A DNA stretch of 56,744 bases, from contig JBBDTH010000018.1 of assembly GCA_040904505.1 (NCBI GenBank), positions 1-56,744 of the forward strand, given 5' to 3'. Made by a program: the position numbers and the translations under genes. The notes under the pieces are model-generated. The model was not told the origin of the DNA. It saw nothing but the letters and a program-made list of their open reading frames with translations, and did not search any database. Within the stretch, counting starts at the first letter, position 1. Each line of letters starts with the position of its first letter. Shown here in pieces: positions 1 through 56,744 of the stretch. Source of the stretch: Rhodospirillales bacterium. GTDB taxonomy: Bacteria > Pseudomonadota > Alphaproteobacteria > Rhodospirillales > CALINB01.

Positions 1-99
1 AACCAGACAATCTGGCCGCTTCAGTGGTGGATTATTGCTCCGGCGGTCACACATTCATTTGGAATTTCAACCGAAGAAGCCTTACTGAAGGAGAGAACC

Positions 100-333
100 A
101 TGTGGACGAAACTTCTAACGCTCATACCCGGAATCCTCGGTTTTTTAGCGCAAAAATCCGAGAGCAATCCCAAGGCCGCCCTGGGCACCACAGGCGGGGC
201 GGCGGGGCTGCTGGGTTTGTTGGCCGCGCCGGAGTTTCAGGCGACACTCCGCAACGGCCTGGCGGACATCCTGATCGCCGCCGCCGATATCATTCGCCAA
301 GCGCCCGGTATTGGCGGTGGATTAGGCGGTTGA
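100..333 (+). CDS. small hypothetical protein (77 aa), probably membrane-associated
   Basis: ATG is preceded by a GAAGGAGAG Shine-Dalgarno. Hydrophobic segment LLTLIPGILGFLA followed by a Gly/Ala-rich body. No family recognised. Confidence 0.4.
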   Translation: MWTKLLTLIPGILGFLAQKSESNPKAALGTTGGAAGLLGLLAAPEFQATLRNGLADILIAAADIIRQAPGIGGGLGG

Positions 334-1665
334 TTATAGGCCGCTGATCAATATCCACGCGATGGCCACGGGCGCGATGAATTTACAGATAAACATCCAA
401 ACGTTCGCGAACGGAAAACGGTGCCCGCCGTCGGCCGCGGCTTCCTTGAGGGCGTCGGCGGAAAAAGCCCACCCGATGAACAGCGCGATCCCGATGCCGC
501 CCAGCGGCAAAAGGATGTTGGCGCTGAGATAATCGAGCAGATCGAAAAATCCCCGCCCGAAGACCGTATATTCCTTCCAAATTCCGAGAGAAAGCGAGGC
601 GGGAATGCCGATGAGAAACATAACCCCGCCCGAGAACCAGGCGGCACGTTTCCGGCTGAAGCTCTTTTCGTCGACAAGGTATGTGACGACGACCTCCAGC
701 AACGAAACGGCGGAGGTTAAAGCGGCGATAGCCAAGAGAACGAAAAACAACGGCGCGAATACGGTGCCGCCGGGCATGTCGGCGAATACGGCGGGCAGGG
801 TAATGAACGTAAGCCCGGGCCCGGCGTCCGGGTTGAAACCGAATGCAAACACGGCGGGAAGAATGACGAGCCCGGCCAGGAACGCGATCGTCGTGTCGAG
901 CGATGTCGTCCACAGCGCGGCGCTCGGCAGGTGCGTCGTGCGGTCGAGATAAGAGCCGTAGGTGATCATGGCGCCCATACCGATCGACAGGGAGAAGAAG
1001 GCCTGCGAAAGCGCGGCATTAAATGCCGCCGCATCGAGTTTGGAGAAATCGGGCTCGAGAAAATACGCGACTCCTTTCATGGCGCCGGGAAGAGTCAACG
1101 AACGCGCCAGCAGAATCAGGACGATCACGAAAAGCGCCGGCAGAAGAATCTTGCACCAACGCTCGATACCGCGGCCGATACCGCCGATAACGACGGCGAT
1201 GGATAAAATCATAAAGACGGCATGGAAAATCAACGGCCGAATAGGGTCTTCGATAAAGTTGGAGAAAACCTTGTCGAATTCTGGGGAGGTTTCGTTGACC
1301 AAAACGCCCGCCAGCATTTTAAGGATGTAGGCTAATGTCCAGCCGCCGACGACGCTGTAGAACGAAAGGATCACGAACGCGGCGATAATCCCCATGAACC
1401 CGACAATCGGCCAGGCGCCGCCCTTGAGTTTGGCGAAGGCGCCGACGGGGTCCTTGCGGGCCGCGCGGCCGATAGTGAATTCGCACAGCATAACGCTGAG
1501 CCCGATCGTGAATGACAACGCAAGATAAACGATCAGGAAGGCGGCGCCGCCGTGTTGTCCGGCGAGGTAGGGAAATTTCCAAATGTTCCCCAGGCCGACA
1601 GCCGAGCCCGCGGCGGCCAGAATAAACCCTAAGCGGGAGCCCCAATGTTCGCGCGGCGAGATCAC
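334..1665 (-). CDS. neurotransmitter:sodium symporter (NSS/SNF) family transporter
   Basis: N-terminus REHWGSRLGFILAAAGSAVGLGNIWKFPY is the NSS signature. 443 aa, multi-TM, GTG start. Confidence 0.9.
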   Translation of the reverse strand: MISPREHWGSRLGFILAAAGSAVGLGNIWKFPYLAGQHGGAAFLIVYLALSFTIGLSVMLCEFTIGRAARKDPVGAFAKLKGGAWPIVGFMGIIAAFVILSFYSVVGGWTLAYILKMLAGVLVNETSPEFDKVFSNFIEDPIRPLIFHAVFMILSIAVVIGGIGRGIERWCKILLPALFVIVLILLARSLTLPGAMKGVAYFLEPDFSKLDAAAFNAALSQAFFSLSIGMGAMITYGSYLDRTTHLPSAALWTTSLDTTIAFLAGLVILPAVFAFGFNPDAGPGLTFITLPAVFADMPGGTVFAPLFFVLLAIAALTSAVSLLEVVVTYLVDEKSFSRKRAAWFSGGVMFLIGIPASLSLGIWKEYTVFGRGFFDLLDYLSANILLPLGGIGIALFIGWAFSADALKEAAADGGHRFPFANVWMFICKFIAPVAIAWILISGL

Positions 1666-1702
1666 CGAATAATGACCTTAATGAAAATCTTAACCGTCAA
1701 GG

Positions 1703-2506
1703 TCAGGGTAGCGATTTCGCGCATCGAAAGCCAATGTTACGGTGTCCCGCCCGAGGATTCCGGGATACGAACTCGCCGCGATAGGTCGTGCCGAGGTATT
1801 TCGGCGAATCGTCATGGCCGCCGCCGCGCGTGGCCCTGGCGGCCATGCTGTCGGGAGACTCGCGGCCATCGTCGGCACGATACGGATATTTTCGATAGAG
1901 ACTGCTGACCCACTCATGGGTATTGCCCGCCATATCGAGCACGCCCTCGGGCGTCGCGCCGCGCGGTAAGGAACCGACCGGGATCGTCATACCCCAGCCG
2001 GCCCCGTAACGCGCCCGGGTCTTATCCGGCGTTTCGTCGCCCCACGGATAAATCCTTCCTTCCTTTCCTCTCGCCGCAAACTCCCATTCGGCTTCCGTCG
2101 GAAGCCGCTTTCCCGCCCATTTGCAGTAATTTCTCGCCCCGAACCAACTCGCCTCGACAACCGGATGGTCTTCAAAGCTGTCATCTGCCTGAAATTTATT
2201 TTCGATACGATGAATGCGCGCGTCGTCATCGTCCCAATCGTAAAGGCGATACATCCGTTCATGGGTTTTACCGCCGGTGGCATTGAGAAACGATGCAAAC
2301 GCTCGATTCGTAACGGGCGTTTTATCGAGCAGAAAGTTTTCGACGGAAACCCGATGGGCGGGTTTTTCATCGTCCGGCCCGTCACCCCGCCCCATCGTGA
2401 ATGTCCCGCCGGGAATTTTAACCATCGCACTCGTATCGGCGGCCAAGGTTCCGAAAGACGCGAAGGCAAGCACGGAGCCGATGGCAATGAAAACACACCC
2501 CTTCAT
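1703..2506 (-). CDS. formylglycine-generating enzyme (FGE-sulfatase/SUMF1) domain protein with signal peptide
   Basis: Signal-like MKGCVFIAIGSVLAFASFGTLAAD, then FGE-domain hallmarks HPVVEASWFGARNYCKWAGKRLPTEAEWEFAARG and GNTHEWV. Start placed at the internal ATG 2504-2506 rather than at the ORF-track start. Confidence 0.85.
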   Translation of the reverse strand: MKGCVFIAIGSVLAFASFGTLAADTSAMVKIPGGTFTMGRGDGPDDEKPAHRVSVENFLLDKTPVTNRAFASFLNATGGKTHERMYRLYDWDDDDARIHRIENKFQADDSFEDHPVVEASWFGARNYCKWAGKRLPTEAEWEFAARGKEGRIYPWGDETPDKTRARYGAGWGMTIPVGSLPRGATPEGVLDMAGNTHEWVSSLYRKYPYRADDGRESPDSMAARATRGGGHDDSPKYLGTTYRGEFVSRNPRAGHRNIGFRCAKSLP

Positions 2507-2553
2507 GGATAAGAATGTCCTTTCCTTAAGCCGCGGCCATAGAATTTTCGAAT

Positions 2554-4284
2554 TCAGATCAGGCACACATCGCTGGCGCATCCTAGGTCTTTATCCGCTT
2601 CCACCAAAAGGCTCTGCCAGGATCCGGGCAGGTCGACCTGCCGGCCGATCACGCGGCGCGAGTTGCCCTGAAACCAGAAATTATGCGTCGGATGATCGCC
2701 GCCGGCGACCAAGAGGATTAGGTTTTCCGGCTTTCTGCAGATAGGCCACGGGTCAAGCGAGGCCGTTTTGATCGTATCGGGATGGGTGTCCGCCTCGATC
2801 CATTGCCTTAAGCCCGTCCTGATTACGTCGGCCTGCGGGATGGCGGAATGCTCCCAAAGATGGTTTCTGATCTTTTCCTTGGACCAACCGAGCTTTGCGA
2901 GCTGGTTCGCCGAGATCGGGGATAACAGCAATCCGCCGGGTGTGCCGTGTTCGTAACCCCGTATATAGTGAATGTTGGGAACCTTGAGGTAATCCACGAG
3001 TTTTTCGATGCTTTCGCGGGCTTCCTGCTCGAGGGTCTCCTTGCCGGTACCGCGGCGCATGATATTCGTGGCGCCGGTTGCGACAAAAACGGAAACGGCA
3101 TTGGTGTTCTGCTTGAAACCGTGCCGTTCCGTCGCGAAAGGCAGCCAGCCTTCGGGCAGCCTCTCCTCGTCTTCCGCGAACACGGCGTTGGTATAACGCA
3201 TCTGCCCGAAAACGGCCATCGTGCCGACCCCGGGAAGGGCGCCGCCGACATTTTGCAACAGAAACCGAATGGCCCGGCCGATGCTGGCGCCCGCCGGCCG
3301 TTGCGGATCGGGGCCTAATAAACCGAAACCGGAATTCAGGCGGACTTCTTTCGCGATCGGACCATTAACGACGACAACGGGAAAAGTGCTGCCCGACGTC
3401 GCTTGCCATTGATCGTGAACGAACTCCGGATCGAGGATCGCATCCAATGCGGCCAACAGAACGGGAAAATACTCCGGTCGGCCTCCGGCCATGGCCAAGG
3501 CGACGGCGGCAGTCTCGACCGTTGCGATACCGCCGCGCGGCATGATCTTGCCGAGCGTTTCGTATCGCAGTCTGTCCGAACCCCGGAGAATCCAATCGAC
3601 TCGTGTCATGTCGGGCGGGATGACCGGCAAGCCGTCTCCCCACAGGTTCGTCAGGAACAGGTTGTTGATTTGCCGGGCCGCATCTTCGTAGTCGTCGCTT
3701 GTGACCGTCATCATCGGCGCGTTGCGCATGCCGGTTTTCTTGGCCGCGGGCTGCCATCGCGTCAGGCCGTCGTAAAACTCCTCGATACGATCGGCTACGG
3801 GAGTCAGGTCGCTTTCGACCAAAAATAAATCGATGGGAAACGTGACCATGGCCGCGTCTTGATCGAATCCCAGACCCGAAACGGCATTACGGACGACGCC
3901 GACGAAATCTTCGCGCGTGAGAATGACGGTGGGAATGCCCTCGGCTTCGATTTTCGCGGCAGCACGGCCGCATGCCGTTGCGCAACGGCCTCAGGAGGCG
4001 TTGCCGATAACGATTGCGTCAACCTTCAGGTCTTTTGCGCGTCGAATCGTTTTATCTTTTTCGATTTCCAAATTACCGGTCGGAAATTCGGTGTAGGGAA
4101 CGATCTCGACGTCCTTGAAATTTTTCGCCATGAAATCGGCGATCAGAGGAAGCGTTCGATGCGCTTGCCATTCGTCATTCGAAACGAACCCGATTCTTTT
4201 GCCGTTTAGAGAATCAAGCCGGGGCGCGTGCAGGCAAAGCACTTCGGTCGCGCCGCTGGGGTCGAAAACGTCGATTGTATGCAT
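2554..4284 (-). CDS. candidate selenoprotein: UGSC-like N-terminal redox domain (Sec at TGA 3991-3993) continuous with a ~430-aa uncharacterised domain
   Basis: ORFs 3991..4290 and 2554..3849 are in the same frame (4290-3849=441). The 47 codons between them have no stop. Context is VDAIVIGNAS-U-GRCATAC. GGAG lies 7 nt before ATG 4284, and there is no SD before the internal ATG 3849. Sec machinery is present in the window. Confidence 0.6.
3974..3989 (-). promoter_or_regulatory. candidate SECIS-type stem-loop immediately 3' of the UGA at 3991-3993
   Basis: mRNA GCCGUU-GCGC-AACGGC forms a perfect 6-bp hairpin starting 2 nt after the UGA. An alternative outer pairing is GGCCG (3986-3990) with CGGCC (3966-3970). 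Confidence 0.35.
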
Positions 4285-4371
4285 GTGCAAGCTCCGGTTC
4301 TTATGCTTAACGACAGGGGCGACAGAGTAGCGCCGCCGCTAGTGCGGGACAAGGAACGCCTGAGGGGTTAA

Positions 4372-4446
4372 TGGTGCCGCCGGGGCGAATCGAACGCCCG
4401 ACCCCACCCTTACCAAGGGTGTGCTCTACCCCTGAGCTACGGCGGC
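4372..4446 (-). tRNA. tRNA-Thr (anticodon GGU)
   Basis: Reverse complement reads GCCGCCGTAGCTCAGGGGTAGAGCACACCCTTGGTAAGGGTGGGGTCGGGCGTTCGATTCGCCCCGGCGGCACCA. It has cloverleaf arms, GTTCGATTC in the T-arm and an encoded CCA. Confidence 0.9.
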
Positions 4447-4648
4447 AGAAGAATGAAGCAATACATAGCGCGGGCCCAGGGGAAAGGCAAAATATCTATG
4501 TAGTGCAGGGGGCGGACCATGCCATAGGCGGCCGGGCGAGGCAAGCCTTCCGGACCGCCGACCCCGGCCCATGGCCACTTTACAGACGGTTCGATAAGGG
4601 CCATCGTGACCGCCATAGATTTGCCTCAATCAGCGGCGAGAAAGACCC

Positions 4649-4792
4649 ATGAGCCAAGACAGCCCCCGGCCCCGGCAAAACCAAAGCGGCACGGAAAAGG
4701 CCGCGACCCGTAAGGCAAAACTCGCGAAAGCGCTTCGGCGGAATTTGGCTAAGCGCAAGCAACAGTCTAAGATGCGTAAAGATCCCGCCTGA
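4649..4792 (+). CDS. possible small basic protein (47 aa), below the ORF-track cutoff
   Basis: ATG..TGA open frame MSQDSPRPRQNQSGTEKAATRKAKLAKALRRNLAKRKQQSKMRKDPA directly upstream of murA. Lys/Arg-rich. Weak RBS. Confidence 0.3.
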   Translation: MSQDSPRPRQNQSGTEKAATRKAKLAKALRRNLAKRKQQSKMRKDPA

Positions 4793-4857
4793 CGCGGCGG
4801 GGCGGCTCGCGACCGAGTCTTTCATTTTCAACCAACCGATTGATATCTTCATAATCC

Positions 4858-6141
4858 ATGGACCGCATTTTAATTCGTGGCGGAAACCCGTTAAGAGGCT
4901 CGATTGCGATCGCCGGGGCGAAGAACGCCGCGCTGCCTTTGATGGCGGCCAGCCTTCTAACCGATCAAGAACTGCGCTTGTCGAACCTGCCGCACTTGGC
5001 CGACATCTCGACGATGGCGCATCTGCTCGCCGAGTTGGGGACCGAAATCGCCATGAACGGCGATATTTCCGGCGGACATACGGGGCGCGTGTTCAATTTA
5101 AAGTCCGAAAACATATCGAATACGACGGCTCCTTATGATCTGGTCCGTAAAATGCGGGCCTCGATTTTGGTGCTGGGGCCTTTATTGGCCCGTTTCGGGA
5201 AGGCGCGCGTGTCGCTTCCCGGCGGATGCGCGATCGGGACCAGGCCGGTCGATCTTCATTTGAAGGCGCTAAGCCAGCTCGGCGCCGAGATCGAGTTGAA
5301 GGAAGGATATATCGAAGCGAAGGCCCCCAAGGGCCTTAAGGGCAGCCACATTATTTTTCCGTCGGTGACCGTCGGTGGCACGGAAAACATTCTGATGGCG
5401 GCCGTTTTGGCCAAGGGAACGACGATATTAAGTAACGTTGCCCGAGAGCCCGAAGTTATCGATTTAGCACATTGCTTGATCAAAATGGGCGCGAAGATAG
5501 ACGGCTTGGGGACGGATACGTTAACGATCGAGGGCATCGATTCCTTGAAAAGCGCCCATCATGAGGTGCTGCCCGACCGCATCGAAACGGCAACATACGC
5601 CATTGCGACCGCGATTACCGGCGGGGACGTCGAAATTACCGGCGGAACGCTTCATCTCATCGAGGCGGTTGCCGATGTTCTCATGCGAGCCGGCATTACG
5701 ATCAATGAAACGGCTTGCGGCATAAACGTCAGCCGGACAAATGGGCCGTTAAAGGGAATCGATGTCATGACGGAACCGTTTCCGGGATTTCCGACGGACA
5801 CGCAGGCACAGTTGATGTCTCTTATGAGCGTCGCGGATGGGGCTTCAATGATAACGGAAACGATTTTCGAGAACCGTTTCATGCATGTTCCGGAACTCTG
5901 CCGAATGGGGGCGGATATCAATGTCCACGGGGCTTCCGCCATTGTTCGGGGCGTTGCGCACTTGTCCGGGGCACAGGTTATGGCAACGGACCTACGGGCT
6001 TCCGTCTCCTTGGTGTTGGCCGGTCTCGCGGCCGAAGGCGAAACGCTTATCAACCGCGTATATCATTTGGACAGGGGCTACGAGCATCTGGAGGAAAAGC
6101 TTGCTGCCTGCGGCGCCGATATCACGCGGATACGGGGTTAA
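4858..6141 (+). CDS. murA: UDP-N-acetylglucosamine 1-carboxyvinyltransferase
   Basis: 427 aa. [34 protein letters not shown] and a full-length MurA-like sequence. Confidence 0.96.
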
Positions 6142-6280
6142 CTGTTTGAATATACTTGTGAATTAATTCTGTTGCCGATACTGCCCGGCGGTATCGCGGG
6201 GCCGCGCAATCGAAAGAGGCCTTGACCTTTGAAGCGAGGCAGGGCACTTAAACCTCCGGCGAAACAATTTAAGAAGTTTT

Positions 6281-6499
6281 ATGTCTAAAGAAGAATTATT
6301 GGAGTTCTCCGGCACGGTTGTCGAAAAGCTTCCGAATGCGATGTTTCGCGTGAAGCTTGAAAACGATCACGAAATCATTGCGCGTATTGCCGGAAAAATG
6401 CGGAAATTCCGCATCCGCGTGTTGCCCGGCGATAAGGTCGACGTAGAGATGACGCCATACGATCTGACCAAAGGGCGTATTATTTTCCGTCATAAATAA
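6281..6499 (+). CDS. infA: translation initiation factor IF-1
   Basis: 72 aa. [60 protein letters not shown]. Confidence 0.97.
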
Positions 6500-6566
6500 T
6501 TTTGGGGCCGCATTCTTTCGATTCGATGTGGCCGTTTTCATTATTCTTCTCCATGGGAAGCTAGCC

Positions 6567-6999
6567 ATGGAAAAACCGAAGCCCCCGACGCCGGAAGATT
6601 TTGATTTGACGGAACAAGACCTCAGGTCCGTTCCGAGGCTGTTGAATCAGAAATTGACCCATGAAATACATTCGAGGATTGGTCTTGGTATCGGCGCGAT
6701 CCTGGGGCTGGGATCTCTGTGGGGGATGTTCGTCAAAACCGACTCGATCGTGTACGGCGCCTTTCTTTGGCGTTCTCGTCGGGTTCGTCGTTTTCTTAAT
6801 GGTGAGTTTTCTAGGCAGCTTGATTGTTTTTTTCATCGCGAATGTTATTTCATATTTTCAACGTATATTTTATGGTCTGTTCAACGAAACGGCTCGGCGC
6901 GTCTATAGATATCAAGCAGCCCATAAGGCATTTGATGAGGCCATGTTCCAATATGAAAAATACAGGCAAAAAAGGGTTCAGGGCAAAACATACGAGTAA
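6567..6999 (+). pseudogene. possible frameshifted gene for a small two-TM membrane protein in a lower-GC patch
   Basis: Frame A (from ATG 6567) gives a plausible N-terminus and TM1 (IGLGIGAILGLGSLWGMFV), then turns Arg-rich. Frame B (+1) continues from about 6760 with TM2 (FFGVLVGFVVFLMVSFLGSLIVFFIANVI) and a helical tail ending at 6999. Confidence 0.3.
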
Positions 7000-7136
7000 G
7001 ATGATGGGCTCGCTCAATCATTTTTTAACCGTTTTTCCATATGGCTCACCCTAAGATGTTTAGCGCGCTATCGTTAATTTAATGACAAGCACAAAATGCA
7101 TCCCTAGAATCTCAGCATGAAAGGGGGGACAGCTTC

Positions 7137-7409
7137 ATGACGCACTTTCTGGTATCGGAAGAGAAGCAGGACGGCTTCAAACTTGAGGACATTTTAAAAA
7201 TTCTCCGTAAGGACATATTCCTGCGATGCAGCAAAATTCTCGACGATGTTCGCCCCGAGGCACAGCACGTCCTGCGTAACAATACGAAAATCCTGGAGCT
7301 TCTCGGCGAGGCCATCGCGCTTGCCGAGGATTCGACGCAAACGCTCGACCGGGCCTTCGGCCCAAGTCAGGCGGGAAAGGGCGGCCCGCCCCGTATCGGG
7401 AGCCCGTGA
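7137..7409 (+). CDS. hypothetical protein (90 aa), helical-looking
   Basis: Strong SD AAAGGGGGGA before the ATG. Balanced composition. No family recognised. Confidence 0.55.
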   Translation: MTHFLVSEEKQDGFKLEDILKILRKDIFLRCSKILDDVRPEAQHVLRNNTKILELLGEAIALAEDSTQTLDRAFGPSQAGKGGPPRIGSP

Positions 7410-7588
7410 TCGTCCGGCTGATTTAAGGCCGTCGTTTCCGGCCCGAGTCGCGGGGTGCGATCGGAAAACGGGACTATTCGTGGAATCGGCTCATTTCCGC
7501 GGATATTCCGGGTTTTTCTGGTTTCTTATCCGAAAACCCACTATACATGCCGCCTTTATCCGTTTGAGCTTATGGATTCGGGCGAACG

Positions 7589-8257
7589 ATGCTATCCAAC
7601 GAAAAACTGGTTTTGGCCTTACCGAAGGGAAGAATCCTCCGGGAAGTCATGCCCATTATCCGGCGCGCCGGCATAAAACCGGAGCCTGCTTTTGACGATG
7701 ACAGCGTCAGGCAGCTCCGCTTTGCGACGAATCGGCCCGAGGTCGACATTATCCGGGTTCGAAGCTTTGACGTGGCGACGTTTATCGCGTTCGGCGCGGC
7801 TCATTTCGGGGTTGCCGGCGCCGACGTGCTCATGGAATTCGATTATTCCGAAATTTATGCGCCCCTGGACTTGAAGGTCGGGGGCTGCCGGATGGTCGTC
7901 GCGGAACCGAAAGAACTAATTGGGGAGGATGATCCCGCGACATGGAGCCACGTTCGGGTCGCGACGAAATACCCCGCGATCACACAGCGTTATTTTGCGA
8001 CGCGCGGCGTGCAGGCGGAATGCATCAAGCTTTCCGGCGCCATCGAGTTGGCACCCGGCATGAGTCTATGTCAGCGGATCGTCGATCTGGTTTCCTCCGG
8101 CGATACGCTCAAGGCGAACGGCCTGGTGGAGGTCGAACAAATCATGAGCATTACATCGCGGCTCGCGGTCAACCGTGCGGCATGGAAAACGCGTCCCCAG
8201 GAAATCAATTTCTGGATTCAACGTTTCCGGGAAGCGGTCGATGCCAAAGCGGCTTAA
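7589..8257 (+). CDS. hisG: ATP phosphoribosyltransferase, short form
   Basis: 222 aa. [24 protein letters not shown] ... [15 protein letters not shown]. Confidence 0.92.
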
Positions 8258-9533
8258 ATTCTCCGACCCTGATTTTGACGGAAACTTTTCCGATATCGTT
8301 ACCGCGAAACGGGAAACGGAATCGGACGTTCACGATGTCGTCGCGGCAATCATCGATGACGTTAAGATTCGAGGCGATGCGGCTCTTTTAGAATATACGA
8401 AACGGTTTGACCGTTTTGAATTGACCGCGGACGAAATGCGGGTGTCCAAAGAGGATATCCTGACGGCTTATAATGGCTGCGAGCGGAAAATCGTCGCCGC
8501 TCTCGAGTTCGCGGCGTCGCGTATCGAGGATTACCACCGGCGCCAAATCCCGGAAAACTTTCAGTATACTGATGCGTTGGGAATCCGCTTGGGCCAGCAA
8601 TGGAAACCCTTGAGCGCGGCGGGATTATACGTGCCCGGCGGCACGGCGGCGTATCCGTCTTCCGTGCTGATGAATGCCATTCCCGCAAAGGTCGCCGGCG
8701 TGGACCGAATCGCCATGACGGTACCCGCACCCGGCGGCACGCTTAATCCGCTCGTATTGGCGGCGGCCCATATTGTCGGCGTCGATGAAATTTTCCGGGT
8801 CGGCGGCGCCCAAGCCGTTGCCGCGCTTGCCTACGGCACGGCAACGATCAAGCCTGTCGATAAAGTCGTCGGCCCGGGCAATGCTTATGTCGCCGCGGCG
8901 AAGCGTCAGGTATTCGGTGTCGTCGGCATCGATATGATTGCCGGCCCGTCGGAAATACTCGTGGTTGCCGATGATCGGAACGATCCGGCGTGGATCGCGG
9001 CCGATCTTCTGTCGCAGGCCGAGCATGATCGATCGGCGCAATCCATCTTGATTACGGATTCCGCGGATTTTGCGGATGCTGTCGTCCGAGCGGTTGACGC
9101 GCATTTGAAAATTCTGCCGCGCCGGGAAATCGCCGCGGAAAGCTGGAATACATACGGTACGATCATTCTGGTCGACGATTTATCCGATAGTATTCCGCTT
9201 ATCGACCGGCTTGCTCCGGAGCATCTCGAGCTTGCGGTTGAGGACGCCGAAGGCTTGGCCGATCGCGTTCGAAATGCCGGTGCTATATTCCTCGGACGGT
9301 ATACGCCCGAAGCTGTCGGCGACTATATCGCCGGGCCCAACCATGTGTTGCCGACTGCCCGAAGCGCCCGTTTTTCTTCGGGGCTCGGCGTTCTGGACTT
9401 CCTTAAAAGAAATTCGATCGTAAGATGCGATCAAGCCGGGCTTGAACAGCTGGGGCCGAAAATTTTGGCATTGGCCGAAGCCGAAGGGCTTGATGCGCAT
9501 GCTCTTTCCGTCGGTATTCGGCTTAAAAAGTGA
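8241..9533 (+). CDS. hisD: histidinol dehydrogenase
   Basis: Full-length HisD-like sequence ([37 protein letters not shown]). Start taken at ATG 8241, overlapping the hisG end by 17 nt. Confidence 0.95.
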
Positions 9534-9564
9534 CGGCCTGTATAGCAATGACGTGTGATTAACC

Positions 9565-10044
9565 GTGCCTGAAGATCAGCGGATTGCAAACGTCTTTCTC
9601 GATGAGCGTAGTGTCGTCCGGCGAAGTCCCCAAGTCGAACACGAACGTAAGGCTGCGATCTATGATCTTATCGAAGACAATGTCTTCTCCCCCGCCGGCC
9701 ATTACGATGGCCCGTTTAACCTCCACCTGAAAATCGAAGAGAACCGCCTCGTCTTCTCAGTGTGCGACATCGAAGATCGGGAGCTCACTTCTTTTCCCCT
9801 CTCCCTAAATGCCTTCCGATCCCTGATCCGTGAATATTTCATGGTCTGCGAAAGTTATTACCAGGCCATCAAAACGTCGAGTCCGTCGAAAATCGAGGCG
9901 ATCGACATGGGCCGCCGTTCGTTGCACAACGAAGGCGCCAGCTTATTGAAAGACCGGCTTCAGGATAAAGTCGATATCAACGAGCGAACGTCGCGGCGTT
10001 TATTTACGCTCCTTTGCGTTTTGCATATTCGGAATTGGTCATGA
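9565..10044 (+). CDS. UPF0262 family protein
   Basis: 159 aa, GTG start. The EHERKAAIYDLIEDNVF ... LFTLLCVLH pattern is typical of the alphaproteobacterial UPF0262 family found next to hisD. Confidence 0.8.
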   Translation: MPEDQRIANVFLDERSVVRRSPQVEHERKAAIYDLIEDNVFSPAGHYDGPFNLHLKIEENRLVFSVCDIEDRELTSFPLSLNAFRSLIREYFMVCESYYQAIKTSSPSKIEAIDMGRRSLHNEGASLLKDRLQDKVDINERTSRRLFTLLCVLHIRNWS

Positions 10045-10484
10045 GCGCCGTGCCTTCCGCCGTGTTATTTGCCTGTACGACGAATTCCATTCGTTCGCCG
10101 ATGGCCGAGGGCATCTTGAAGTTTTTGCTGGGGCATAAAATATATGTCGACTCCGTCGGCGTCCGAGAAGGTGGGATCGATGGTTTTGCCATCACCGTGA
10201 TGCAGGAAATCGGGATCGATCTCAATCATCACAGATCGAAAACCTTCGACGATCTCGAGGATACGTCATACGATCTCGTTATTTCCTTGTCGCCCGAGGC
10301 GCAGCACAAAGCGGTCGAATTGACGCGTTTCATGTCTTGTGAGGTCGAATTCTGGAATACCTTGGACCCGACGTTCGTTCACGGTAGCCGCGACGTTCGA
10401 TTGGATGCCTTTCGGCAAGTTCGGGATGAATTGATGGCGCGCATTAAGGCGCGTTTTCCCCTAGAAGGCCAGGTGGACGTATAA
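10041..10484 (+). CDS. low-molecular-weight phosphotyrosine phosphatase / ArsC-like protein
   Basis: CX5R(S) P-loop VLFACTTNSIRSPMAEG. ATGA overlap with the upstream gene. Confidence 0.85.
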   Translation: MSAVPSAVLFACTTNSIRSPMAEGILKFLLGHKIYVDSVGVREGGIDGFAITVMQEIGIDLNHHRSKTFDDLEDTSYDLVISLSPEAQHKAVELTRFMSCEVEFWNTLDPTFVHGSRDVRLDAFRQVRDELMARIKARFPLEGQVDV

Positions 10485-10494
10485 GGAATTTGCC

Positions 10495-11112
10495 GTGACG
10501 ACTGCATCGACCTCATCAAGTCCACGTTTGATCCTCGCTTCGGCATCCCCCCGCAGGCTGGCGCTTCTGCGGCAAATCGGCATTGTGCCGGTGGAGGTTG
10601 CTCCCGCCGATGTTGACGAAAGGCCCTTGAAGCGGGAACTGCCTCGTGTCTTGGCATTGAGATTGGCGACAGCGAAAGCGTCGGCCGTCCGGGAACGGTT
10701 TGCGGAAGATGTCGTTTTAGCCGCCGACACGGTTGTCGCGTGCGGCCGCCGGGTTTTGGCAAAAGCGGAAGATAAAAATGAGGCCCGGCGGTTTCTGGAG
10801 CTTTTATCCGGCCGCCGCCATCGTGTTTACGGCGGCGTGTGCGTCATGGATCGCGACGGGTCGGTCAAGAGCCGGCTCGTTACGACGGCGGTTCACTTCA
10901 AACGTCTTTCCCGTGCGGAAATCGAGGGCTATCTCGAAACCGACGAATGGCTCGGGAAGGCGGGGGCTTATGCGATTCAAGGGATTGCCGCGACATTCGT
11001 CCGGTCGATTAACGGCTCGTATTCCAACGTTGTCGGATTGCCGCTGTTCGAGACGGCAGCCTTACTGACGAGCATCGGGATACGCACCGGGGAAGGGACG
11101 CGGGCGCAATGA
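10495..11112 (+). CDS. maf: Maf-like nucleoside triphosphate pyrophosphatase
   Basis: LILASASPRRLALLRQIGI ... GKAGAYAIQG. Confidence 0.9.
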   Translation: MTTASTSSSPRLILASASPRRLALLRQIGIVPVEVAPADVDERPLKRELPRVLALRLATAKASAVRERFAEDVVLAADTVVACGRRVLAKAEDKNEARRFLELLSGRRHRVYGGVCVMDRDGSVKSRLVTTAVHFKRLSRAEIEGYLETDEWLGKAGAYAIQGIAATFVRSINGSYSNVVGLPLFETAALLTSIGIRTGEGTRAQ

Positions 11113-12584
11113 CGAGCGAGATTTTCGTGAATGCCGGTCCCGGAGAAACGCGGATCGCCTGGCGGCAGGACGGCCGCTTGTGCGAGCTTGAAATAGACCG
11201 GCCCGCGATCACGCAAAATATTCTCGGCAATATTTATATGGGCCGCGTGGAGAAGGTGGTCGGCGGCATCGAGGCGGCCTTCGTCGATATCGGCCGGGAT
11301 AGAGCGGGTTTTCTGGCCTTGCCCGAAGTCCGCCCGGCCGGGGCGGCGCCGGACCGTGGGGACGATCGCATCGGCACGTATCTTAACGAGGGCGACGCCG
11401 TTTTGGTGCAAGTCGCGCGCGAGGAAATCGAGGACAAGGGCGCCAAACTTACGGTGCGGATCACGGTGCCGGGAATTTTCCTGGTATTGACCCCGGATGA
11501 CCCTCGGGTTCATGTGTCCAGGCACATCGAGAGCGAGCGGGAAAAAGAGCGGCTGAACGGGATTGTCGAAGAAAACAAGCTCGATACCGAAGGGTTTATC
11601 GTTCGAACGGCCGCCGTGAATGCCGATGACAAAGATATCCTTCGGGATATGGTTCTGCTGCGCGAGCAATGGGCCGAAATTATCGGGCGGAACCGGAATA
11701 AAACACCGCCCGTTTGCCTGCATCAAGAGCCGCCGCCGGTTTGTCGCTGGATAAGAAATATCGCGGGGCACGATGTGTCGCGGGTGGTGATCGATGAGCC
11801 CCGCGTCTTCAATCTGGTAAAAAAATATTGCGAACGAACGGCGCCGTTTTTTTTGGACAGGATCGAGTCGTACCGAGAGGCGACGCCCGTTTTCGAGGCT
11901 TATGGCATCGAAGATGAAATAGAGACGGCTTTGGCGCCGTGTATCAACCTGCCTTCCGGCGGGCGGCTTCAGATCGAGCATACGGCGGCCTTGACGGCGA
12001 TCGATATCGATACCGCCCGGGCGAGCGATGGCGGCGGCCGGGAGGAGGCGAATTCAAAAGTCAATCTCGAAGCCGCCGTCGAAATCGCGCGCCAGGTGCG
12101 GTTGCGTAACATCGGCGGATACGTCGTCGTGGATTTTGTGCCGATGAAGCGCCGCGAAAACAGGGAGAAGGTTTTATCCGTGCTGCGCCGGGAGTTTGCG
12201 CGCGACCCATGCCCGGCCTTCGTCGGCGGCTTCACGAAATTGGGTAAGCTCGAGCTTACGCGCCGGCGCCAACGGGACTCGATGGCGAATATGGTGCTCG
12301 AAGGCGGCACGGCCGCCGATCGGTATCAATGTCCTAAAACGGCGGAAACCGTCGCATTCGAGGCCTTGCGGGCGGCGGTCCGCGAGGCCAGGGCCAACCC
12401 GGGCAAACGCCTCGAAGTGCTGGCCGGCCCGGCCCTGGTTGACATGTTGCAAAACGGCGGGGCAAAACCGGGGCTGGAGCAGGCGCAAGAGATGCTCGGC
12501 GGGCCGCTTAAGATCACCGTCCGGAGCGATTTTGCCGCCCTGCGCTATGAGATCGCGAGCGGAGAGGGATCGTCAGGACTATGA
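11109..12584 (+). CDS. rng: ribonuclease E/G family protein (RNase G-like)
   Basis: 491 aa. S1-like N-terminus NIYMGRVEKVVGGIEAAFVDIG and catalytic core. 4-nt overlap with maf. Confidence 0.9.
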   Translation: MTSEIFVNAGPGETRIAWRQDGRLCELEIDRPAITQNILGNIYMGRVEKVVGGIEAAFVDIGRDRAGFLALPEVRPAGAAPDRGDDRIGTYLNEGDAVLVQVAREEIEDKGAKLTVRITVPGIFLVLTPDDPRVHVSRHIESEREKERLNGIVEENKLDTEGFIVRTAAVNADDKDILRDMVLLREQWAEIIGRNRNKTPPVCLHQEPPPVCRWIRNIAGHDVSRVVIDEPRVFNLVKKYCERTAPFFLDRIESYREATPVFEAYGIEDEIETALAPCINLPSGGRLQIEHTAALTAIDIDTARASDGGGREEANSKVNLEAAVEIARQVRLRNIGGYVVVDFVPMKRRENREKVLSVLRREFARDPCPAFVGGFTKLGKLELTRRRQRDSMANMVLEGGTAADRYQCPKTAETVAFEALRAAVREARANPGKRLEVLAGPALVDMLQNGGAKPGLEQAQEMLGGPLKITVRSDFAALRYEIASGEGSSGL

Positions 12585-12796
12585 GTAAGAAGTCGCGCGC
12601 CACGGCGAAAGTGATCCCGCTGGCTATGGTTAACGGGGGCTGCCCGATCTGCAACCGCCCGACGGTAGCGGATTACCGGCCGTTTTGCTCGAAGCGCTGC
12701 GCCGATCGGGACCTCGGGCATTGGCTGAGCGAAACCTATCGGGTCGAAACCGACGAGGGGCCCGAGCTCGACGAAACCCCGGATGACGAGCGTTAG
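12581..12796 (+). CDS. yacG: DNA gyrase inhibitor YacG (zinc finger)
   Basis: CPICNRP...FCSKRCADRDLGHWL. Confidence 0.9.
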   Translation: MSKKSRATAKVIPLAMVNGGCPICNRPTVADYRPFCSKRCADRDLGHWLSETYRVETDEGPELDETPDDER

Positions 12797-12800
12797 AGCA

Positions 12801-12847
12801 GATCATGATTTATCGGAACCAAGGGGTGTTTCCGATAAATCATGATC
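12801..12847 (+). terminator. perfect 18-bp hairpin downstream of yacG (no U-tract)
   Basis: GATCATGATTTATCGGAA (12801-12818), an 11-nt loop, then TTCCGATAAATCATGATC (12830-12847). Confidence 0.4.
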
Positions 12848-12961
12848 CGATCTAGCCCGGCTTTCGCACCGTTCTGGACAGCCCGCCCGTTTTTATCTAT
12901 AAGCACCAATTCTTGCGGTTCCGGCGCGGCGTCGGCTTTGTAGTGCGCCGGCTCCCCTTCC

Positions 12962-13037
12962 GCCCAGGTAGCTCAGTTGGTAGAGCAGTGGACTGAAAAT
13001 CCTCGTGTCGGTGGTTCGATTCCGCCCCTGGGCACCA
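12962..13037 (+). tRNA. tRNA-Phe (anticodon GAA)
   Basis: GCCCAGGTAGCTCAGTTGGTAGAGCAGTGGACTGAAAATCCTCGTGTCGGTGGTTCGATTCCGCCCCTGGGCACCA. Confidence 0.95.
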
Positions 13038-13122
13038 TTTCCCTGTTGATTGTCCCCCGGAATTTGTCTTTCCTAGGGTTGATGGATTGCAGGATCTGAA
13101 AAAACCCGGCAAGGCGCCCACA

Positions 13123-14019
13123 ATGGTAACGCAAGCCCAAGAAATTTCATCTTCATCGCCGTCGGCGCGGTCTCTCGAGGTCGTGCCGGTATCGGCGGCC
13201 ATCGGTGCGGAGATCAAAGGGGTCGATCTGGCGGAGATGGACGCCGTGACGTTCGCGGCCGTTCGGAACGCCTGGCTCGAACATTGCGTTCTGTTGTTTC
13301 GCGACCAGGATATTTCGGATGCGGACCTGGTGGCGTTCAGCCGCCGGTTCGGCGACCTGGACGAATCGCCCCCCAACGAAAACGGCGTGATGAGCCCGTC
13401 GGGTTTTCCCGAGATTCTGGTTCTCTCGAACGTCGTAGAGAACGGCGTCGCCATCGGCAGCCTCGGCAATCAGGAATGCATCTGGCATTCGGACATGAAC
13501 TATCGCGAGAAGCCGCCGATGGGCAGCATGCTGTACTCCCTCGAAGTGCCGCCGTCGGGCGGCGACACGGGGTTCCTGAACGCCTACATGGCTTATGAAA
13601 CGTTGCCGGCGCCGCTGAAGCGCCGGATCGAGGGGCTCGAGATCAAGCACGATTCGACGACCAACAGCGCCGGGTACCGCCGGGAAGGTTCCGAGGACGT
13701 CACGGACGTCACGGTTTCGCCGGGCACGCGCCACCCCATCGTGCGGACTCATCCGGAGACCAAACGAAAAACGCTGTTCCTGGGCCGGCGCCGGTACGCC
13801 TACATCCCGGGCCTGGCGTTGGCGGACTCGGAGGCGCTGCTCGATGCGTTGTGGGCCCATGCGACCCAGGAGAAATTTACCTGGCATCATCATTGGCGCG
13901 TCGGCGATGTCGTTTGCTGGGATAACCGGTGCACGATGCATCGCCGCGACGATTTTCCGGAAAACCTCCGCCGCGTGATGCACCGGACCCAAATCAAAGG
14001 GGACCGGCCGTTCGCTTGA
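13123..14019 (+). CDS. TauD/TfdA family Fe(II)/2-oxoglutarate dioxygenase
   Basis: HxD in IWHSDMNY, distal His in CTMHRR, and overall TauD-like layout. Confidence 0.87.
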   Translation: MVTQAQEISSSSPSARSLEVVPVSAAIGAEIKGVDLAEMDAVTFAAVRNAWLEHCVLLFRDQDISDADLVAFSRRFGDLDESPPNENGVMSPSGFPEILVLSNVVENGVAIGSLGNQECIWHSDMNYREKPPMGSMLYSLEVPPSGGDTGFLNAYMAYETLPAPLKRRIEGLEIKHDSTTNSAGYRREGSEDVTDVTVSPGTRHPIVRTHPETKRKTLFLGRRRYAYIPGLALADSEALLDALWAHATQEKFTWHHHWRVGDVVCWDNRCTMHRRDDFPENLRRVMHRTQIKGDRPFA

Positions 14020-14040
14020 ATTTTACGCCGGTATGGCCGG

Positions 14041-15267
14041 TTACTCGACCCGGTGTTTTTGCGCCGTCGGCACCAACGATTTCTCGCCGAGCACCGTGAT
14101 GGCGGGCGTATCGCTGGCGAGGCAGATTTTTCGCAAGACGAAAATAACCCGGGCGAACGCCGTTTCCCCCCAAAACCAGTTTTCGAGTTGCCGTTGCGAG
14201 ACGGTTCCCGGCTGCGCCATCATGGCTTCCAAATAATAGGCCTTGATGTCTTCATAAGCCGCGCGCAGGAAGGCGTCTGTTTTCAGATCCCCGCGCGGCG
14301 GCGGGGTCGCGGGGTCCTCGATGAAATTCAGGATAAACGCGGCGGCCTCGGCGATGTCGACGCCGCTCACGCCGACCGTGGTGCGCCCGCGCCGTTCGAC
14401 GGACAAGCCGTACCAAGGTTGCAGCCGGTCCATTTCCTCCCGAAACGCTTTCGCCAAACCGTTCTCGTCGGCCTCGCCGGGCAGCGGCGGCAGATCGACC
14501 GGGCAGACCATGCCGGTCATGTCGTCGTCTTCGCTCTCGAGCGTATCGGGCGCGTCTTCCGGAAAATCGGCCAGCAACGGGCCGGTGTGCGCGTCGAGAA
14601 GATCCAACGCAGCCCGGAGAACCTTTTTCTGAAAGGCCGGGTCGTTGGGTGCGCCCAGGGGACGGCCGAGCATGAACGGCACCCACAGCGCCCGCGGCGG
14701 TTTGATCCGCTCGGTGTGGTCGCGAACGAGGCTGATTTGGGTCGTGGCGATGCCGTCGCGTTCAAGGTAATGAGCGAGCGCGCCGACGGCGCGCGTGCAC
14801 ATGGGTCAGACGGGCACCAGCAACACGGTGTCGACGCCGTCCTTCTTCAAAAGGCCGGCCAGGGTGCGCCCGGCGACGTCCAGCTTCTCCGGCGCCGTGC
14901 TGCCGAGCACGGAGTAATGGTAATCGGCAATGGAACCGATGACGCCCTCGCGGGCCAGTTCCTTGAGGCGCTCGAGCGGAAAGCAGATATTCAAATCCTG
15001 CTGATACCCCGTGCGGTCGAAATTCGAGGAATTATGCGCCATGATCAGATCGCCCGCCGGCGTGTCGGCGGGGATGATTCGGTAGTCGGTCGCGCCTCGG
15101 GTCAGAAGCGGATCGCTGTGCCGTTGCAGGGCGGCGGTCGAGATGATGGCGATCCGTCTTTCCTCGAGCGGCGGCCCCGGCGTCCAGGGAGTCGTCTCGA
15201 ATTCGGGACAGGGCGTCTTTAACAGATGGGCACTCATCGCCTCGGAGACGTCGGTGAGCCGAACCAT
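14041..15267 (-). CDS. glycine/sarcosine/betaine reductase component B (GrdB) family selenoprotein candidate, Sec at TGA 14806-14808
   Basis: ORFs 14806..15279 and 14041..14802 are in frame. The junction reads DTVLLVPV-U-PMCTRAVGALAHYLERDGIATTQISL, the U/CxxC core of the GRDB family. ATG 15267, with an alternative TTG at 15279. Confidence 0.8.
14778..14794 (-). promoter_or_regulatory. candidate SECIS stem-loop
   Basis: mRNA GCGCGCC-GUC-GGCGCGC forms a 7-bp GC stem that begins 11 nt after the UGA. The apical loop contains GU. Confidence 0.55.
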
Positions 15268-15431
15268 GAAATTTTCCAATCGAATTAGATATGCCTGACG
15301 GCGAGAGTTGCAGGATAAACAATCAGGTCGCGATTTGGCAAATCAAAGCGCGGCATTGCGGATTGGGCGGTTGCCTCCGGCCCGGCCTTCCTCCATACTT
15401 GCCTGAACGACATGTATCAGGGAGAATCGTC

Positions 15432-16226
15432 ATGACCGCCGAGCGCGTTAAAGTCTTCTGGCAGCCTGGCTGAACGAGCTGTCTTAAAACCAAGGAATTC
15501 TTGGCGGCCCGTGGGGTCGATTTCGAATCCGTTAATGTTCAGGACGATCCGGAAGGATTAGCCGAGTTACGCAGACTCGGGGCGCGGTCCGTGCCGGTCG
15601 TATCCGTGGGCGATAAGTGGACGTTCACGCAGACCTTCGACGATGTCTGCAAAATGTTGGGCATCGAATACGACGATACCCCGCAGCTTTCCCCCGAAGA
15701 CCTTGCCCGCAAAACGGATATGATTCTTGCGGCCGCCGAACGATTCGTCCGGCAGCTGCCGCCCGATCAGTTCGAGCAGAATGTCCGTACCCGCAAGCGG
15801 GCCTACAAGAATCTCTGTTATCATATTTTCCGGCTGACCGAGTCGTTCCTGGATGTCGTGATCGACGGCGGCGGCAAGGAGAAGTTTACCCGGGATCATA
15901 TGAATCCCCTGTGCCCGGCTCATCTGAAGTCGTTCGAGGATATCGCCGATTTCGGCGCGTCCGTGCGCAAACGGTTCAACGATTGGTGGGCGAATAAAGG
16001 GGACGTGTCCTTCGATCGGATCGTGCCGACGTATTACGGGGACAAGAAGATGCACTATGTCTTCGAGCGGTTGACGTGGCACCCGGGCCAGCATGTCCGC
16101 CAGCTTATGATGCTCCTGCGCGAGGACTTCAAAATCGAGCCCAAGCAACCCTTACAGGATTCGGATTTCGCGGGTTTGCCCATTCCCGAAAAGGCCTGGG
16201 ACGATGAGCCCGGGATGACGAAGTAA
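15432..16226 (+). CDS. glutaredoxin-fold / DinB-like fusion, selenoprotein candidate (Sec14, motif U-T-S-C)
   Basis: GGGAGA SD then ATG 15432. MTAERVKVFWQPG-U-TSCLKTKEFLAARGVDFESVNV...SVPVV is a Grx/NrdH-type fold with TGA 15471-15473 at the first redox position. The frame is continuous with ORF 15501..16226. The C-terminal half has a DinB-like His pattern (CYHIF, WHPGQH). Confidence 0.72.
15490..15504 (+). promoter_or_regulatory. weak candidate SECIS stem-loop
   Basis: CCAAG-GAAUU-CUUGG lies 16 nt after the UGA. It can be extended by GCUG (15478-15481) pairing with CGGC (15505-15508) across an 8-nt bulge. Confidence 0.25.
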
Positions 16227-16260
16227 GAGAAGTAAGTTAAAGCGTTCCGGGGGCGAAATT

Positions 16261-16355
16261 TGGCGGAAGAGAGTGGGAGTCGAACCCACCAGGAACGCCT
16301 AACGCCCCTGAACGGATTTGAAGTCCGCCCGAGCCACCGGACCCGATTCCCTTCC
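16261..16355 (-). tRNA. selC: tRNA-Sec (anticodon UCA)
   Basis: 95-nt reverse complement GGAAGGGAATCGGGTCCGGTGGCTCGGGCGGACTTCAAATCCGTTCAGGGGCGTTAGGCGTTCCTGGTGGGTTCGACTCCCACTCTCTTCCGCCA. It has the GGAAG start, a long acceptor stem, a long variable arm and a CTTCAAA anticodon loop, as in E. coli selC. Confidence 0.93.
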
Positions 16356-16398
16356 AGGAAGAAGCAACTTAAAGCCGAACGCCCGTTCGGACAATGAC

Positions 16399-16428
16399 GA
16401 TCTGGGCCGATCTGGGCCGATGCGGGCC
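16399..16428. repeat. three tandem copies of a 10-nt unit GATCTGGGCC (third copy degenerate)
   Basis: gatctgggcc gatctgggcc gatgcgggcc, located between typA and selC. Confidence 0.7.
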
Positions 16429-16462
16429 GACCCGACTCGCGCCGTTTGTTGGGGGGCGGGCG

Positions 16463-18286
16463 TTACGCGGCCCGCGACGCGCGTTTGCGTTCGTGTTCCT
16501 TGAGGAACTTCTTGCGGATGCGGATCGATTTCGGCGTGACCTCGACCAGCTCGTCGCCGTCGATGAATTCAAGCGCATATTCGAGGGTCGCGCGGATCGG
16601 CGGCGTCAACAGGATGTTTTCGTCGCTGCCGGCGGCGCGAATATTCGTCAGTTGTTTTGTCTTGAGCGGATTCACGACCAGATCGTTGTCGCGCGAATGG
16701 ATCCCGATCACCATGCCTTCGTACACATCAAGGCCCGGATTGATGAACAGATCGCCCCGCTCCTGAAGATTGAAGAGGGCGTAGGCAATCGATTTTCCGG
16801 TCGCCATCGAAACGAGGACGCCGTTGCGGCGCTCGTTGATGCTGCCGGTCACCCGGGGGCCGTAGTGATCGAAGGTATGGTACATCAAGCCGGTCCCGGA
16901 CGTGGTCGTGAGGAAATCCGAGCGAAAACCGATCAAGCTGCGGCTCGGGATAAGATAATCGAGCCGGACCCGTCCCTTGCCGTCCGGCGTCATGTCACGC
17001 AGTTCGCCGCGCCGCTCGCCGAGCTTTTCCATGACGGCGCCCTGATGCTGTTCCTCGACGTCGATCGTCAACGTTTCCCACGGTTCGCAGATTTCCCCGT
17101 CGATCGTCTTCAAAATCACTTCGGGGCGCGAAATGGCCAACTCGTAGCCTTCCCGCCGCATGTTTTCGATCAGGATCGACAGGTGCAGCTCGCCGCGTCC
17201 GGAAACCTTGAATTTATCCTGGCTGTCCGTCGGTTCGACCCGCAGGGCGACGTTGTGCAGTAATTCCCGATCGAGGCGGTCGCGAAGATTGCGGCTGGTG
17301 ACGAATTTTCCTTCGCGTCCGGCGAACGGCGAGTCGTTAACCTGAAACGTCATGGAAATCGTCGGTTCGTCGACGACCAGGGGCGGCAGCGCCTCGACGG
17401 CATCCGGGTGGCACAGCGTATCGGAGATGTGCAGTTCCTCGAGGCCGGTGAACGCGATGATCTGACCGGCATGGGCTTCTTTTTGTTCGATCTTCTCGAG
17501 CCCGTGGAATCCGAGAATTTGCAACATGCGGCCCTGCCGGGTGTTGCCGTCGGCGCCGATTACGGTGATGGAGCTGTTGGCCTTGATCCTGCCCCGGCGA
17601 ACGCGGCCGATGCCGATGACGCCGACATAGCTGGAATAGTCCAGCGCGCTGACCTGCAATTGAAACGGGCCGTTTAAATCCACGTCCGGCGGCGGCACGT
17701 GATCGATAACGGTTTGGAACAGTTCGGTCATGTCTTCGCGCGGCGAATCAAGGCTTCGCGAGGCCCACCCTTGGGTCGCGGATGCGTAAATTACCGGGAA
17801 ATCGAGTTGTTCGTCGGTCGCGCCCAAGCGCACGAACAGATCGAATGTCTGGTCGACGGCCCAATCGGGCCGCGCGCCCTGCCGGTCGACTTTGTTGATG
17901 ACCAGAATAGGGCGCAGGCCTTGAGCAAGCGCCTTGCTCGTCACGAACCGGGTTTGCGGCATCGGGCCTTCGACGGCGTCCACAAGCAGCAGGACCGAGT
18001 CCACCATGGACAAAACCCGCTCGACCTCGCCGCCGAAGTCGGCGTGGCCCGGCGTGTCGACGATATTGATGCGCCAGTCCTTCCAGTGAATCGACGTATT
18101 TTTCGATAAAATCGTGATTCCGCGCTCGCGCTCGAGATCGTTCGAATCCATCACCCGTTCCGACGCGTCGCCGAACTTCGTGAGCGTGCCGGATTGGCGG
18201 AGCAACTGATCGACGAGCGTGGTTTTGCCATGATCCACGTGGGCGATAATGGCAATGTTGCGAAGGCCGCTTATTTTATCGTTCAT
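16463..18286 (-). CDS. typA: translational GTPase TypA/BipA
   Basis: 607 aa. [22 protein letters not shown] plus full-length BipA-like sequence. Confidence 0.96.
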
Positions 18287-18390
18287 TTAAGGTGTTTACC
18301 TGCGTTGGAAAGCGGTCATGTGTCACCTTTTCCCCCGGATTGCAAGGGGGCTTTCGGCAAAGCTACGGTCAAAGCCTACGGAATTGGAGG

Positions 18391-20325
18391 TTAATCATCC
18401 GTTAGGGGGCGGAAAACCTCGTCCGCGGGGCGGAGGATGCCGCGCAGGTCGCCTTGGCGTTTGGTCAGCTTGACCGTATCGAAGTATTCCAGGAGTTCGA
18501 TGGTCAGGTTGCGCCCGATCCCGGAACGGTCGCGGAACGCGGCGGCGTTGAACAGGCCATCCGGGCTGTCCGTGGCCAGTTGCTCGGCGATGGCGCCAAG
18601 CCGGTGCAAGGCGTCGGGCGTGAAATACCGGTTCTTGGCAACGGGTTGCACGACGCCCCGCCGAACGCTCCGGTCCAGAAACCGCTGAAGTTGATCCGGT
18701 CTCATGCCGAGGTCTGCGGCGAGTTCGCGCACGGTCGGCGGGCGCAGCCCCGCTTTGTCCAGCAGCGGCTTGACCCGCTTCCAAAGCGCGGCTTCCTGGG
18801 GCGGTATGGACGGTCGGTGTCCGGCAAGGCCGATAAGCTCGCTCCGGCGCGTTAGGCTCTTATCGTCGATAAGGCGTTCCACGGCGGCGCCGAGCAAGCC
18901 GTCGATTAACCGCAGGGACAGGCGTTGTGTTACTTGGACTACTGTCAGGCCCGGGCTTTCCGGCCGTTCGCCATGCCATTTCTTCAAGGTATCGAGAAGT
19001 TCCGTTTGCAGCCGGTCCCATAAACGGGGAGCAAGGGCGAACCGCTGCGTTCCGGCCGTTAGAACCGTTATCGAGCCGCTGTCGCGAAGCGCGGTATATT
19101 CCGATTCCGTTAAATTCCGGGCCCGGGCGAATTGAGTAAGGTCGATGCCGTTCGGCGATGATTCCGCCAGTTCCGATAAGGCAAGCGTGGGGTTGTCTTG
19201 GTCCAGGGCAACAAGCTGGAGGAGGCGTTCCGGCTTCGCGCGTCCCCGTTTCGGCGCGAAGGGATCGAGCACCCAGCCGCCGCCGATCGTCCGCCGGGCC
19301 GATTGGTCGCGCAGGATGAAGCGGTCGCCGTAAAAAACGTTCGTTTTATCGTCCAGGACGAGTTGCGCAATGCCGGTATCGCCGGGTTCGATCGCGCGCG
19401 ATTCCAAGATGGCAAGGCGTCCCGGCAGGTCGGCGGCGCCGACGTGCACGTGTACAGGCATCCAATGCCTGAGGGGGCGCGGCTCTCGGATGAGGGCGCG
19501 GACCTTGACGTCGATCCGGTCCGTCGGCACGAAGGCAGGCTCCGCAACGATCCAGCTTCCCCGTTGAACGGCCGATTTCTTGAGATCGCGGCCGGTCAGG
19601 TTCAGGGCGCATCGTTGCCCCGCCGATCCGCGCTCGGATTCCCGGTTTTGGGCGTGCAGACTCCGCACGCGGGCGGGGATGCCCGCCGGCGCGACGATGA
19701 TCTGATCGCCCGTTTGCACCGTTCCGGAGAATACGGACCCGGTGACCACGAGTCCGGAGCCCGAAAGCGTAAAGCACCGATCGACGGCCAGCCGAAAGTT
19801 GCCGTGCGTTCGGCGCCGTTCCAGGTGATGGGCGACATCGTGAAGATGCCGGTAGAGGACGTCGATGCCGTCGCCCGTCAGTGCGGAAACGCGGAAGCTC
19901 GGCGCATTTTCAAGCGCCGTTCCACTCAGAAGCCCGGAGATTTGCACGTCGACCTCATCGAGGCGGGCTTGATCGACCCGGTCGCTTTTCGTAATCGCGA
20001 TCGCGCCGTTTCGCACATTGAGCAGATTAAGGATGTCCAGGTGTTCCACCGTTTGCGGCATGATGCCGTCATCGGCGGCGACGACGAAAAGGACGAAATC
20101 GATGTTGGTAACGCCGGCCAGCATATTGCGAACGAACCGTTCGTGACCCGGTACATCGACAAATCCGAGAGTCTCGTCGTCCCCGAAAGCCTTATAAGCG
20201 AAACCGATGTCGATTGTCAGGCCTCGGCGTTTCTCGTCGGGCAGGCGGTCGGTGTCGATTCCTGTTAACGCCTTAACCAGAAGTGTCTTGCCGTGATCGA
20301 TGTGGCCGGCTGTCGCGATAATCAA
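18391..20325 (-). CDS. selB: selenocysteine-specific translation elongation factor
   Basis: 644 aa. [41 protein letters not shown] plus a long winged-helix C-terminal extension. The TTG start overlaps the selA stop (TTGA). Confidence 0.93.
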
Positions 20326-21761
20326 GATGCTGCCTCGTCCGCCAATACGAGCTTTTCGAGTTGGGTGCTAAATCCTTGTTCGTCTTCCAAGCACCGAAGA
20401 TCGAGCCAAAAGGCGTTGTCCTGAAGCCGCCCGATGACGGGTCGTGGCAGGCTTCGAAAGGCGTCCGCAATGCGCCGTGCCGCCGTACCGGCTTTGCGCT
20501 TGCCGGCTTTCGGTCGGATGACGAGCGCCGCGCTGGGGATGCGGGTCAGGGGTAAGGAGCCGCTACCGGTTTGGCTGTCGCAGGGCTCGACCGTCACCTC
20601 GGCCACAGGGGCCAAGCATTTTTGCAAGTTCGGCAAGAGGCGTTGCGCCGATTGCTCGACCGAGTCGCGGGAGCGGGCCAGCAGACGTAATGTCGGCACG
20701 CGTTCGAGCAGTTTTTCCGGATTGGCATAGAGTTGCAGAACGGCGGCGAGGGCGGCGATCGTCACCTTGTCGAGCCGCATGGCCCGTTTCATGGGATTGC
20801 GTTTGATTTTGCCGATCAGATCGGCGCGCCCGACGATGATGCCGGCCTGCGGACCGCCCAAAAGTTTATCCCCGCTGAACGTTACCAAATCGGCGCCTTG
20901 GGCAAGGGTTTCCTGGGCGGTCGGTTCGTGGGGCAGGCCGTAGGGGGCCAAATCGACGAGGGTGCCGCTGCCGAGATCCACCATAAACGGCAAGCCGTGC
21001 CGATGGGCGAGATCGGCCAGCTCTTTTTCCGGAACCGTCTTGGTGAATCCTTGCACGGTGTAGTTGCTGGTGTGCACTTTCATCAAAAGCGCGGTGCGCT
21101 TGCCGATGGCGCTTTCGAAGTCTTTCAGGTGCGTGCGATTGGTCGTACCGACCTCGACGAGTTTGCAGCCGGCCCGGCTCATGATGTCGGGCATGCGGAA
21201 CGATCCGCCGATTTCGATGAGCTCTCCCCGGGAAACGGGAATCTCCTTTTTGAGCCCGAAGGTGTTCAAACACAGCAGGACGGCGGCGGCATTATTGTTC
21301 ACGACGGTCGCCGCTTCGGCTCCCGTAAGACGGCAGAGCAGCGTATCGAGATGGCTATCCCTATCGCCGCGCTTGCCTGTCGCCAAGTCGTATTCGAGAT
21401 TACCGGCCTCCCGGGCGGCATCCGTCATGGCGGTAATGGCTTCCTCGGGCAACAAGGCCCGGCCCAAATTCGTATGCAGGACCGTTCCGGTGAGATTGTA
21501 GACGGCCCGCAGCGGCGGTTGCACCCACGAGTCAAGAAGACCGGCGACCAGCGGGACGACGGTTTCATCGTCGATGGGTTTGGCAATTCTCGGCCGCTCG
21601 GCCGCGAAAGAATCGCGAAGCTTTGCTAACACGGTTCGCACGGCGTCCGCCGTCATCGGGCGCCCGTATCTCTCCGTCATGGCAACGATGGGCGGGAGGT
21701 TCAGGACGTGATCGACGGAGGGAATAGAGGCTAGAACGGTATCAGAAGAAGGCATCGGCAC
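20322..21761 (-). CDS. selA: L-seryl-tRNA(Sec) selenium transferase
   Basis: 479 aa. NLTGTVLHTNLGRALL and the PLP-lysine context FSGDKLLGGPQAGIIVGR. Confidence 0.95.
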   Translation of the reverse strand: MPMPSSDTVLASIPSVDHVLNLPPIVAMTERYGRPMTADAVRTVLAKLRDSFAAERPRIAKPIDDETVVPLVAGLLDSWVQPPLRAVYNLTGTVLHTNLGRALLPEEAITAMTDAAREAGNLEYDLATGKRGDRDSHLDTLLCRLTGAEAATVVNNNAAAVLLCLNTFGLKKEIPVSRGELIEIGGSFRMPDIMSRAGCKLVEVGTTNRTHLKDFESAIGKRTALLMKVHTSNYTVQGFTKTVPEKELADLAHRHGLPFMVDLGSGTLVDLAPYGLPHEPTAQETLAQGADLVTFSGDKLLGGPQAGIIVGRADLIGKIKRNPMKRAMRLDKVTIAALAAVLQLYANPEKLLERVPTLRLLARSRDSVEQSAQRLLPNLQKCLAPVAEVTVEPCDSQTGSGSLPLTRIPSAALVIRPKAGKRKAGTAARRIADAFRSLPRPVIGRLQDNAFWLDLRCLEDEQGFSTQLEKLVLADEAAS

Positions 21762-22151
21762 GCACGGTCCCGGTTGTTTTCAGAAAGGCGTTGCAGGCTA
21801 GGCTTCGTCCCGTATGGCGTCAAGGGAAGCGCCGGCATGAGAAGAGAAATTAGGAATAAGGCATATAAAATTGTCCGGATTTCTCACGACGGCGTGACTC
21901 GCTAACGGGAATTTCGGCTCGTCAGACACGAAGATTTGTGGCACATTTCCGTTCCGGCTAGGTTCTTAACTAAAAAGAATGAATAAGACCCCACGCTGCT
22001 CATGCTCGGCAGCTAAAAGAGCAAGATATTGTACTGCATATATTTTTTGTTAATATATGTGGTTTATAGGACCCCTATAAAGATTTCGGGGCGGAATCTC
22101 ATTCCGTCCCGGGATTGTACCTCATTGAACGCATTCAGGGTTTAAAAACAT

Positions 22152-22946
22152 ATGGTGAAGAAGTCGGGGGTCTCTAAGGCGGTTTTCACGGATTTTGAAA
22201 ATTCTCCTGCCGAGCCCTTTATTCCCCAAACGGATTACGGCGCCGCGGCAGGGAAGCCCGCGCCCGCCGCCTCGGCGGCGAAGAAAACCGTCTCATCGGG
22301 CAAACCCGGGCGCAAGACCGAGCACACCCAGATGGATATCGAGGACTATCTGCGGGTATTGAAAACCCTCGGGGTGCAAGACGAGAAGCGCGAGAATTTT
22401 TTCGGCCGGCTGTTGGTGCGGACTTTCGAGCATAAGCTGACAGAGGCCAACGAGGCGCCGGATGCAGAGGGACAGGTATCGCGTTCCATGTTGCCGGGAT
22501 TCTTTACCGTGCTGCATATCCTGCTCGGCAGGAGTTTGATCGAGCGATACCAATCGATGACGAAAGAAATCGTTCAACGTACGAACGGCAGCCTCGAGAA
22601 CATCGATTGGAACAAGGTTTACGGCAATCAGGACGCCAAGCTCATCACGCAGGATGCTTTGGTTGCCTTGGCATTGCATCTGGAAAGCATAGAAGAGAGC
22701 GCCGGCTGGTTCGTCGATCTCGTGAACGATAATTCGTCAGCGCCGCACGTGAAGATTACGGTGGACGAGTTCAATTGGCGATTGACTCAAAATACTTTCA
22801 AAGGCTTGTTAGGTGATCTCTTCGGAGAATTGCGCGAGACGTTGGCCACGGAGACCGGGCGATTGCAGATGACACGGCGCCATGGTGCGGAAACCTGCAT
22901 CAAGCTTGTCGAGTTCATGGGCCATCTGGATGTCTTGAAAAATTAA
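22152..22946 (+). CDS. hypothetical protein (264 aa), no family recognised
   Basis: Long ORF with balanced composition, followed by a canonical terminator. Ala/Lys/Pro-rich N-terminal ~60 aa, then a helical-looking body. Confidence 0.6.
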   Translation: MVKKSGVSKAVFTDFENSPAEPFIPQTDYGAAAGKPAPAASAAKKTVSSGKPGRKTEHTQMDIEDYLRVLKTLGVQDEKRENFFGRLLVRTFEHKLTEANEAPDAEGQVSRSMLPGFFTVLHILLGRSLIERYQSMTKEIVQRTNGSLENIDWNKVYGNQDAKLITQDALVALALHLESIEESAGWFVDLVNDNSSAPHVKITVDEFNWRLTQNTFKGLLGDLFGELRETLATETGRLQMTRRHGAETCIKLVEFMGHLDVLKN

Positions 22947-22971
22947 TTTTTTTAAATTTGTGTATTCGAAT

Positions 22972-23008
22972 GCGGCGGTTCCGATTACGGAGCCGCCGCT
23001 ATTTTTTT
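22972..23008 (+). terminator. rho-independent terminator
   Basis: GCGGCGGTTCC-GATTAC-GGAGCCGCCGC (11 bp with one G.U) followed by TATTTTTTT. Confidence 0.75.
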
Positions 23009-23025
23009 GTCCGGACTACATCGGA

Positions 23026-24381
23026 CTATACTTGTAGTAACGGCCGCAATTCGGTGACGTCCGCGATGCTTTCGAGGTCTAATATCCGATCGACCAGCCG
23101 GGCAGTTTTCTCGGAGCCGATGACGGGGCCCATCAGGCCGACGGCCTTGGCGGCGACCTCGGCGCGGTCCATGGGATTGGCGGCGCTGCCTCGGACGGCT
23201 TTGGTGTGATGGCTTAACACGCGCCCGTCGAGCGTCGTGATGTCGACGATGGCCTGGCGCGGCGGGTGAGCCGTTCTCAAGTCTTTGTCGGGAATCAGTT
23301 CGACCTTGCGGCGCAAAGCGAGGATATCGGAATCCTCCATGCGGGCATCATTGTGAGTGTTTTCGAAAGTCAAGTGGCGGTCGATCAGAAACAACGCGGT
23401 CAAGTGCTGCAGGCACATGTTCGGCATCAGGCTGTTGTCCGAGATTGCATAACGGCCCTCGGGCAGCGTGATGACGATCTTTTCCACCTGATCCGGTCGG
23501 ATGTCGTGTTCTCTTATCAGGATTTCGATCGCATCCAAGGGCGATTGCGCCGGCATGCCGACACACCACTTCTTGAGATTCGCATCCAGAATATCGAAGC
23601 GTTTTCCCAGCTCTTTCGTGATTTCCTCCGGGCGGGGATCGTTCGTGAAGACATCCAAATAGCCGTGGGGGCCGGACAGAACGTCATCGACGCCGCTGAG
23701 GCCGGCGGCGGCGAACAGCGCGGCCTGTACGGCGTTCCGCGCCGGCATGCCGCCGAACACGAATGCCTTTTCCACGTGTTCGTTATCCCGGTGCCAACAC
23801 GGGACCCCCGATGCCTGCTGCATCGCGTATGAAATCAGGTAACGGGCCTGCCGGTCATCGATTTTTAAGAGCGAGCCGCAGGCCGCCGCGGCGCCGAATT
23901 GCGCCCCCGTACATGTGGCGTGGCGGGCATCGTTGAAGAGCACGTCCGGACCGAGGGCGAGATTGAAGCGCGCGCCGATGTCATAGCCTAAGGCAACGGC
24001 CTCAATCAGCGCCCGGCCCGTGCATTGTCCGCGTTCGGCGACGGCCAACGCCGCCGGAACGATCACGCATCCCGGATGGAAACGCGCACGTTGGTGGGTA
24101 TCGTCGGTTTCGTCGGCATGGGCGAGGGTACCGTTGACTTGGGCCGCGTTGATCGCCGTGGTGACATACCGGGCGGCGGCAACCGTGGCTTCGGCGGAAC
24201 CGCCTTGAGTGCTCATGAACTCGATCGCCAAACGGCCGGGTTTCAGAGCGGCGCCCGAGATCATGGCGGCTACCGTGTCGAGAATATGAAGTTTCGCTTT
24301 ATCGATAACGTCGCGCGGCAGGTCCCGTGCGTGCGTCAAGGCCATGTAGGCGCTGAGCTCGGCCATTAAAGGCGATATCAT
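23026..24381 (-). CDS. MmgE/PrpD family protein (2-methylcitrate dehydratase-like)
   Basis: 451 aa. Family-typical N-terminus (LPRDVIDKAKLHILDTVAAMISGA) and HADETDD / FHPG motifs. Confidence 0.9.
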   Translation of the reverse strand: MISPLMAELSAYMALTHARDLPRDVIDKAKLHILDTVAAMISGAALKPGRLAIEFMSTQGGSAEATVAAARYVTTAINAAQVNGTLAHADETDDTHQRARFHPGCVIVPAALAVAERGQCTGRALIEAVALGYDIGARFNLALGPDVLFNDARHATCTGAQFGAAAACGSLLKIDDRQARYLISYAMQQASGVPCWHRDNEHVEKAFVFGGMPARNAVQAALFAAAGLSGVDDVLSGPHGYLDVFTNDPRPEEITKELGKRFDILDANLKKWCVGMPAQSPLDAIEILIREHDIRPDQVEKIVITLPEGRYAISDNSLMPNMCLQHLTALFLIDRHLTFENTHNDARMEDSDILALRRKVELIPDKDLRTAHPPRQAIVDITTLDGRVLSHHTKAVRGSAANPMDRAEVAAKAVGLMGPVIGSEKTARLVDRILDLESIADVTELRPLLQV

Positions 24382-24491
24382 TCCCGGTTTTCCCCTGATC
24401 CAAGGCCATTATTTCGGCATAGTTGTCTGCCTGCGAAGAATACACAATAATATGCTCCGTTACATTCGTCCCGGAATAGGTAGCTCAACCC

Positions 24492-25295
24492 ATGACATTT
24501 CATCGTTTTGAAGACTATAAGGCACGCGCTCATGCCATTCACTTGACCACGGCGCAAAATCGTAAAATCGAAGGCGACTACATGTTCTTCTGCCACGTTA
24601 CCAAGGCGGCAGGCACCGGCTCCGAGCTTCATTATCATCCGAACGAACTTTTGACTTTTATCTTGAACGGCAAGGCGAATGTTCTTGTCGGCAAGGAGCG
24701 CCGTATCGTTCCGGCCGGAACGTTCGTTCATATTCCGCCCTGTGCCCGCCATTCGATTAAGGCATCGGAAGACGGCGATATGCAATATCTCTATATCAAG
24801 GATCAGACATGGTCGATGGTCGGCGTTGCCGCCGATGAAGCCTTGCCCGACGAGGCGCCGGACGTTGAAGAGGTTGCGGAGAAATTTTCCAAGGGCGAAT
24901 GGCCGGGGCAGAAAAAAAGCCCGGAGGAATCGGGGGCCATCATCGAAGGATTGGCGAATTGTTTTTATCCCGTCATCGAGTCCTTCGATGCGCCGACTAT
25001 TTCCTGCGAACGGACCTGCCGCATCGCCGGCGAACGCCTGGCATTCAATTTTGCCGATCTGCCTGAAGGCTATCATCATCGATTCGATGCGACGCCGCAC
25101 GAGGAATTCATCTACCTATTGAAGGGCGAGCTGACCGCGACGGTCGGCGGCGAGAAGAAAAACTGCGTTTCGGGTGATGTTATCCAAATCCCGAAGGGCT
25201 CGAAGCTGTCGCTCGAAGTGACGGTGGGGCCGGTGCGTTATGTGTCCGTCGAATCCACGACGTTTTTGGAAGGGAAAATCGACCGGAAAATGTAA
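24492..25295 (+). CDS. bicupin protein, paralog A
   Basis: N-terminal cupin motif GTGSELHYHPNELLTFILNG ... GTFVHIPPCARHS plus a second cupin-like C-terminal half. Confidence 0.8.
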   Translation: MTFHRFEDYKARAHAIHLTTAQNRKIEGDYMFFCHVTKAAGTGSELHYHPNELLTFILNGKANVLVGKERRIVPAGTFVHIPPCARHSIKASEDGDMQYLYIKDQTWSMVGVAADEALPDEAPDVEEVAEKFSKGEWPGQKKSPEESGAIIEGLANCFYPVIESFDAPTISCERTCRIAGERLAFNFADLPEGYHHRFDATPHEEFIYLLKGELTATVGGEKKNCVSGDVIQIPKGSKLSLEVTVGPVRYVSVESTTFLEGKIDRKM

Positions 25296-25335
25296 AAATT
25301 AAAATAATGTCTTTAATGTCTTAAGGGAGGCTGCC

Positions 25336-26139
25336 ATGACATTCCATCGCTTCGAGAACTACGAAGCCCGCACACGGGCCGTTCATCTTTCCACCGGGCA
25401 AACCCGGAAAATCGTCGGTAAATACGTCTACTTCGGTCATGTCGGTAAGGCTCCCGGGACCGGTTCGGTGCTTCACTACCACCCCAACGACTTCATGGTT
25501 TTCGTTCTGACGGGCAAGGCCAACGCGATTTGCGGCAAGGACCGCCGCGTTATCACGCCGGGCACGTTGATGCATGTACCGCCGTGCGCGCGCCACTCGG
25601 TGAAGGCGACCGAGGAAGGATTCATGACGTATCTCGCCATCAAGGAGCCGACGTGGTCGATGGTAGGCTCGGCGGCCGACGAGCCGCTGCCGGATGCGGC
25701 GCCTGTCGAGGAAGAGGTGTGGAAGACCCACGCCGAGGGCAAATGGCCGGGCCGGAACAAGAGCGAGGGAGAATCTCAGGTCGTCATCGAGGGGATCGGT
25801 AATGCGTTTTACCAGATGATCGACTCCTTCGACGCGCCCGCGATTTCAGCGCACTCGGTCCGCCGCGTGATCGGCCCACATATCAATTTCGCGTTCTACG
25901 ATCTGCCGAAGGGCCACGAGGAGCCACTTCACACCGCCGAGCATGAGCGGTTCATTTACATGGTGCACGGCGGCATCGAGGCCGGCGTCGGCGGCCAGAT
26001 TCAGACCTGCGGCCCTGACGACGTCATCGAGATTCCGCGCGGTAGCGAAGTCGGTTTCAAGGTTATCGAGGGACCGACCCGGTTCGTCTCGGTGCAGCCG
26101 ACTCCGAAGCTCGAGGCCTGGGTCGACAGCCAGAGCTGA
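25336..26139 (+). CDS. bicupin protein, paralog B (tandem duplicate)
   Basis: Same length (267 aa) and colinear with paralog A. GTGSVLHYHPNDFMVFVLTG ... GTLMHVPPCARHS. AAGGGAGG SD. Confidence 0.8.
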   Translation: MTFHRFENYEARTRAVHLSTGQTRKIVGKYVYFGHVGKAPGTGSVLHYHPNDFMVFVLTGKANAICGKDRRVITPGTLMHVPPCARHSVKATEEGFMTYLAIKEPTWSMVGSAADEPLPDAAPVEEEVWKTHAEGKWPGRNKSEGESQVVIEGIGNAFYQMIDSFDAPAISAHSVRRVIGPHINFAFYDLPKGHEEPLHTAEHERFIYMVHGGIEAGVGGQIQTCGPDDVIEIPRGSEVGFKVIEGPTRFVSVQPTPKLEAWVDSQS

Positions 26140-26152
26140 ACGGTTCGCCTGT

Positions 26153-26704
26153 TCAGTCCTTGAGCGGGGGCTCGACGCCTTCCTGCATCGGCACATTGAA
26201 GGTCTTCAGGGTCAAACCCGTGATGGTGTAATAACCGGACAGGCCGATGATCTCCATCACGCCCTTTTCGCCGAAATGCTTGACGGCGGCGGCGTAGGTC
26301 TTGTCACTGGCCTCGCGGGTCTCCCAAAGTTCGGTGCAGAGATCGTATAGCGCTTCCTCGTCGGCTTTTTTGAAGGTGGGGCGCTTGCGATCGGCGATGG
26401 CCTCGACGATGGCGTCATCGAGCCCCGCTTTCTTGGCGTGTTGCACGTGGGAGTACCAAGCGGGTTGGGCGACCCATTGCCGAACCGTGATCAGGATCGT
26501 CAGTTCGATATGGCGCGGCTCCAGGGAGCAATCGAATCTAACGAACGCTCCCAATTTCTGGGCGCCGTCGGCGAAGGCCGGGCTGCGCAGCCAGGCGTTC
26601 ATGGGAAGGGTCATTTTCCCCCGGGGACCCGATACGATGTCGTCATGAACCTTGCGCTGTTCCGGGGTCATGGTCTCGGGCGTTAGCATTTCAAGTCGAC
26701 TCAT
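26153..26704 (-). CDS. carboxymuconolactone decarboxylase (CMD/AhpD-like) family protein
   Basis: 183 aa. Two-helix-repeat CMD-like sequence (EIIGLSGYYTITGL). Confidence 0.75.
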   Translation of the reverse strand: MSRLEMLTPETMTPEQRKVHDDIVSGPRGKMTLPMNAWLRSPAFADGAQKLGAFVRFDCSLEPRHIELTILITVRQWVAQPAWYSHVQHAKKAGLDDAIVEAIADRKRPTFKKADEEALYDLCTELWETREASDKTYAAAVKHFGEKGVMEIIGLSGYYTITGLTLKTFNVPMQEGVEPPLKD

Positions 26705-26772
26705 TGTCTTTCCCCTTGTTTATTGGTCGGATATCGATCTCTTCTGCCGGTTCGGGCGGGCTGCGGTTGCGA

Positions 26773-28455
26773 TCACGGGTCCATGGCAGGATGATGGCTG
26801 GCGTCGGGATCGACGTAAACGTTGATCACGACCGGACCGCCCGCTTTATGGGCCTCCTCGAGTGCGCCGAGGATCTGATCGGGATGGGTCACGGTCATGC
26901 CGCGGCAGCCGAAGCCTTCGGCGACTTTCGCGAAATCGACGTTCGAAAAATCGACGGCGATACGGTTGTTCCCGAGATTGTCGCGGACCATGCCGAGGCC
27001 CTGATTGTTCGAAACCACGAAAACGACGGAAAGATTCTGTTCCACGCAGGTCGCGAGAACCTGCAGGGAGGTCGAGAAGCCGCCGTCGCCGGCGAGGCTG
27101 GTTACCCGTTGTCCGGGATAGAGGAGCTTGATGGCCGCCGCCGCCGGCGGGCTCCATCCCATGCCGCCGATGCCGCCGGGCACGACCAAACGGCCCGGAT
27201 GTTTGACCCGAAGACCGTTCGTGGTCCAGATGCGGTTGGCGCCGGCATCGAGCGTCAGGTAATCGTCCTTCGTCAGGAAACTCTGCAACGCCCGAACAAC
27301 GTCGACGTGATGAACGTATCCTTGCGCGGCGGGGAGATCGGGCAGGCTGTCGTAGCCGGTTTCCTTCTTGATGGTCTTGATGTTGCCGAGGCGCTTGTCG
27401 CGCGCGTCGCCACTTAGGTTTTGACTCGCAAGCACCTGAAGGGCATCGGCGGCATCGGCCGTGATGGCAAGATCGACCGGATAGACCCAGCCCGCGTTGC
27501 GGGGATCGACATCGATCTGCACGAGCGTTTGATCGCCCGGCCGGATCATCTTGGGATCGCGAAACCGGGTATAATCCGGTCCCATGCTGACGCCGACCAT
27601 GACGATGAGATCAGCCGACGCGACGGCCCGGTTGGCGGTGGCGCAGCCCCAGGTCCCGAGCATGCCGACGGCGCAGTCGAGGGTTTCGTCGACGCAGCCC
27701 TTGGCGTTATAGCTGGTCGCGACCATAGCGCCGGTTTTTTCGGCGATTTCCTGAAGCGTTTTATGAGCACCGGCCGCGAGCACGCCGTTGCCGGCGATGA
27801 AGGCGGGACGTTGCGCGGCATTAAGAAGTTTAGCCAGTTCGCCGATGGCCTCGGGATCGACTCTCGCCGGCGTGTAGGCGAGATAACCGCCGATGGGATA
27901 AAGCCGCGCGCGCGGGTTTTCGGGCACCTCCCGGCGCACGATGCCGCTTTTCATAATGACGGCGGCGGGCCCGCTGCGCGGCAACGTCGCGTGCTTGAAG
28001 GCCATTTGCAGGCCGTAGACCGCATCCTGGGGCTCGGTGGCGAAGGTGGAATACTTCGTCATGCCCCGCAGCATCGACTGAATGTCCGCGCCGCCGTAAT
28101 CGCCGGTCATAGTTTGATAGACGCCGTACTGGCCGAATCCGTCGTAGTCGGAGGCCTCGGTCAGGATCACCATGGGCGATCCCGAGAAGTAAGCCTCTAA
28201 AATGCCGAAACCGCCGATGGTCGAGGCGAATGGGCCTTGTCCCATAAAAACGCCGGGCCGTCCCGTCAGGCGGCCGGTAACTTGGGCCATCACGGAAGCG
28301 ATCTGTTCGGTACGGGTCAGGACGACGTCGAGTTTGTCCTTTTGTTCATGGAAGGCGTCGAGCGACCACGTAATACCGAGCCCCGGCAGCGTGAAGGCCC
28401 GTTTCACGCCGGCGTCGATCATGGTTTGGACAAGGACTTGGCTGGTCTTCGGCAT
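26773..28455 (-). CDS. thiamine diphosphate-dependent enzyme (acetolactate synthase large-subunit-like)
   Basis: TPP_N (GVKRAFTLPG), central domain and TPP_C (GDGGFSTSLQVLATCVEQNLSVVFVVSNN) motifs. Start placed at ATG 28455. Confidence 0.9.
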   Translation of the reverse strand: MPKTSQVLVQTMIDAGVKRAFTLPGLGITWSLDAFHEQKDKLDVVLTRTEQIASVMAQVTGRLTGRPGVFMGQGPFASTIGGFGILEAYFSGSPMVILTEASDYDGFGQYGVYQTMTGDYGGADIQSMLRGMTKYSTFATEPQDAVYGLQMAFKHATLPRSGPAAVIMKSGIVRREVPENPRARLYPIGGYLAYTPARVDPEAIGELAKLLNAAQRPAFIAGNGVLAAGAHKTLQEIAEKTGAMVATSYNAKGCVDETLDCAVGMLGTWGCATANRAVASADLIVMVGVSMGPDYTRFRDPKMIRPGDQTLVQIDVDPRNAGWVYPVDLAITADAADALQVLASQNLSGDARDKRLGNIKTIKKETGYDSLPDLPAAQGYVHHVDVVRALQSFLTKDDYLTLDAGANRIWTTNGLRVKHPGRLVVPGGIGGMGWSPPAAAAIKLLYPGQRVTSLAGDGGFSTSLQVLATCVEQNLSVVFVVSNNQGLGMVRDNLGNNRIAVDFSNVDFAKVAEGFGCRGMTVTHPDQILGALEEAHKAGGPVVINVYVDPDASHHPAMDP

Positions 28456-28706
28456 GGTGAAACGCGCTCCCCGTGGTGGTCGGTTGATTTTTGTGAATTT
28501 GGTATTTGAGTGGGTCGTGTGCCGTCGGCCGTTATTTGTAGCGAATGACGCCGCTTTCAACAAGAGGCGGCAATCTGTTTCGACGGGCGGATGCGGGGGC
28601 CGGCCAAGACGGGCGTTTTTAGCCTCCGAATTTGCTATAACGGAATTTGGGTCGTTTCCCGTGGATAGTCACGGTATTGTCGAAGAATAAAGGGGATTTC
28701 CAGTCG

Positions 28707-30389
28707 ATGGCCGCCGATCAGCCTCGTTTCACGGGTCAACAAGAAGACACCGCGCAAATACTCGACACGGTCGACGAGCTTCTGCGTTCAGGCCGTTTCG
28801 AGGAAGCCGACGCGTTATGCCAACGCCTCGTCGAGGCGGACCCAGGTAATGCCGAAGCGCACTATTTTCTGGGATTGATTGCATTCGAAGGCAATGCACT
28901 CGAGCATTCCGAAAATCATTTGGCGCGGGCGGTATCGCTGATGCCCGACGATCCGGTTTTTTTGTGCAATCTCGGTAACGTTCAGCATGCCCGGGGCGAT
29001 TTGGCCGCATCCGAAAAAAGTTTCAGGGCGGCCATTCGTTATGATGACTCTTTGTCGCAGGCCCACGCCAACCTCGGGCTCGTTCTGACGCAACTCGGCC
29101 GGCTTGAAGAGGGCATTCGGGCCTTGAACAAAGCGCTTTCTCTCAATCCGGAAGATGTCGAGGCGCATCTGAATTTAGGCAATGCGTTTCGGGAACAAAA
29201 TGAATTCAAGGATGCGATCGGCCATTACCGCCGTGCCATCGCTCTCTCGCCCGATTATGCCCAAGCCCATCGCAATCTGGGCGGCACCTTAACTCAGATC
29301 GGCGCATTCGATGAAGCCGAGGCATCGCTGCGGCGCAGCCTTCAACTGCAGCCCCAATCCACGGAAACCTATACCGAACTCGGTTTGATTCTCATCGAGG
29401 CCGGAAAGCTGGAAGAGGCCGCCGAGCATTTCATCGGTCCGGTTCGCGCCTTCCGTTCCGTTCAGGAACGGCCGCTCGACGAGTTTCCCGAGTTCGACAA
29501 GATCAATAAAACTAAATTGTCCCACGATATCGACCAACTCGAATACCTTCTCGCCCGGCACCAGATTTCGGAGGATCATCGGGCCTTGGTCGCGGACTAC
29601 AAAGCGGCCCTGACCCGATTGGGCGAGCATTACGAAGGAACGCTGAGTGCGTTCGATCCGCCGGCGCCGGCACGGCTGCTGTCATCGTATAACCGTATCA
29701 TTCATCATGCCCCGGCGGCGCAAGTTGCCGGCGGGGCCTTGTCGCCGGATCTCGACCTTGCGAAGATCGAAAACGATTTCCTGGCATCACAACATGGTTT
29801 CACATTCTTCGACGGCTTGTTGAAAGATGAAGCGTTGGCCGCCTTGCGGGCGTTTTGCCTCGACTCGACGATTTGGTGCCTTTTGGATTATCCGGATGAA
29901 TTGGAGTCGAATCTGCTGACGGGATTTTCCTGCCCGCTTATTTTCCAAATCGCCGCCGATATCAAAGCGGCCTTCCCCAAGATTTTCGGTCCGCATGCCT
30001 TCACGTCCTGTTGGGCGTATAAATATTTTCAACGCAAATCCGGTCTCGGCGTTCATTGCGACGACGGCGCCGTCAGCATCAATTTCTGGATTACGCCGAA
30101 TGAGGCGAACAACAATCCCGATGCGGGCGGATTGGTGCTGTGGAACAAAAAAGTACCGCGGGATTTTCTGGGGGAAATGACGGAAGAGCGCCAGGAACGG
30201 TTCCGGCGTGTCTTGGACGAGCCAGATGCCCGATCGTTCACGGTACCCTATGGGTGCAACCGCGCGGTACTGTTTCATTCGAACGTGCTACACGGTACGG
30301 ACGCGATCGACTTTAAGCCCGGTTATGAGAACAACCGGATCAACATGACGTTCCTGTACGGCAAGGCGCCGAAAGGCGTGGGTGGCTGA
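28707..30389 (+). CDS. TPR-repeat protein with C-terminal 2OG-Fe(II) oxygenase-like domain
   Basis: About six TPR units (AEAHYFLGL, AHANLGLV, AHLNLGNAF, AHRNLGG). The C-terminus has HCD ... LFHSNVLHGTD ... RINMTF (HxD..H..R). Confidence 0.8.
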   Translation: MAADQPRFTGQQEDTAQILDTVDELLRSGRFEEADALCQRLVEADPGNAEAHYFLGLIAFEGNALEHSENHLARAVSLMPDDPVFLCNLGNVQHARGDLAASEKSFRAAIRYDDSLSQAHANLGLVLTQLGRLEEGIRALNKALSLNPEDVEAHLNLGNAFREQNEFKDAIGHYRRAIALSPDYAQAHRNLGGTLTQIGAFDEAEASLRRSLQLQPQSTETYTELGLILIEAGKLEEAAEHFIGPVRAFRSVQERPLDEFPEFDKINKTKLSHDIDQLEYLLARHQISEDHRALVADYKAALTRLGEHYEGTLSAFDPPAPARLLSSYNRIIHHAPAAQVAGGALSPDLDLAKIENDFLASQHGFTFFDGLLKDEALAALRAFCLDSTIWCLLDYPDELESNLLTGFSCPLIFQIAADIKAAFPKIFGPHAFTSCWAYKYFQRKSGLGVHCDDGAVSINFWITPNEANNNPDAGGLVLWNKKVPRDFLGEMTEERQERFRRVLDEPDARSFTVPYGCNRAVLFHSNVLHGTDAIDFKPGYENNRINMTFLYGKAPKGVGG

Positions 30390-30393
30390 CCTA

Positions 30394-31518
30394 TTATTCC
30401 GCCGCGGCCTTCCGGGAGGGTACGTCTTGTCGGTGCCCCGGCCATACCGCGTTCGGGATCATGACGTATCCCTCGAACAGGCGCCGGCAGGTCCGGATGA
30501 TGCCGACCCGTTTGACGTCGGGGAATGCGCCGGAGACTTCGAACTCGATGTTCACGTCGATCTTGCCGCTCGGGTGCTCGATGGTGATGATCTGTTTATC
30601 GGCGTTGCCGATTTTAGCGACGTCGTTCGCGACGGTGCCCGGCGTTACGGCCGCCGAGGCGACGCAGCAACTGCCGGTGACGGCAAAGGCGGCATGGCAG
30701 GTATAGGGCACGAAATACCGTGCCGTGATGCTGCCGCCGTTTTTCGGCGCGGTGACGATCCCGAATTTCGGAATGACTTTTCCGGTCGCGTCGCCGAGGC
30801 CCATCATGGGAGACGCTTTCTGACGGATGCTTTCGAGTTTCTCGTAGAAAGCCTTGTCGGCATCCAGTTCCGCTTTGCTTTCATACCCGGTCTTGCCCAT
30901 GGCCTCGGCCTTCACCAGCACCATCGGCATGGCCACGTCCACGCAGGATACTTCGATTCCGTCGATCATGTCCTTCGCGTTTCCCGTGGGAAGCATCGAG
31001 GAGCATTTCGAACCGGCGGCGTTCAGGAAATTCAAGGTTATCGGGGCGGCCGTGCCGGGAACGCCGTCGATGGACGCATCGCCGTCGTAAACGACTTCGC
31101 CGCCCGGGGTTTGAATGACGGCTTCGATCAGGGTTTGGGTGTTGACGTTGTATATCCGGATCGTGGTCTCGGGATCCCGTGCCTTGACGAGTCCGGCTTC
31201 GATGCCGAACGGCCCGACGCCCGAAAGCATGTTGCCGCAATTGGGGCTAGTATCGACGATAGGCTTATCGAAGGCGACTTGGGCGAACAGATAATCCACA
31301 TCCGCGTCCTCGCGGTCGGACAGGCTGACCATGGCGACCTTGCTGGTCAGCGGCGTCGCGCCGCCGATGCCGTCGGTCTGGAGGATGTCGGGCGAGCCCA
31401 TGGCGGCCAGCAACACGGTATCCCGGGTCGCCTCGTCGACCGGGAGATCGGAGCGCAGGAAAAAGGGCCCTTTCGACGTGCCGCCCCGCATCAGGACGCA
31501 GGGAATCCGGGTCTGCAT
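30394..31518 (-). CDS. PrpF family isomerase (4-oxalomesaconate tautomerase / 2-methylaconitate isomerase-like)
   Basis: MQTRIPCVLMRGGTSKGPFF ... DTSPNCGNMLSGVGPF ... AFAVTGS. Confidence 0.9.
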   Translation of the reverse strand: MQTRIPCVLMRGGTSKGPFFLRSDLPVDEATRDTVLLAAMGSPDILQTDGIGGATPLTSKVAMVSLSDREDADVDYLFAQVAFDKPIVDTSPNCGNMLSGVGPFGIEAGLVKARDPETTIRIYNVNTQTLIEAVIQTPGGEVVYDGDASIDGVPGTAAPITLNFLNAAGSKCSSMLPTGNAKDMIDGIEVSCVDVAMPMVLVKAEAMGKTGYESKAELDADKAFYEKLESIRQKASPMMGLGDATGKVIPKFGIVTAPKNGGSITARYFVPYTCHAAFAVTGSCCVASAAVTPGTVANDVAKIGNADKQIITIEHPSGKIDVNIEFEVSGAFPDVKRVGIIRTCRRLFEGYVMIPNAVWPGHRQDVPSRKAAAE

Positions 31519-31877
31519 GATTGTGTCCTTTCCTCAATGACGGTATTTGATGGTTGCTCACGTGCGGGTGACTATAAATCCCGGAATCGCCCGGGGCAAT
31601 TGTCCTTAACGCATTGTTTAAATTGAAGAACCGGGTCTTCCGCTTTCCGGAGAGCCCAAAGCGGGAAGGCCCATCGGTTTATTCCATGAACCGATGGGTG
31701 CGTTTCGAGATTGACGATTGTTTTCCCCGCGTTATAAAACCGCTGAAAACAAATTCCCCCGAACGAAATAAAAAAGCATTCGTTCACCGCGGCTGAAAAA
31801 ATAGGGTCGGTGCCTGGCCTTAGGGCGGGCGGCAGGGAGTTTGTCGCGATTTTTTAAACTCTGGAGGACTCTCTCTT

Positions 31878-33200
31878 ATGGCGGCTAAAACGACAGTGAT
31901 CAAAGGGGGCGCTTTAATCGACGGCAACGGCGGCCCCGTTGTCAAAAACCCCGTTATCGTCATTGAAGGCAAGAAGATCAAGGCGGTCGGGCCGGCAAGC
32001 AAGGTCAAGGCGCCAAAGGGAGCCGAGGTTATCAATGTCCCGAAAGCGACGTTGATGCCGGGCATGATGGATTTGCACATCCATTTGTGCATGTTCAACA
32101 ACCTGACCTTCAAAAACTACCGTGTCGCCCAATGGGAGGTAACCCCGCAACTTCAGCAGTTGTACGCCCTGTTCCATTCCCAGTTGTGCTTGGAGATGGG
32201 CTTCACGACGCTGCGCGATCTCGGCTTTATCACGCCGTGGGGTTTGGTGACGGAAGCCATGTGCGCGGTGCGGGACTCGATCGATAACGGCATCATGACC
32301 GGCCCGCGACTCAAGATCGGCGCCTTCGCGGTCGGCACGGGTTCGCACTTGGACCTGATCCTGCCGCGGGCGGCGGTGCGTAATCCGGCGGCCACGGCCG
32401 ACGGTGCCGATGCTCTGCGCGGCTTGGCCCGGAAAAACCTGCTTACCGGTTGCGATTGGATCAAAACCTGCGCGTCGGGCGGCGGCGGTACCGATAAGGA
32501 AGAACCGACGGTGCGCAACCACACCCAGGAAGAATTGAACGCCATCGTCGATGAAGCGCAAGCCGTCGAGCATTACTGCGCGATCCACTGCTTCACGCCG
32601 AACGCCCATCGCATGGCCCTCAAGGCAAAAACCGATACCATCGAGCATATGGTTTTCCATGACGACGACTCGATTGCCCGGATCGTCGATTCGCAAGTGC
32701 CGGTCACGCCGACCTTGGCGCACCGCACGGATCACGCCATCGATATCCGGCGTGAAATCGGTACCGCCGAATTCATCTTGAAGAAGATGAAACGGATTCA
32801 GCCGTATTGCTTCGAAACGTTCCAAACCATGTACGACGCCGGCGTGAATATCGCCATGGGCACCGATATGGGCTATGAGCCCGGTTTCGGCACCAATGCC
32901 TACGAACTCGAAGTGTACGTCGAGCTGGGCATGGACCCCATGCACGCCATCCAAACCGCGACCAAGAACGCGGCCGAGGCGCTGCATATGGAAGATGAGA
33001 TCGGCACGCTCGAAAAAGGCAAGTTGGCCGATATCGTCGTCGTCGACGGCGATCCCCTGAAGAACATCAAAATTCTGCAAGATCGCAAGAAGCTTCAGAT
33101 GGTTCTCAAGGAAGGCGAGGTCGTCGTCGATCGCCGCCCGGGCCACGATGTCCGCGTCATCCAGGCCGATTACAGAAGCTGGAGGATTGCCGATGCCTAA
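31878..33200 (+). CDS. amidohydrolase family metallo-hydrolase
   Basis: GGALIDGNG ... LMPGMMDLHIHL (HxH) and C-terminal GTLEKGKLADIVVVDGDPL. Confidence 0.88.
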   Translation: MAAKTTVIKGGALIDGNGGPVVKNPVIVIEGKKIKAVGPASKVKAPKGAEVINVPKATLMPGMMDLHIHLCMFNNLTFKNYRVAQWEVTPQLQQLYALFHSQLCLEMGFTTLRDLGFITPWGLVTEAMCAVRDSIDNGIMTGPRLKIGAFAVGTGSHLDLILPRAAVRNPAATADGADALRGLARKNLLTGCDWIKTCASGGGGTDKEEPTVRNHTQEELNAIVDEAQAVEHYCAIHCFTPNAHRMALKAKTDTIEHMVFHDDDSIARIVDSQVPVTPTLAHRTDHAIDIRREIGTAEFILKKMKRIQPYCFETFQTMYDAGVNIAMGTDMGYEPGFGTNAYELEVYVELGMDPMHAIQTATKNAAEALHMEDEIGTLEKGKLADIVVVDGDPLKNIKILQDRKKLQMVLKEGEVVVDRRPGHDVRVIQADYRSWRIADA

Positions 33201-33229
33201 AATCCTTTATGGATTTTAGAAATGGATCG

Positions 33230-33254
33230 CACAGCCCGGCACCGCCGGGCTGTG
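33230..33254 (+). other. intergenic 10-bp perfect hairpin between amidohydrolase and aldolase genes
   Basis: CACAGCCCGG-CACCG-CCGGGCTGTG. No U-tract. Confidence 0.4.
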
Positions 33255-33308
33255 CCGTATCCGGCAGGCCGATGGCGTCGAGACCGGGCAGACAGGTACA
33301 AAGCCGCG

Positions 33309-34073
33309 ATGGGAAATTTTCGGAACCGCTTTAAGGAACGCTTGCTCGGCGGCGATCGGCAGATCGGCCTGTGGAGCACCTTATGCAGCAATCTGGTTGC
33401 CGATGTGCTGTCGGACGCCGGATTCGATTGGGTCTGCATCGACATGGAGCATGCCCCGAACGAAGTCGGCACGGTTCTGGGCCAACTGCAAGCCTTGGCG
33501 CAGCACGATTGCGCCGCGATCGTGCGCCCGCCCTGGCGCGATCCGGTGGCGGTCAAGCGGCTGTTGGATGTCGGGGCGCAATCGATCCTGTTTCCGATGG
33601 TGGAAACGGCCGAACAGGCGGAGCGCGCCGTTGCCTCGACCCGGTATCCGCCGCAAGGCATTCGGGGCGTTTCCTTGATGCAGCGGGGCAATCGCTTCGG
33701 GCGGGACGCCGATTATGCCCATGAGGCGGACGGCCAAATCTGCCGGCTGGTGCAGATCGAGTCCGTTAAGGGCCTGAACAATATCGAAGAAATTGCGGCC
33801 GTCGAGGGAGTCGACGGCTTCTTTTTCGGCCCGGCGGATCTTTCCGCCGAAATGGGGTTGATCGGACAGATGACGCACCCGGACGTCCTGAAGGCGCTCG
33901 ATGTCGGCTTGGAGAAATGTATAAAGGCCGAAAAACCGGCGGGCATTTTATGGGGCGCCGACGATTTGATCCGGCAAAGTTTGGACAAAGGATACGCTTA
34001 TGTTGCCGTCGGCGCCGATCTCGCGATTCTTGCCCGCGAGACGGCGGCGCTTGCAAAAAAGTATAAGGCTTAA
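33309..34073 (+). CDS. HpcH/HpaI family class II aldolase
   Basis: GLWSTLCSNLVADVLSDAGFDWVCIDMEHAPN ... RYPPQGIRG ... VDGFFFGPADLS. Start at ATG 33309. Confidence 0.9.
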   Translation: MGNFRNRFKERLLGGDRQIGLWSTLCSNLVADVLSDAGFDWVCIDMEHAPNEVGTVLGQLQALAQHDCAAIVRPPWRDPVAVKRLLDVGAQSILFPMVETAEQAERAVASTRYPPQGIRGVSLMQRGNRFGRDADYAHEADGQICRLVQIESVKGLNNIEEIAAVEGVDGFFFGPADLSAEMGLIGQMTHPDVLKALDVGLEKCIKAEKPAGILWGADDLIRQSLDKGYAYVAVGADLAILARETAALAKKYKA

Positions 34074-34136
34074 CACAATCGGATTTTCGCCGGCCAATCG
34101 TGCGAAACAACGGCTTCTTAACGCGAGGGAGGAATA

Positions 34137-34586
34137 ATGTCTGACTCTAAAGCGAAAAATGAATTCGGCATAAAAGCGGACGTCACGAACTGCCTGTTCG
34201 ACTTTGCCGGTCTGGCGCAACACGCGATCGGCGATCATTACTCGACCGCCCGGGGCGGGATCGTCGAGGGCGATAGAATTCAGGTCGCCTTGGTGCGGAA
34301 AAAACCGGGGACGGGGTCCCGGCTTCATACGCATCCGAACGAACAATTCAACTATGTTCTGAAAGGCAATCTCAAGGTCCGTGTCGGCGATGTCGAGAGC
34401 GTCGCGCCGCCGGGAACGCTGATCTTCATTCCGGCCAACACGCCGCATTATACGGTCGCATCGGATGACGGCGACGTCGAGTATTTCGCCGTGAAGGATA
34501 CGTCGCACATCATGTACGGCGACCCGGTCGACGGCAAAAATACCGGTGCGCATTACGATCCCGGCTTCGAGCCCGATAAGAAATAA
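34137..34586 (+). CDS. cupin domain protein (149 aa)
   Basis: GTGSRLHTHPNEQFNYVLKG ... GTLIFIPANTPHYT. Confidence 0.8.
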   Translation: MSDSKAKNEFGIKADVTNCLFDFAGLAQHAIGDHYSTARGGIVEGDRIQVALVRKKPGTGSRLHTHPNEQFNYVLKGNLKVRVGDVESVAPPGTLIFIPANTPHYTVASDDGDVEYFAVKDTSHIMYGDPVDGKNTGAHYDPGFEPDKK

Positions 34587-34597
34587 GGCCGTTCACC

Positions 34598-34981
34598 ATG
34601 CCGCCGAAAAACGAAAGCAGCATCAAGGCGAACAGGGATCGTTGCCTGTTCGACATGGCCGGTTTTCACGCCGCCACCGGGCGCGGCGGTATCATCGAGG
34701 GGGATAAGGTCCAAGCATCCACGGTCCGCAAAAAACCGGGGGCCGGCCCGCGGCTCCACACGCATGCCAACGAACAGTTCAATTACGTGCTCAAAGGGAC
34801 GCTGCGCGTGAAAATCGGCGAGCACCCCGAAAGTCTGGCCGGGCCCGGCACGCTCGTTTATATCCCCGCCAACGTTCCCCATTACACCATCGCCACGGAA
34901 GACGGCGAGGTCGAGTATTTCGTCGTGAAGGATACCTCCGACAGGATGCACGGCGACTATGCCGCCACGGACGAAAAATAA
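34598..34981 (+). CDS. cupin domain protein (127 aa), tandem paralog
   Basis: GAGPRLHTHANEQFNYVLKG ... GTLVYIPANVPHYT. Confidence 0.8.
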   Translation: MPPKNESSIKANRDRCLFDMAGFHAATGRGGIIEGDKVQASTVRKKPGAGPRLHTHANEQFNYVLKGTLRVKIGEHPESLAGPGTLVYIPANVPHYTIATEDGEVEYFVVKDTSDRMHGDYAATDEK

Positions 34982-35018
34982 CCCGTTCTTGTAACACCTT
35001 AGAAAATAGAGTGAATTC

Positions 35019-35981
35019 ATGAAAAAAGTTCTCGTCCTCGGCAAAATTCACGATGCCGGGCTGCAAATTCTGCGCGATGCGGCCGATGTCGATTTCACGG
35101 AATTGGCGGAACACGTGCCGGAGATATTCGATCATTTGCCCGACACGGACGCGATCATCGTACGGATGACGAAGATCGACCGAAAAGTCATCGACGCGGC
35201 GCCGAAACTGCAGCTCGTCGCCCGTCACGGTGTCGGCTACGAAGCCGTCGATGTGGCGGCCTTGACCGCGCGGAAAATCCCCTTGGCCCTTGTCGGGAAC
35301 GTAAACGCCACGGCGGTCGCCGAACATACCTTGGCCATGATGCTGGCGATGGCGAAGAAGCTCGTGCCCTACGACCGCGCAACCCGAAACGGCAACTTCA
35401 AGATCAGGGATTCGTTTTCGCAAACGGAACTTTTGAAAAAAACCGTTCTCGTCGCCGGTTTCGGGCGGATCGGCCGGGAAGTGGCGCAACGCTGCGCGGC
35501 GTTCGGGATGACGGTGGTGATCGCCGATCCGTTCGTGCCCGCCGAGGCGATCGAGAAAGCGGGCTACCGGTCGGTCGAGAATTTCCGCGCCGCGTTACCG
35601 CAGGCGGATTACGTTTCGATCCATGTGCCGAAAACGCCCGAAACCGAGAACCTGATCACCGCGAAGGAAATCGCGACCATGAAGGACGGCGCGTTCATCG
35701 TGAACGTATCGCGCGGCGGCATGGTGAACGAACATGATCTTTGCCGGGCATTGTCCTCGGGCAAGCTTGCCGCGGCGGCTTTGGATGTGTTCGAGCCGGA
35801 GCCGCCGAAGCCGGACAATCCGTTGTTCAAGCTCGATAATCTGGTGGTGTCGCCGCATTGCGGCGCGTTCACGGTCGAGTGCGGTCAACGCATGGCGGAA
35901 GTGTGCGCGCGCAACGTCCTGGCCGTGTTTGGCGGCACGCTCGATCCGGCCCTGGTCGTGAATAAGGAAGTCTTGAAATAA
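35019..35981 (+). CDS. D-isomer-specific 2-hydroxyacid dehydrogenase (PGDH-like)
   Basis: NAD-binding VLVAGFGRIGREVA, RGG in FIVNVSRGGMV, and catalytic His in SPHCG. Confidence 0.92.
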   Translation: MKKVLVLGKIHDAGLQILRDAADVDFTELAEHVPEIFDHLPDTDAIIVRMTKIDRKVIDAAPKLQLVARHGVGYEAVDVAALTARKIPLALVGNVNATAVAEHTLAMMLAMAKKLVPYDRATRNGNFKIRDSFSQTELLKKTVLVAGFGRIGREVAQRCAAFGMTVVIADPFVPAEAIEKAGYRSVENFRAALPQADYVSIHVPKTPETENLITAKEIATMKDGAFIVNVSRGGMVNEHDLCRALSSGKLAAAALDVFEPEPPKPDNPLFKLDNLVVSPHCGAFTVECGQRMAEVCARNVLAVFGGTLDPALVVNKEVLK

Positions 35982-36007
35982 CGCCGACCGTCGGCCGGGA
36001 AAAAGAA

Positions 36008-36042
36008 AAGGCCGTGGAGAAAACGCCACGGCCTTGATTTTT
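36008..36042. terminator. bidirectional rho-independent terminator between convergent genes
   Basis: AAGGCCGTGG-AGAAAACG-CCACGGCCTT is followed by GATTTTT on the plus strand. The complement of the preceding GGGAAAAAGAAAAGG gives a T-rich tail on the minus strand. Confidence 0.7.
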
Positions 36043-36080
36043 GAAGGCGAACGATACGGGCCTTCGGCTCAAGTGGTTCG

Positions 36081-37856
36081 TTAAGCCACTTTCTGAGGCT
36101 TCATATCCGCCGGATCGATGCCGGCGACCGGGACCGGCTTCTTCATCGCATCGCGCCGGAAGGGCTCGCCGAGTTCCTGATTGAGGATGACCTCGAGGAA
36201 CGTCGTTTCCTTCTTCTTCATTTGCGCGTCGATGGCTTTGGAGAGTTCCTCGGTCAGCTCCTGCATGGTCGTAACCTGAACGCCCTTGACGCCGCACGCC
36301 TCGGCGATCTTCGCGTATTCGACGTCCAGATCGAGCTCCGTGCCGACGAAATTGTCGTCGAACCACAATGTGGTGTTCCGCTTCTCGGCGCCCCATTGGT
36401 AATTGCGGAAAATGATCATGGTGATCGGCGGCCAATCGTCGCGGCCGCACGCCGTCATTTCATTCATGGAAATGCCGAACGCGCCGTCGCCCGCGAAGCC
36501 GACGACCGGGATGTCCGGGCAGGCGATCTTGGCGCCGAGAATGGCCGGGAACCCGTAACCGCAAGGGCCGAACAGCCCCGGCGCAAGATATTTTCGCCCC
36601 TGTTCGAAGGTCGGATAGGCATTGCCGATGGCGCAGTTGTTGCCGATGTCCGAGGAAATGATGGCCTCCTTCGGCAACGCCGCCTGGATGGCGCGCCAGG
36701 CCATGCGCGCCGACATGCGGTCCGGCTCGCGCTTGCGGCACCGCTCGTTCCAGGTCGTGCCCGGATCGTCTTCCTCGTGGTCCATGGAGGACAGTTGCTG
36801 CAGCCACGCGGATCGGGTCTGGTGAATAAGCGCCTCGCGCTTGTCTTTTCCCTTGCCGGCATCGGCCGTGAGGTTTTCGAGCAGTTGTTCCGCCACCAGT
36901 TTCGCGTCGCCCTGGATGGCGACGGCGACCTTTTTGGTCAGGCCGATCCGATCGGCGTTGATGTCGACCTGGATGACCTTGGCGTTCTTCGGCCAGTAAT
37001 CGATGCCGTAGCCGGGCAGGGTCGAGAAAGGATTGAGACGCGTGCCGAGAGCCAGGACGACGTCCGCTTTCGAGATGAGTTCCATCGCCGCTTTCGAGCC
37101 GTTGTAGCCGAGCGGGCCGACGGCAAGCGGGTGGCTGCCGGGAAAGGCGTCGTTGTGTTGATAGCCGCAGCAGACCGGCGCACCAAGTTTTTCGGCCAAG
37201 GCCGCGGAAGCCGGCATGGCGTTGCTCAACACGACGCCGGCGCCGTTCAAGATCACCGGGAAATCGGCTTCCGAGAGAAGCTTCGCGGCCTCGCGGATCG
37301 CTTCGCGCCCGCCCGCGGGGCGTTCGATCTTGATCGCCTGGGGCAGTTCGATGTCGACCACTTGCGTCCAGAAATCCCGCGGGACGTTGATCTGCGCCGG
37401 CGCACTGCCGCGCCAGGCTTTTTCGATGACCCGATTCAGCACCTCGGCGATTCGCGAGGGGTCGAGCACTTCTTCCTGGTAGCAGACCATGTCCTTGAAG
37501 ACGGCCATCTGCGGAATTTCCTGAAACCCGCCTTGGCCCATTGTCTTATTGGCCGCTTGCGGCGTCACCAGCAGCAGCGGGGTATGGTTCCAGTAGGCCG
37601 TCTTCACGGGCGTCACGAAGTTCGTGATGCCGGGGCCGTTCTGGGCGATCATCATGCTCATCTTGCCGCTCGAGCGCGTGAAGCCGTCAGCCATCATGCC
37701 CGCGTTGCATTCATGCGCACAGTCCCAGAACTTGATGCCGGCTTTCGGAAACAGATCGGAGACCGGCATCATGGCCGAGCCGATAATTCCGAAAGCGTGC
37801 TGAATGCCGTGCCTTTGCAGTACTTTTACAAAGGCTTCCTCGGTCGTCATTTTCAT
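36081..37856 (-). CDS. xsc: sulfoacetaldehyde acetyltransferase (ThDP-dependent)
   Basis: 591 aa. The N-terminus MKMTTEEAFVKVLQRHGIQHAFGIIGSAMMPVSDLFPKAGIKFWDCAHECNAGMMADGF matches my memory of alphaproteobacterial Xsc. ThDP motif GDGAFGISMNEM. Confidence 0.8.
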   Translation of the reverse strand: MKMTTEEAFVKVLQRHGIQHAFGIIGSAMMPVSDLFPKAGIKFWDCAHECNAGMMADGFTRSSGKMSMMIAQNGPGITNFVTPVKTAYWNHTPLLLVTPQAANKTMGQGGFQEIPQMAVFKDMVCYQEEVLDPSRIAEVLNRVIEKAWRGSAPAQINVPRDFWTQVVDIELPQAIKIERPAGGREAIREAAKLLSEADFPVILNGAGVVLSNAMPASAALAEKLGAPVCCGYQHNDAFPGSHPLAVGPLGYNGSKAAMELISKADVVLALGTRLNPFSTLPGYGIDYWPKNAKVIQVDINADRIGLTKKVAVAIQGDAKLVAEQLLENLTADAGKGKDKREALIHQTRSAWLQQLSSMDHEEDDPGTTWNERCRKREPDRMSARMAWRAIQAALPKEAIISSDIGNNCAIGNAYPTFEQGRKYLAPGLFGPCGYGFPAILGAKIACPDIPVVGFAGDGAFGISMNEMTACGRDDWPPITMIIFRNYQWGAEKRNTTLWFDDNFVGTELDLDVEYAKIAEACGVKGVQVTTMQELTEELSKAIDAQMKKKETTFLEVILNQELGEPFRRDAMKKPVPVAGIDPADMKPQKVA

Positions 37857-37912
37857 TGCGTGATTCCCTCGTTTTTTCTGTCGGTAAATTGGAGCCGCGA
37901 GACGAATAGGAG

Positions 37913-38686
37913 CTAACTGATCGCCACTTTTTGAAGATGCCCATACCCCAGATCCTGGCTTATGCCGTCGGCGGTCTTCATGACCAGGGGCGCGATCTTG
38001 ACGAGTTCCTGTTCCATAAGGCGGGTTTGCGGACCGCGCACAACGACGGTCGCGACAATATTGCTGTCGGCATCGAATACCGGCGCCGAGATCGCCGAGC
38101 TTCCGGGAGTGACGTCGCCGATGCTGTACGCGAAGCCTTGTTTACGAACCTCTTCCAATTGGGCGAGATAGGTTTTTCGCTCGATCGGCCGCCCCGGCAC
38201 GACGGACCGGAGACCGGTGATTTTGATGATTCGTTCGCGTTCCGATTCGTGGGTGAAGGCCATAAGAACCCGGCCCGAAGCGCCGGCATAAATCGGCACG
38301 GCGCTGCCGATAGACGGCACGATGCAAAGCTCGTGGGTGGCGGCCAAGGCATCGATCGTCACGCGTTCGGTGCCGCGAGGGCAAACCAGGCAAACGGATT
38401 CCTGAACTTGGCGCAGCAGGGATTCGAGGTGAGGGCGGCTGATATGGCGCAGATCGCTTCGCCAGGAACTGTATAATCTGGAAACGTTGGCGCCCGGCAT
38501 ATACCGGCGCGTGATCGGATCCTGTTGGACCAGCTTGGCATGCGCCAGCGTCGACAACAGGCGCAACGCCGTCGCTTTATCCAGGCCGATCGCCCGGCTG
38601 ATTTCGGAAAGCCCCATGGGCCGGTCGCTTTGGACGACCAGAAACAGAATGGCGATAGCGCGTTCTACGGAACGAACCGGTTTCAT
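37913..38686 (-). CDS. IclR family transcriptional regulator
   Basis: The wHTH SVERAIAILFLV...MGLSEISRAIGLDKATALRLLSTL plus an IclR effector domain. Confidence 0.92.
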   Translation of the reverse strand: MKPVRSVERAIAILFLVVQSDRPMGLSEISRAIGLDKATALRLLSTLAHAKLVQQDPITRRYMPGANVSRLYSSWRSDLRHISRPHLESLLRQVQESVCLVCPRGTERVTIDALAATHELCIVPSIGSAVPIYAGASGRVLMAFTHESERERIIKITGLRSVVPGRPIERKTYLAQLEEVRKQGFAYSIGDVTPGSSAISAPVFDADSNIVATVVVRGPQTRLMEQELVKIAPLVMKTADGISQDLGYGHLQKVAIS

Positions 38687-39111
38687 CCGGTTGGTACCTC
38701 CAGTTGGGTTCCCCGGGATTAGGGATCATTACGGGCCAATTTTTAGGATGGCGGTTTATGTGACGCCATCCCTTGGAGTTGGCCGTAACTATAAACAATG
38801 GGTCCTTCTGCCGCAACGGCCAACGGGCCGAAAAATGGGAAAAACCCGGGGCTTTCAGAGCTATATTTAGGGGACGATCCGAAGCGATCCCACCAGGCCC
38901 GCGCGGGACGCACGTCTGCGTTTTGCCGATAATCGCCTTAAATGAGCTTATATCGAGATAAAAAATAAGGTTTTCGGTCAAAAAAAATCACCCGTGTTTA
39001 AGATGGTTACGGCGGTTGCGTACGCTCTATTGTCTCCGGGTTCTCGAAAGCATTATGGTGCCGGTCTCACAGTGAGCCATCGGACCCGATGGCGACATCC
39101 AAACAATCGAA

Positions 39112-40866
39112 GTGAAACCCGCACAGATCATGCCGTCAAAAAAACCCGTTAAACGTCCCGAGGATTTAAGAAGCCACCGCTGGTTCGGCGCTACGGATTT
39201 GCGGTCTTTCGCGCATCGAGCCCGCATGAAACAGATCGGTCACGACCGCGAAGATTTCGTCGGCAAGCCGGTGATCGCGGTTATCAATACCTGGAGCGAC
39301 ATCAATCCTTGCCACACGCATCTCCGGCAACGGGCCGAAGAGGTCAAGCGCGGGATTTTGCAAGCCGGCGGGCTTCCGTTGGAACTGCCGGCGATATCGC
39401 TTTCGGAGCCGTTCGTTAAACCGACGACGATGCTGTATCGCAACTTTCTGGCGATGGAAACCGAAGAGCTTATCCGTTCGCATCCCGTTGACGGGGCCGT
39501 TTTGCTCGGCGGCTGCGATAAGACGACGCCCGGACTCGTCATGGGGGCGACCAGCGCCGGACTTCCGGCGATTTTCGTGCCGGCGGGCCCGATGCTCGGC
39601 GGCCAATGGCGCGGCGAAGCCCTGGGCATGGGCACGAGTACCTGGAAATATTGGGCCGAACTGCGCGCGGGCAATATCACCGAGCAGGATTGGGAAGAGA
39701 TCGAAAGCGGAATCGCGCGCTCCTATGGCCACTGCCAGGTGATGGGGACCGCGTCGACGATGACCGCTGTCACCGAAGCGCTGGGCATGACGTTACCGGG
39801 CGCCGCCGCAATCCCCGCGCCGGATTCCAATCACAAACGCATGGCCAAGGAATCGGGCCGGCGGATCGTCGGCATGGTTTGGGAGGATTTGAAGCCGAGC
39901 GATATCCTGACTCAAGATGCCTTCGATAATGCCATCACGGTGCATATGGCCATCGGCGGTTCGACCAACGCGATCATTCACGTCGTGGCGATGGCGCGCC
40001 GCGCGGGGGTGCAATTATCCTTACGCCGCTTCGACGAGATTTCCCGGACCACGCCGGTCATAGCGAACGTCAAACCGTCCGGTGAGTATCTGATGGAAGA
40101 GTTTTATTACGCGGGCGGCGTTCCGGCGGTTCTTTCGGAAATAAAGGATATGCTGAAGCTCGATTGCCTGACGGTGACCGGGCAAACGTTGGGGGAAACG
40201 ATCGCGAAGGCACGGGTTCATCGCCCGGATGTGATTTATCCTTTGAAGAAGCCGATTTATGCCGAAGGCGCCACGGCCGTGTTGTACGGCAATTTGGCGC
40301 CGGACGGATGCGTCATGAAACCGGCGGCGGCCGATCCGAAATTTCTGAAGCATCGCGGACCGGCCGTCGTGTTTCGCGATTACAATCACATGGCGGCGGA
40401 GATCGATCGGGACGATCTCGACGTCACGATCAATTCGATCCTGGTGCTGCAAAACGCCGGTCCGCAAGGCGGGCCGGGCATGCCGGAATGGGGCATGTTG
40501 CCGATCCCGAAGAAGCTCCTGAAAGAAGGCGTGCGCGACATGTTGCGGCTGTCGGACGCGCGCATGAGCGGCACCAGTTACGGTGCCTGTATCCTGCATG
40601 TGGCGCCGGAATCGTTTATCGGCGGCCCGCTGGCATTCGTCGAAACCGGCGATATCATCGACGTCGACGTCGAGGCACGGCGCATTCATCTCGATGTCCC
40701 GGAGGACGAATTGGAATCCCGGCGTGCCCGATGGAAACCGGCGGCGCCTCGGTATGAACGCGGCTACACGAAGATGTTCCTCGATCATATCGGCCAGGCC
40801 GATCAAGGCTGCGATTTCGATTATCTCGAAGCCGGTGCGCCCACGCCCGAGCCCGAAATTCACTAA
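39112..40866 (+). CDS. IlvD/Edd family dehydratase (sugar-acid dehydratase-like)
   Basis: LRSHRWFG ... NTWSDINPCHTHL ... GGCDKTTPG ... SYGHCQVMGTASTM. Start is uncertain: GTG 39112 or ATG 39130. Confidence 0.9.
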   Translation: MKPAQIMPSKKPVKRPEDLRSHRWFGATDLRSFAHRARMKQIGHDREDFVGKPVIAVINTWSDINPCHTHLRQRAEEVKRGILQAGGLPLELPAISLSEPFVKPTTMLYRNFLAMETEELIRSHPVDGAVLLGGCDKTTPGLVMGATSAGLPAIFVPAGPMLGGQWRGEALGMGTSTWKYWAELRAGNITEQDWEEIESGIARSYGHCQVMGTASTMTAVTEALGMTLPGAAAIPAPDSNHKRMAKESGRRIVGMVWEDLKPSDILTQDAFDNAITVHMAIGGSTNAIIHVVAMARRAGVQLSLRRFDEISRTTPVIANVKPSGEYLMEEFYYAGGVPAVLSEIKDMLKLDCLTVTGQTLGETIAKARVHRPDVIYPLKKPIYAEGATAVLYGNLAPDGCVMKPAAADPKFLKHRGPAVVFRDYNHMAAEIDRDDLDVTINSILVLQNAGPQGGPGMPEWGMLPIPKKLLKEGVRDMLRLSDARMSGTSYGACILHVAPESFIGGPLAFVETGDIIDVDVEARRIHLDVPEDELESRRARWKPAAPRYERGYTKMFLDHIGQADQGCDFDYLEAGAPTPEPEIH

Positions 40867-40880
40867 AACCGGAAAGTTTT

Positions 40881-42629
40881 TTAGGCGACTTGAGCTTCCG
40901 TCGGTCCCACGCCCGGCGGCGGCGGCGCGATCTCCGTGATTTTCGGTACCGGACGAAGCCGATGCTTGATCGTTCCGTTTTCCGCCCACAGGATCATATT
41001 GCCGAGATAGTGCTCGTCGTCCTGGTCGGGGAAGTCGACGCGGAAATGCCCGCCTCGGCTCTCCTTGCGGTGCAGGGCCGCCGTGCCCAGCATGCGCGCG
41101 ACCTGGATGACGTTGTAGGTTTCGTAGGATTTACGCAGACACTCGCATCGTTCGCGGATGGTGTCTCCACTGACGCCGATCGTATCGAACACGCGTTCCA
41201 GTTCGTCGAGTTTGTCGAGGCCTTCCTGCAGGCGGTCGGCGCGGCGTACTTGGCCGATATTGGTCACGATCTCCCGTTGCACCTGCCGGCGCCACTCATC
41301 GGGTGATAAATCGCCCGGCGCTTTTGCATAGCGCGCTTTAAGCTCTTCGAGCGCGGCTTGCCACTGACCGCTGCGCGGGTCGGGCCGGTCGGCGTGATGG
41401 CTTTCGCACGCCGCCGTCATGCCCGAACGGAAACCGAAAACGTAACTGTCGATCAAGGCGGCGCCGCCCAAGCGGTTGGCGCCGTGGATGCCGCCGCTGG
41501 CTTCGCCGCCGGCATAGAGCCCTTGCACCGACGTGCGGCCCCATTCGTCGATCCGGACCCCGCCGAGATAGGTATGCGGGCCGCTGGTGACTTCCAAGAA
41601 AGCCTTTTCCATGTCGACGCCGCTTTTCCTGAACATGGCGATGATGTCGCCCGAGGCCCCGTGGTTGGCGTCGTCGAAGATATGACGGATATCGATGCAA
41701 ACGGCGTTGTTTTCGGTGCCCCGGCCTTCGAACAGTTCCATGGCGACGGCCCGGTTCAGCAGGGAACGGGTCGAGCGTTCCATCTTCTCCGGATCGTAGC
41801 GTTCCATGAACCGTTCGCCGTTTTTGTTCAGCAGGTACCCGCCTTCATTGAGGAAGCCGCTGGCATGCGGCGGGTATCCGGCGAGCTTGGCGGGCGCGGC
41901 CGTGATCATTTGATAATCGATAAATTCCATGTCCAGGAGTTCGGCGCCGGCCCGAAGCGCCATCGCGTAACCGTCCCCGGTAATGGTGGGCGGGGAATCG
42001 TTGAGTTCGTGAATTTGCGGTGCGCCGCCGGTGGTCAGAACCGTCGAGCGGGCGTGAATAACGACCGGGACGCCTTCGCGATACCGGAATCCCCAGGCGC
42101 CGACGACCCGGTTTCCGTCCTTCAGCAGATCGATCAGCATGACATGCTGTAAGGGCTCGACGCCGCCGTCCTTGGTTTTTTTCGAAAGCGCCGCCATCAG
42201 CGGCTTGCCCATCAACCGGCCGCAATGAACCAGACGGGCGAACCGGTGCGGATAGGCGCCTTGTTTTTGATCGAACCGGCCGTCATCCCGTTTGGCCAGG
42301 CCCAGGCCCCAGGCGTCGAGTTCCAAGGTTCGGTCGGTCGCCTCCTGGCACATGATTTTGGCAAGCCGGGGATTGTTGAGCCCGTAGCCGCCTTGCAAGG
42401 TATCTTCGAGGAAAAGATCCGGATTGTCTTGCGGATTGGAGTGGCCGATGGCGATCGAATGACCGCCCCGGGCCATCGAGGAACTGCCGGAGGCGTACGT
42501 TCCTTTTGTGACGACCGACGGAACGATGCCGCCGCGCATGGCGCCGACGGCGGCCATCATGCCGGCGACTCCGGCCCCGATAATCAGAACCTCCGCCTCG
42601 ATTTTCTCGACCTCTTTGAGCGATTCCAT
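40881..42629 (-). CDS. FAD-dependent oxidoreductase of the succinate dehydrogenase/fumarate reductase/AprA flavoprotein family
   Basis: VLIIGAGVAGMMAA dinucleotide fold, GLYAGGEASGGIHGANRLGGAAL and HRKESRGGHFR. No adjacent Fe-S or membrane subunit genes. Confidence 0.88.
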   Translation of the reverse strand: MESLKEVEKIEAEVLIIGAGVAGMMAAVGAMRGGIVPSVVTKGTYASGSSSMARGGHSIAIGHSNPQDNPDLFLEDTLQGGYGLNNPRLAKIMCQEATDRTLELDAWGLGLAKRDDGRFDQKQGAYPHRFARLVHCGRLMGKPLMAALSKKTKDGGVEPLQHVMLIDLLKDGNRVVGAWGFRYREGVPVVIHARSTVLTTGGAPQIHELNDSPPTITGDGYAMALRAGAELLDMEFIDYQMITAAPAKLAGYPPHASGFLNEGGYLLNKNGERFMERYDPEKMERSTRSLLNRAVAMELFEGRGTENNAVCIDIRHIFDDANHGASGDIIAMFRKSGVDMEKAFLEVTSGPHTYLGGVRIDEWGRTSVQGLYAGGEASGGIHGANRLGGAALIDSYVFGFRSGMTAACESHHADRPDPRSGQWQAALEELKARYAKAPGDLSPDEWRRQVQREIVTNIGQVRRADRLQEGLDKLDELERVFDTIGVSGDTIRERCECLRKSYETYNVIQVARMLGTAALHRKESRGGHFRVDFPDQDDEHYLGNMILWAENGTIKHRLRPVPKITEIAPPPPGVGPTEAQVA

Positions 42630-42656
42630 GATGCTTCCGGTGTATCGGCGTCGAGA

Positions 42657-43094
42657 TTATTTTTCGCCGTTATCGGCGACCAAGCCCGCGGCCTCGATGC
42701 CGGCGATGGCGAAGATTTCATCGTTGGCGCCCGTGTCGCCGCTGATGCCGACCGCGCCGACGATTTTGTTTTTCTTGTCGCGGATCAGGACTCCGCCGGG
42801 ATTCGGCAGGATTTTGCCGCCGGAAAGCGTGGACAGGGCGCCGATAAAATTGGGATTGCTCGCGGCTTTTTTCGCCAGTTGCCGACTCGGTTCGCCCATG
42901 GCAACGGAGCCCCATGCCTTTCCTAAGCTGACATCGACACGGAACATGCTGGCGCCGTCTTCACGCTGAACGGCGACGATATGGCCATGATCGTCCAATA
43001 CGACAACGGCGATTTCAGGGGCGTTGTTTGCCCGTGCCGTCTTGATCGCGTTGCGAATGATACTGTTTGCTTTACTCAATGTCAGTTTGGCCAT
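42657..43094 (-). CDS. GlcG/HbpS-like (DUF336) protein
   Basis: 145 aa. VVVLDDHGHIVAVQREDGA ... VGAVGISGDTGANDE. Confidence 0.85.
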   Translation of the reverse strand: MAKLTLSKANSIIRNAIKTARANNAPEIAVVVLDDHGHIVAVQREDGASMFRVDVSLGKAWGSVAMGEPSRQLAKKAASNPNFIGALSTLSGGKILPNPGGVLIRDKKNKIVGAVGISGDTGANDEIFAIAGIEAAGLVADNGEK

Positions 43095-43417
43095 CGTTTG
43101 CTCCTCGATGTATGGATAGGGTCGCCTGGTGGAGACTATCGGTAAGGATTTAGTCGGTCAGGACATAGGCCATCGTATTCTTCCGATCAATCTCATAGGA
43201 GGTTGCACTTATATTTGAGTGTTTTCATATGATCATGTAAAGTATAATGCAATAGTGGTTTGCGATGTGAACCGCCTGACTCGGGAGATACCCGGCGGTA
43301 ACTTATTGGGCACGGGAGCGGGGCAATACCCGCTCGATTGTATTTATGATACCGTCATGGACGTGTGAGATTGACGCTTAACCCGTCGATCTATTTGAAA
43401 AAAGGGAGAGATTATCC

Positions 43418-43987
43418 GTGGTAGCAAAGAAAAAATCGGCCTCGAAAAAACCGGCCAAACGCGCCGTGAAGGCCAAGGCGACGAAAAAAACAACCAAGAA
43501 AGCCGCGAAAAAGGCAACGTCGACGAAAACGAAAACCGAGGGCGCAACGAAGGCGGGCAAGGGGAAATACTATTTCCCGATGAAAGAATTGAAGGTCGTT
43601 CCGGCCGGAACCGGCTATTCGACCTCGCACGGCGGTGTCGTCGAAGGCGAGCGGATGCTCGTCGGGTATATCAACAAGCCGCGCGGGACGGGATCGCGGA
43701 TGCATTCCCATCCCAACGAGCAGTTCAACTACGTGATGCAGGGGACGCTGCGGTGCGTCATCAACGGGAAAAAATCGTTGGCACCGGCGGGAACGCTGGT
43801 TTACGTCCCGGCGAACGCGCCTCATACCATGGTGGCGACCGGGCAAGAGGATGTGATCTTCCTGGCGCTGAAGGATCTTTCCCACGGGATTATCGGCAAA
43901 GCCGTCGACGGGACCATGTCCGGCCCGCATTTCGACACGGGTTTCGGCCCGGAAACCAAGGGAAAACGCGCCTCGCGGGCCAAATAA
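43418..43987 (+). CDS. cupin domain protein with ~50-aa Lys/Ala-rich histone-H1-like N-terminal tail
   Basis: GTG start after an AAGGGAGAG SD. Tail KKKSASKKPAKRAVKAKATKKTTKKAAKKATSTKTKT. Cupin core GTGSRMHSHPNEQFNYVMQG ... GTLVYVPANAPHTM. Confidence 0.75.
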   Translation: MVAKKKSASKKPAKRAVKAKATKKTTKKAAKKATSTKTKTEGATKAGKGKYYFPMKELKVVPAGTGYSTSHGGVVEGERMLVGYINKPRGTGSRMHSHPNEQFNYVMQGTLRCVINGKKSLAPAGTLVYVPANAPHTMVATGQEDVIFLALKDLSHGIIGKAVDGTMSGPHFDTGFGPETKGKRASRAK

Positions 43988-44102
43988 GCAGTTGCCAAGC
44001 CCGGGACGGACCGAATACAACAAAATGTAGAGTTTTAAATAAGACGCTGGGGTTTTTCATTAGAAACCCCTAAACAAATTCAAGAGTAAACGGGAGGAAT
44101 TC

Positions 44103-45086
44103 ATGCGTTATCTTAGTAAAGTCACACTACTGACGGCTGCGGCCGGTGCGATGGCCTTGGGGCTTTCGGGACCGGCGGCGGCTAAATTCCCCGACAAGGC
44201 GATCGAATTGATTTGTTCGACGTCGCCGGGTTCCGGCGCGGCAAGCTGGTGCCATCTGGTCGGCGGTCATCTTCAAAAAACGCTTAAAGTGCCGGTCAAG
44301 GTGCTGTTCAAGAGCGGCGGTTCGAACCATGAGCCGGTCGTCTATGTTGCCGGCAAGCCGGCGGATGGACATACCCTGCTGCACATCAGCGCGAGCTTCA
44401 CCGGGTATTTCAATCTGCCCCATTTCCGTCACACTCATAAAGAGTTCGATATGTTGGCGCAGATGGAGAAGCATCTCTACTCCGTTTGTGTTCATGCCGA
44501 CAGCCCGTGGAAGACCTACCAGGATCTCGTCAAGGCGGCGAAAGCAAAGCCGGGCTCGATCAGCATGGGCAGCAACAAGATCGGCTCCGTGCATCACCGC
44601 CATCAGGAACTGCTCCACAAAACGGCCGGCGTCGATATCCGGTTCGTGCCCTATAAAGGGACCGGCGATGTCGTCAAGGACGTGATCGGCAAGCACCTGG
44701 AAGTCGGTTTTGCTCAACCGGGCAAGTGGATGTCCCACATGAAAGCAGGAAAAGCCCGCTGCCTTCTGTTGCTGAATGAGACGCGGTTGGACGATCCGGG
44801 CTTCAAGGACGTCCCGGTTCCGTCGGACCTCGGGTACAAATATAAAATCCCGCACCAGTTCCAAGGGTTCATGGTGAAGAAAGGTACGCCACCCGAGGTC
44901 AGGAAGACCTTGCAGGCGGCCTTGAAGAAGCTTTCCGGAACCGAGGGTTATAAAAAATATATCGCCAAACAGCCGCACGTGATTCCGAGTTCGAACTTCG
45001 ATACGGCAGCAATGAACGCCGACTTCGAAGAAGGCCTGCAAAACACGCGGGCTTTGATGGTTAAGCTCGGCATCCTTAAGAAATAG
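44103..45086 (+). CDS. tctC: tripartite tricarboxylate transporter substrate-binding protein (Bug/TctC family)
   Basis: Signal peptide ending GPAAAKFP. 327 aa, Bug-like (FPDKAIELI, VPYKGTGD). Confidence 0.9.
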   Translation: MRYLSKVTLLTAAAGAMALGLSGPAAAKFPDKAIELICSTSPGSGAASWCHLVGGHLQKTLKVPVKVLFKSGGSNHEPVVYVAGKPADGHTLLHISASFTGYFNLPHFRHTHKEFDMLAQMEKHLYSVCVHADSPWKTYQDLVKAAKAKPGSISMGSNKIGSVHHRHQELLHKTAGVDIRFVPYKGTGDVVKDVIGKHLEVGFAQPGKWMSHMKAGKARCLLLLNETRLDDPGFKDVPVPSDLGYKYKIPHQFQGFMVKKGTPPEVRKTLQAALKKLSGTEGYKKYIAKQPHVIPSSNFDTAAMNADFEEGLQNTRALMVKLGILKK

Positions 45087-45130
45087 CCGCAGGAGGCATG
45101 GCGCAACCGTGTCTTCGCGCTCGAATTGAA

Positions 45131-45178
45131 CCGCTCGGCTGATCGTAATGAGTTCATTCGTCAGTCGGGCGGTTTTTT
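45131..45178 (+). terminator. rho-independent terminator/attenuator between tctC and tctB
   Basis: CCGCTCGGCTGA (45131-42) pairs with TCAGTCGGGCGG (45161-72), 12 bp with two G.U pairs, followed by TTTTTT. Confidence 0.65.
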
Positions 45179-45247
45179 CGACGCTGCAACGGCCTTCAAT
45201 CGTAAAAGAACGTCTGGTAAACGTTAGCGCCGGGGAGGGGACGATCC

Positions 45248-45760
45248 ATGACCGTAAAAAGTAAATCCGCCGATCTGGTCACGGTGCTGTTGATTGCGGC
45301 CGGTCTGATCTACTTGTTCTTTTACACATATACGTTTTCGCCCTCGATCCTGAAAGGGTATCCGGGCGACGCCTTTTTCCCGCGATTGATCCTCGGATTC
45401 ACCTTGATATGGTGCGCGGTTCTTATCCTGCGCCTGATTAAAGAACGCATAGCTAACAGGGTTCAGGGGATTTCCGGCGACTCGGAACCGATGGTGACGG
45501 TGGAATGGATTCCGTTCGCGATCTGCATAGGATTCGTTTTGGCGTTTCTGTTGCTGCTTCCGGTAATCGGCTTCGAACTCTGCACCTTCTTCTTCATGTT
45601 CGGGTTGCTGGTAACGCGGTGGCACGGGGAAATCAAGGCGAGGCTGATTAAGGCGGCGGCGCTCTCGGCGTTTACGTCTGTATTTTTTTACGTGACGTTC
45701 GTGTTGCTGTTGAATGTCTCGTTTCCGGTCAAGCTCTTCCCCGCATTCATCAGTTTCTGA
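45248..45760 (+). CDS. tctB: tripartite tricarboxylate transporter small membrane subunit (TctB family)
   Basis: 170 aa, four hydrophobic segments, positioned between tctC and tctA. Confidence 0.8.
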   Translation: MTVKSKSADLVTVLLIAAGLIYLFFYTYTFSPSILKGYPGDAFFPRLILGFTLIWCAVLILRLIKERIANRVQGISGDSEPMVTVEWIPFAICIGFVLAFLLLLPVIGFELCTFFFMFGLLVTRWHGEIKARLIKAAALSAFTSVFFYVTFVLLLNVSFPVKLFPAFISF

Positions 45761-45777
45761 CGAACCGGCAGGTCATC

Positions 45778-47301
45778 ATGGAAAGTCTAGGCGCAAACAT
45801 AATTCCGGCACTCGGCCTCGTTTTCGGTCCGATGACGCTTGTCGCTTTATTCGGCGGCGTCATTTTGGGAATTATTTTGGGGGCGCTGCCGGGATTCGGC
45901 AGTTCGCAATCGCTGGCATTGCTGTTTCCCATAACCTTTGTCATGTCCGCTCCCGATGCAATTTTATTTTGCGTCGCCGTTTATTCGGCCGCCGAATACG
46001 GGGGCTCCATTCCGGCCATTCTCATACGAACGCCCGGGACGCCCGCGGGCGCCGTTACCGTTCTCGACGGCTACGAAATGACCCGGCGGGGATTGGCGTT
46101 GAAAGCGCTTAAGGTTTCGCTTTTTTCGGGTGTGATCGGCGGACTGACGAGTACGATTATTTTCATCATTACCGGTGTGGCGCTGGCCCAGGTCGCCTTG
46201 ATGTTCGGCCCCGGCGAGATGTTTGCCCTCGGTATTTTCGGGCTTTCCATCATCGGCACGTTTTTCGGCAAGGACCCGGCCAAGGGATTCTTGGCCACGG
46301 GCATCGGATTGCTGCTGACGACGATCGGCAGCTCCGGTTTCGGCGGGTTGAGGTTTACCTTCGAAATCGGCGCGCTGATGGACGGTCTGCCGCTGGTCGT
46401 CATCGTCATCGGCCTCTTGGCCGGGCCCGAGGCGTTCAGGTTGCTGGTCGATCACCGTAAAACCGTTGAAAAAAGAGATCTTGCCGATCTGAGCGGTCAA
46501 CGCGAAAAAAACCGGATAACCAAGGAAGATATCAAGCGCCTGATCCCGACCTGGATACGGAATAGTCTGATCGGGACGGCTATCGGCATCGTTCCGGGCG
46601 CGGGCGCCTCGGTCGGTTCGTTGATCGCGTATAACGAGGAAAAACGTTGGTGTAAGCGCAGCCATTTGATGGGAACGGGCATTATCGAAGGTGTCGCGGC
46701 GCCGGAAACCGCCAACAATGCGGTGGTGGCCGGGACCTTGGTGCCGTCCTTGGCTCTCGGTATTCCGGGCTCGGGAACGGCGGCGATTTTGATCGGCGTG
46801 CTGATTACGAAGGGAATCGTGCCGGGACCGATGTTGTTCAAGGAAAGCACCTCCTTGGTGCTGGCTATTTTTATCGGTTTGATCGTTTGTAATTTTATGC
46901 TGCTGGCGGTCGGGCTCGGCGGCATGCGGATTTGGGGGCCGATCGCGCGCGTGCCGAGAAGAATCATCGGCCCGTTCGTGATGATCATGATTTTGATCGG
47001 CACGTACGCCTACGCCAATTATTGGGCGCATGTGGTCATGGTCCTGATCATGGCGGCCATGGCGTATTACTTCGAAAAGCTCGATATTCCGACGGTGCCG
47101 ATCGTGCTGGCTTTCGTGATGGGCCCGATCGTGGAGGGCAATCTCAATAAGGCGCTGACGATCCATGCCGGAGATCTGTGGGGCGTGATTACGAGGCCGA
47201 TTGCTCTGTCTATTATGGTGCTTGCCCTCGTGACGGCGGTCTACGGCTTCTGGCGAAGCTATAAGACGAATCGTGAAGACGAAGGTTCGCTCAAAGAATA
47301 A
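45778..47301 (+). CDS. tctA: tripartite tricarboxylate transporter large permease (TctA family)
   Basis: 507 aa polytopic protein. GALPGFGSSQSLALL, IVPGAGASVGSLIAY and GIPGSGTAAIL motifs. Confidence 0.93.
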   Translation: MESLGANIIPALGLVFGPMTLVALFGGVILGIILGALPGFGSSQSLALLFPITFVMSAPDAILFCVAVYSAAEYGGSIPAILIRTPGTPAGAVTVLDGYEMTRRGLALKALKVSLFSGVIGGLTSTIIFIITGVALAQVALMFGPGEMFALGIFGLSIIGTFFGKDPAKGFLATGIGLLLTTIGSSGFGGLRFTFEIGALMDGLPLVVIVIGLLAGPEAFRLLVDHRKTVEKRDLADLSGQREKNRITKEDIKRLIPTWIRNSLIGTAIGIVPGAGASVGSLIAYNEEKRWCKRSHLMGTGIIEGVAAPETANNAVVAGTLVPSLALGIPGSGTAAILIGVLITKGIVPGPMLFKESTSLVLAIFIGLIVCNFMLLAVGLGGMRIWGPIARVPRRIIGPFVMIMILIGTYAYANYWAHVVMVLIMAAMAYYFEKLDIPTVPIVLAFVMGPIVEGNLNKALTIHAGDLWGVITRPIALSIMVLALVTAVYGFWRSYKTNREDEGSLKE

Positions 47302-47368
47302 GCTTCCTTCTCAATCGGTGCGGCGTCCCGGTCGTGCCTCCGGTCATGGCGCTGAGTGAAACGGGATT

Positions 47369-48196
47369 TTATGCCGGCGAATAATAAGGATTCGCGCCCG
47401 ATGCATGATCCGTCGTATCGAGTACGGCCGTGATTTCGGGAACGGCGGCAAGAATTTCCTTTTCCACGCCTTGCTTGAGAGTCGCGGTGGCCATGCCGCA
47501 ACCCTGGCAGCCGCCTTCGAGTCGGATATAGGCCGTGCTCTCCTGCACGTCGATCAGGCTGATGGAGCCGCCGTGGGATGCAACGGCCGGGTTGACCTTT
47601 TCGTCGAGAACTTTCTGAACAGCCGTCGCGACAGGCGTTTCCAGCCCGGGTTTCGGCAAGGCATCGCGGTAATCTTTGACGCCTTGCACCTCGGGAATGT
47701 AATGGCGCAGCATATTCTCGATACCGGCCCGCAAGCCCGCCGCCGATCCCAACATTTCGAGATAGACAATACCGTCTTTGAATTCATGAAAAACGACATC
47801 GCCGCCGCCCTGGGATGTCGCCGGCCGGATGCGTGTCTCGATCAAATCCTGAATGCGGGTTTTAACGTCTTTGCCGTCATGATCCGGTGCGTCATCGCCG
47901 GCGTCCTTATCGGAGACGATCACGGGATCGCCCGATGTGTAGTGGTCCATAACGGCACCGAGAATCGCGGGCTTCAGAACGTCCCAGTCCTTATCATCCG
48001 CTTTCTTGACGGAAATCGAGTCCGTTTCCAAAAGCACCCGAATAACGCCGTCGATTTCAAACAACCGTTTCGCCAATGGCGATTTCTCGGCCTTTTCCGC
48101 ATTAGCGAACGCCGCCGAGCCGGCCGGCATGACGGCCTTGCCGGGCAGGAATTTCAATGTTGCCGGGTTCGATGTGGTTTCCGTTTGGATGAACAT
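47369..48196 (-). CDS. NifU/Nfu-like Fe-S scaffold protein with three domains (Nfu_N, degenerate NifU, intact NifU)
   Basis: MFIQTETTSNPATLKFLPG (Nfu_N). The middle domain GGGDVVFHEFKDGIVYLEMLGSAAG lacks CxxC. The C-terminal domain HGGSISLIDV...LEGGCQGCGMATATLKQGVE is intact. Confidence 0.85.
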   Translation of the reverse strand: MFIQTETTSNPATLKFLPGKAVMPAGSAAFANAEKAEKSPLAKRLFEIDGVIRVLLETDSISVKKADDKDWDVLKPAILGAVMDHYTSGDPVIVSDKDAGDDAPDHDGKDVKTRIQDLIETRIRPATSQGGGDVVFHEFKDGIVYLEMLGSAAGLRAGIENMLRHYIPEVQGVKDYRDALPKPGLETPVATAVQKVLDEKVNPAVASHGGSISLIDVQESTAYIRLEGGCQGCGMATATLKQGVEKEILAAVPEITAVLDTTDHASGANPYYSPA

Positions 48197-48352
48197 GACC
48201 TTGCTTTTCCTTACTAAATTCCTTCATGGGTGCCGCCGTTGGCCGTGCTGGCGTCGCACCGGCCGCGCATTCGACGCTACCCCTATTAAATGGGAAGCAA
48301 CGGCGATTTGTCCATATCCGATCGGCATGCCCGCAATCCCGGGCATTTTGGG

Positions 48353-48733
48353 CTATTTGATATCTTCCTCGGCGAAAAACTGGCGGGCGATCCGAAAGCT
48401 GTCGACGGCGGCCGGAACGCCGCAGTATACGCCGACCTGCAGAAAGACCTCCTTAATTTCTTCCTTGGTGAGGCCGTTGTTCAACGCGCCCCGCAAGTGG
48501 GTTTTGATTTCATGGGGCCGGTTCGAGGCGCTCAGAAGAGCCAAGCACAACATGCTGCGAACTTTGCGCGGTAGGCCCGGACGGTTCCAGATTTCCCCCC
48601 AGCAATACGTCGTCGTCAGTTCTTGAAGGTCCTGGCTGAAATCGTCCAATTCGGCCATGCGGGCATCGACATAATCGGCTCCCAGCACTTCGCGGCGAAC
48701 CTTAAGGCCTTTTTCGTACATCGCTTTATCCAT
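48353..48733 (-). CDS. carboxymuconolactone decarboxylase family protein (PcaC-like)
   Basis: 126 aa. WGEIWNRPGLPRKVRSMLCLALLSA ... HLRGALNNGLTKEEIKEVFLQVGVYCGVPAA. Confidence 0.88.
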   Translation of the reverse strand: MDKAMYEKGLKVRREVLGADYVDARMAELDDFSQDLQELTTTYCWGEIWNRPGLPRKVRSMLCLALLSASNRPHEIKTHLRGALNNGLTKEEIKEVFLQVGVYCGVPAAVDSFRIARQFFAEEDIK

Positions 48734-48826
48734 TGTGTCCTCCCTGGTTTGAAGAATGAACGGTGGAGCCGCATAGTGAGCGGGCTGTCCGAGGGGGTCA
48801 AACGGATTGTCGTGAATGGATTTCAG

Positions 48827-49006
48827 CTACGTGCGCGGCGAGTCGCCTGGGCCTTTGGAACAAACGGCCGTTTCGCCGCTGCAACAGGGGTCGACGTTTT
48901 GGCCGCAATGGCTGCATTGAACATGTCCATGCACGTTCACGGGGGTCGCATGCACATGGCACATGGGGCAGCGCCAGGGAAGAGGAGAGGAATCGGTGGC
49001 GTTCAA
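48827..49006 (-). CDS. possible small Cys/His-rich zinc-ribbon-like protein (59 aa), below the ORF-track cutoff
   Basis: TTG start 7 nt after AAGGA. LNATDSSPLPWRCPMCHVHATPVNVHGHVQCSHCGQNVDPCCSGETAVCSKGPGDSPRT, with two CxxC pairs plus CC. Lies upstream of and co-oriented with the CMD gene. Confidence 0.3.
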   Translation of the reverse strand: MNATDSSPLPWRCPMCHVHATPVNVHGHVQCSHCGQNVDPCCSGETAVCSKGPGDSPRT

Positions 49007-49201
49007 CGGCCCATCCTTTCTCGAGAAAAAGATAGGGGAATAGACTTAACGAATTGTTGATAGGATTTTCTTTTCGGGCAATCCATTTTTTCGGCATCTT
49101 ATGGGTGATTCGTTGGCAATCCCATACGGTATCTCATATAAATATGAATTCAATCGAATATACGTCTCGATCAAGTCCGTAACGAAAGTGGGGGAGTAAT
49201 C

Positions 49202-50218
49202 ATGCCGATCACCGGGGAAAAACCGATCTTCATCGTAAGCGCGCCGCGTTCAGGGTCTACCTTGATGCGGTTGATTTTGGATTCTCACCCTCGAATCGGC
49301 ATTCCTTCGCCGGCATGGCTTTATGAAATGGTGCGGCCTTATCTCTACAGTTATGGCGATTTATCGATTCGGGAAAATCTCTTGGCTTTGGCGGAAGATA
49401 TTCTCGAAGCCCCGTCGATCAAGGAATGGACGTCGAAACTCAGCGCCGAAGAAATGGTGAAGGCGGCCAAAGAAGCGTCGTTTGCCGGCCTGTATGGCGT
49501 TTTACATCGCAAATATGCCGACGATACCGGGAAGGCCCGATGGGGCGAAAAAACGCCGCGGAACTGTTTCTGGATGGAAGAGATCCTGGATGATTACCCG
49601 GACGCGCAATTTGTTCACATCATTCGTGACGGCCGGGATATGGCGATCGATATCGCCGATTCGAGATTGTGGCCGTACTCGCTTTATTCCGGCATGCATA
49701 TGTGGGAGATGTTCGTATCGGCGGCCCGTGAAACCGGCGGCAAACTCGGCAAGGACGTTTATTACGAATTTCAGTACGAAAAACTGTGCGCCGATCCCGA
49801 AGGCGAATTGGCCAAGGTATGCAATTTCCTGGGTGAGGATTTCTCGCCGCAAATGCTCAGTCATCATCAATCGACATCGGCGAAAAGCTGGGGCGGTGGC
49901 GATCCGCTGCATGCGAAAGTCCTCAAGCCGATCACCACGGATTATTGCGAGATGTACAAGACTCGGTTGTCGGATGGCGACCGCGAAGCCCTGGAGGCCG
50001 TGGCCGGCGATCTTTTGAAGGACTTGGGGTATCCCGCGGCCGACCGGCCGACGCCGATTTCCGAACGGCTGGCGCGCCAGATGCTCGAAAGCGACACGCC
50101 GTCCAATCCCAGCTATGTGCCCTACAAGGGGTGGCATGCCAAGCGCCGCCAGGAACGGAAGGAACGGGGCGTGTGGCGTGATCAGGACCGAAAATCCCAG
50201 CTTTGGAGCACGCTTTGA
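49202..50218 (+). CDS. sulfotransferase family protein
   Basis: 5'-PSB loop SAPRSGSTLMRLIL and 3'-PB region HIIRDGRDMAID. GGGGGAG SD. Confidence 0.85.
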   Translation: MPITGEKPIFIVSAPRSGSTLMRLILDSHPRIGIPSPAWLYEMVRPYLYSYGDLSIRENLLALAEDILEAPSIKEWTSKLSAEEMVKAAKEASFAGLYGVLHRKYADDTGKARWGEKTPRNCFWMEEILDDYPDAQFVHIIRDGRDMAIDIADSRLWPYSLYSGMHMWEMFVSAARETGGKLGKDVYYEFQYEKLCADPEGELAKVCNFLGEDFSPQMLSHHQSTSAKSWGGGDPLHAKVLKPITTDYCEMYKTRLSDGDREALEAVAGDLLKDLGYPAADRPTPISERLARQMLESDTPSNPSYVPYKGWHAKRRQERKERGVWRDQDRKSQLWSTL

Positions 50219-50422
50219 ACCGTTAGGCGGCGCCAGTATGGAGGCTGTCCGGAAATTAAAACAGCGCAATATTTGGACTAAATCTTTATATTTAGCCCAA
50301 AATATGGCGTGTATCATGGTTTCTCGGCGGGGAAAAATGCTGTATCTTATTGCGCTAAGGGGTATTTTCATCCGATAGTATGCCGGTCTTCGCGTGAGAC
50401 GCGGCGCTTAAGGGCGGGGGGA

Positions 50423-51751
50423 ATGTTTAAGAGTCATCGGGTGTTCGCGGTTTTTTGCCGAAACGTACCGGCAATCGTGATGTGTGCGCTTCTTTTCGGG
50501 GCGCCTGCAAACGCTCAGCCCTTGTCGGATTTGATCCCCGAGATGTTAAAGAAGGACGATCTCGTCAACGCGGCCCGTGCCGATTTGGCGGCGGCGCGCG
50601 AGCGTACGCGCGTCGCATTGGGCGGCTGGTTTCCCCAACTTAACGTGACGGGGCACTATGGCTACGAGAAGCAGATCCAACCGGGAGCGGATACCCGCGC
50701 GCCGCCCCGGGAGATCGATGCCAGCATAACGCAATTGCTTTGGGATTTCGGCTCGACGAATGCCCAGGTGCGCTCGGCCAGCTTGGTGATGGATCAGGCG
50801 AACGCCAATCTTTCCGCGGCGCTTCAAAACCGTCTGCTGCAGGCCGTGACGGCCTATCTCAACGTAATCCGGACAAACGAAGTTCTGGGTTTTTCCAGAA
50901 AGTCCGAAGAAAACATCAAGAAGCAGACCGAATTGGAAGATGCGCTTGTTCGGCGCGGCGCCGGTTTTTCCACGGACGTGTTGCAGGCAAAAGTTCAATT
51001 GGCGGGAGTGCAGGCACGGCGGGTTCGCGCCGAAGGCGATCTCAGGGTTTCCCGAAATGCATACCGTGAAGTGTTCGAAAAGGCCCCGCCTGATTTCGCG
51101 GCGCTGGTGAAGCCCGCTTTCCCGGTGGACGGTATGCCGGCTCGAATCGATGACGCGATTGGCATTGCGCTGGATAATAATCCGCAGTTGCTCGCCGCGC
51201 ATTATGCCAGCCAGATCGCGAAGGAAGATGTCAATGTGACGCGGGCGTCTCAGTTTTTCCCGCGCTTTCAGGCCGTCGCTCAATCCAAGTTTTCAAAGGA
51301 CGTCGGCGGCGTGCTCGGCAGCGAGCAGGATTTTCTGGGCATGGTGCAGTTTATCTATCCCTTCAATCTTGGCTTCACGGCGGTTAATTCCTTGCGAGCC
51401 TCTAAGGAAGGCGTTACGGCGGCGACCGGCAGATTTATCGATGCAAGAGGAAGGGTCGAGCAGCAGGTCCGGGATGCATGGGATAATCTGCAGACGGCGC
51501 GTGAGAATGCTACGTTATTGAGAAATCAAGCAAACATCGCCGCGGAATTTTTGGAATTGGCTCGTAAGGAGCGCACGCTCGGAAAACGGTCCTTGCTCGA
51601 TGTGCTGAACGGCGAGACCAATTTGGTCAACGCCGAAAGCGACGCCGCCTCGGCGGAGCGCGATGTCGATATCGCCGCATTCACGCTGATGGCCGTCATG
51701 GGCCGGTTGAATGCCGAAACGGTCATGCGTCCGGCCGCGCCGGCTCAGTGA
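50423..51751 (+). CDS. TolC family outer-membrane efflux/secretion protein
   Basis: Signal peptide ending APANAQ. Two-repeat TolC-like sequence (LGGWFPQLNVTGHYGY, NNPQLLAA). Start at ATG 50423. Confidence 0.9.
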   Translation: MFKSHRVFAVFCRNVPAIVMCALLFGAPANAQPLSDLIPEMLKKDDLVNAARADLAAARERTRVALGGWFPQLNVTGHYGYEKQIQPGADTRAPPREIDASITQLLWDFGSTNAQVRSASLVMDQANANLSAALQNRLLQAVTAYLNVIRTNEVLGFSRKSEENIKKQTELEDALVRRGAGFSTDVLQAKVQLAGVQARRVRAEGDLRVSRNAYREVFEKAPPDFAALVKPAFPVDGMPARIDDAIGIALDNNPQLLAAHYASQIAKEDVNVTRASQFFPRFQAVAQSKFSKDVGGVLGSEQDFLGMVQFIYPFNLGFTAVNSLRASKEGVTAATGRFIDARGRVEQQVRDAWDNLQTARENATLLRNQANIAAEFLELARKERTLGKRSLLDVLNGETNLVNAESDAASAERDVDIAAFTLMAVMGRLNAETVMRPAAPAQ

Positions 51752-51836
51752 CGCGACTGTCCGGGTTCTCCGTCATCGATTTATCGAGGCCGCGCTGATC
51801 GGCGGTTTTTAGGTCTTCAGGAAACCGCGAGCCTTT

Positions 51837-52510
51837 ATGTTTTTGCAAATACAAAATCTGGTCGAGGAGGGGCAACTTAAAAAGCTTGATGAGCTTCTTG
51901 GGAAGGCGAAATACGTCGAGGGCAAAAAATCGGCCGGCCCGATGGCGGAACAAGCTAAAAACAATCTCCAGGTCGATCGCGAGCAGACGGATAAAATCGG
52001 CGATATCGACAAGATCATCTTAACGGCCCTTTGGAAGAACCAGACCGTTAAGGCAGCGTGTCTTCCGAGACGAATTTTCAGCCGACCGTCAACCGCCATG
52101 AGCCCGGCATGTCCTACGGCCCCCATACCGATCATCCGATCATGGGGGTCAATCCGCCGATGCGGACGGATATTGCCGTTTCGATATTTCTCAACGATCC
52201 CGAAAGTTACGAGGGTGGGGAACTGCTCGTCAGGACGGAGGTTGGCGAGGTCGCTTTCAAACTACCTCGGGGGCACGCTCTTATTTATCCGGGCGGGAGC
52301 GTTCACTCGGTCCAAAAAGTGACGAGCGGCGTTCGGTTGGCGGCGGTGACATGGCTTCAGAGCGCCGTGCAGGATAGCGCTCGGCGGCGAATTTTGTTGG
52401 ATTTGGATATGGCGCGCGGGCATGTGAACAAAAAAGCGCCCGATTCCGAGGAGGGACGGCTCCTGGTGAAAATTTACGGAAATTTGCTCCGTATGTGGGG
52501 CGATCTCTGA
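51837..52510 (+). pseudogene. PKHD-type Fe(II)/2OG hydroxylase (YbiX/PiuC-like) interrupted by a frameshift near 52079
   Basis: Frame 0 gives the N-terminal half up to ACLPRRIF. The -1 frame continues QPTVNRHEPGMSYGPHTDH ... GGELLV ... VHSVQKVTSGVRLAAVTWLQS. The two frames meet at the AATTTTC run. Confidence 0.75.
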
Positions 52511-52552
52511 TTAGAATTGCCGCGTTCTTAAAACCCTAAAAGCCGATCGTTC

Positions 52553-54280
52553 ATGAAAGAATTATATCAACGCCTATTCAGCCATCCGACAATCGCAACG
52601 GAGATCATTGTCGCCTCCTTATTCGCGAACATTCTGGCATTGGCGTCGTCCCTGTACGTTATCCAGGTTCTGAACCGCTATGTTTCTCACGGCGTGAATT
52701 CAACGCTTGTGACGCTGACGTCGGGCGTTCTGATCGCCGTGGTCATGGAATTCTTCTTTCGGCAAATAAGAATGCGCCTTGCCCAAGGCGTCAGCATGGG
52801 ACCGGATCAAAAGGCGGCGATTAGCGGGTTTCATATCTTAACCCAGGCAAAACCGGCCGCCTTGCAGCGTATCCCGGAAGGCATTCGCAGAGAGATCATC
52901 AATGGCGCCACGGCCATAGAAACCGCCTATTCGCCGTCCAACATCAATGTCGTCGTGGACGTTCCTTTCGCGCTGCTGTTCGTCGGCGTGTTGTTTCTCT
53001 TGAGTCCCCTGATTGCGTGGATCGTGATAATTTTTCTGGTCGGCGTATTTGTCTTCGGTGCCTTTATGGCGGCGTCACTGCGCAGCGATACGGATTCTCT
53101 GATTGAGGCGTCGGGCGGGGCAAGCGCCCTCGTCAGCACGGCCAACCGGGAGATCGAAACCGTCAGGGCGTTTAACGCCGGCGCTTTTTTGCGCCGGGCC
53201 TGGGAAGAACAATTGCAAAAGACGCAACGCCTTCGCCGGCATCTCGCGATGCGCCAGGGATTTATTCAGTCGATGACGCAGTCCGCGACGGCGTTGATGA
53301 GCGTTGCGGTTATCGCGGTCGGTGCCACCCTGGTCGTGGAGGGAAAATTGGATGTCGGCGCCATGATCGGCGCGAATATTCTCGCGGTGCGGGCCCTGCA
53401 ACCCGTATCGCGGTTTTCTCAATTGGGGGAAAGTTTCGCGAAGGCGCGGCGGTCGTTGGCCCTGCTTGCGGAATTTTCGCGCATTCCGTTGGAGCCGTCG
53501 TCCGGTTCCGCGAAGACCGATTACCGCGGCGCCGTGGAATTGCGGGATGTGGCGTTTATATATCCCGGAAGCAACACGCCGTTGTTCGAGTCGTTGTCGT
53601 TAAAGTTGCCGCCCGGAGCAATTTTGGTCGTCAACGGTTTGAACGGCACGGGCAAAACAACGTTGGCGCGCCTGCTGATCGGTTTGCTCGATCCGTCGCG
53701 GGGGCACGTCCTGGCGGATGGTTTGGATCTTCGTCAGGTGACGCCGGAATGGTGGCGTCGTCAGGTTATCTATCTGCCGCAGGAACCGTCCTTTTTGAAT
53801 GCGACGATCGAGCAAAACATTCGAGTCACGAATCCCGACATTGATAATGCCGGCTTGAATCGCGTTATCGATCTCGCCGGATTGCGGCGGTTCCTGGATG
53901 AAAGCGAGAAGGGGTTCGAGACGCCGATCTCCCTGGATGGCCGTCAGCTTTCCCTCGGCATCCGACGCCGCTTGGCGTTGGCGAGAGCCTTGTCCACGGC
54001 CGGGCGTTTGGCGGTTTTGGACGAACCGACGGAAGGACTCGACAAGGAAGGTTGTGCCGCCGTCTATAGCGTCTTGAACGAACTGGCCCGCCGTGGCCAT
54101 ACGATCGTTGTCATTTCACATGACCCCAACATCCTCAAAGGCGCGCATGCGGTCGTCGACCTCACGGAAAAACCCGTGCCGAAAGTGACGATAGTTTCGA
54201 AGGGGTCGGCCGTTTTGGATGTCGGTCATGATGCATCGCCCGGGGAGGCTCCGCCGGTCCCGGGGAAGGCGGCGCAATGA
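52553..54280 (+). CDS. type I secretion system permease/ATPase (ABC, no C39 peptidase domain)
   Basis: 575 aa. N-terminal 6-TM domain, Walker A GLNGTGKTT, signature LSLGIRRRLALARAL and Walker B LAVLDEPTEGLD. Confidence 0.92.
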   Translation: MKELYQRLFSHPTIATEIIVASLFANILALASSLYVIQVLNRYVSHGVNSTLVTLTSGVLIAVVMEFFFRQIRMRLAQGVSMGPDQKAAISGFHILTQAKPAALQRIPEGIRREIINGATAIETAYSPSNINVVVDVPFALLFVGVLFLLSPLIAWIVIIFLVGVFVFGAFMAASLRSDTDSLIEASGGASALVSTANREIETVRAFNAGAFLRRAWEEQLQKTQRLRRHLAMRQGFIQSMTQSATALMSVAVIAVGATLVVEGKLDVGAMIGANILAVRALQPVSRFSQLGESFAKARRSLALLAEFSRIPLEPSSGSAKTDYRGAVELRDVAFIYPGSNTPLFESLSLKLPPGAILVVNGLNGTGKTTLARLLIGLLDPSRGHVLADGLDLRQVTPEWWRRQVIYLPQEPSFLNATIEQNIRVTNPDIDNAGLNRVIDLAGLRRFLDESEKGFETPISLDGRQLSLGIRRRLALARALSTAGRLAVLDEPTEGLDKEGCAAVYSVLNELARRGHTIVVISHDPNILKGAHAVVDLTEKPVPKVTIVSKGSAVLDVGHDASPGEAPPVPGKAAQ

Positions 54281-55593
54281 GCGGTCCTTCGGTTTTTCAT
54301 AATGCCGGGCAGACCGAGTCCGCGTCGGGCGATATCGGCAATACCACGCATGTATTCCTGGCCTTGTGCGTTTTGATGTGTGTCGCCTTCTTTATCTGGG
54401 CCGCCGTCAGCAAGCTGGACATTGTCAGCATGACGACGGGCGAGGTCATTCCGTACAGCCAGGTTAAAAGCATTCAGCATCTTGAGGGCGGTATCGTTCT
54501 TGAAATCGCGGTTCGGGAAGGCGACCGGGTCAAGAAGGATCAGCCTCTGATAACCCTCGAGTCGACGGCAAGCGGCGCCGACGTCGGTGAGTTGCGGGTC
54601 AGATTGAATGCCTTGCGCATGTCGATCCTTCGCCTGGAGGCCGAGGCCGCCGGGTCGGACAAGCCGGTCTTCCCCGAGGACCTGACGAAAGAGCATCCCC
54701 AACTCGTAAGCCAGGCATTGGAACAGTTCAAAAAACGCAAAAGGCAGCGGGATAGCGACATCGTTTTGAGAACGGAAGCCGCCATTCAGCGAGAGCAGGA
54801 TATTCGGGAGATTTCGGCACGTATCAAAAACCAAAGAGATAGCCTGAAACTTTTGAACGAACAAATCGCGATCAGCGAGGATTTGCTCAAGGATGATCTG
54901 ACGAACCGGTACAATCACCTTAATCTTCTTCGGGATGCGAGCCGGCTGCAGGGTAAGATCGAGGAAGACAAGGCGGCCTTGGAACGGGCCAAATCGGCTT
55001 TGAACGAGGCTCAGGCAACGCTGGAGAACATCCGGAGCAATCATGCCGTCGAAACCGGCAAGGAGCTCGAGGAGGCGCGTTTAAATTACAATGAGTTGAC
55101 GCAACGGTTTCAAAAGTTCGAGGATAGCCTGAGCCGGACGGTCCTTCGGTCTCCGGTGAACGGTGTCGTCAAAACGCTTTACGTCACGACGATCGGCGGT
55201 GTGTTGAAGCCCGGCTCGACGGTTATCGATATCGTACCCGCCGGCGATCGTTTGATCATCGAGGCAAAATTGCCGACGCAGGATATCGGCTACGTCCGCC
55301 GCGGACAGACGGCACAGGTGAAGCTGGCGTCGGCGGATGCGCTGCGGTTCGGGAATTTACCCGGGACGGTGGTCAATGTCAGTCCCGATACGCTGGTCAC
55401 GAAGGAGGGGGTACCGTTTTATAAAGTCCGTATAGAGACGGCGAGCGACCATTTTCAGCGCGGCGACCTGCGTTATCAGCTTTTTCCCGGCATGCAGGTC
55501 ATGACCAATATTCAGACCGGACAGCGCACGGTTCTCGAATATCTGCTGGATCCGTTTTTGCGGTCGTTCGACGAAGCCATGCTCGAGCGCTGA
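54277..55593 (+). CDS. HlyD family type I secretion periplasmic adaptor
   Basis: 438 aa. Single N-terminal TM, long coiled-coil, C-terminal barrel (SPVNGVV, RIETA). ATGA overlap with the ABC gene. Confidence 0.92.
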   Translation: MSGPSVFHNAGQTESASGDIGNTTHVFLALCVLMCVAFFIWAAVSKLDIVSMTTGEVIPYSQVKSIQHLEGGIVLEIAVREGDRVKKDQPLITLESTASGADVGELRVRLNALRMSILRLEAEAAGSDKPVFPEDLTKEHPQLVSQALEQFKKRKRQRDSDIVLRTEAAIQREQDIREISARIKNQRDSLKLLNEQIAISEDLLKDDLTNRYNHLNLLRDASRLQGKIEEDKAALERAKSALNEAQATLENIRSNHAVETGKELEEARLNYNELTQRFQKFEDSLSRTVLRSPVNGVVKTLYVTTIGGVLKPGSTVIDIVPAGDRLIIEAKLPTQDIGYVRRGQTAQVKLASADALRFGNLPGTVVNVSPDTLVTKEGVPFYKVRIETASDHFQRGDLRYQLFPGMQVMTNIQTGQRTVLEYLLDPFLRSFDEAMLER

Positions 55594-55596
55594 ACG

Positions 55597-55616
55597 CCGG
55601 CGCGGGCCGGTTTTTT
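55597..55616 (+). terminator. rho-independent terminator after the T1SS operon
   Basis: CCGGC-GCGG-GCCGG followed by TTTTTT. Confidence 0.6.
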
Positions 55617-55695
55617 CCAAGCCTTCGTTGAGGCCGCCGGGCGATACGGTTATGATGGTCGAAGCACATCATCATTCGCGTTCAAGGAGGCTATC

Positions 55696-56487
55696 GTGAT
55701 CGTCGAACAGATTTGGACGGGAAACGCCTGGCGGAATTTCAATTACCTGATCGTATGTTCCGAGACGGGCGAGGCCTTGGCGGTCGATCCGCTGGAGCAC
55801 GAAATGTGCCTTGCCGCCGCCAAGGAGCGCGGCTGGGAAATAACGCAGATTCTCAACACCCATGAGCACGGCGACCACACGGGCGGCAATGCGGCGATGG
55901 TCAAGGCGACCGGCGCCGAACTCCTGGCGCACGCCAACGCCAAAGACAAGATTCCGGGGATCGATCGGGGATTGAGCGCCGGGGATGTCGTCACGGTCGG
56001 CAAAAGCGTCGAGTTGGAGGCCTTGGATACGCCGGGGCATACCATGAGCCACGTGTGTCTGTTCGCGCACGCCGATCAGCCGGCGTTGATCTGCGGGGAT
56101 ACGATGTTCAATGCCGGAGCCGGCCATTGCAAAAGCGGCGGTCATCCGGAATCCCTATACCGGACGTTCGTCGGCCAGTTGGCGCGCCTACCCGACACTA
56201 CGTCGATTTACCCCGGGCACGATTATATCGCGAACAATCTGGCTTTTACGTTGGACCGGGAGCCCGATAACGTTCGGGCCCGGTCTCTGATGCAAGAGGT
56301 CGAGGGGCAGAATACCGATCAGGCCTTCATAACGACGTTGGCCTTGGAAAAAGAGATCAACACGTTCTTTCGCCTGCATAGCCCGACCGTTGTCGCCAAG
56401 TTACGGGAAGCCTTTCCGGATCTGCCCGAGACTCCGGACGAGAAAACGGTGTTTCTCAAGCTTCGCGAACTGCGGAACGATTGGTAG
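55696..56487 (+). CDS. gloB: hydroxyacylglutathione hydrolase-like metallo-beta-lactamase fold protein
   Basis: NTHEHGDHTGGN (HxHxDH), TPGHTMSH and GDTMFNAGAG. AGGAGG SD with GTG start. Confidence 0.85.
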   Translation: MIVEQIWTGNAWRNFNYLIVCSETGEALAVDPLEHEMCLAAAKERGWEITQILNTHEHGDHTGGNAAMVKATGAELLAHANAKDKIPGIDRGLSAGDVVTVGKSVELEALDTPGHTMSHVCLFAHADQPALICGDTMFNAGAGHCKSGGHPESLYRTFVGQLARLPDTTSIYPGHDYIANNLAFTLDREPDNVRARSLMQEVEGQNTDQAFITTLALEKEINTFFRLHSPTVVAKLREAFPDLPETPDEKTVFLKLRELRNDW

Positions 56488-56510
56488 CGCGTCGCTTTGA
56501 GAATGGGTTC

Positions 56511-56744
56511 TTATCGAGGGATATCGAATGAAATATCGATCTGCTGTCCGGTCCCGCCGGTGCCCCGCAGTTGGGCATCCGCAACGGCAAGCGCCGTCAT
56601 GTTGACGATGCCCCGCGCGGTCACGGAAGGAGTCAGGATGTGCGCCGGCCGCGCTATGCCGATCAGGATCGGCCCGATCGCGAGGCCGTCGCCCAGCACG
56701 CGCAGCAGATTGTAGGCATTGTTCGCCGTATCCAGGTTCGGGAA
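56511..56744 (-). CDS. 3' end (partial) of a phosphate acetyltransferase-domain protein (Pta or NADP-malic enzyme MaeB)
   Basis: FPNLDTANNAYNLLRVLGDGLAIGPILIGIARPAHILTPSVTARGIVNMTALAVADAQ is the conserved PTA_PTB C-terminus. The ORF runs off the window edge. Confidence 0.75.
   Translation of the reverse strand, partial: FPNLDTANNAYNLLRVLGDGLAIGPILIGIARPAHILTPSVTARGIVNMTALAVADAQLRGTGGTGQQIDISFDIPR

Follow-up and report, generated by a model that had tools for sequence, protein, structure and literature searches.

The stretch of DNA analysed here (the window, 56,744 nucleotides from a Rhodospirillales bacterium, GCA_040904505.1 JBBDTH010000018.1:1-56744) raises the question whether two consecutive reading frames on its minus strand, separated by an in-frame TGA, are two genes or one. 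A mechanical ORF list gives a 99-aa ORF at 3991..4290 (-), its length being counted from TTG 4290, and a 431-aa ORF at 2554..3849 (-) that begins at ATG 3849 and ends at the stop codon TGA 2556..2554. The TGA at 3993..3991 is followed by 47 in-frame open codons (3990..3850), which lead directly into ATG 3849. When translation is started from ATG 4284, 97 sense codons precede this TGA, so that the recoded position would be residue 98 of 576, and the complete coding sequence (2554..4284, minus strand) has 576 codons, Sec-98 being one of them, followed by the stop codon. The peptide over the TGA reads VDAIVIGNAS-U-GRCATACGRAAAKIEAEGIPTVILT and contains the motif U98-G-R-C101. Direct reading of the sequence reveals a Shine-Dalgarno element GGAG at 4292..4295 (-), 7 nt 5' of the start codon ATG 4284..4282, and nothing resembling such an element 5' of ATG 3849. 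A preliminary description of the locus had proposed a single 576-aa selenoprotein from this layout. Its statements on the 99-aa ORF, the TGA, the 47 bridging codons and the 431-aa ORF, as well as those on the ribosome-binding sites, were all reproduced in the sequence.

Comparison with homologues indicates that ribosomes very probably decode the in-frame UGA-98 (3991..3993, minus strand) as selenocysteine and make a single UGSC-family protein of 576 residues. The assignment is based on the Cys column of the homologues, the TGA codons at related loci and the span of the Pfam UGSC match. Profile and homologue searches were run on the conceptual product with U replaced by C. The Pfam UGSC family (PF24696) matched residues 6-152 with an E value of 7e-18, and this match crosses the TGA. 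When 5.8 billion proteins were searched, more than 2,000 relatives were found; over 100 of these are 573-576 aa long, carry PF24696 and, at 51-59% identity, align with 99-100% of the query. Homologues of this length start with MHxxEVFDPSG and end with C-x-I, as does the window protein. In an alignment of 106 full-length homologues, every protein has Cys in column 98 as well as at residue 101. Mean identity to these 106 proteins is 44.5% over residues 1-97, 63.4% over the bridge (residues 99-145) and 54.7% over the 431-aa ORF, which makes the bridge the best-conserved segment. The preliminary description had made its proposal depend on whether Cys homologues align across the TGA, whether the 47 bridging codons are conserved, and whether the two halves are joined elsewhere, as they are in the full-length homologues. 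In view of the homologue alignment, the TGA column and the conservation of the bridge, each of these points turned out in favor of selenocysteine.

The same column was inspected at the level of DNA in a genome scan in which one genome per species was used (307 relatives) and the best 80 loci were kept. A TGA occupies it in 80 of the 80 species-level loci and in 3 additional tandem copies. These loci come from alphaproteobacterial/Rhodospirillaceae MAGs, Burkholderiales, Syntrophales, Rokubacteria and Lambdaproteobacteria. A Cys form was found at locus L084, the protein of which (P0003) is 88% identical to that of the Sec-form locus L004. The closest database relatives (61-77% identity) are just 431-455 aa long and miss the N-terminus. 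At L001 and L002 (NCBI MAG) and at L003, a 97-aa ORF with a weak PF24696 match is followed by an in-frame TGA and then by an ORF of 431 or 447 aa; the shortness of the close relatives reflects the annotation of this one gene in two pieces. A full-length HMMER profile compared with 1.84 billion cluster representatives retrieved 4,894 clusters (50% identity) at E ≤ 1e-3, of which 968 remain at E ≤ 1e-30. Among the representatives, many with a length of 430-470 aa start at profile positions 100-125, just past the Sec column, as truncated Sec forms would be expected to do. That the recoding and the two-domain architecture belong to a single gene can be stated with high confidence.

Recoding of UGA in bacteria requires consideration of a SECIS element. 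In the bacterial model, that of fdhF, this is a hairpin in the coding region shortly 3' of the UGA with a G-U in its apical loop. The preliminary description had pointed to a perfect palindromic hairpin, and this element, GCCGTTGCGCAACGGC (3974..3989, minus strand), indeed begins 2 nt 3' of the TGA. Its folding energy of -6.9 kcal/mol (z = -1.2) is not significant, and the element is specific to the window, being missing from the other 73 aligned sequences; it was therefore rejected as the SECIS in favor of the next hairpin downstream. The latter (3955..3972, minus strand) consists of UGCGGC (3972..3967), the loop CGUGCU (3966..3961), which carries a G-U, and GCCGCG (3960..3955), with the stem starting 18 nt 3' of the UGA. 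RNAalifold applied to 74 distinct sequences predicted this hairpin as the sole structure. Substitutions in the stem are exclusively from G-C to G-U in these sequences, and a G-U-compatible change from Ala to Val (GUC) is tolerated 10 times. Compensatory covariation was not detected in the hairpin: the stem is nearly invariant and shuffled alignments equal the observed values. Comparison of folding energies with those of shuffled sequences placed no hairpin above chance in this GC-rich coding region (z-scores 0.36, -0.5, -1.2 and 0.0). Because such z-scores lie near zero in a GC-rich region, comparative evidence was relied on.

The hairpin encodes the conserved peptide C-G-R-A-A-A, and because of this overlap its conservation was examined at synonymous sites. 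In the 82 Sec-form genes covered by the test, 136 codon columns encode a conserved amino acid of four-fold degeneracy. The lowest third-position entropies of all 136 columns are those of codons 106 (GGC in 80/82), 107 (CGU in 78/82) and 109 (GCC in 68/72), at 0.17-0.35 bits, compared with a median of 1.40 and a next lowest value of 0.71 bits. These three are the only eligible codons of the hairpin, so that all of its testable positions rank as the least variable. Third positions are free to vary in the Ala, Thr, Gly and Pro codons on either side. The hairpin is gone in three diverged Cys forms (L085-L087) and kept in the Cys form L084, a pattern that suggests a recent replacement of Sec by Cys in the latter. 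The RNAalifold consensus and the synonymous-site conservation thus make the hairpin at 3972..3955 the likely SECIS. It resembles the E. coli fdhF-type element in its location inside the coding sequence, its short 3' distance, its apical G-U and the presence of a SelB gene nearby. It differs in that its sequence is unrelated, its stem is 5-6 bp, it overlaps the C-G-R-A-A-A peptide, and its binding by SelB is putative.

The machinery for selenocysteine insertion is encoded in the same window, 12-17 kb from the UGSC gene. The genes for tRNA-Sec (selC, anticodon UCA, 16261..16355, minus strand; ARAGORN, and Rfam RF01852 at 77 bits), the Sec-specific elongation factor SelB (18391..20325, minus strand; Pfam GTP_EFTU, Beta-barrel_SelB and SelB-wing_3) and selenocysteine synthase SelA (20322..21761, minus strand; Pfam SelA, E 4e-163) were all located, as the preliminary description had indicated in placing selA, selB and selC some 12 kb away. 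A selD gene was absent among the scanned ORFs of the window. From the comparative evidence we infer that SelB-GTP carrying Sec-tRNA(Sec) would bind the mRNA at UGCGGC-CGUGCU-GCCGCG, the stem of which lies 18 nt past UGA-98, and that the hairpin-bound SelB complex would then bring about insertion of selenocysteine at this codon, with no termination.

The family to which the product belongs has been described before. UGSC proteins were reported from an Olavius symbiont metagenome (PMC1976440), and in PMC2398784 UGSC-containing proteins appear as a major GOS family, represented by 255 sequences with Sec and 21 with Cys. In the literature found, their function is still described as unknown. The window protein scores 65.8 bits against PF24696 (cutoff 25) over profile positions 2-148 of 172 and is thereby a member of the Pfam family, and a 573-aa homologue is named 'UGSC family (seleno)protein' in UniRef. 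Against the NCBIfam equivalog model NF041046 it reaches 42.5 bits, below the cutoff of 125, as do its close homologues P0003 (49.5 bits) and P0088, a Cys form from Variovorax sp. Sphag1AA (47.7 bits). On account of its 42.5-bit score, the window protein is placed on a diverged UGSC branch. It shares with the family the PF24696 domain, the U/C-G-x-C motif after a beta-strand, the dominance of Sec forms and the existence of Cys homologues, and differs in having U-G-R-C instead of U-G-S-C.

The fusion of the UGSC domain to a large second domain, which the preliminary description set against short, stand-alone UGSC proteins, is real; however, it is the standard arrangement in the full-length relatives examined. 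A fused distant relative of 560 aa (P0208) passes the NF041046 cutoff with 136 bits, and a UGSC/Unknown_1 fusion selenoprotein was reported in 2008 (Fig. S1A of PMC2398784). All 21 aligned distant relatives (25-32% identical) have the C-terminal domain and most also have the UGSC domain; distant subfamilies with both domains carry a literal C-G-S-C at the Sec column. Several cluster representatives match only from profile position ~205 onward and represent the extra domain as a stand-alone protein. The 2008 fusion (PMC2398784) is similar at the level of architecture, in combining UGSC with a conserved uncharacterised domain and in the existence of stand-alone copies of the extra domain. No paralogue of the gene was found elsewhere in the window, the 575-aa ORF at 52553..54280 included. 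The gene is a new addition to the known UGSC family with a known architecture.

Structural modelling was used to examine both domains. For the UGSC domain (residues 6-152; 3829..4269, minus strand), an AlphaFold2 model was built on P0003, the Cys homologue, which is 59% identical to the window protein; the full-length model has a pLDDT of 91.3 and a pTM of 0.91. The domain is modelled with alternating strands and helices. Strand 90-96 precedes the Sec column and helix 99-114 follows it, which puts the Sec column at the N-terminal end of this helix and C101 within its first turn. A Foldseek comparison of the full-length model with the PDB gave, for the N-terminal domain, only generic Rossmann/flavodoxin-type neighbors (the N-terminal domain of dehydroquinate synthase, the flavodoxin-like domain of flavorubredoxin and RCK), which suggests that the modelled fold is Rossmann/flavodoxin-like. 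A Trx-like fold has been proposed in the literature. The model does not favor it, in view of the alternating strand/helix order and since no thioredoxin fold appeared among the 50 best Foldseek matches of the P0003 model. Selenoproteins of the thioredoxin fold with UxxC or CxxU (Trx-like, Prx-like, DsbA-like and SelW-like) also have UxxC at a helix N-terminus right after a beta-strand, but the window protein differs from them in its strand/helix order and in the presence of a large extra C-terminal domain.

The C-terminal domain (~390 residues, ~185-576; 2557..3732, minus strand) could not be assigned to a family. It has no Pfam or NCBIfam match, and a PDB sequence search with the family profile returned a single spurious match of 12.7 bits. 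A model made from the window's own 431-aa ORF has a pLDDT of 85. Its best Foldseek match in the PDB is the alpha subunit of class I fumarate hydratase (E 6.8e-3, probability 0.51, TM 0.22), which is too weak to indicate a relationship. Seven residues (D217, T225, T255, R337, N345, E371 and E373) stay unchanged down to relatives of 25-32% identity, and as a sequence pattern this set of Asp, Thr, Arg, Asn and Glu looks like a small-molecule active site. Cys574 is invariant within the subfamily of the window protein and sits in the flexible C-terminal tail, a low-confidence part of the model.

The genomic surroundings were examined as well. The UGSC gene is preceded by a tRNA-Thr gene (4372..4446, minus strand) and points away from a divergently oriented gene for EPSP synthase; on its downstream side are a gene for a secreted protein of the FGE-sulfatase family and one for an SNF-family symporter. 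The related locus L001 is syntenic except that the FGE-sulfatase gene is missing. No operon partner common across clades was found in 86 loci. Recurrent neighbors in this set are TctC, CoA-transferase III, SDR, TauD, GMC oxidoreductase and MmgE/PrpD, which are typical of catabolic islands and not diagnostic. Solute transporters (SNF, amino-acid ABC, LIV, TctC and TRAP) often occur near the loci, and with such a context the protein may take part in the metabolism of small solutes.

In view of the above, a catalytic role can be considered for the selenoprotein. The product would consist of an alpha/beta (Rossmann/flavodoxin-like) domain with U98-x-x-C101 at a helix N-terminus and a catalytic-looking domain of ~400 residues, the latter present in every full-length relative examined. 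U98 and C101 could cycle between a selenolate/thiol and a selenenylsulfide state. This redox chemistry would serve a small, probably carboxylate-bearing substrate held by the invariant Asp, Thr, Arg, Asn and Glu residues of the C-terminal domain, and Cys574 on the flexible tail may act as a resolving or shuttle residue in the subfamily of the window protein. We put forward such a U98/C101 redox centre serving a C-terminal catalytic domain, with C574 possibly resolving, as a tentative proposal of some plausibility, the redox part being suggested by the position of the UxxC motif. A wider reading, possible though rather doubtful, is that this C-terminal fold without a solved relative defines, together with the UxxC domain, a very large and mostly Sec-using redox-enzyme family (~4,900 clusters) that acts, in Alpha- and Betaproteobacteria of aquatic and other environmental metagenomes, on an imported solute, either a small organic acid or a compound resembling an amino acid.

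These proposals have to be weighed against other explanations of the locus. If the TGA were a true stop, the region would hold either two separate coding sequences, one for a 97-aa fragment and one for a 431-aa protein initiated at ATG 3849, or a pseudogene that a nonsense mutation has put out of function. Gene callers do annotate the relatives as two ORFs, ATG 3849 is present, and the folding energies of the hairpins are not significant. However, a stop codon that recurs at one and the same column in all 80 species-level genomes, aligned with an invariant Cys, does not fit either version, nor does the bridge of 47 codons ahead of ATG 3849, which is conserved more strongly than any other segment of the protein and completes the Pfam domain. 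With ATG 3849 devoid of a ribosome-binding site, the hairpin kept at synonymous sites and Sec machinery nearby, termination at this codon is extremely improbable. If selenocysteine is accepted, the triad U98-x-x-C101-x-x-x-C105 might instead bind a metal, a metalloid or an Fe-S cluster, in which case the protein would function in sensing or detoxification and not as a redox enzyme. This would agree with the presence of C105 in 81 of 82 Sec forms and with the occurrence of the Fe-S enzymes class I fumarate hydratase and CyuA among the weak C-terminal Foldseek neighbors. Yet C105 is not kept in Cys forms, where Leu is common, and its fixation in Sec forms is explained by its UGC codon being part of the SECIS stem; the C-terminal Foldseek matches are themselves not significant (probability ≤0.51, TM ~0.2). 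We consider metal binding by the triad very unlikely.

A remaining explanation accepts the insertion of selenocysteine and assigns it different chemistry: U98 would be a direct nucleophile on a carbon or heteroatom of the substrate, in a reductive cleavage like that of GrdB or PrdB, and not part of a dithiol-type relay. Weak matches to Pfam Gly_reductase (residues 79-125, E 0.035) and NCBIfam GrdF (residues 69-121, E 0.11) point in this direction, as do the solute transporters often found nearby. These scores, 13 bits for PF09338 against a cutoff of 22.2 and 11 bits for GrdF NF040794 against a cutoff of 800, are all below the family cutoffs, and homology to GrdB or PrdB was rejected for this reason. 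The GrdF match moreover covers profile positions 62-116 of 435, the N-terminal quarter, and in GrdB-type proteins Sec is located much nearer the C-terminus. PF07355 (GRDB) gave no match, and GrdA-, GrdE- or PrdA-like partners were not found in the neighborhoods examined. Table 2 of PMC2398784 includes PrdB among the proteins with UxxC, and the window protein resembles the GrdB, GrdF and PrdB reductases in this motif, in its alpha/beta context and in the proposed small-molecule type of substrate. It differs from them in that partner subunits are missing and that the hosts are aerobic or facultative Proteobacteria, not Stickland fermenters. Direct nucleophilic attack by U98 is thus unlikely, and the U98/C101 redox couple proposed above is retained as the working mechanism.

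For the annotation of this gene and its relatives the consequences are direct. Public records list this gene, like its closest relatives, as two ORFs, which should be merged into single Sec proteins, and the conserved hairpin provides a family-specific SECIS signature that could be used to find and correct such split genes. To what is known of the UGSC family the analysis adds that the large C-terminal domain is integral to it, that this domain has no convincing solved structural relative, and that the Sec domain is modelled as Rossmann/flavodoxin-like instead of thioredoxin-like. These points concern the family as a whole, none of them being specific to the window, and they narrow the approach to its function.

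Besides the UGSC gene, the window contains a further candidate selenoprotein gene (15432..16226, forward strand), in which an in-frame TGA falls within a glutaredoxin-like U-x-x-C motif. The reading frame opens with an ATG at about 15432, preceded by an AGGGAG ribosome-binding site, and would encode MTAERVKVFWQPG up to the TGA at 15471..15473, followed by TSCLKTKEFLAARGVDFESV... The part after the TGA matches the glutaredoxin family PF00462 (E 1.6e-9), and the approximately 170 additional C-terminal residues have no Pfam match. The frame ends 35 nt before the gene for tRNA-Sec (16261..16355, reverse strand). The selenocysteine genes of the window are packed in a compact locus (16261..21761, reverse strand), in which selA (20322..21761) and selB (18391..20325) overlap by 4 nt; next come a BipA/TypA GTPase gene (16463..18286) and, after it, the tRNA-Sec gene, all on the reverse strand. 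No selD was seen among the window ORFs scanned.

The surroundings of the UGSC gene differ between the window and L001, a MAG locus with the order EPSP synthase, UGSC gene and SNF symporter gene. In the window, a gene for a secreted protein of the FGE-sulfatase family (1703..2506, reverse strand; PF03781, E 9e-56) separates the UGSC gene from that of the SNF symporter; it is absent from L001, where the rest is syntenic. Three Rhodospirillaceae MAG loci carry the UGSC gene as two tandem paralogues about 1.8 kb apart, at 8289 and 10082 in both L035 and L036 and at 8286 and 10041 in L075. Both the in-frame TGA and the hairpin are present in each of these tandem copies.

Locus L084 encodes the full-length Cys-form homologue P0003 (8001..9731), with TGC at the Sec column. 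Despite this codon the SECIS hairpin is still intact. Because P0003 is 88% identical to the protein of the Sec-form locus L004, L084 looks like a recent Sec-to-Cys replacement. The surrounding DNA carries transposase genes.

The gene for the distant fused member P0208 lies in an apparent operon in L088 (821..9678), which runs from an NMT1/SsuA-type ABC transporter through an 86-aa ORF and the UGSC gene to a pair of PGA_cap (CapA-like) genes and, last, MmgE/PrpD. Genes of the MmgE/PrpD family are found repeatedly close to other UGSC-family members, and the window has one at 23026..24381. Among the distant relatives found with the full-length family profile, P0167 (717 aa) lacks the UGSC domain and appears to contain the C-terminal domain in two copies. 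In P0214 and P0238, SRRSFF/SRRRFL motifs occur within N-terminal extensions that look like twin-arginine signal peptides, and therefore some UGSC subfamilies may be periplasmic.

Follow-up and report, generated by a model that had tools for sequence, protein, structure and literature searches.

A predicted two-domain PrdB-like selenoprotein encoded beside selenocysteine-insertion genes in a Rhodospirillales bacterium

Organization of the locus

The window (i.e., the whole stretch of 56,744 nucleotides that was analysed) carries a PrdB-like gene crossed by an in-frame TGA, a divergent gene with a TGA of its own, and the selC, selB and selA genes (Table 1). Two open reading frames of the minus strand (14806..15279 and 14041..14802) translate as a single frame, the sole internal stop of which is the TGA, and the junction reads VLLVPV, the TGA and then PMCTRAVGALAHYLERDGIATTQISL. 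The frame comprises 408 codons, including that of the putative Sec152, from an ATG at 15267 to a TGA stop at 14043-14041. In the alignment, this start (MVRLTD...) matches the MVRL/MVKL N-termini of the full-length homologs. An earlier note on this DNA had joined the two open reading frames across the TGA and recognized a UxxC center behind VLLVPV, in agreement with our translation; its coordinates for the gene stand, and the strand is now specified as minus.

The N-terminal part of the protein (about 225 residues) is a PrdB/GrdB-type domain, and residues ~226-408 form an additional conserved helical domain of about 180 residues, with an invariant cysteine, which matched no family among the Pfam and NCBIfam profiles. 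In public gene calls the relatives appear split, as a GRDB open reading frame of about 153 residues and another of about 250 residues, named "hypothetical protein".

Table 1. Position of the genes and predicted elements in the window.
Feature	Position	Strand	Evidence
PrdB-like selenoprotein, complete coding sequence (predicted)	14041..15267	minus	translation; Pfam GRDB; NCBIfam PrdB; alignment of homolog N-termini
In-frame UGA, putative Sec (U152 of the U-P-M-C motif)	14806..14808	minus	Cys in homologs; TGA in relatives
Predicted SECIS upper stem-loop, GCGCGCC-GUC-GGCGCGC	14778..14794	minus	sequence; synonymous-site entropy; pair counts
Glutaredoxin-like domain (U14-T-S-C) fused to DinB_2, Sec predicted	15432..16226	plus	translation; profile match
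selC, tRNA-Sec gene, anticodon UCA	16261..16355	minus	ARAGORN; Rfam RF01852
selB, Sec-specific elongation factor	18391..20325	minus	Pfam GTP_EFTU, Beta-barrel_SelB and SelB winged-helix domains
selA, selenocysteine synthase	20322..21761	minus	Pfam SelA, 4.3e-163

The tRNA-Sec gene, about 1 kb from the PrdB-like gene, scored 77 bits with the RF01852 model (gathering score 47), and together with selB and selA it lies within 1-6.5 kb of the PrdB-like gene, while no selD was found in the 56.7-kb window. Among the relatives, selA, selB or a selD fusion occurs within 10 kb of the PrdB-like gene in eight of 80 loci, and also in locus L085.

The divergent gene has its in-frame TGA at 15471-15473. With U replaced by C, its product matches the Glutaredoxin profile over positions 1-58 of 60 (E = 2.6e-13), and the U aligns to a cysteine of the full-length homologs. 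Judged from these alignments, the gene is a second predicted selenoprotein gene, a rare Sec form of the glutaredoxin-DinB fusion. The same TGA-bearing gene adjoins the PrdB-like gene in locus L040. This second gene, the tRNA-Sec gene, selB, selA and the C-terminal domain of about 180 residues had been overlooked in the earlier note.

The in-frame UGA and the downstream hairpin

In every full-length homolog, the position of the TGA is taken by the first cysteine of a CxxC motif. The TGA itself is retained in all 80 species-level related loci that were fetched, which come from five or more phyla or classes (Alphaproteobacteria, Dehalococcoidia, Desulfobacterota and Beta/Gammaproteobacteria). Every extra tandem copy has it as well, and both halves of the gene are conserved and in frame among these relatives. 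The earlier note had stated that its proposal would fall if the TGA aligned to a column other than Cys/Sec, or if close relatives had a sense codon there other than TGC/TGT; since the column is Cys and the codon is TGA in 80 of 80 loci, neither was observed. The assignment of UGA152 as a selenocysteine codon, and with it the predicted recoding step, is thus well supported by the comparison of sequences.

Downstream of the UGA, 11 nt (CCCAUGUGCAC) precede a hairpin of 17 nt with seven base pairs and a GUC loop, which spans nt 15-31 if the U of UGA is taken as nt 1. The sequence therefore contains the hairpin exactly where the earlier note had placed it, and the comparison it drew with E. coli is borne out, since the upper part of the SECIS in that species, a stem-loop of 17 nt, is described with the same span of nt 15-31 and the same 11-nt spacing (PMC8659212). 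Single-sequence thermodynamics is uninformative here because the coding sequence is GC-rich (the 71-nt fold was no more stable than its shuffles, z = -0.02), and we therefore turned to the frequency of such hairpins and to comparative tests. Perfect 7-bp hairpins with loops of 3-8 nt begin at just 47 sites on each strand of the window, and the probability of such a start 8-20 nt past a given codon is about 1%.

In 71 relatives, from genomes of 47 to 71% GC, the synonymous-site entropy of the stem codons +4, +5, +6, +8 and +9 is 0.61, 0, 0.51, 0.37 and 0.15 bits, respectively, as compared with 1.51 bits for the Val codon of the loop and 1.1-1.9 bits for the four-fold flanking sites. Covariation is seen at stem pair 22-36 (CG64/UA10/GC2), and a single U-A occurs at pair 25-33. 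In total, 87% of the cells are paired, a value equalled by none of 500 shuffles and superior to that of all slid registers, and the loop reads G-U-N in 79 of 79 aligned sequences. The hairpin overlaps the codons of a peptide that is itself strongly conserved (C-T-R-A-V-G-G/A-L), and its conservation is accordingly due in part to the protein. Taken as a whole, the comparative evidence drawn from these alignments is decisive against a chance origin of the hairpin, and it indicates selection on the stem at the RNA level. The Cys-containing forms fit this picture: in that of Halieaceae (L082/L083) a comparable GC-rich hairpin is missing from this position, and the closest one (L081) has a different, imperfect stem there instead of the in-register 17-nt hairpin.

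In 51 of the 79 relatives, a G.G mismatch stands in place of the third stem pair, so that the perfect 7-bp stem of the window is exceptional. This mismatch, at nt 17/29, brings most relatives close to the fdhF-type SECIS of E. coli, in which nt 17 is the bulged U17, whereas nt 17 is paired in the window. Other differences from the E. coli element are the 3-nt loop (G22 U23 N24, the essential loop bases of E. coli being G23 and U24) and the lower stem reaching the UGA, which is unsupported across the family. A longer lower stem of this kind was considered and rejected, its outer three pairs occurring in only 13-38% of the sequences. Rfam has no family matching the hairpin, the tRNA-Sec being the only match.

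A TGA acting as a real stop would suit the separate annotation of the two halves by gene callers and the non-significant z-score of the fold. The locus would then be a pseudogene or comprise two genes, and the hairpin would simply follow from the GC-rich codons of a conserved peptide. We regard this explanation as extremely improbable. It is opposed by the persistence of the TGA across phyla between halves that stay conserved and in frame, by the cysteine that homologs carry at the same position, and by the presence of tRNA-Sec, selB and selA next to the gene. Furthermore, the synonymous constraint is limited to the stem positions, and the compensatory changes go along with amino-acid changes (R to C, S or G, with GGG to GGA or GCG to GCA/GCC).

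Relationship to PrdB and GrdB

The earlier note had assigned the protein to the GrdB family on the basis of a PF07355-type fold. The Pfam part of this assignment holds: the GRDB model (PF07355) matches residues 81-151 above its gathering score (32.3 bits versus 22; E 8.7e-8), and the match, over profile positions 274-345 of 347, ends immediately ahead of the TGA, the U column being Cys in the homologs, as the alignment proposed in that note was meant to check. GrdB as the closest relative does not hold, the best NCBIfam match being TIGR04483 (PrdB), with E = 1.3e-27 over residues 28-225 and profile positions 20-219 of 238. The score of 96.8 does not reach the equivalog cut-off of 300, and the two GrdB models, TIGR01917 and TIGR01918, were also below their cut-offs (47.1 versus 65.45 and 39.8 versus 602), with matches confined to profile positions ~272-418. 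By these profile scores, the protein is closer to PrdB than to GrdB, and far under both curated cut-offs.

Similarly to PrdB, which was described as the selenoprotein of the D-proline reductase of Clostridium sticklandii (work of Kabisch et al. 1999, cited by PMC1088965), the present protein carries its predicted Sec within a UxxC motif, and it is homologous to PrdB over nearly the full PrdB length. It differs in that it scores only a third of what the equivalog cut-off requires; in that PrdB is a single-domain subunit of about 240 residues, whereas the present protein has 408 residues with the extra helical domain and its invariant cysteine; in that no PrdA pyruvoyl proprotein or PrdC is encoded near it; and in that its gene stands alone, in Alphaproteobacteria, Dehalococcoidia and Desulfobacterota. 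The likeness to GrdB, GrdF and GrdH (PF07355, TIGR01917/01918) consists of the UxxC motif and the GRDB match with the TGA right behind the model end, but only the last ~145 residues of these ~430-residue models match, the N-terminal ~270 residues of GrdB being missing. The motif is also UxxC here, as opposed to the UxxCxxC stated for GrdB, some relatives having UxxCxC.

No gene for GrdA, GrdC, GrdD, GrdE or PrdA was found with Pfam among the window open reading frames of at least 150 residues, a scan outside which a split grdA, being shorter than 150 residues, would fall. Within this scope, we concur with the earlier note that no GrdA, GrdC, GrdD or GrdE accompanies the gene, and that the protein, which misses the GrdB cut-offs, is not a canonical glycine reductase.

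An AF2 model was made of a Cys-containing homolog (P0003; pLDDT 78). In this model, the Sec-equivalent Cys145 caps the N-terminus of helix 146-161, behind the strand 137-140, and the linker that holds the invariant Cys245 has a pLDDT below 50. By analogy with the model, Sec152 and Cys155 would sit at a β-strand-to-helix junction. A profile search of the PDB sequences gave no match at E <= 1, and a Foldseek search of the PDB with the P0003 model gave none at E <= 0.001; hence, solved structures shed no light on the fold or on the C-terminal domain.

Distribution and gene neighborhood

The family occurs in more than 590 species-level genomes, and its members are stand-alone genes in hundreds of lineages, most of them non-fermentative. 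The relatives are largely from marine Rhodospirillaceae/Alphaproteobacteria metagenome-assembled genomes, with Rhodospirillaceae, Halieaceae and Dehalococcoidia among the hosts in place of Stickland fermenters.

Gene neighborhood did not serve as a guide to function, as no neighbor is conserved across 81 loci: the commonest neighbor cluster occurs in 12 of them, and no PrdA-like gene is among the recurrent neighbors. TauD is encoded nearby in seven of 80 loci, in this window and beside Halieaceae Cys forms, an association too weak to build on. In one Rhodospirillaceae clade only, the gene is placed between genes for a CoA-transferase III and a D-2-hydroxyacid dehydrogenase, with gaps of about 20 nt, and in L085 it is close to MsrA, OsmC and DinB_2 genes. 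The glutaredoxin-DinB gene adjoins the PrdB-like gene in only two of 81 loci, and was dropped as a conserved partner.

Proposed function

We consider it highly probable that the gene encodes a 408-residue selenoprotein of the "protein B" superfamily, with UGA152 recoded through the hairpin, and that this predicted protein is not the B subunit of a D-proline, glycine, sarcosine or betaine reductase. The latter part of the proposal is based on the lack of PrdA/GrdE or GrdA/C/D genes in the window, on the family-specific helical domain and on the stand-alone occurrence of the gene in hundreds of lineages. At UGA152, the 17-nt hairpin 11 nt downstream would recruit SelB-GTP-Sec-tRNA(Sec) to the ribosome, leading to the insertion of Sec in place of termination. 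By analogy with PrdB/GrdB, the selenolate of Sec152 may then attack an electrophilic atom of the substrate, and Cys155 may resolve the adduct, thereby generating a selenenyl-sulfide. A thiol system would re-reduce the center, the candidates being the invariant Cys255 on its flexible linker and the neighboring Sec-containing glutaredoxin-DinB protein. Both this chemistry and the choice of a redox partner are pure inference. The glutaredoxin-DinB protein is a possible partner, proposed for this genome only since the adjacency is so rare.

That the protein is a genuine PrdB, acting with a PrdA encoded elsewhere in the genome, appears very improbable to us. TIGR04483 is indeed the best NCBIfam match and covers most of the profile, JGI labels some homologs "D-proline reductase (dithiol) PrdB", and marine UxxC/pfam07355 sequences have been filed under PrdB (PMC1088965 and PMC2398784), but a score so far below the equivalog cut-off, a 408-residue protein with an extra conserved domain facing a 238-position profile, the lack of a PrdA-like gene both in the scanned window and among the recurrent neighbors, and hosts that are not Stickland fermenters all speak against it. 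A thiol/selenol-disulfide oxidoreductase or peroxidase-type antioxidant, in which the UxxC motif would only shuttle electrons, with no carbon-heteroatom cleavage, is a less remote candidate, which we nevertheless judge unlikely. It would agree with the modeled position of UxxC, an N-cap between strand and helix like that of redox CxxC proteins; with the adjacent glutaredoxin-DinB gene and the MsrA, OsmC and DinB_2 genes of L085; and with selenoproteome papers that put the family among the thiol-dependent redox selenoproteins. It is at odds with the homology to substrate-cleaving B proteins rather than to the thioredoxin fold, and with the poor conservation of the stress-gene neighborhood, while the CoA-transferase III and D-2-hydroxyacid dehydrogenase flanks of the one Rhodospirillaceae clade suggest a metabolic role.

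The marine "PrdB" family and implications

A "proline reductase PrdB" with UxxC and pfam07355 was catalogued in the Sargasso Sea in 2005 (PMC1088965) and in the GOS in 2008 (PMC2398784). In these sources, the Sec forms outnumber the Cys forms (42:1 in PMC1088965; 235:110 in PMC2398784), and the family is abundant in the oxic surface ocean, where it ranks among the most abundant marine selenoproteins. The present gene shares the pfam07355 assignment and the UxxC motif with that family, and its relatives are likewise largely marine. Very probably, it belongs to the same family, matched here by shared descriptors and not by sequences; on this match, the family is not new and the gene is another member of it. 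No mention of the C-terminal domain, of the missing PrdA or of the linkage to sel genes was found in the consulted passages of PMC1088965 and PMC2398784, and a literature search for "PrdB-like" or "GrdB-like" selenoproteins returned nothing relevant.

We tentatively propose, as an idea that may well prove wrong, that the "marine PrdB", so filed for twenty years, is no Stickland-type reductase subunit but a self-contained two-domain selenoenzyme with its own chemistry, combining a PrdB-like U-x-x-C catalytic domain, a private helical domain and, on the flexible linker that joins the two, an invariant cysteine. It would travel with Sec-insertion genes as a small "selenium island" and, in this genome, would be serviced by the Sec-containing glutaredoxin-DinB protein, the two genes diverging from a shared intergenic stretch of 164 bp.

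In annotation, a single selenoprotein of 408 residues should be called here. The locus, with two predicted selenoprotein genes, selC, selB and selA inside 8 kb, offers a compact test bed. If the gene is the "PrdB" of the Sargasso Sea and GOS catalogues, one of the most abundant marine selenoproteins would have no hallmark of the D-proline reductase except the catalytic fold. The substrate of the family, once found, would explain a sizeable part of the retention of the Sec machinery by the bacteria of the oxic ocean.

An in-frame TGA codon, probably read as selenocysteine

Translation of 15279..14041 on the minus strand gave a single frame with one internal stop, a TGA, so that the two ORFs that the earlier note had joined are indeed one reading frame split by this codon alone. 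All statements of that note on the sequence proved correct, with the proviso that the gene lies on the minus strand. Its ATG start (MVRLTDVSE...) matches the MVRL or MVKL N-termini of the aligned full-length homologs, and the product comprises 408 residues with the internal stop at position 152 (...VLLVPV-U-PMC-TRAVGALAHYLERDGIATTQISL...).

Features of the PrdB-like gene and its surroundings
Feature	Position	Strand	Remark
FGE-sulfatase-domain ORF	1703..2581	-	overlaps the next ORF by 28 nt
431-aa ORF	2554..3849	-	no Pfam match
TauD/TfdA-family dioxygenase gene	13087..14019	+	convergent with the PrdB-like gene, 21 nt apart at the ends
PrdB-like gene	15267..14041	-	408 codons
Mechanical ORF before the TGA	14806..15279	-	
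Mechanical ORF after the TGA	14041..14802	-	
TGA codon 152	14808..14806	-	
Hairpin of the PrdB-like gene	14794..14778	-	GCGCGCC-GUC-GGCGCGC
Grx-DinB gene	15432..16226	+	divergent, 164 bp from the PrdB-like gene
TGA of Grx-DinB	15471-15473	+	
Hairpin of Grx-DinB	about 15490-15504	+	CCAAG-GAAUU-CUUGG, begins 16 nt past the UGA
selC (tRNA-Sec)	16261..16355	-	ARAGORN; Rfam 77 bits vs 47
selB	18391..20325	-	
selA	20322..21761	-	overlaps selB by 4 nt

A search of 5.8 billion proteins returned 1812 matches of two kinds, namely full-length proteins of ~415 aa, and proteins of ~245-255 aa that begin right past the TGA position and are gene calls cut at the stop. The TGA column is a cysteine in every aligned full-length homolog (VPV-C-PNC-SR or SPV-C-PGC-TR). 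Scanning one genome per GTDB species yielded at least 592 confirmed relatives; the best 80 of them, from Alphaproteobacteria/Rhodospirillaceae, Dehalococcoidia/Chloroflexota, Desulfobacterota, and Beta- and Gammaproteobacteria, all carry TGA at codon 152, as do the second tandem copies in five loci (L008, L014, L018, L020 and L035). The proposed reading of the TGA as a Sec codon stands, because we found neither a non-Cys column nor another sense codon in close relatives. The tandem second copies lie ~1.23 kb downstream of the first in L008, L014, L018 and L020, and at 2043 in L035.

A conserved hairpin as a candidate SECIS element

In the mRNA, 11 nt (CCCAUGUGCAC) separate the UGA from the hairpin, whose sequence and spacing are those described in the earlier note. 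Single-sequence energy is uninformative here, because the 71-nt segment is no more stable than its dinucleotide shuffles (z = -0.02). Each strand of the window has 47 positions where a perfect 7-bp stem with a loop of 3-8 nt begins, and the chance that one begins 8-20 nt past a given codon is ~1%.

The comparative evidence for a SECIS element is much stronger than that from the single sequence. We measured third-position entropy at the four-fold codons of 71 different sequences of Sec type, the GC content of their genomes being 47-71%. It was low at the stem codons (0.61, 0.00, 0.51, 0.37 and 0.15 bits for +4 Thr, +5 Arg, +6 Ala, +8 Gly and +9 Gly), and high at the loop codon (+7 Val, 1.51 bits) and at the flanking codons (1.1-1.9 bits), so the constraint tracks the stem and not the peptide. 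In a gap-free alignment of 79 sequences around the hairpin, 87% of the cells of the 7-bp helix were paired, versus 34-54% in slid registers; for pair 22-36 we counted 64 C-G, 10 U-A and 2 G-C sequences, pair 25-33 was once U-A, and the observed covariation score was reached by none of 500 shuffles. Replacement of the +5 Arg by Cys, Ser or Gly coincides with a change of codon +9 from GGG to GGA, or of GCG to GCA or GCC, and compensatory changes tied in this way to amino-acid substitutions are what a constraint on the RNA would predict.

In the E. coli SECIS, the upper stem-loop comprises 17 nt (positions 15-31), lies 11 nt from the UGA, and contains a bulged U17 and a loop in which G23 and U24 are essential (PMC8659212, a review). 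Similarly, the window hairpin covers nt 15-31, with the U of UGA as nt 1, and begins 11 nt past the codon; its loop reads G22-U23-N24, and the mismatch of the family lies at nt 17/29. This third stem pair is a G.G mismatch in 51 of the 79 relatives and G-C in the window, whose stem is thus unusually perfect. A lower stem toward the UGA found no support across the family, and no Rfam family matches the hairpin. As to the Cys forms, no comparable GC-rich hairpin was found at the equivalent position in Halieaceae (L082/L083), and the 17-nt hairpin is absent in register from the closest one (L081), for which RNAfold gives a different, imperfect 13-bp stem at this site. Overall, the recoding of UGA152 via a conserved SECIS, with machinery encoded nearby, is well supported by these sequence comparisons.

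Two variants were also observed. The AVGA(A/V)A-type second copies have a hairpin moved by a few nt with a G-U-G loop. In Dehalococcoidia and Betaproteobacteria versions (L003, L005, L010, L015, L016, L019, L022, L023, L036, L039, L075 and others), U-x-x-C-T-C/S/G replaces U-x-x-C-T-R, giving some of them a third cysteine (UxxCxC), and each substitution is paired with a compensating synonymous change in the opposite hairpin arm.

Sec machinery, a second selenoprotein gene and other neighbours

Locally, the genes run in the order hisG, hisD, UPF0262, LMW-phosphatase, maf, RNase G, tRNA-Phe, TauD-family dioxygenase (+), PrdB-like (-), Grx-DinB (+), selC (-), typA (-), selB (-) and selA (-). The stretch 16261..21761(-) is a compact Sec locus in which typA/bipA sits between selC and selB; a search of the window yielded no selD. 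Among the best 80 of at least 592 loci, 8 carry selA, selB or a selD fusion within 10 kb of the PrdB-like gene, in addition to L085 and the window, versus a random-placement expectation roughly estimated at ~1%. These loci (L026, L034, L040, L042, L048, L050, L052, L060 and L085) encode selA/selB and/or a pyridine-nucleotide-disulfide-oxidoreductase-SelD fusion, which suggests that the PrdB-like selenoprotein and the Sec machinery persist or move jointly.

The divergent neighbour is a second selenoprotein gene, the product of which (MTAERVKVFWQPG-U-TSC-LKTKEF...) joins a glutaredoxin-like domain to a DinB_2 domain. A version with C in place of U matched the entire Glutaredoxin profile, and the U aligns with the first cysteine of WQPG-C-TSC in all full-length homologs. 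This family is mainly of Cys type, being cut at TGA in a few close relatives only. The same gene, again with TGA, occurs in a Hyphomicrobiaceae MAG (L040, 11323..12069; VFWQPH-U-TSC), where it immediately follows the PrdB-like gene and precedes selA-selB, and it is the sole case of this proximity among the best 80 of at least 592 loci.

No neighbour is conserved across 81 loci, the commonest occurring in 12, and additional annotated neighbourhoods of relatives were equally diverse. In a single clade of Rhodospirillaceae, the gene is flanked by those for a CoA-transferase III (~24 nt upstream) and a D-2-hydroxyacid dehydrogenase (~20 nt downstream).

TauD genes occur near relatives in 7 of the best 80 of at least 592 loci; L009, L033, L048, L082, L083 and L089 are examples of relatives with such a neighbour, and the Cys forms of Halieaceae stand in a co-directional row of TauD, VTT/DedA and PrdB-like genes; this recurrence may be due to chance, TauD paralogs being numerous. 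A molybdopterin oxidoreductase is encoded by one 748-aa gene in L082 (9995..12241) and by 273-aa and 456-aa genes in L089 (7998..10246), a split that could reflect a Sec-TGA or a frameshift. Elsewhere in the window, an SNF-family transporter ORF, the best-matched stretch of which starts at profile position 182, adjoins both the FGE-sulfatase-domain ORF and the overlapping 431-aa ORF.

Family placement and possible function

The Pfam GRDB model matched above threshold over aa 81-151 only (profile 274-345 of 347), stopping just ahead of the Sec. The best NCBIfam match was D-proline reductase PrdB (TIGR04483; profile 20-219 of 238, aa 28-225, E = 1.3e-27), at 96.8 bits below the equivalog cut-off of 300, and the GrdB, GrdF and GrdH models matched over their last ~145 positions only, all under cut-off. 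The assignment to the GrdB family in the earlier note therefore holds at the Pfam level, and the NCBIfam scores make the protein PrdB-like rather than GrdB-like. It has two domains, the second of which was absent from that account: residues ~226-408, which match no Pfam or NCBIfam model, are conserved family-wide, with invariant residues including C255-P256, W285, R295-T296, D340, Y345 and G354. In the structure model of a Cys homolog (P0003, 46% identical, mean pLDDT 78), the N-terminal domain is alpha/beta and the C-terminal one all-helical; the Sec-equivalent Cys145 caps the N-terminus of helix 146-161 after strand 137-140, the second cysteine lies within the first helical turn, and the invariant cysteine is on a linker (pLDDT < 50). 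Neither sequence-profile search nor Foldseek found a relative in the PDB.

In no window ORF of 150 aa or longer did Pfam detect PrdA, PrdC or GrdA/C/D/E, in line with the earlier statements that Grd partners are missing and that this is not a canonical glycine reductase. Because no pyruvoyl partner is encoded among these ORFs, the protein has an extra domain, and the gene stands alone in many lineages, the name D-proline/glycine reductase is unfit. From the homology to PrdB/GrdB and the geometry of the UxxC center, we propose that Sec152 would act as the nucleophile, and that Cys155 would resolve the adduct to form a selenenyl-sulfide, which a thiol donor would return to the reduced state. Such a donor could be Cys255, the invariant cysteine of the linker, or, in this genome, the Sec-glutaredoxin-DinB protein. 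The main rival to this substrate-directed mechanism is a purely redox or antioxidant role.

The family was previously catalogued as a selenoprotein, and the window gene is therefore a new member. In the retrieved passages of three surveys, "Proline reductase PrdB, UxxC" is the third most abundant selenoprotein family of the Sargasso Sea, with 42 Sec versus 1 Cys sequence (PMC1088965), the GOS selenoproteome counts 235 Sec and 110 Cys sequences in the same family, filed there as pfam07355 (PMC2398784), and a 2006 survey lists "proline reductase" for Anaeromyxobacter and Geobacter uraniumreducens; Geobacter-type relatives are present among our loci. These shared descriptors make it very probable that the two families are the same, and some homologs are already named selenoprotein B family or PrdB by NCBI and JGI. 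The same passages make no mention of the private C-terminal domain, of the failure on all PrdB-defining criteria save the fold, or of the linkage to sel genes. Its recoding is textbook, and the point of interest is the function of an enzyme that is very widespread and probably misnamed.

Follow-up and report, generated by a model that had tools for sequence, protein, structure and literature searches.

Positions 15432-16226 (+ strand) of the window, the stretch of 56,744 nucleotides analyzed here, were assigned to a single selenoprotein gene in which UGA encodes selenocysteine (Sec), and whose product would be a two-domain redox protein with a glutaredoxin (Grx) and a DinB domain. The probability of this reading, with translation as proposed below, was put at about 0.88. 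The region is one open frame for a protein of 264 residues including Sec14 and ends with TAA at 16224-16226; the product begins MTAERVKVFWQPG-U-TSCLKTKEFL. A Shine-Dalgarno-like GGGAGA, read from the sequence at 15420-15425 (+), is located 6 nt ahead of ATG 15432, from which thirteen sense codons lead to the TGA within the frame (15471-15473, +), which is open onward to the TAA. The start site, the in-frame UGA and the continuation of the frame into an open reading frame of 241 aa, all claimed in an earlier note on this DNA, were borne out by direct reading of the sequence. TGA is the ordinary stop codon in 10 of the 22 confident genes of the window; the genetic code is therefore not reassigned.

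More than 1,100 homologues of the Grx-DinB product were found, and homologues span 98% of that product. In full-length Cys homologues of 255-260 aa, the first Cys of the CxxC motif (C-T-S-C) is aligned exactly with the codon of U14, which makes the two a Sec/Cys pair: these proteins read ERVKVFWQPG-C-TSCLRTKEFL where the window protein reads ERVKVFWQPG-U-TSCLKTKEFL. This alignment was obtained with at least 115 Cys forms, and the peptide encoded upstream of the TGA is identical to their N-terminus. The Cys homologues run through the Grx-like N-terminus with its C-T-S-C and do not begin at the position equivalent to 15501. The second, predicted resolving Cys of the UxxC motif (Cys17, TGT at 15480-15482, +) was invariant in 37 of 37 distinct Sec-form sequences compared (TGC in 21, TGT in 16). 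Near the end of the protein, a C-terminal tail G-L-P-x-P-x-K-x-W-D (residues 248-257; 16173-16202, +) consists of columns with little or no variation, both among 20 and among 116 aligned sequences.

Other assemblies yielded 39 distinct DNA versions with TGA at this codon. The carriers counted here included 21 of 80 retained metagenome loci and 14 genome assemblies at species level, whose labels were Alphaproteobacteria, Rhodospirillales/Rhodospirillaceae or Pseudomonadota; Sec forms occurred in assemblies from soil, freshwater and the sea that bore the label Alphaproteobacteria or Rhodospirillales. The W-x-P-G encoded ahead of the TGA does not vary as protein, and Val, Phe, Pro and Gly are each written in two to four synonymous codons (37 distinct sequences); after the TGA, [TS]-S-C is conserved, likewise with synonymous variation. 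A pseudogene or an assembly error that changed TGC to TGA in a Cys-type gene would require a single base, and the window is from a metagenome-type assembly. The probability of such an origin is close to negligible, as the 39 versions come from independent assemblies, reach down to about 46% protein identity and have intact frames on either side of the TGA, and as a single split of the tree has every Sec form on one side and 115 of 116 Cys forms on the other. Conservation and alignment together support Sec as the predicted identity of residue 14.

Annotation of the locus follows a different course. The start at TTG 15501, with loss of the active site, that the earlier note had expected of an annotator is indeed the one placed by ORF callers (241 aa); the NCBI-sourced protein entry is worse than foreseen, beginning at ATG 15654 (190 aa), so that the entire Grx domain is missing. 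All Sec-form database entries examined were truncated, and they were named 'hypothetical protein' wherever they were named. These products correspond to a gene in which the TGA is a true stop, translation starts at TTG 15501 or ATG 15654, and the 13 upstream codons are a non-coding leader or encode a short leader peptide; TGA does terminate other genes of the window in the normal way. Such a gene structure is very improbable. A product from 15501 would be devoid of strand beta-1 and of the active site of the Grx fold that Pfam matches across the TGA, and TTG 15501 itself lies inside a conserved hairpin (15490-15504). The upstream peptide is conserved as protein, with the synonymous variation given above and in identity with the Cys homologues; an RNA structure specific to Sec forms and the adjacent selC, selB and selA genes, both described below, also argue against a stop.

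The glutaredoxin/NrdH-like thioredoxin-fold domain was delimited to about residues 5-76 (15444-15659, +) on the basis of Pfam, NCBIfam, PDB, structural model and Foldseek results. After substitution of C for U, Pfam Glutaredoxin (PF00462) spans the TGA (residues 6-62, E=2.6e-13, 50.4 bits vs a cut-off of 22.9), and NCBIfam subfamily models scored below their cut-offs (YruB 49.9 vs 88.6; NrdH 43.2 vs 85.8). A PDB sequence search matched Grx/NrdH chains, with no DinB chains among the matches. For a Cys homologue of 51% identity, AlphaFold gave a model (pLDDT 93.6, pTM 0.90) that comprises a Grx fold and a four-helix bundle and whose redoxin domain has the order beta-alpha-beta-alpha-beta-beta-alpha. 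In this model U/C-T-S-C precedes helix 16-27, and Foldseek retrieved the thioredoxin-like structure 3zit (TM 0.88); the cis-Pro motif S-V-P55 is invariant. A Grx/NrdH-type start with U-T-S-C in place of CxxC, as proposed earlier, agrees with the Pfam match, the homologue alignment and the model.

The second domain, a four-helix bundle of the DinB/YfiT type, covers about residues 86-232 (15687-16127, +) and was recognized by Pfam DinB_2, invariant columns, the homologue model and Foldseek, so that the DinB-like, His-containing C-terminal half suggested in the note was likewise recovered. DinB_2 matched residues 130-225 of the window protein just below its cut-off (E=1e-4, 23.2 vs 24.8 bits), and many homologues have a precomputed PF12867 match. 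The homologue model has four long helices and is similar to the DinB/YfiT structure 6iz2 (TM 0.84, normalized to the target), as well as to 2p1a and 1rxq. A triad of His residues is common to all of 116 aligned sequences, namely H131 (15822-15824, +), H217 (16080-16082, +) and H221 (16092-16094, +). The invariance of these residues and their location in bundle helices two and four of the model support a predicted three-His metal site.

Two hairpins were located directly 3' of the UGA on the + strand. Hairpin 1 (CCAAG-GAAUU-CUUGG, 15490-15504) has 5 bp and a predicted energy of -4.2 kcal/mol, and its loop begins 21 nt after the UGA; it includes TTG 15501. Hairpin 2 (CGGCCC-GUG-GGGUCG, 15505-15519) has 6 bp, a GUG triloop and -7.6 kcal/mol, at 37 nt after the UGA. 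Both abut and together occupy 15490-15519. The 5-bp hairpin on which the earlier note based its estimate of a weak Sec insertion (SECIS) signal thus exists; that estimate proved too low once hairpin 2 and the comparative data were counted. The bSECIS model calls for a loop of 3-9 nt, a stem of 4-16 bp, G within the first two loop positions, a spacing of 16-37 nt and a minimum free energy of -7.5 kcal/mol or lower (PMC13188914). Hairpin 2, whose loop begins with GU, passes these constraints at their limits, with spacing at the 37-nt extreme and an energy barely over the threshold. The loop of hairpin 1 starts with G and is devoid of GU or GG, and this hairpin alone fails the energy criterion.

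Every Sec form carried one of two hairpins with a G-U loop 3' of the UGA. Hairpin 2 occurs in 16 of the 39 distinct Sec forms; its six core pairs are 96% paired, and pair 38-46 is U-A in nine, C-G in seven and unpaired in none, a compensatory change whose counts are inflated by the mutual relatedness of the Sec-form sequences. The covarying pair also alters amino acids (A/V/I), and coupling at the protein level may be the source of this covariation. The 23 other Sec forms have CGAAAGA-GUU-UCUUUCG as their sole hairpin, at +17..+33 and thus near the position of hairpin 1. A single hairpin register shared by all forms was rejected, since hairpin 1 of the window (i+j=48), the hairpin of the other clade (i+j=50) and hairpin 2 represent three distinct helices.

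The stability of the segment +10..+51 was compared with that of synonymous recodings in Sec and Cys forms. Only in Sec forms was the native segment more stable than its recodings (median percentile 0.115 vs 0.548 in Cys forms). Percentiles of 0.05 or lower were obtained for 15 of 40 Sec forms vs 3 of 112 Cys forms (Mann-Whitney p=1.7e-13, a value inflated by the same relatedness among Sec forms); the window's own percentile was 0.005. In two control segments Sec and Cys forms behaved alike. Within the window's clade, codons 6-16 past the UGA had 97.6% synonymous-site identity vs 52.5% elsewhere, and ranked 1-2 among 129 sliding windows. RNAfold of 15465-15540 revealed no excess stability over dinucleotide shuffles (z=0.27), and an Rfam search around the UGA at the gathering threshold and at E<=10 returned no match to a SECIS family. 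The Rfam result does not count against a SECIS, because bacterial elements are too short and too varied.

Which of the two helices would be functional was judged from their energy, loops and distribution. Hairpin 1 on its own, with hairpin 2 being incidental, would have a typical spacing of 21 nt and a loop starting with G, and would agree with the nearly identical position of the sole hairpin in the 23 other Sec forms and with the synonymous sites frozen in the window's clade. This is rather unlikely given its energy of merely -4.2 kcal/mol and the missing GU or GG in its loop. In addition, the hairpin 1 sequence, frozen in the window's clade, is not kept throughout the larger set of Sec forms with hairpin 2: four of these carriers (L012, L022, L051 and L109) have retained hairpin 2 with a compensatory change, and in them hairpin 1 is weak or has another register and loop. 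Hairpin 2 is more likely to be the predicted SelB-binding core, and is the best candidate for it. Both SECIS types are interleaved on the tree, and the SECIS may have moved within one family between two sites 14 nt apart (GUU loop at +17..+33 or GUG loop at +32..+46); this movement, taken jointly with the assignment of a first DinB selenoenzyme made below, is proposed tentatively.

The genes for Sec incorporation are encoded next to the Grx-DinB gene, in the order tRNA-Sec, typA, selB, selA past its end. The selC gene for tRNA-Sec with anticodon UCA (16261-16355, - strand) was identified with ARAGORN and Rfam (RF01852, 77 bits) 35 nt past the stop codon. It is followed by selB, the Sec-specific elongation factor (18391-20325, -; Pfam GTP_EFTU, Beta-barrel_SelB and SelB winged-helix domains), and by selA, selenocysteine synthase (20322-21761, -; Pfam SelA, E=4e-163), so that all three lie within 6 kb of the gene. 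A motif scan of the window for selD found none. A gene for a PrdB-like UxxC selenoprotein is located immediately upstream. The tRNA-Sec gene adjoins the Grx-DinB gene in other loci too, in three different arrangements; this recurrence could indicate a role in selenium or thiol handling tied to the Sec trait. No conserved operon was found among 83 clustered loci, and the neighborhoods are too little conserved for a pathway to be named. An MmgE/PrpD gene adjoins the Grx-DinB gene in 17 loci, and genes for GST, acyl-CoA dehydrogenase, CoA-transferase and TauD are sporadic neighbors.

Read-through of the UGA by another route, e.g., by near-cognate insertion of Trp or Cys with hairpins that merely slow the ribosome, would also yield the full-length product. 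Read-through can be promoted by a hairpin that follows a leaky stop codon, and the SECIS is of small size and lies at the borderline of the consensus model. The site is, on the other hand, where a CxxC redox motif has its nucleophilic Cys, and Sec/Cys exchange is classically seen there; selC, selB and selA are adjacent, the adjacency of selC recurs in other loci, and the hairpin loops start with GU like SelB-binding elements. Insertion of an amino acid other than Sec is thus a poor candidate and has a very small probability.

With Sec at position 14, translation would start at ATG 15432, and the UGA at 15471 would be decoded, as judged from the sequence, by Sec-tRNA(Sec) made and delivered through the nearby selC, selA and selB products, with the abutting hairpins at 15490-15519 recruiting SelB. 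U14 would be the attacking nucleophile, and Cys17 would resolve the selenenyl-sulfide; in Burkholderiales-type relatives, Cys would do the same job. The DinB domain would bind a metal and an electrophilic or oxidized substrate, as in DinB-type low-molecular-weight-thiol transferases, and the redoxin domain tethered to it would contribute the nucleophile or reducing equivalents, replacing or joining a free thiol, e.g., glutathione. DinB/STL proteins act as thiol S-transferases that depend on a metal and have a His3 site (PMC10950700). By analogy with the two domain families, metal and substrate binding by DinB with a tethered redoxin as nucleophile or reductant would be the likeliest chemistry, at odds well below even.

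Several known systems share parts of this design. Bacterial Sec-containing Grx and 'Grx-like' UxxC proteins (PF00462; the Clostridium oremlandii Grx; the GOS and Sargasso surveys) have the thioredoxin fold with Sec first in UxxC, are likewise paired with Cys forms, and rely on a hairpin shortly after the UGA for its decoding (PMC13188914, PMC2398784). They are single-domain proteins of about 80-100 residues, whereas the window protein adds a 180-residue DinB domain and the conserved tail, and has the motif U-T-S-C without an obvious glutathione-binding motif. NCBIfam fusion selenoproteins (HUGP/GUXX-star, arsenite methyltransferase/AhpD) also combine a Grx-like Sec module with a second domain and are routinely truncated at the UGA; the window protein differs in its partner domain and in its N-terminal Sec. 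The HUGP/GUXX-star model scored 28.6 bits vs a cut-off of 325, and none of the NCBIfam selenoprotein models was above cut-off on the window protein.

Members of the DinB/YfiT superfamily (the bacillithiol transferases BstA/YfiT, mycothiol S-transferase, DR0053) share the four-helix bundle, to which helix 2 contributes a His and helix 4 an HxxxH motif, at a marginal sequence similarity to the window protein (DinB_2, 23.2 bits). Known members are stand-alone domains that use a free low-molecular-weight thiol, and none is described as redoxin-fused or as a selenoprotein. Canonical GSTs and Grx2-type proteins have the same layout, an N-terminal thioredoxin fold followed by an all-helical domain, and many GSTs were retrieved by Foldseek. 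Homology to GSTs was rejected (rmsd 11-16 A, TM about 0.3): the helical part is a DinB bundle with a predicted metal site, and the likeness is one of analogy only.

Literature searches on selenoproteins and DinB gave nothing relevant, and 'DinB' is absent from the 2026 review of the prokaryotic selenoproteome. The window protein adds to the thioredoxin-fold UxxC selenoproteins, and its DinB fusion is not listed in the selenoprotein catalogues searched. It is possible, though doubtful, that it represents the first selenoenzyme of the DinB/S-transferase-like superfamily, in which a tethered selenol would replace the free low-molecular-weight thiol as nucleophile or reductant for a metal-dependent DinB domain.

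A widespread and uncatalogued family thereby joins the bacterial selenoproteome, and its truncated Sec-form entries would be repaired by a family model with an exception rule for Sec. A SECIS that occupies either of two positions in the same family provides a compact natural test case for the evolution of such elements within coding sequence. Sec at the first position of CxxC would mark the redoxin domain as catalytically essential, and may offer a handle on the Grx-DinB family with its more than 1,000 members.

The gene for the glutaredoxin-DinB protein (Grx-DinB; window 15432-16226, plus strand) was read directly from the DNA. A Shine-Dalgarno-like GGGAGA (15420-15425) precedes the ATG at 15432, and the frame runs through MTAERVKVFWQPG, the TGA at 15471-15473 and TSCLKTKEFLAARGVDFESVNVQDD with no further stop until the TAA at 16224-16226, as described in the earlier note. 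The codon is not reassigned, since TGA terminates 10 of the window's 22 confident genes. The expectation that annotators would start the gene at TTG 15501 was borne out in part: this start was used in the mechanical ORF list and by other sources (241 aa), but the NCBI-sourced protein, recorded on a contig as long as the window (56,744 bp), starts later, at ATG 15654 (15654-16226, plus strand; 190 aa, beginning MLGIEYDD), and lacks the entire redoxin (glutaredoxin) domain. All database entries examined for Sec forms, i.e. homologues with TGA at the codon for Sec14, are truncated (111-241 aa) and called 'hypothetical protein' wherever named. The finding is a solid annotation correction.

Homologues of the product were searched among 5.8 billion proteins, resulting in 1,134 relatives at E<=1e-5. 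Full-length homologues of 255-260 aa, with identities of about 47-51%, span 98% of the 264 residues and extend through the N-terminus, where they read ERV[KR]VFWQPG-C-TSCLRTKEFL versus ERVKVFWQPG-U-TSCLKTKEFL in the window. The TGA thus occupies the place of the first Cys in a C-T-S-C motif, in agreement with the CxxC that had been expected at U14-T-S-C17. For the nearest relatives (identity 71-74%, and 48% in one case), the recorded proteins have 235-236 aa and are truncated at the corresponding position; in their DNA this codon is likewise an in-frame TGA, and the conserved peptide stands ahead of it.

Scanning of species-representative genomes yielded 360 relatives. Among the best 80 of these, TGA was found in 14 assemblies, all labelled Rhodospirillales, Rhodospirillaceae, Alphaproteobacteria or Pseudomonadota, one of them 95% identical to the window. 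The remainder of the best 80 carry TGC or TGT, except six without a match to the search motif; the carriers of these Cys codons (Cys forms) are labelled mostly as Burkholderiales or other Beta-/Gammaproteobacteria, and one as Sphingomonadaceae. A metagenome scan added 21 TGA forms among 80 kept loci. In total, 39 distinct DNA versions with TGA were obtained, with protein identity down to about 46%. Upstream of the TGA, W-x-P-G is invariant and Val, Phe, Pro and Gly are each encoded by two to four synonymous codons, which argues that this sequence is translated. On a neighbour-joining tree, a single split set 115 Cys forms apart from 39/39 Sec forms, which were joined by the one remaining Cys form (L169). 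This TGC form (codon at 1525 in the TARA ocean contigs L169/L170) is nested in the Sec clade, where it is the sister of the subclade containing the window, and carries neither of the hairpins treated below; it may represent a reversion from Sec to Cys.

The Sec-decoding genes are found on the minus strand next to the Grx-DinB gene (16261-21761). The tRNA-Sec gene selC with anticodon UCA (16261-16355; ARAGORN, and Rfam RF01852 at 77 bits) lies 35 nt beyond the Grx-DinB stop codon and is followed by typA/bipA (16463-18286), selB (18391-20325) and selA (20322-21761). No selD was detected in the window by motif scan. Related loci likewise have tRNA-Sec beside the Grx-DinB gene, and three arrangements occur, among them downstream and convergent on the opposite strand (six loci: L001, L002, L006, L007, L011 and L094) and upstream on the same strand (L109, 478-572; L130, 1319-1411). 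Such recurrence points to selection for the linkage, or to transfer together with the Sec trait. Directly upstream of the Grx-DinB gene, a PrdB/GrdB-like gene (14041-15279, minus strand) contains an in-frame TGA at 14806-14808 (...LLVPV-U-PMCTRAV..., UxxC) and was broken by ORF calling into 14806-15279 and 14041-14802. Its Pfam GRDB and NCBIfam PrdB scores fall short of the equivalog cut-offs, which marks it as a distant homologue; it is a second selenoprotein gene.

Two abutting hairpins follow the UGA of the Grx-DinB gene on the plus strand: hairpin 1 (15490-15504; CCAAG-GAAUU-CUUGG, -4.2 kcal/mol) and hairpin 2 (15505-15519; CGGCCC-GUG-GGGUCG, 6 bp, -7.6 kcal/mol). The bacterial SECIS consensus comprises a stem of 4-16 bp, a loop of 3-9 nt that has a G, usually followed by G or U, among its first two positions, a UGA-to-loop distance of 16-37 nt and a folding energy not above -7.5 kcal/mol (PMC13188914). 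Hairpin 1 misses the energy threshold; hairpin 2 conforms to the consensus, at its limits (37 nt, -7.6 kcal/mol). A G-U-loop hairpin of one of two types is present in all 39 Sec forms, and no form combines the two: hairpin 2 at +32..+46 after the UGA in 16, including the window, L022 and L051, and CGAAAGA-GUU-UCUUUCG at +17..+33 without hairpin 2 in 23 (e.g. L004 2629-2649, L013, L099). The two types are interleaved on a neighbour-joining tree and are candidate SECIS elements at alternative positions within one protein family.

The fold was assessed by ranking the native energy of segment +10..+51 among 200 synonymous recodings. The median percentile was 0.115 in Sec forms and 0.548 in Cys forms, with 15/40 and 3/112 sequences, respectively, at or below 0.05 (Mann-Whitney p=1.7e-13; the Sec-form sequences are related, and the recoding, covariation and synonymous-site statistics overstate their independence). 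Sec forms were more stable despite the higher G+C of the Cys genes, the window ranked at 0.005, and the difference was absent in two control segments from other parts of the gene. Five of six core pairs of hairpin 2 are paired in all 16 sequences; one pair is U-A in nine, C-G in seven and unpaired in none, and this covarying pair also alters amino acids. Pairing dropped from 87% to 25-55% when the partner was slid by one to three columns. Among the 8 sequences of the window's clade (73-95% identity), codons for a shared amino acid were identical in 97.6% of comparisons at codons 6-16 after the UGA, versus 52.5% in the remainder of the first 130 codons; this stretch, which encloses both hairpins, ranked first in the gene. 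A plain shuffle test on 76 nt of the window gave no significant fold, and an Rfam search around the UGA returned no match. We conclude that a Sec-form-specific RNA element is located at 15490-15519, with hairpin 2 as the better candidate for the SelB-binding core and hairpin 1 probably as an accessory or stacking helix. The 5-bp hairpin from which SECIS support had been judged weak is present, but that judgement is revised by the adjoining hairpin 2 and the comparative data.

Profile searches were performed with the TGA translated as Cys. The Pfam Glutaredoxin match spans the TGA, covering residues 6-62 (E=2.6e-13, 50.4 bits, cut-off 22.9), and DinB_2 matched residues 130-225 slightly below cut-off (E=1e-4). 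In NCBIfam, only sub-threshold matches to YruB-, NrdH- and 'UXX-star'-type glutaredoxin-like models were obtained, and the two-domain protein as a whole is covered by none of the models. A 51%-identical Cys homologue was modelled from a 116-sequence alignment (pLDDT 93.6, pTM 0.90). Residues 7-77 form a beta-alpha-beta-alpha-beta-beta-alpha thioredoxin fold with the CxxC directly ahead of helix 1, followed by four long helices (89-109, 126-146, 165-185, 204-228). Foldseek comparison to the PDB related the N-terminal domain to thioredoxin-like protein BC3987 (TM 0.88) and the C-terminal domain to DinB/YfiT proteins (DR0053 6iz2, target-normalised TM 0.84; 2p1a; YfiT 1rxq). Matches to GST superposed poorly, and only the two-domain layout is alike. 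H131, H217 and H221 (window numbering), several Arg residues and the C-terminal G-L-P-x-P-x-K-x-W-D tail are invariant in the 116 sequences. The His arrangement follows the metal triad of DinB-type thiol S-transferases, with one His in the second bundle helix and HxxxH in the fourth (PMC10950700). The Grx/NrdH-type start and the His-bearing, DinB-like C-terminal half recognized earlier are thereby corroborated.

An MmgE/PrpD-family gene adjoins or lies near the Grx-DinB gene in 17/83 loci, in Sec and Cys forms alike (window 23026-24381, minus strand; L001 4429-5850; L004 3546-4901; L006; L009; L090 10006-11334), often with acyl-CoA dehydrogenase, CoA-transferase, HMGL-like or TauD genes. This may reflect a functional connection with the metabolism of organic acids or CoA esters. 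Genes for GST, acyl-CoA dehydrogenase, CoA-transferase and TauD occur sporadically, and gene content across the 83 loci fixed no pathway. Elsewhere in the window, a 292-aa ORF (1703-2581, minus strand) with an FGE-sulfatase domain is weakly similar to EgtB and to the C-terminal region of the selenoneine synthase SenA; it has an overlap of 28 nt with a 431-aa ORF (2554-3849, minus strand). Neither the latter nor the ORFs at 22152-22946 (plus), 24378-25100 (minus) and 30382-31626 (plus), of 264, 240 and 414 aa, matched Pfam or NCBIfam.

The single frame, the Sec/Cys pair at the CxxC nucleophile, the local Sec machinery and the Sec-form-specific mRNA structure support, at the level of sequence analysis, the earlier reading of a UGA-encoded redox residue in a Grx/DinB fusion, and a probability of about 0.9 is assigned to Grx-DinB being a genuine selenoprotein gene. 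SelB with Sec-tRNA(Sec) would recognize the hairpins at 15490-15519 and insert Sec at 15471; Sec14 would attack a disulfide or electrophile, and Cys17 would resolve the selenenyl-sulfide. That the DinB metal site binds the substrate or thiol partner while the tethered redoxin gives the nucleophile or electrons is a tentative proposal, and this specific enzymatic model is considered rather doubtful. Both Sec-containing glutaredoxins and the 'Grx-like' UxxC selenoproteins are already known as families (PMC13188914, PMC2398784), and the decoding mechanism is the conventional bacterial one. The term 'DinB' is absent from a 2026 review of the prokaryotic selenoproteome, and a search of the available literature combining selenoprotein and DinB returned no relevant paper and no DinB-domain selenoprotein. 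We rate Grx-DinB as a UxxC selenoprotein of the thioredoxin fold, joined to a domain partner not previously described, and of note for its linkage to selC and for two alternative candidate SECIS positions in one family.
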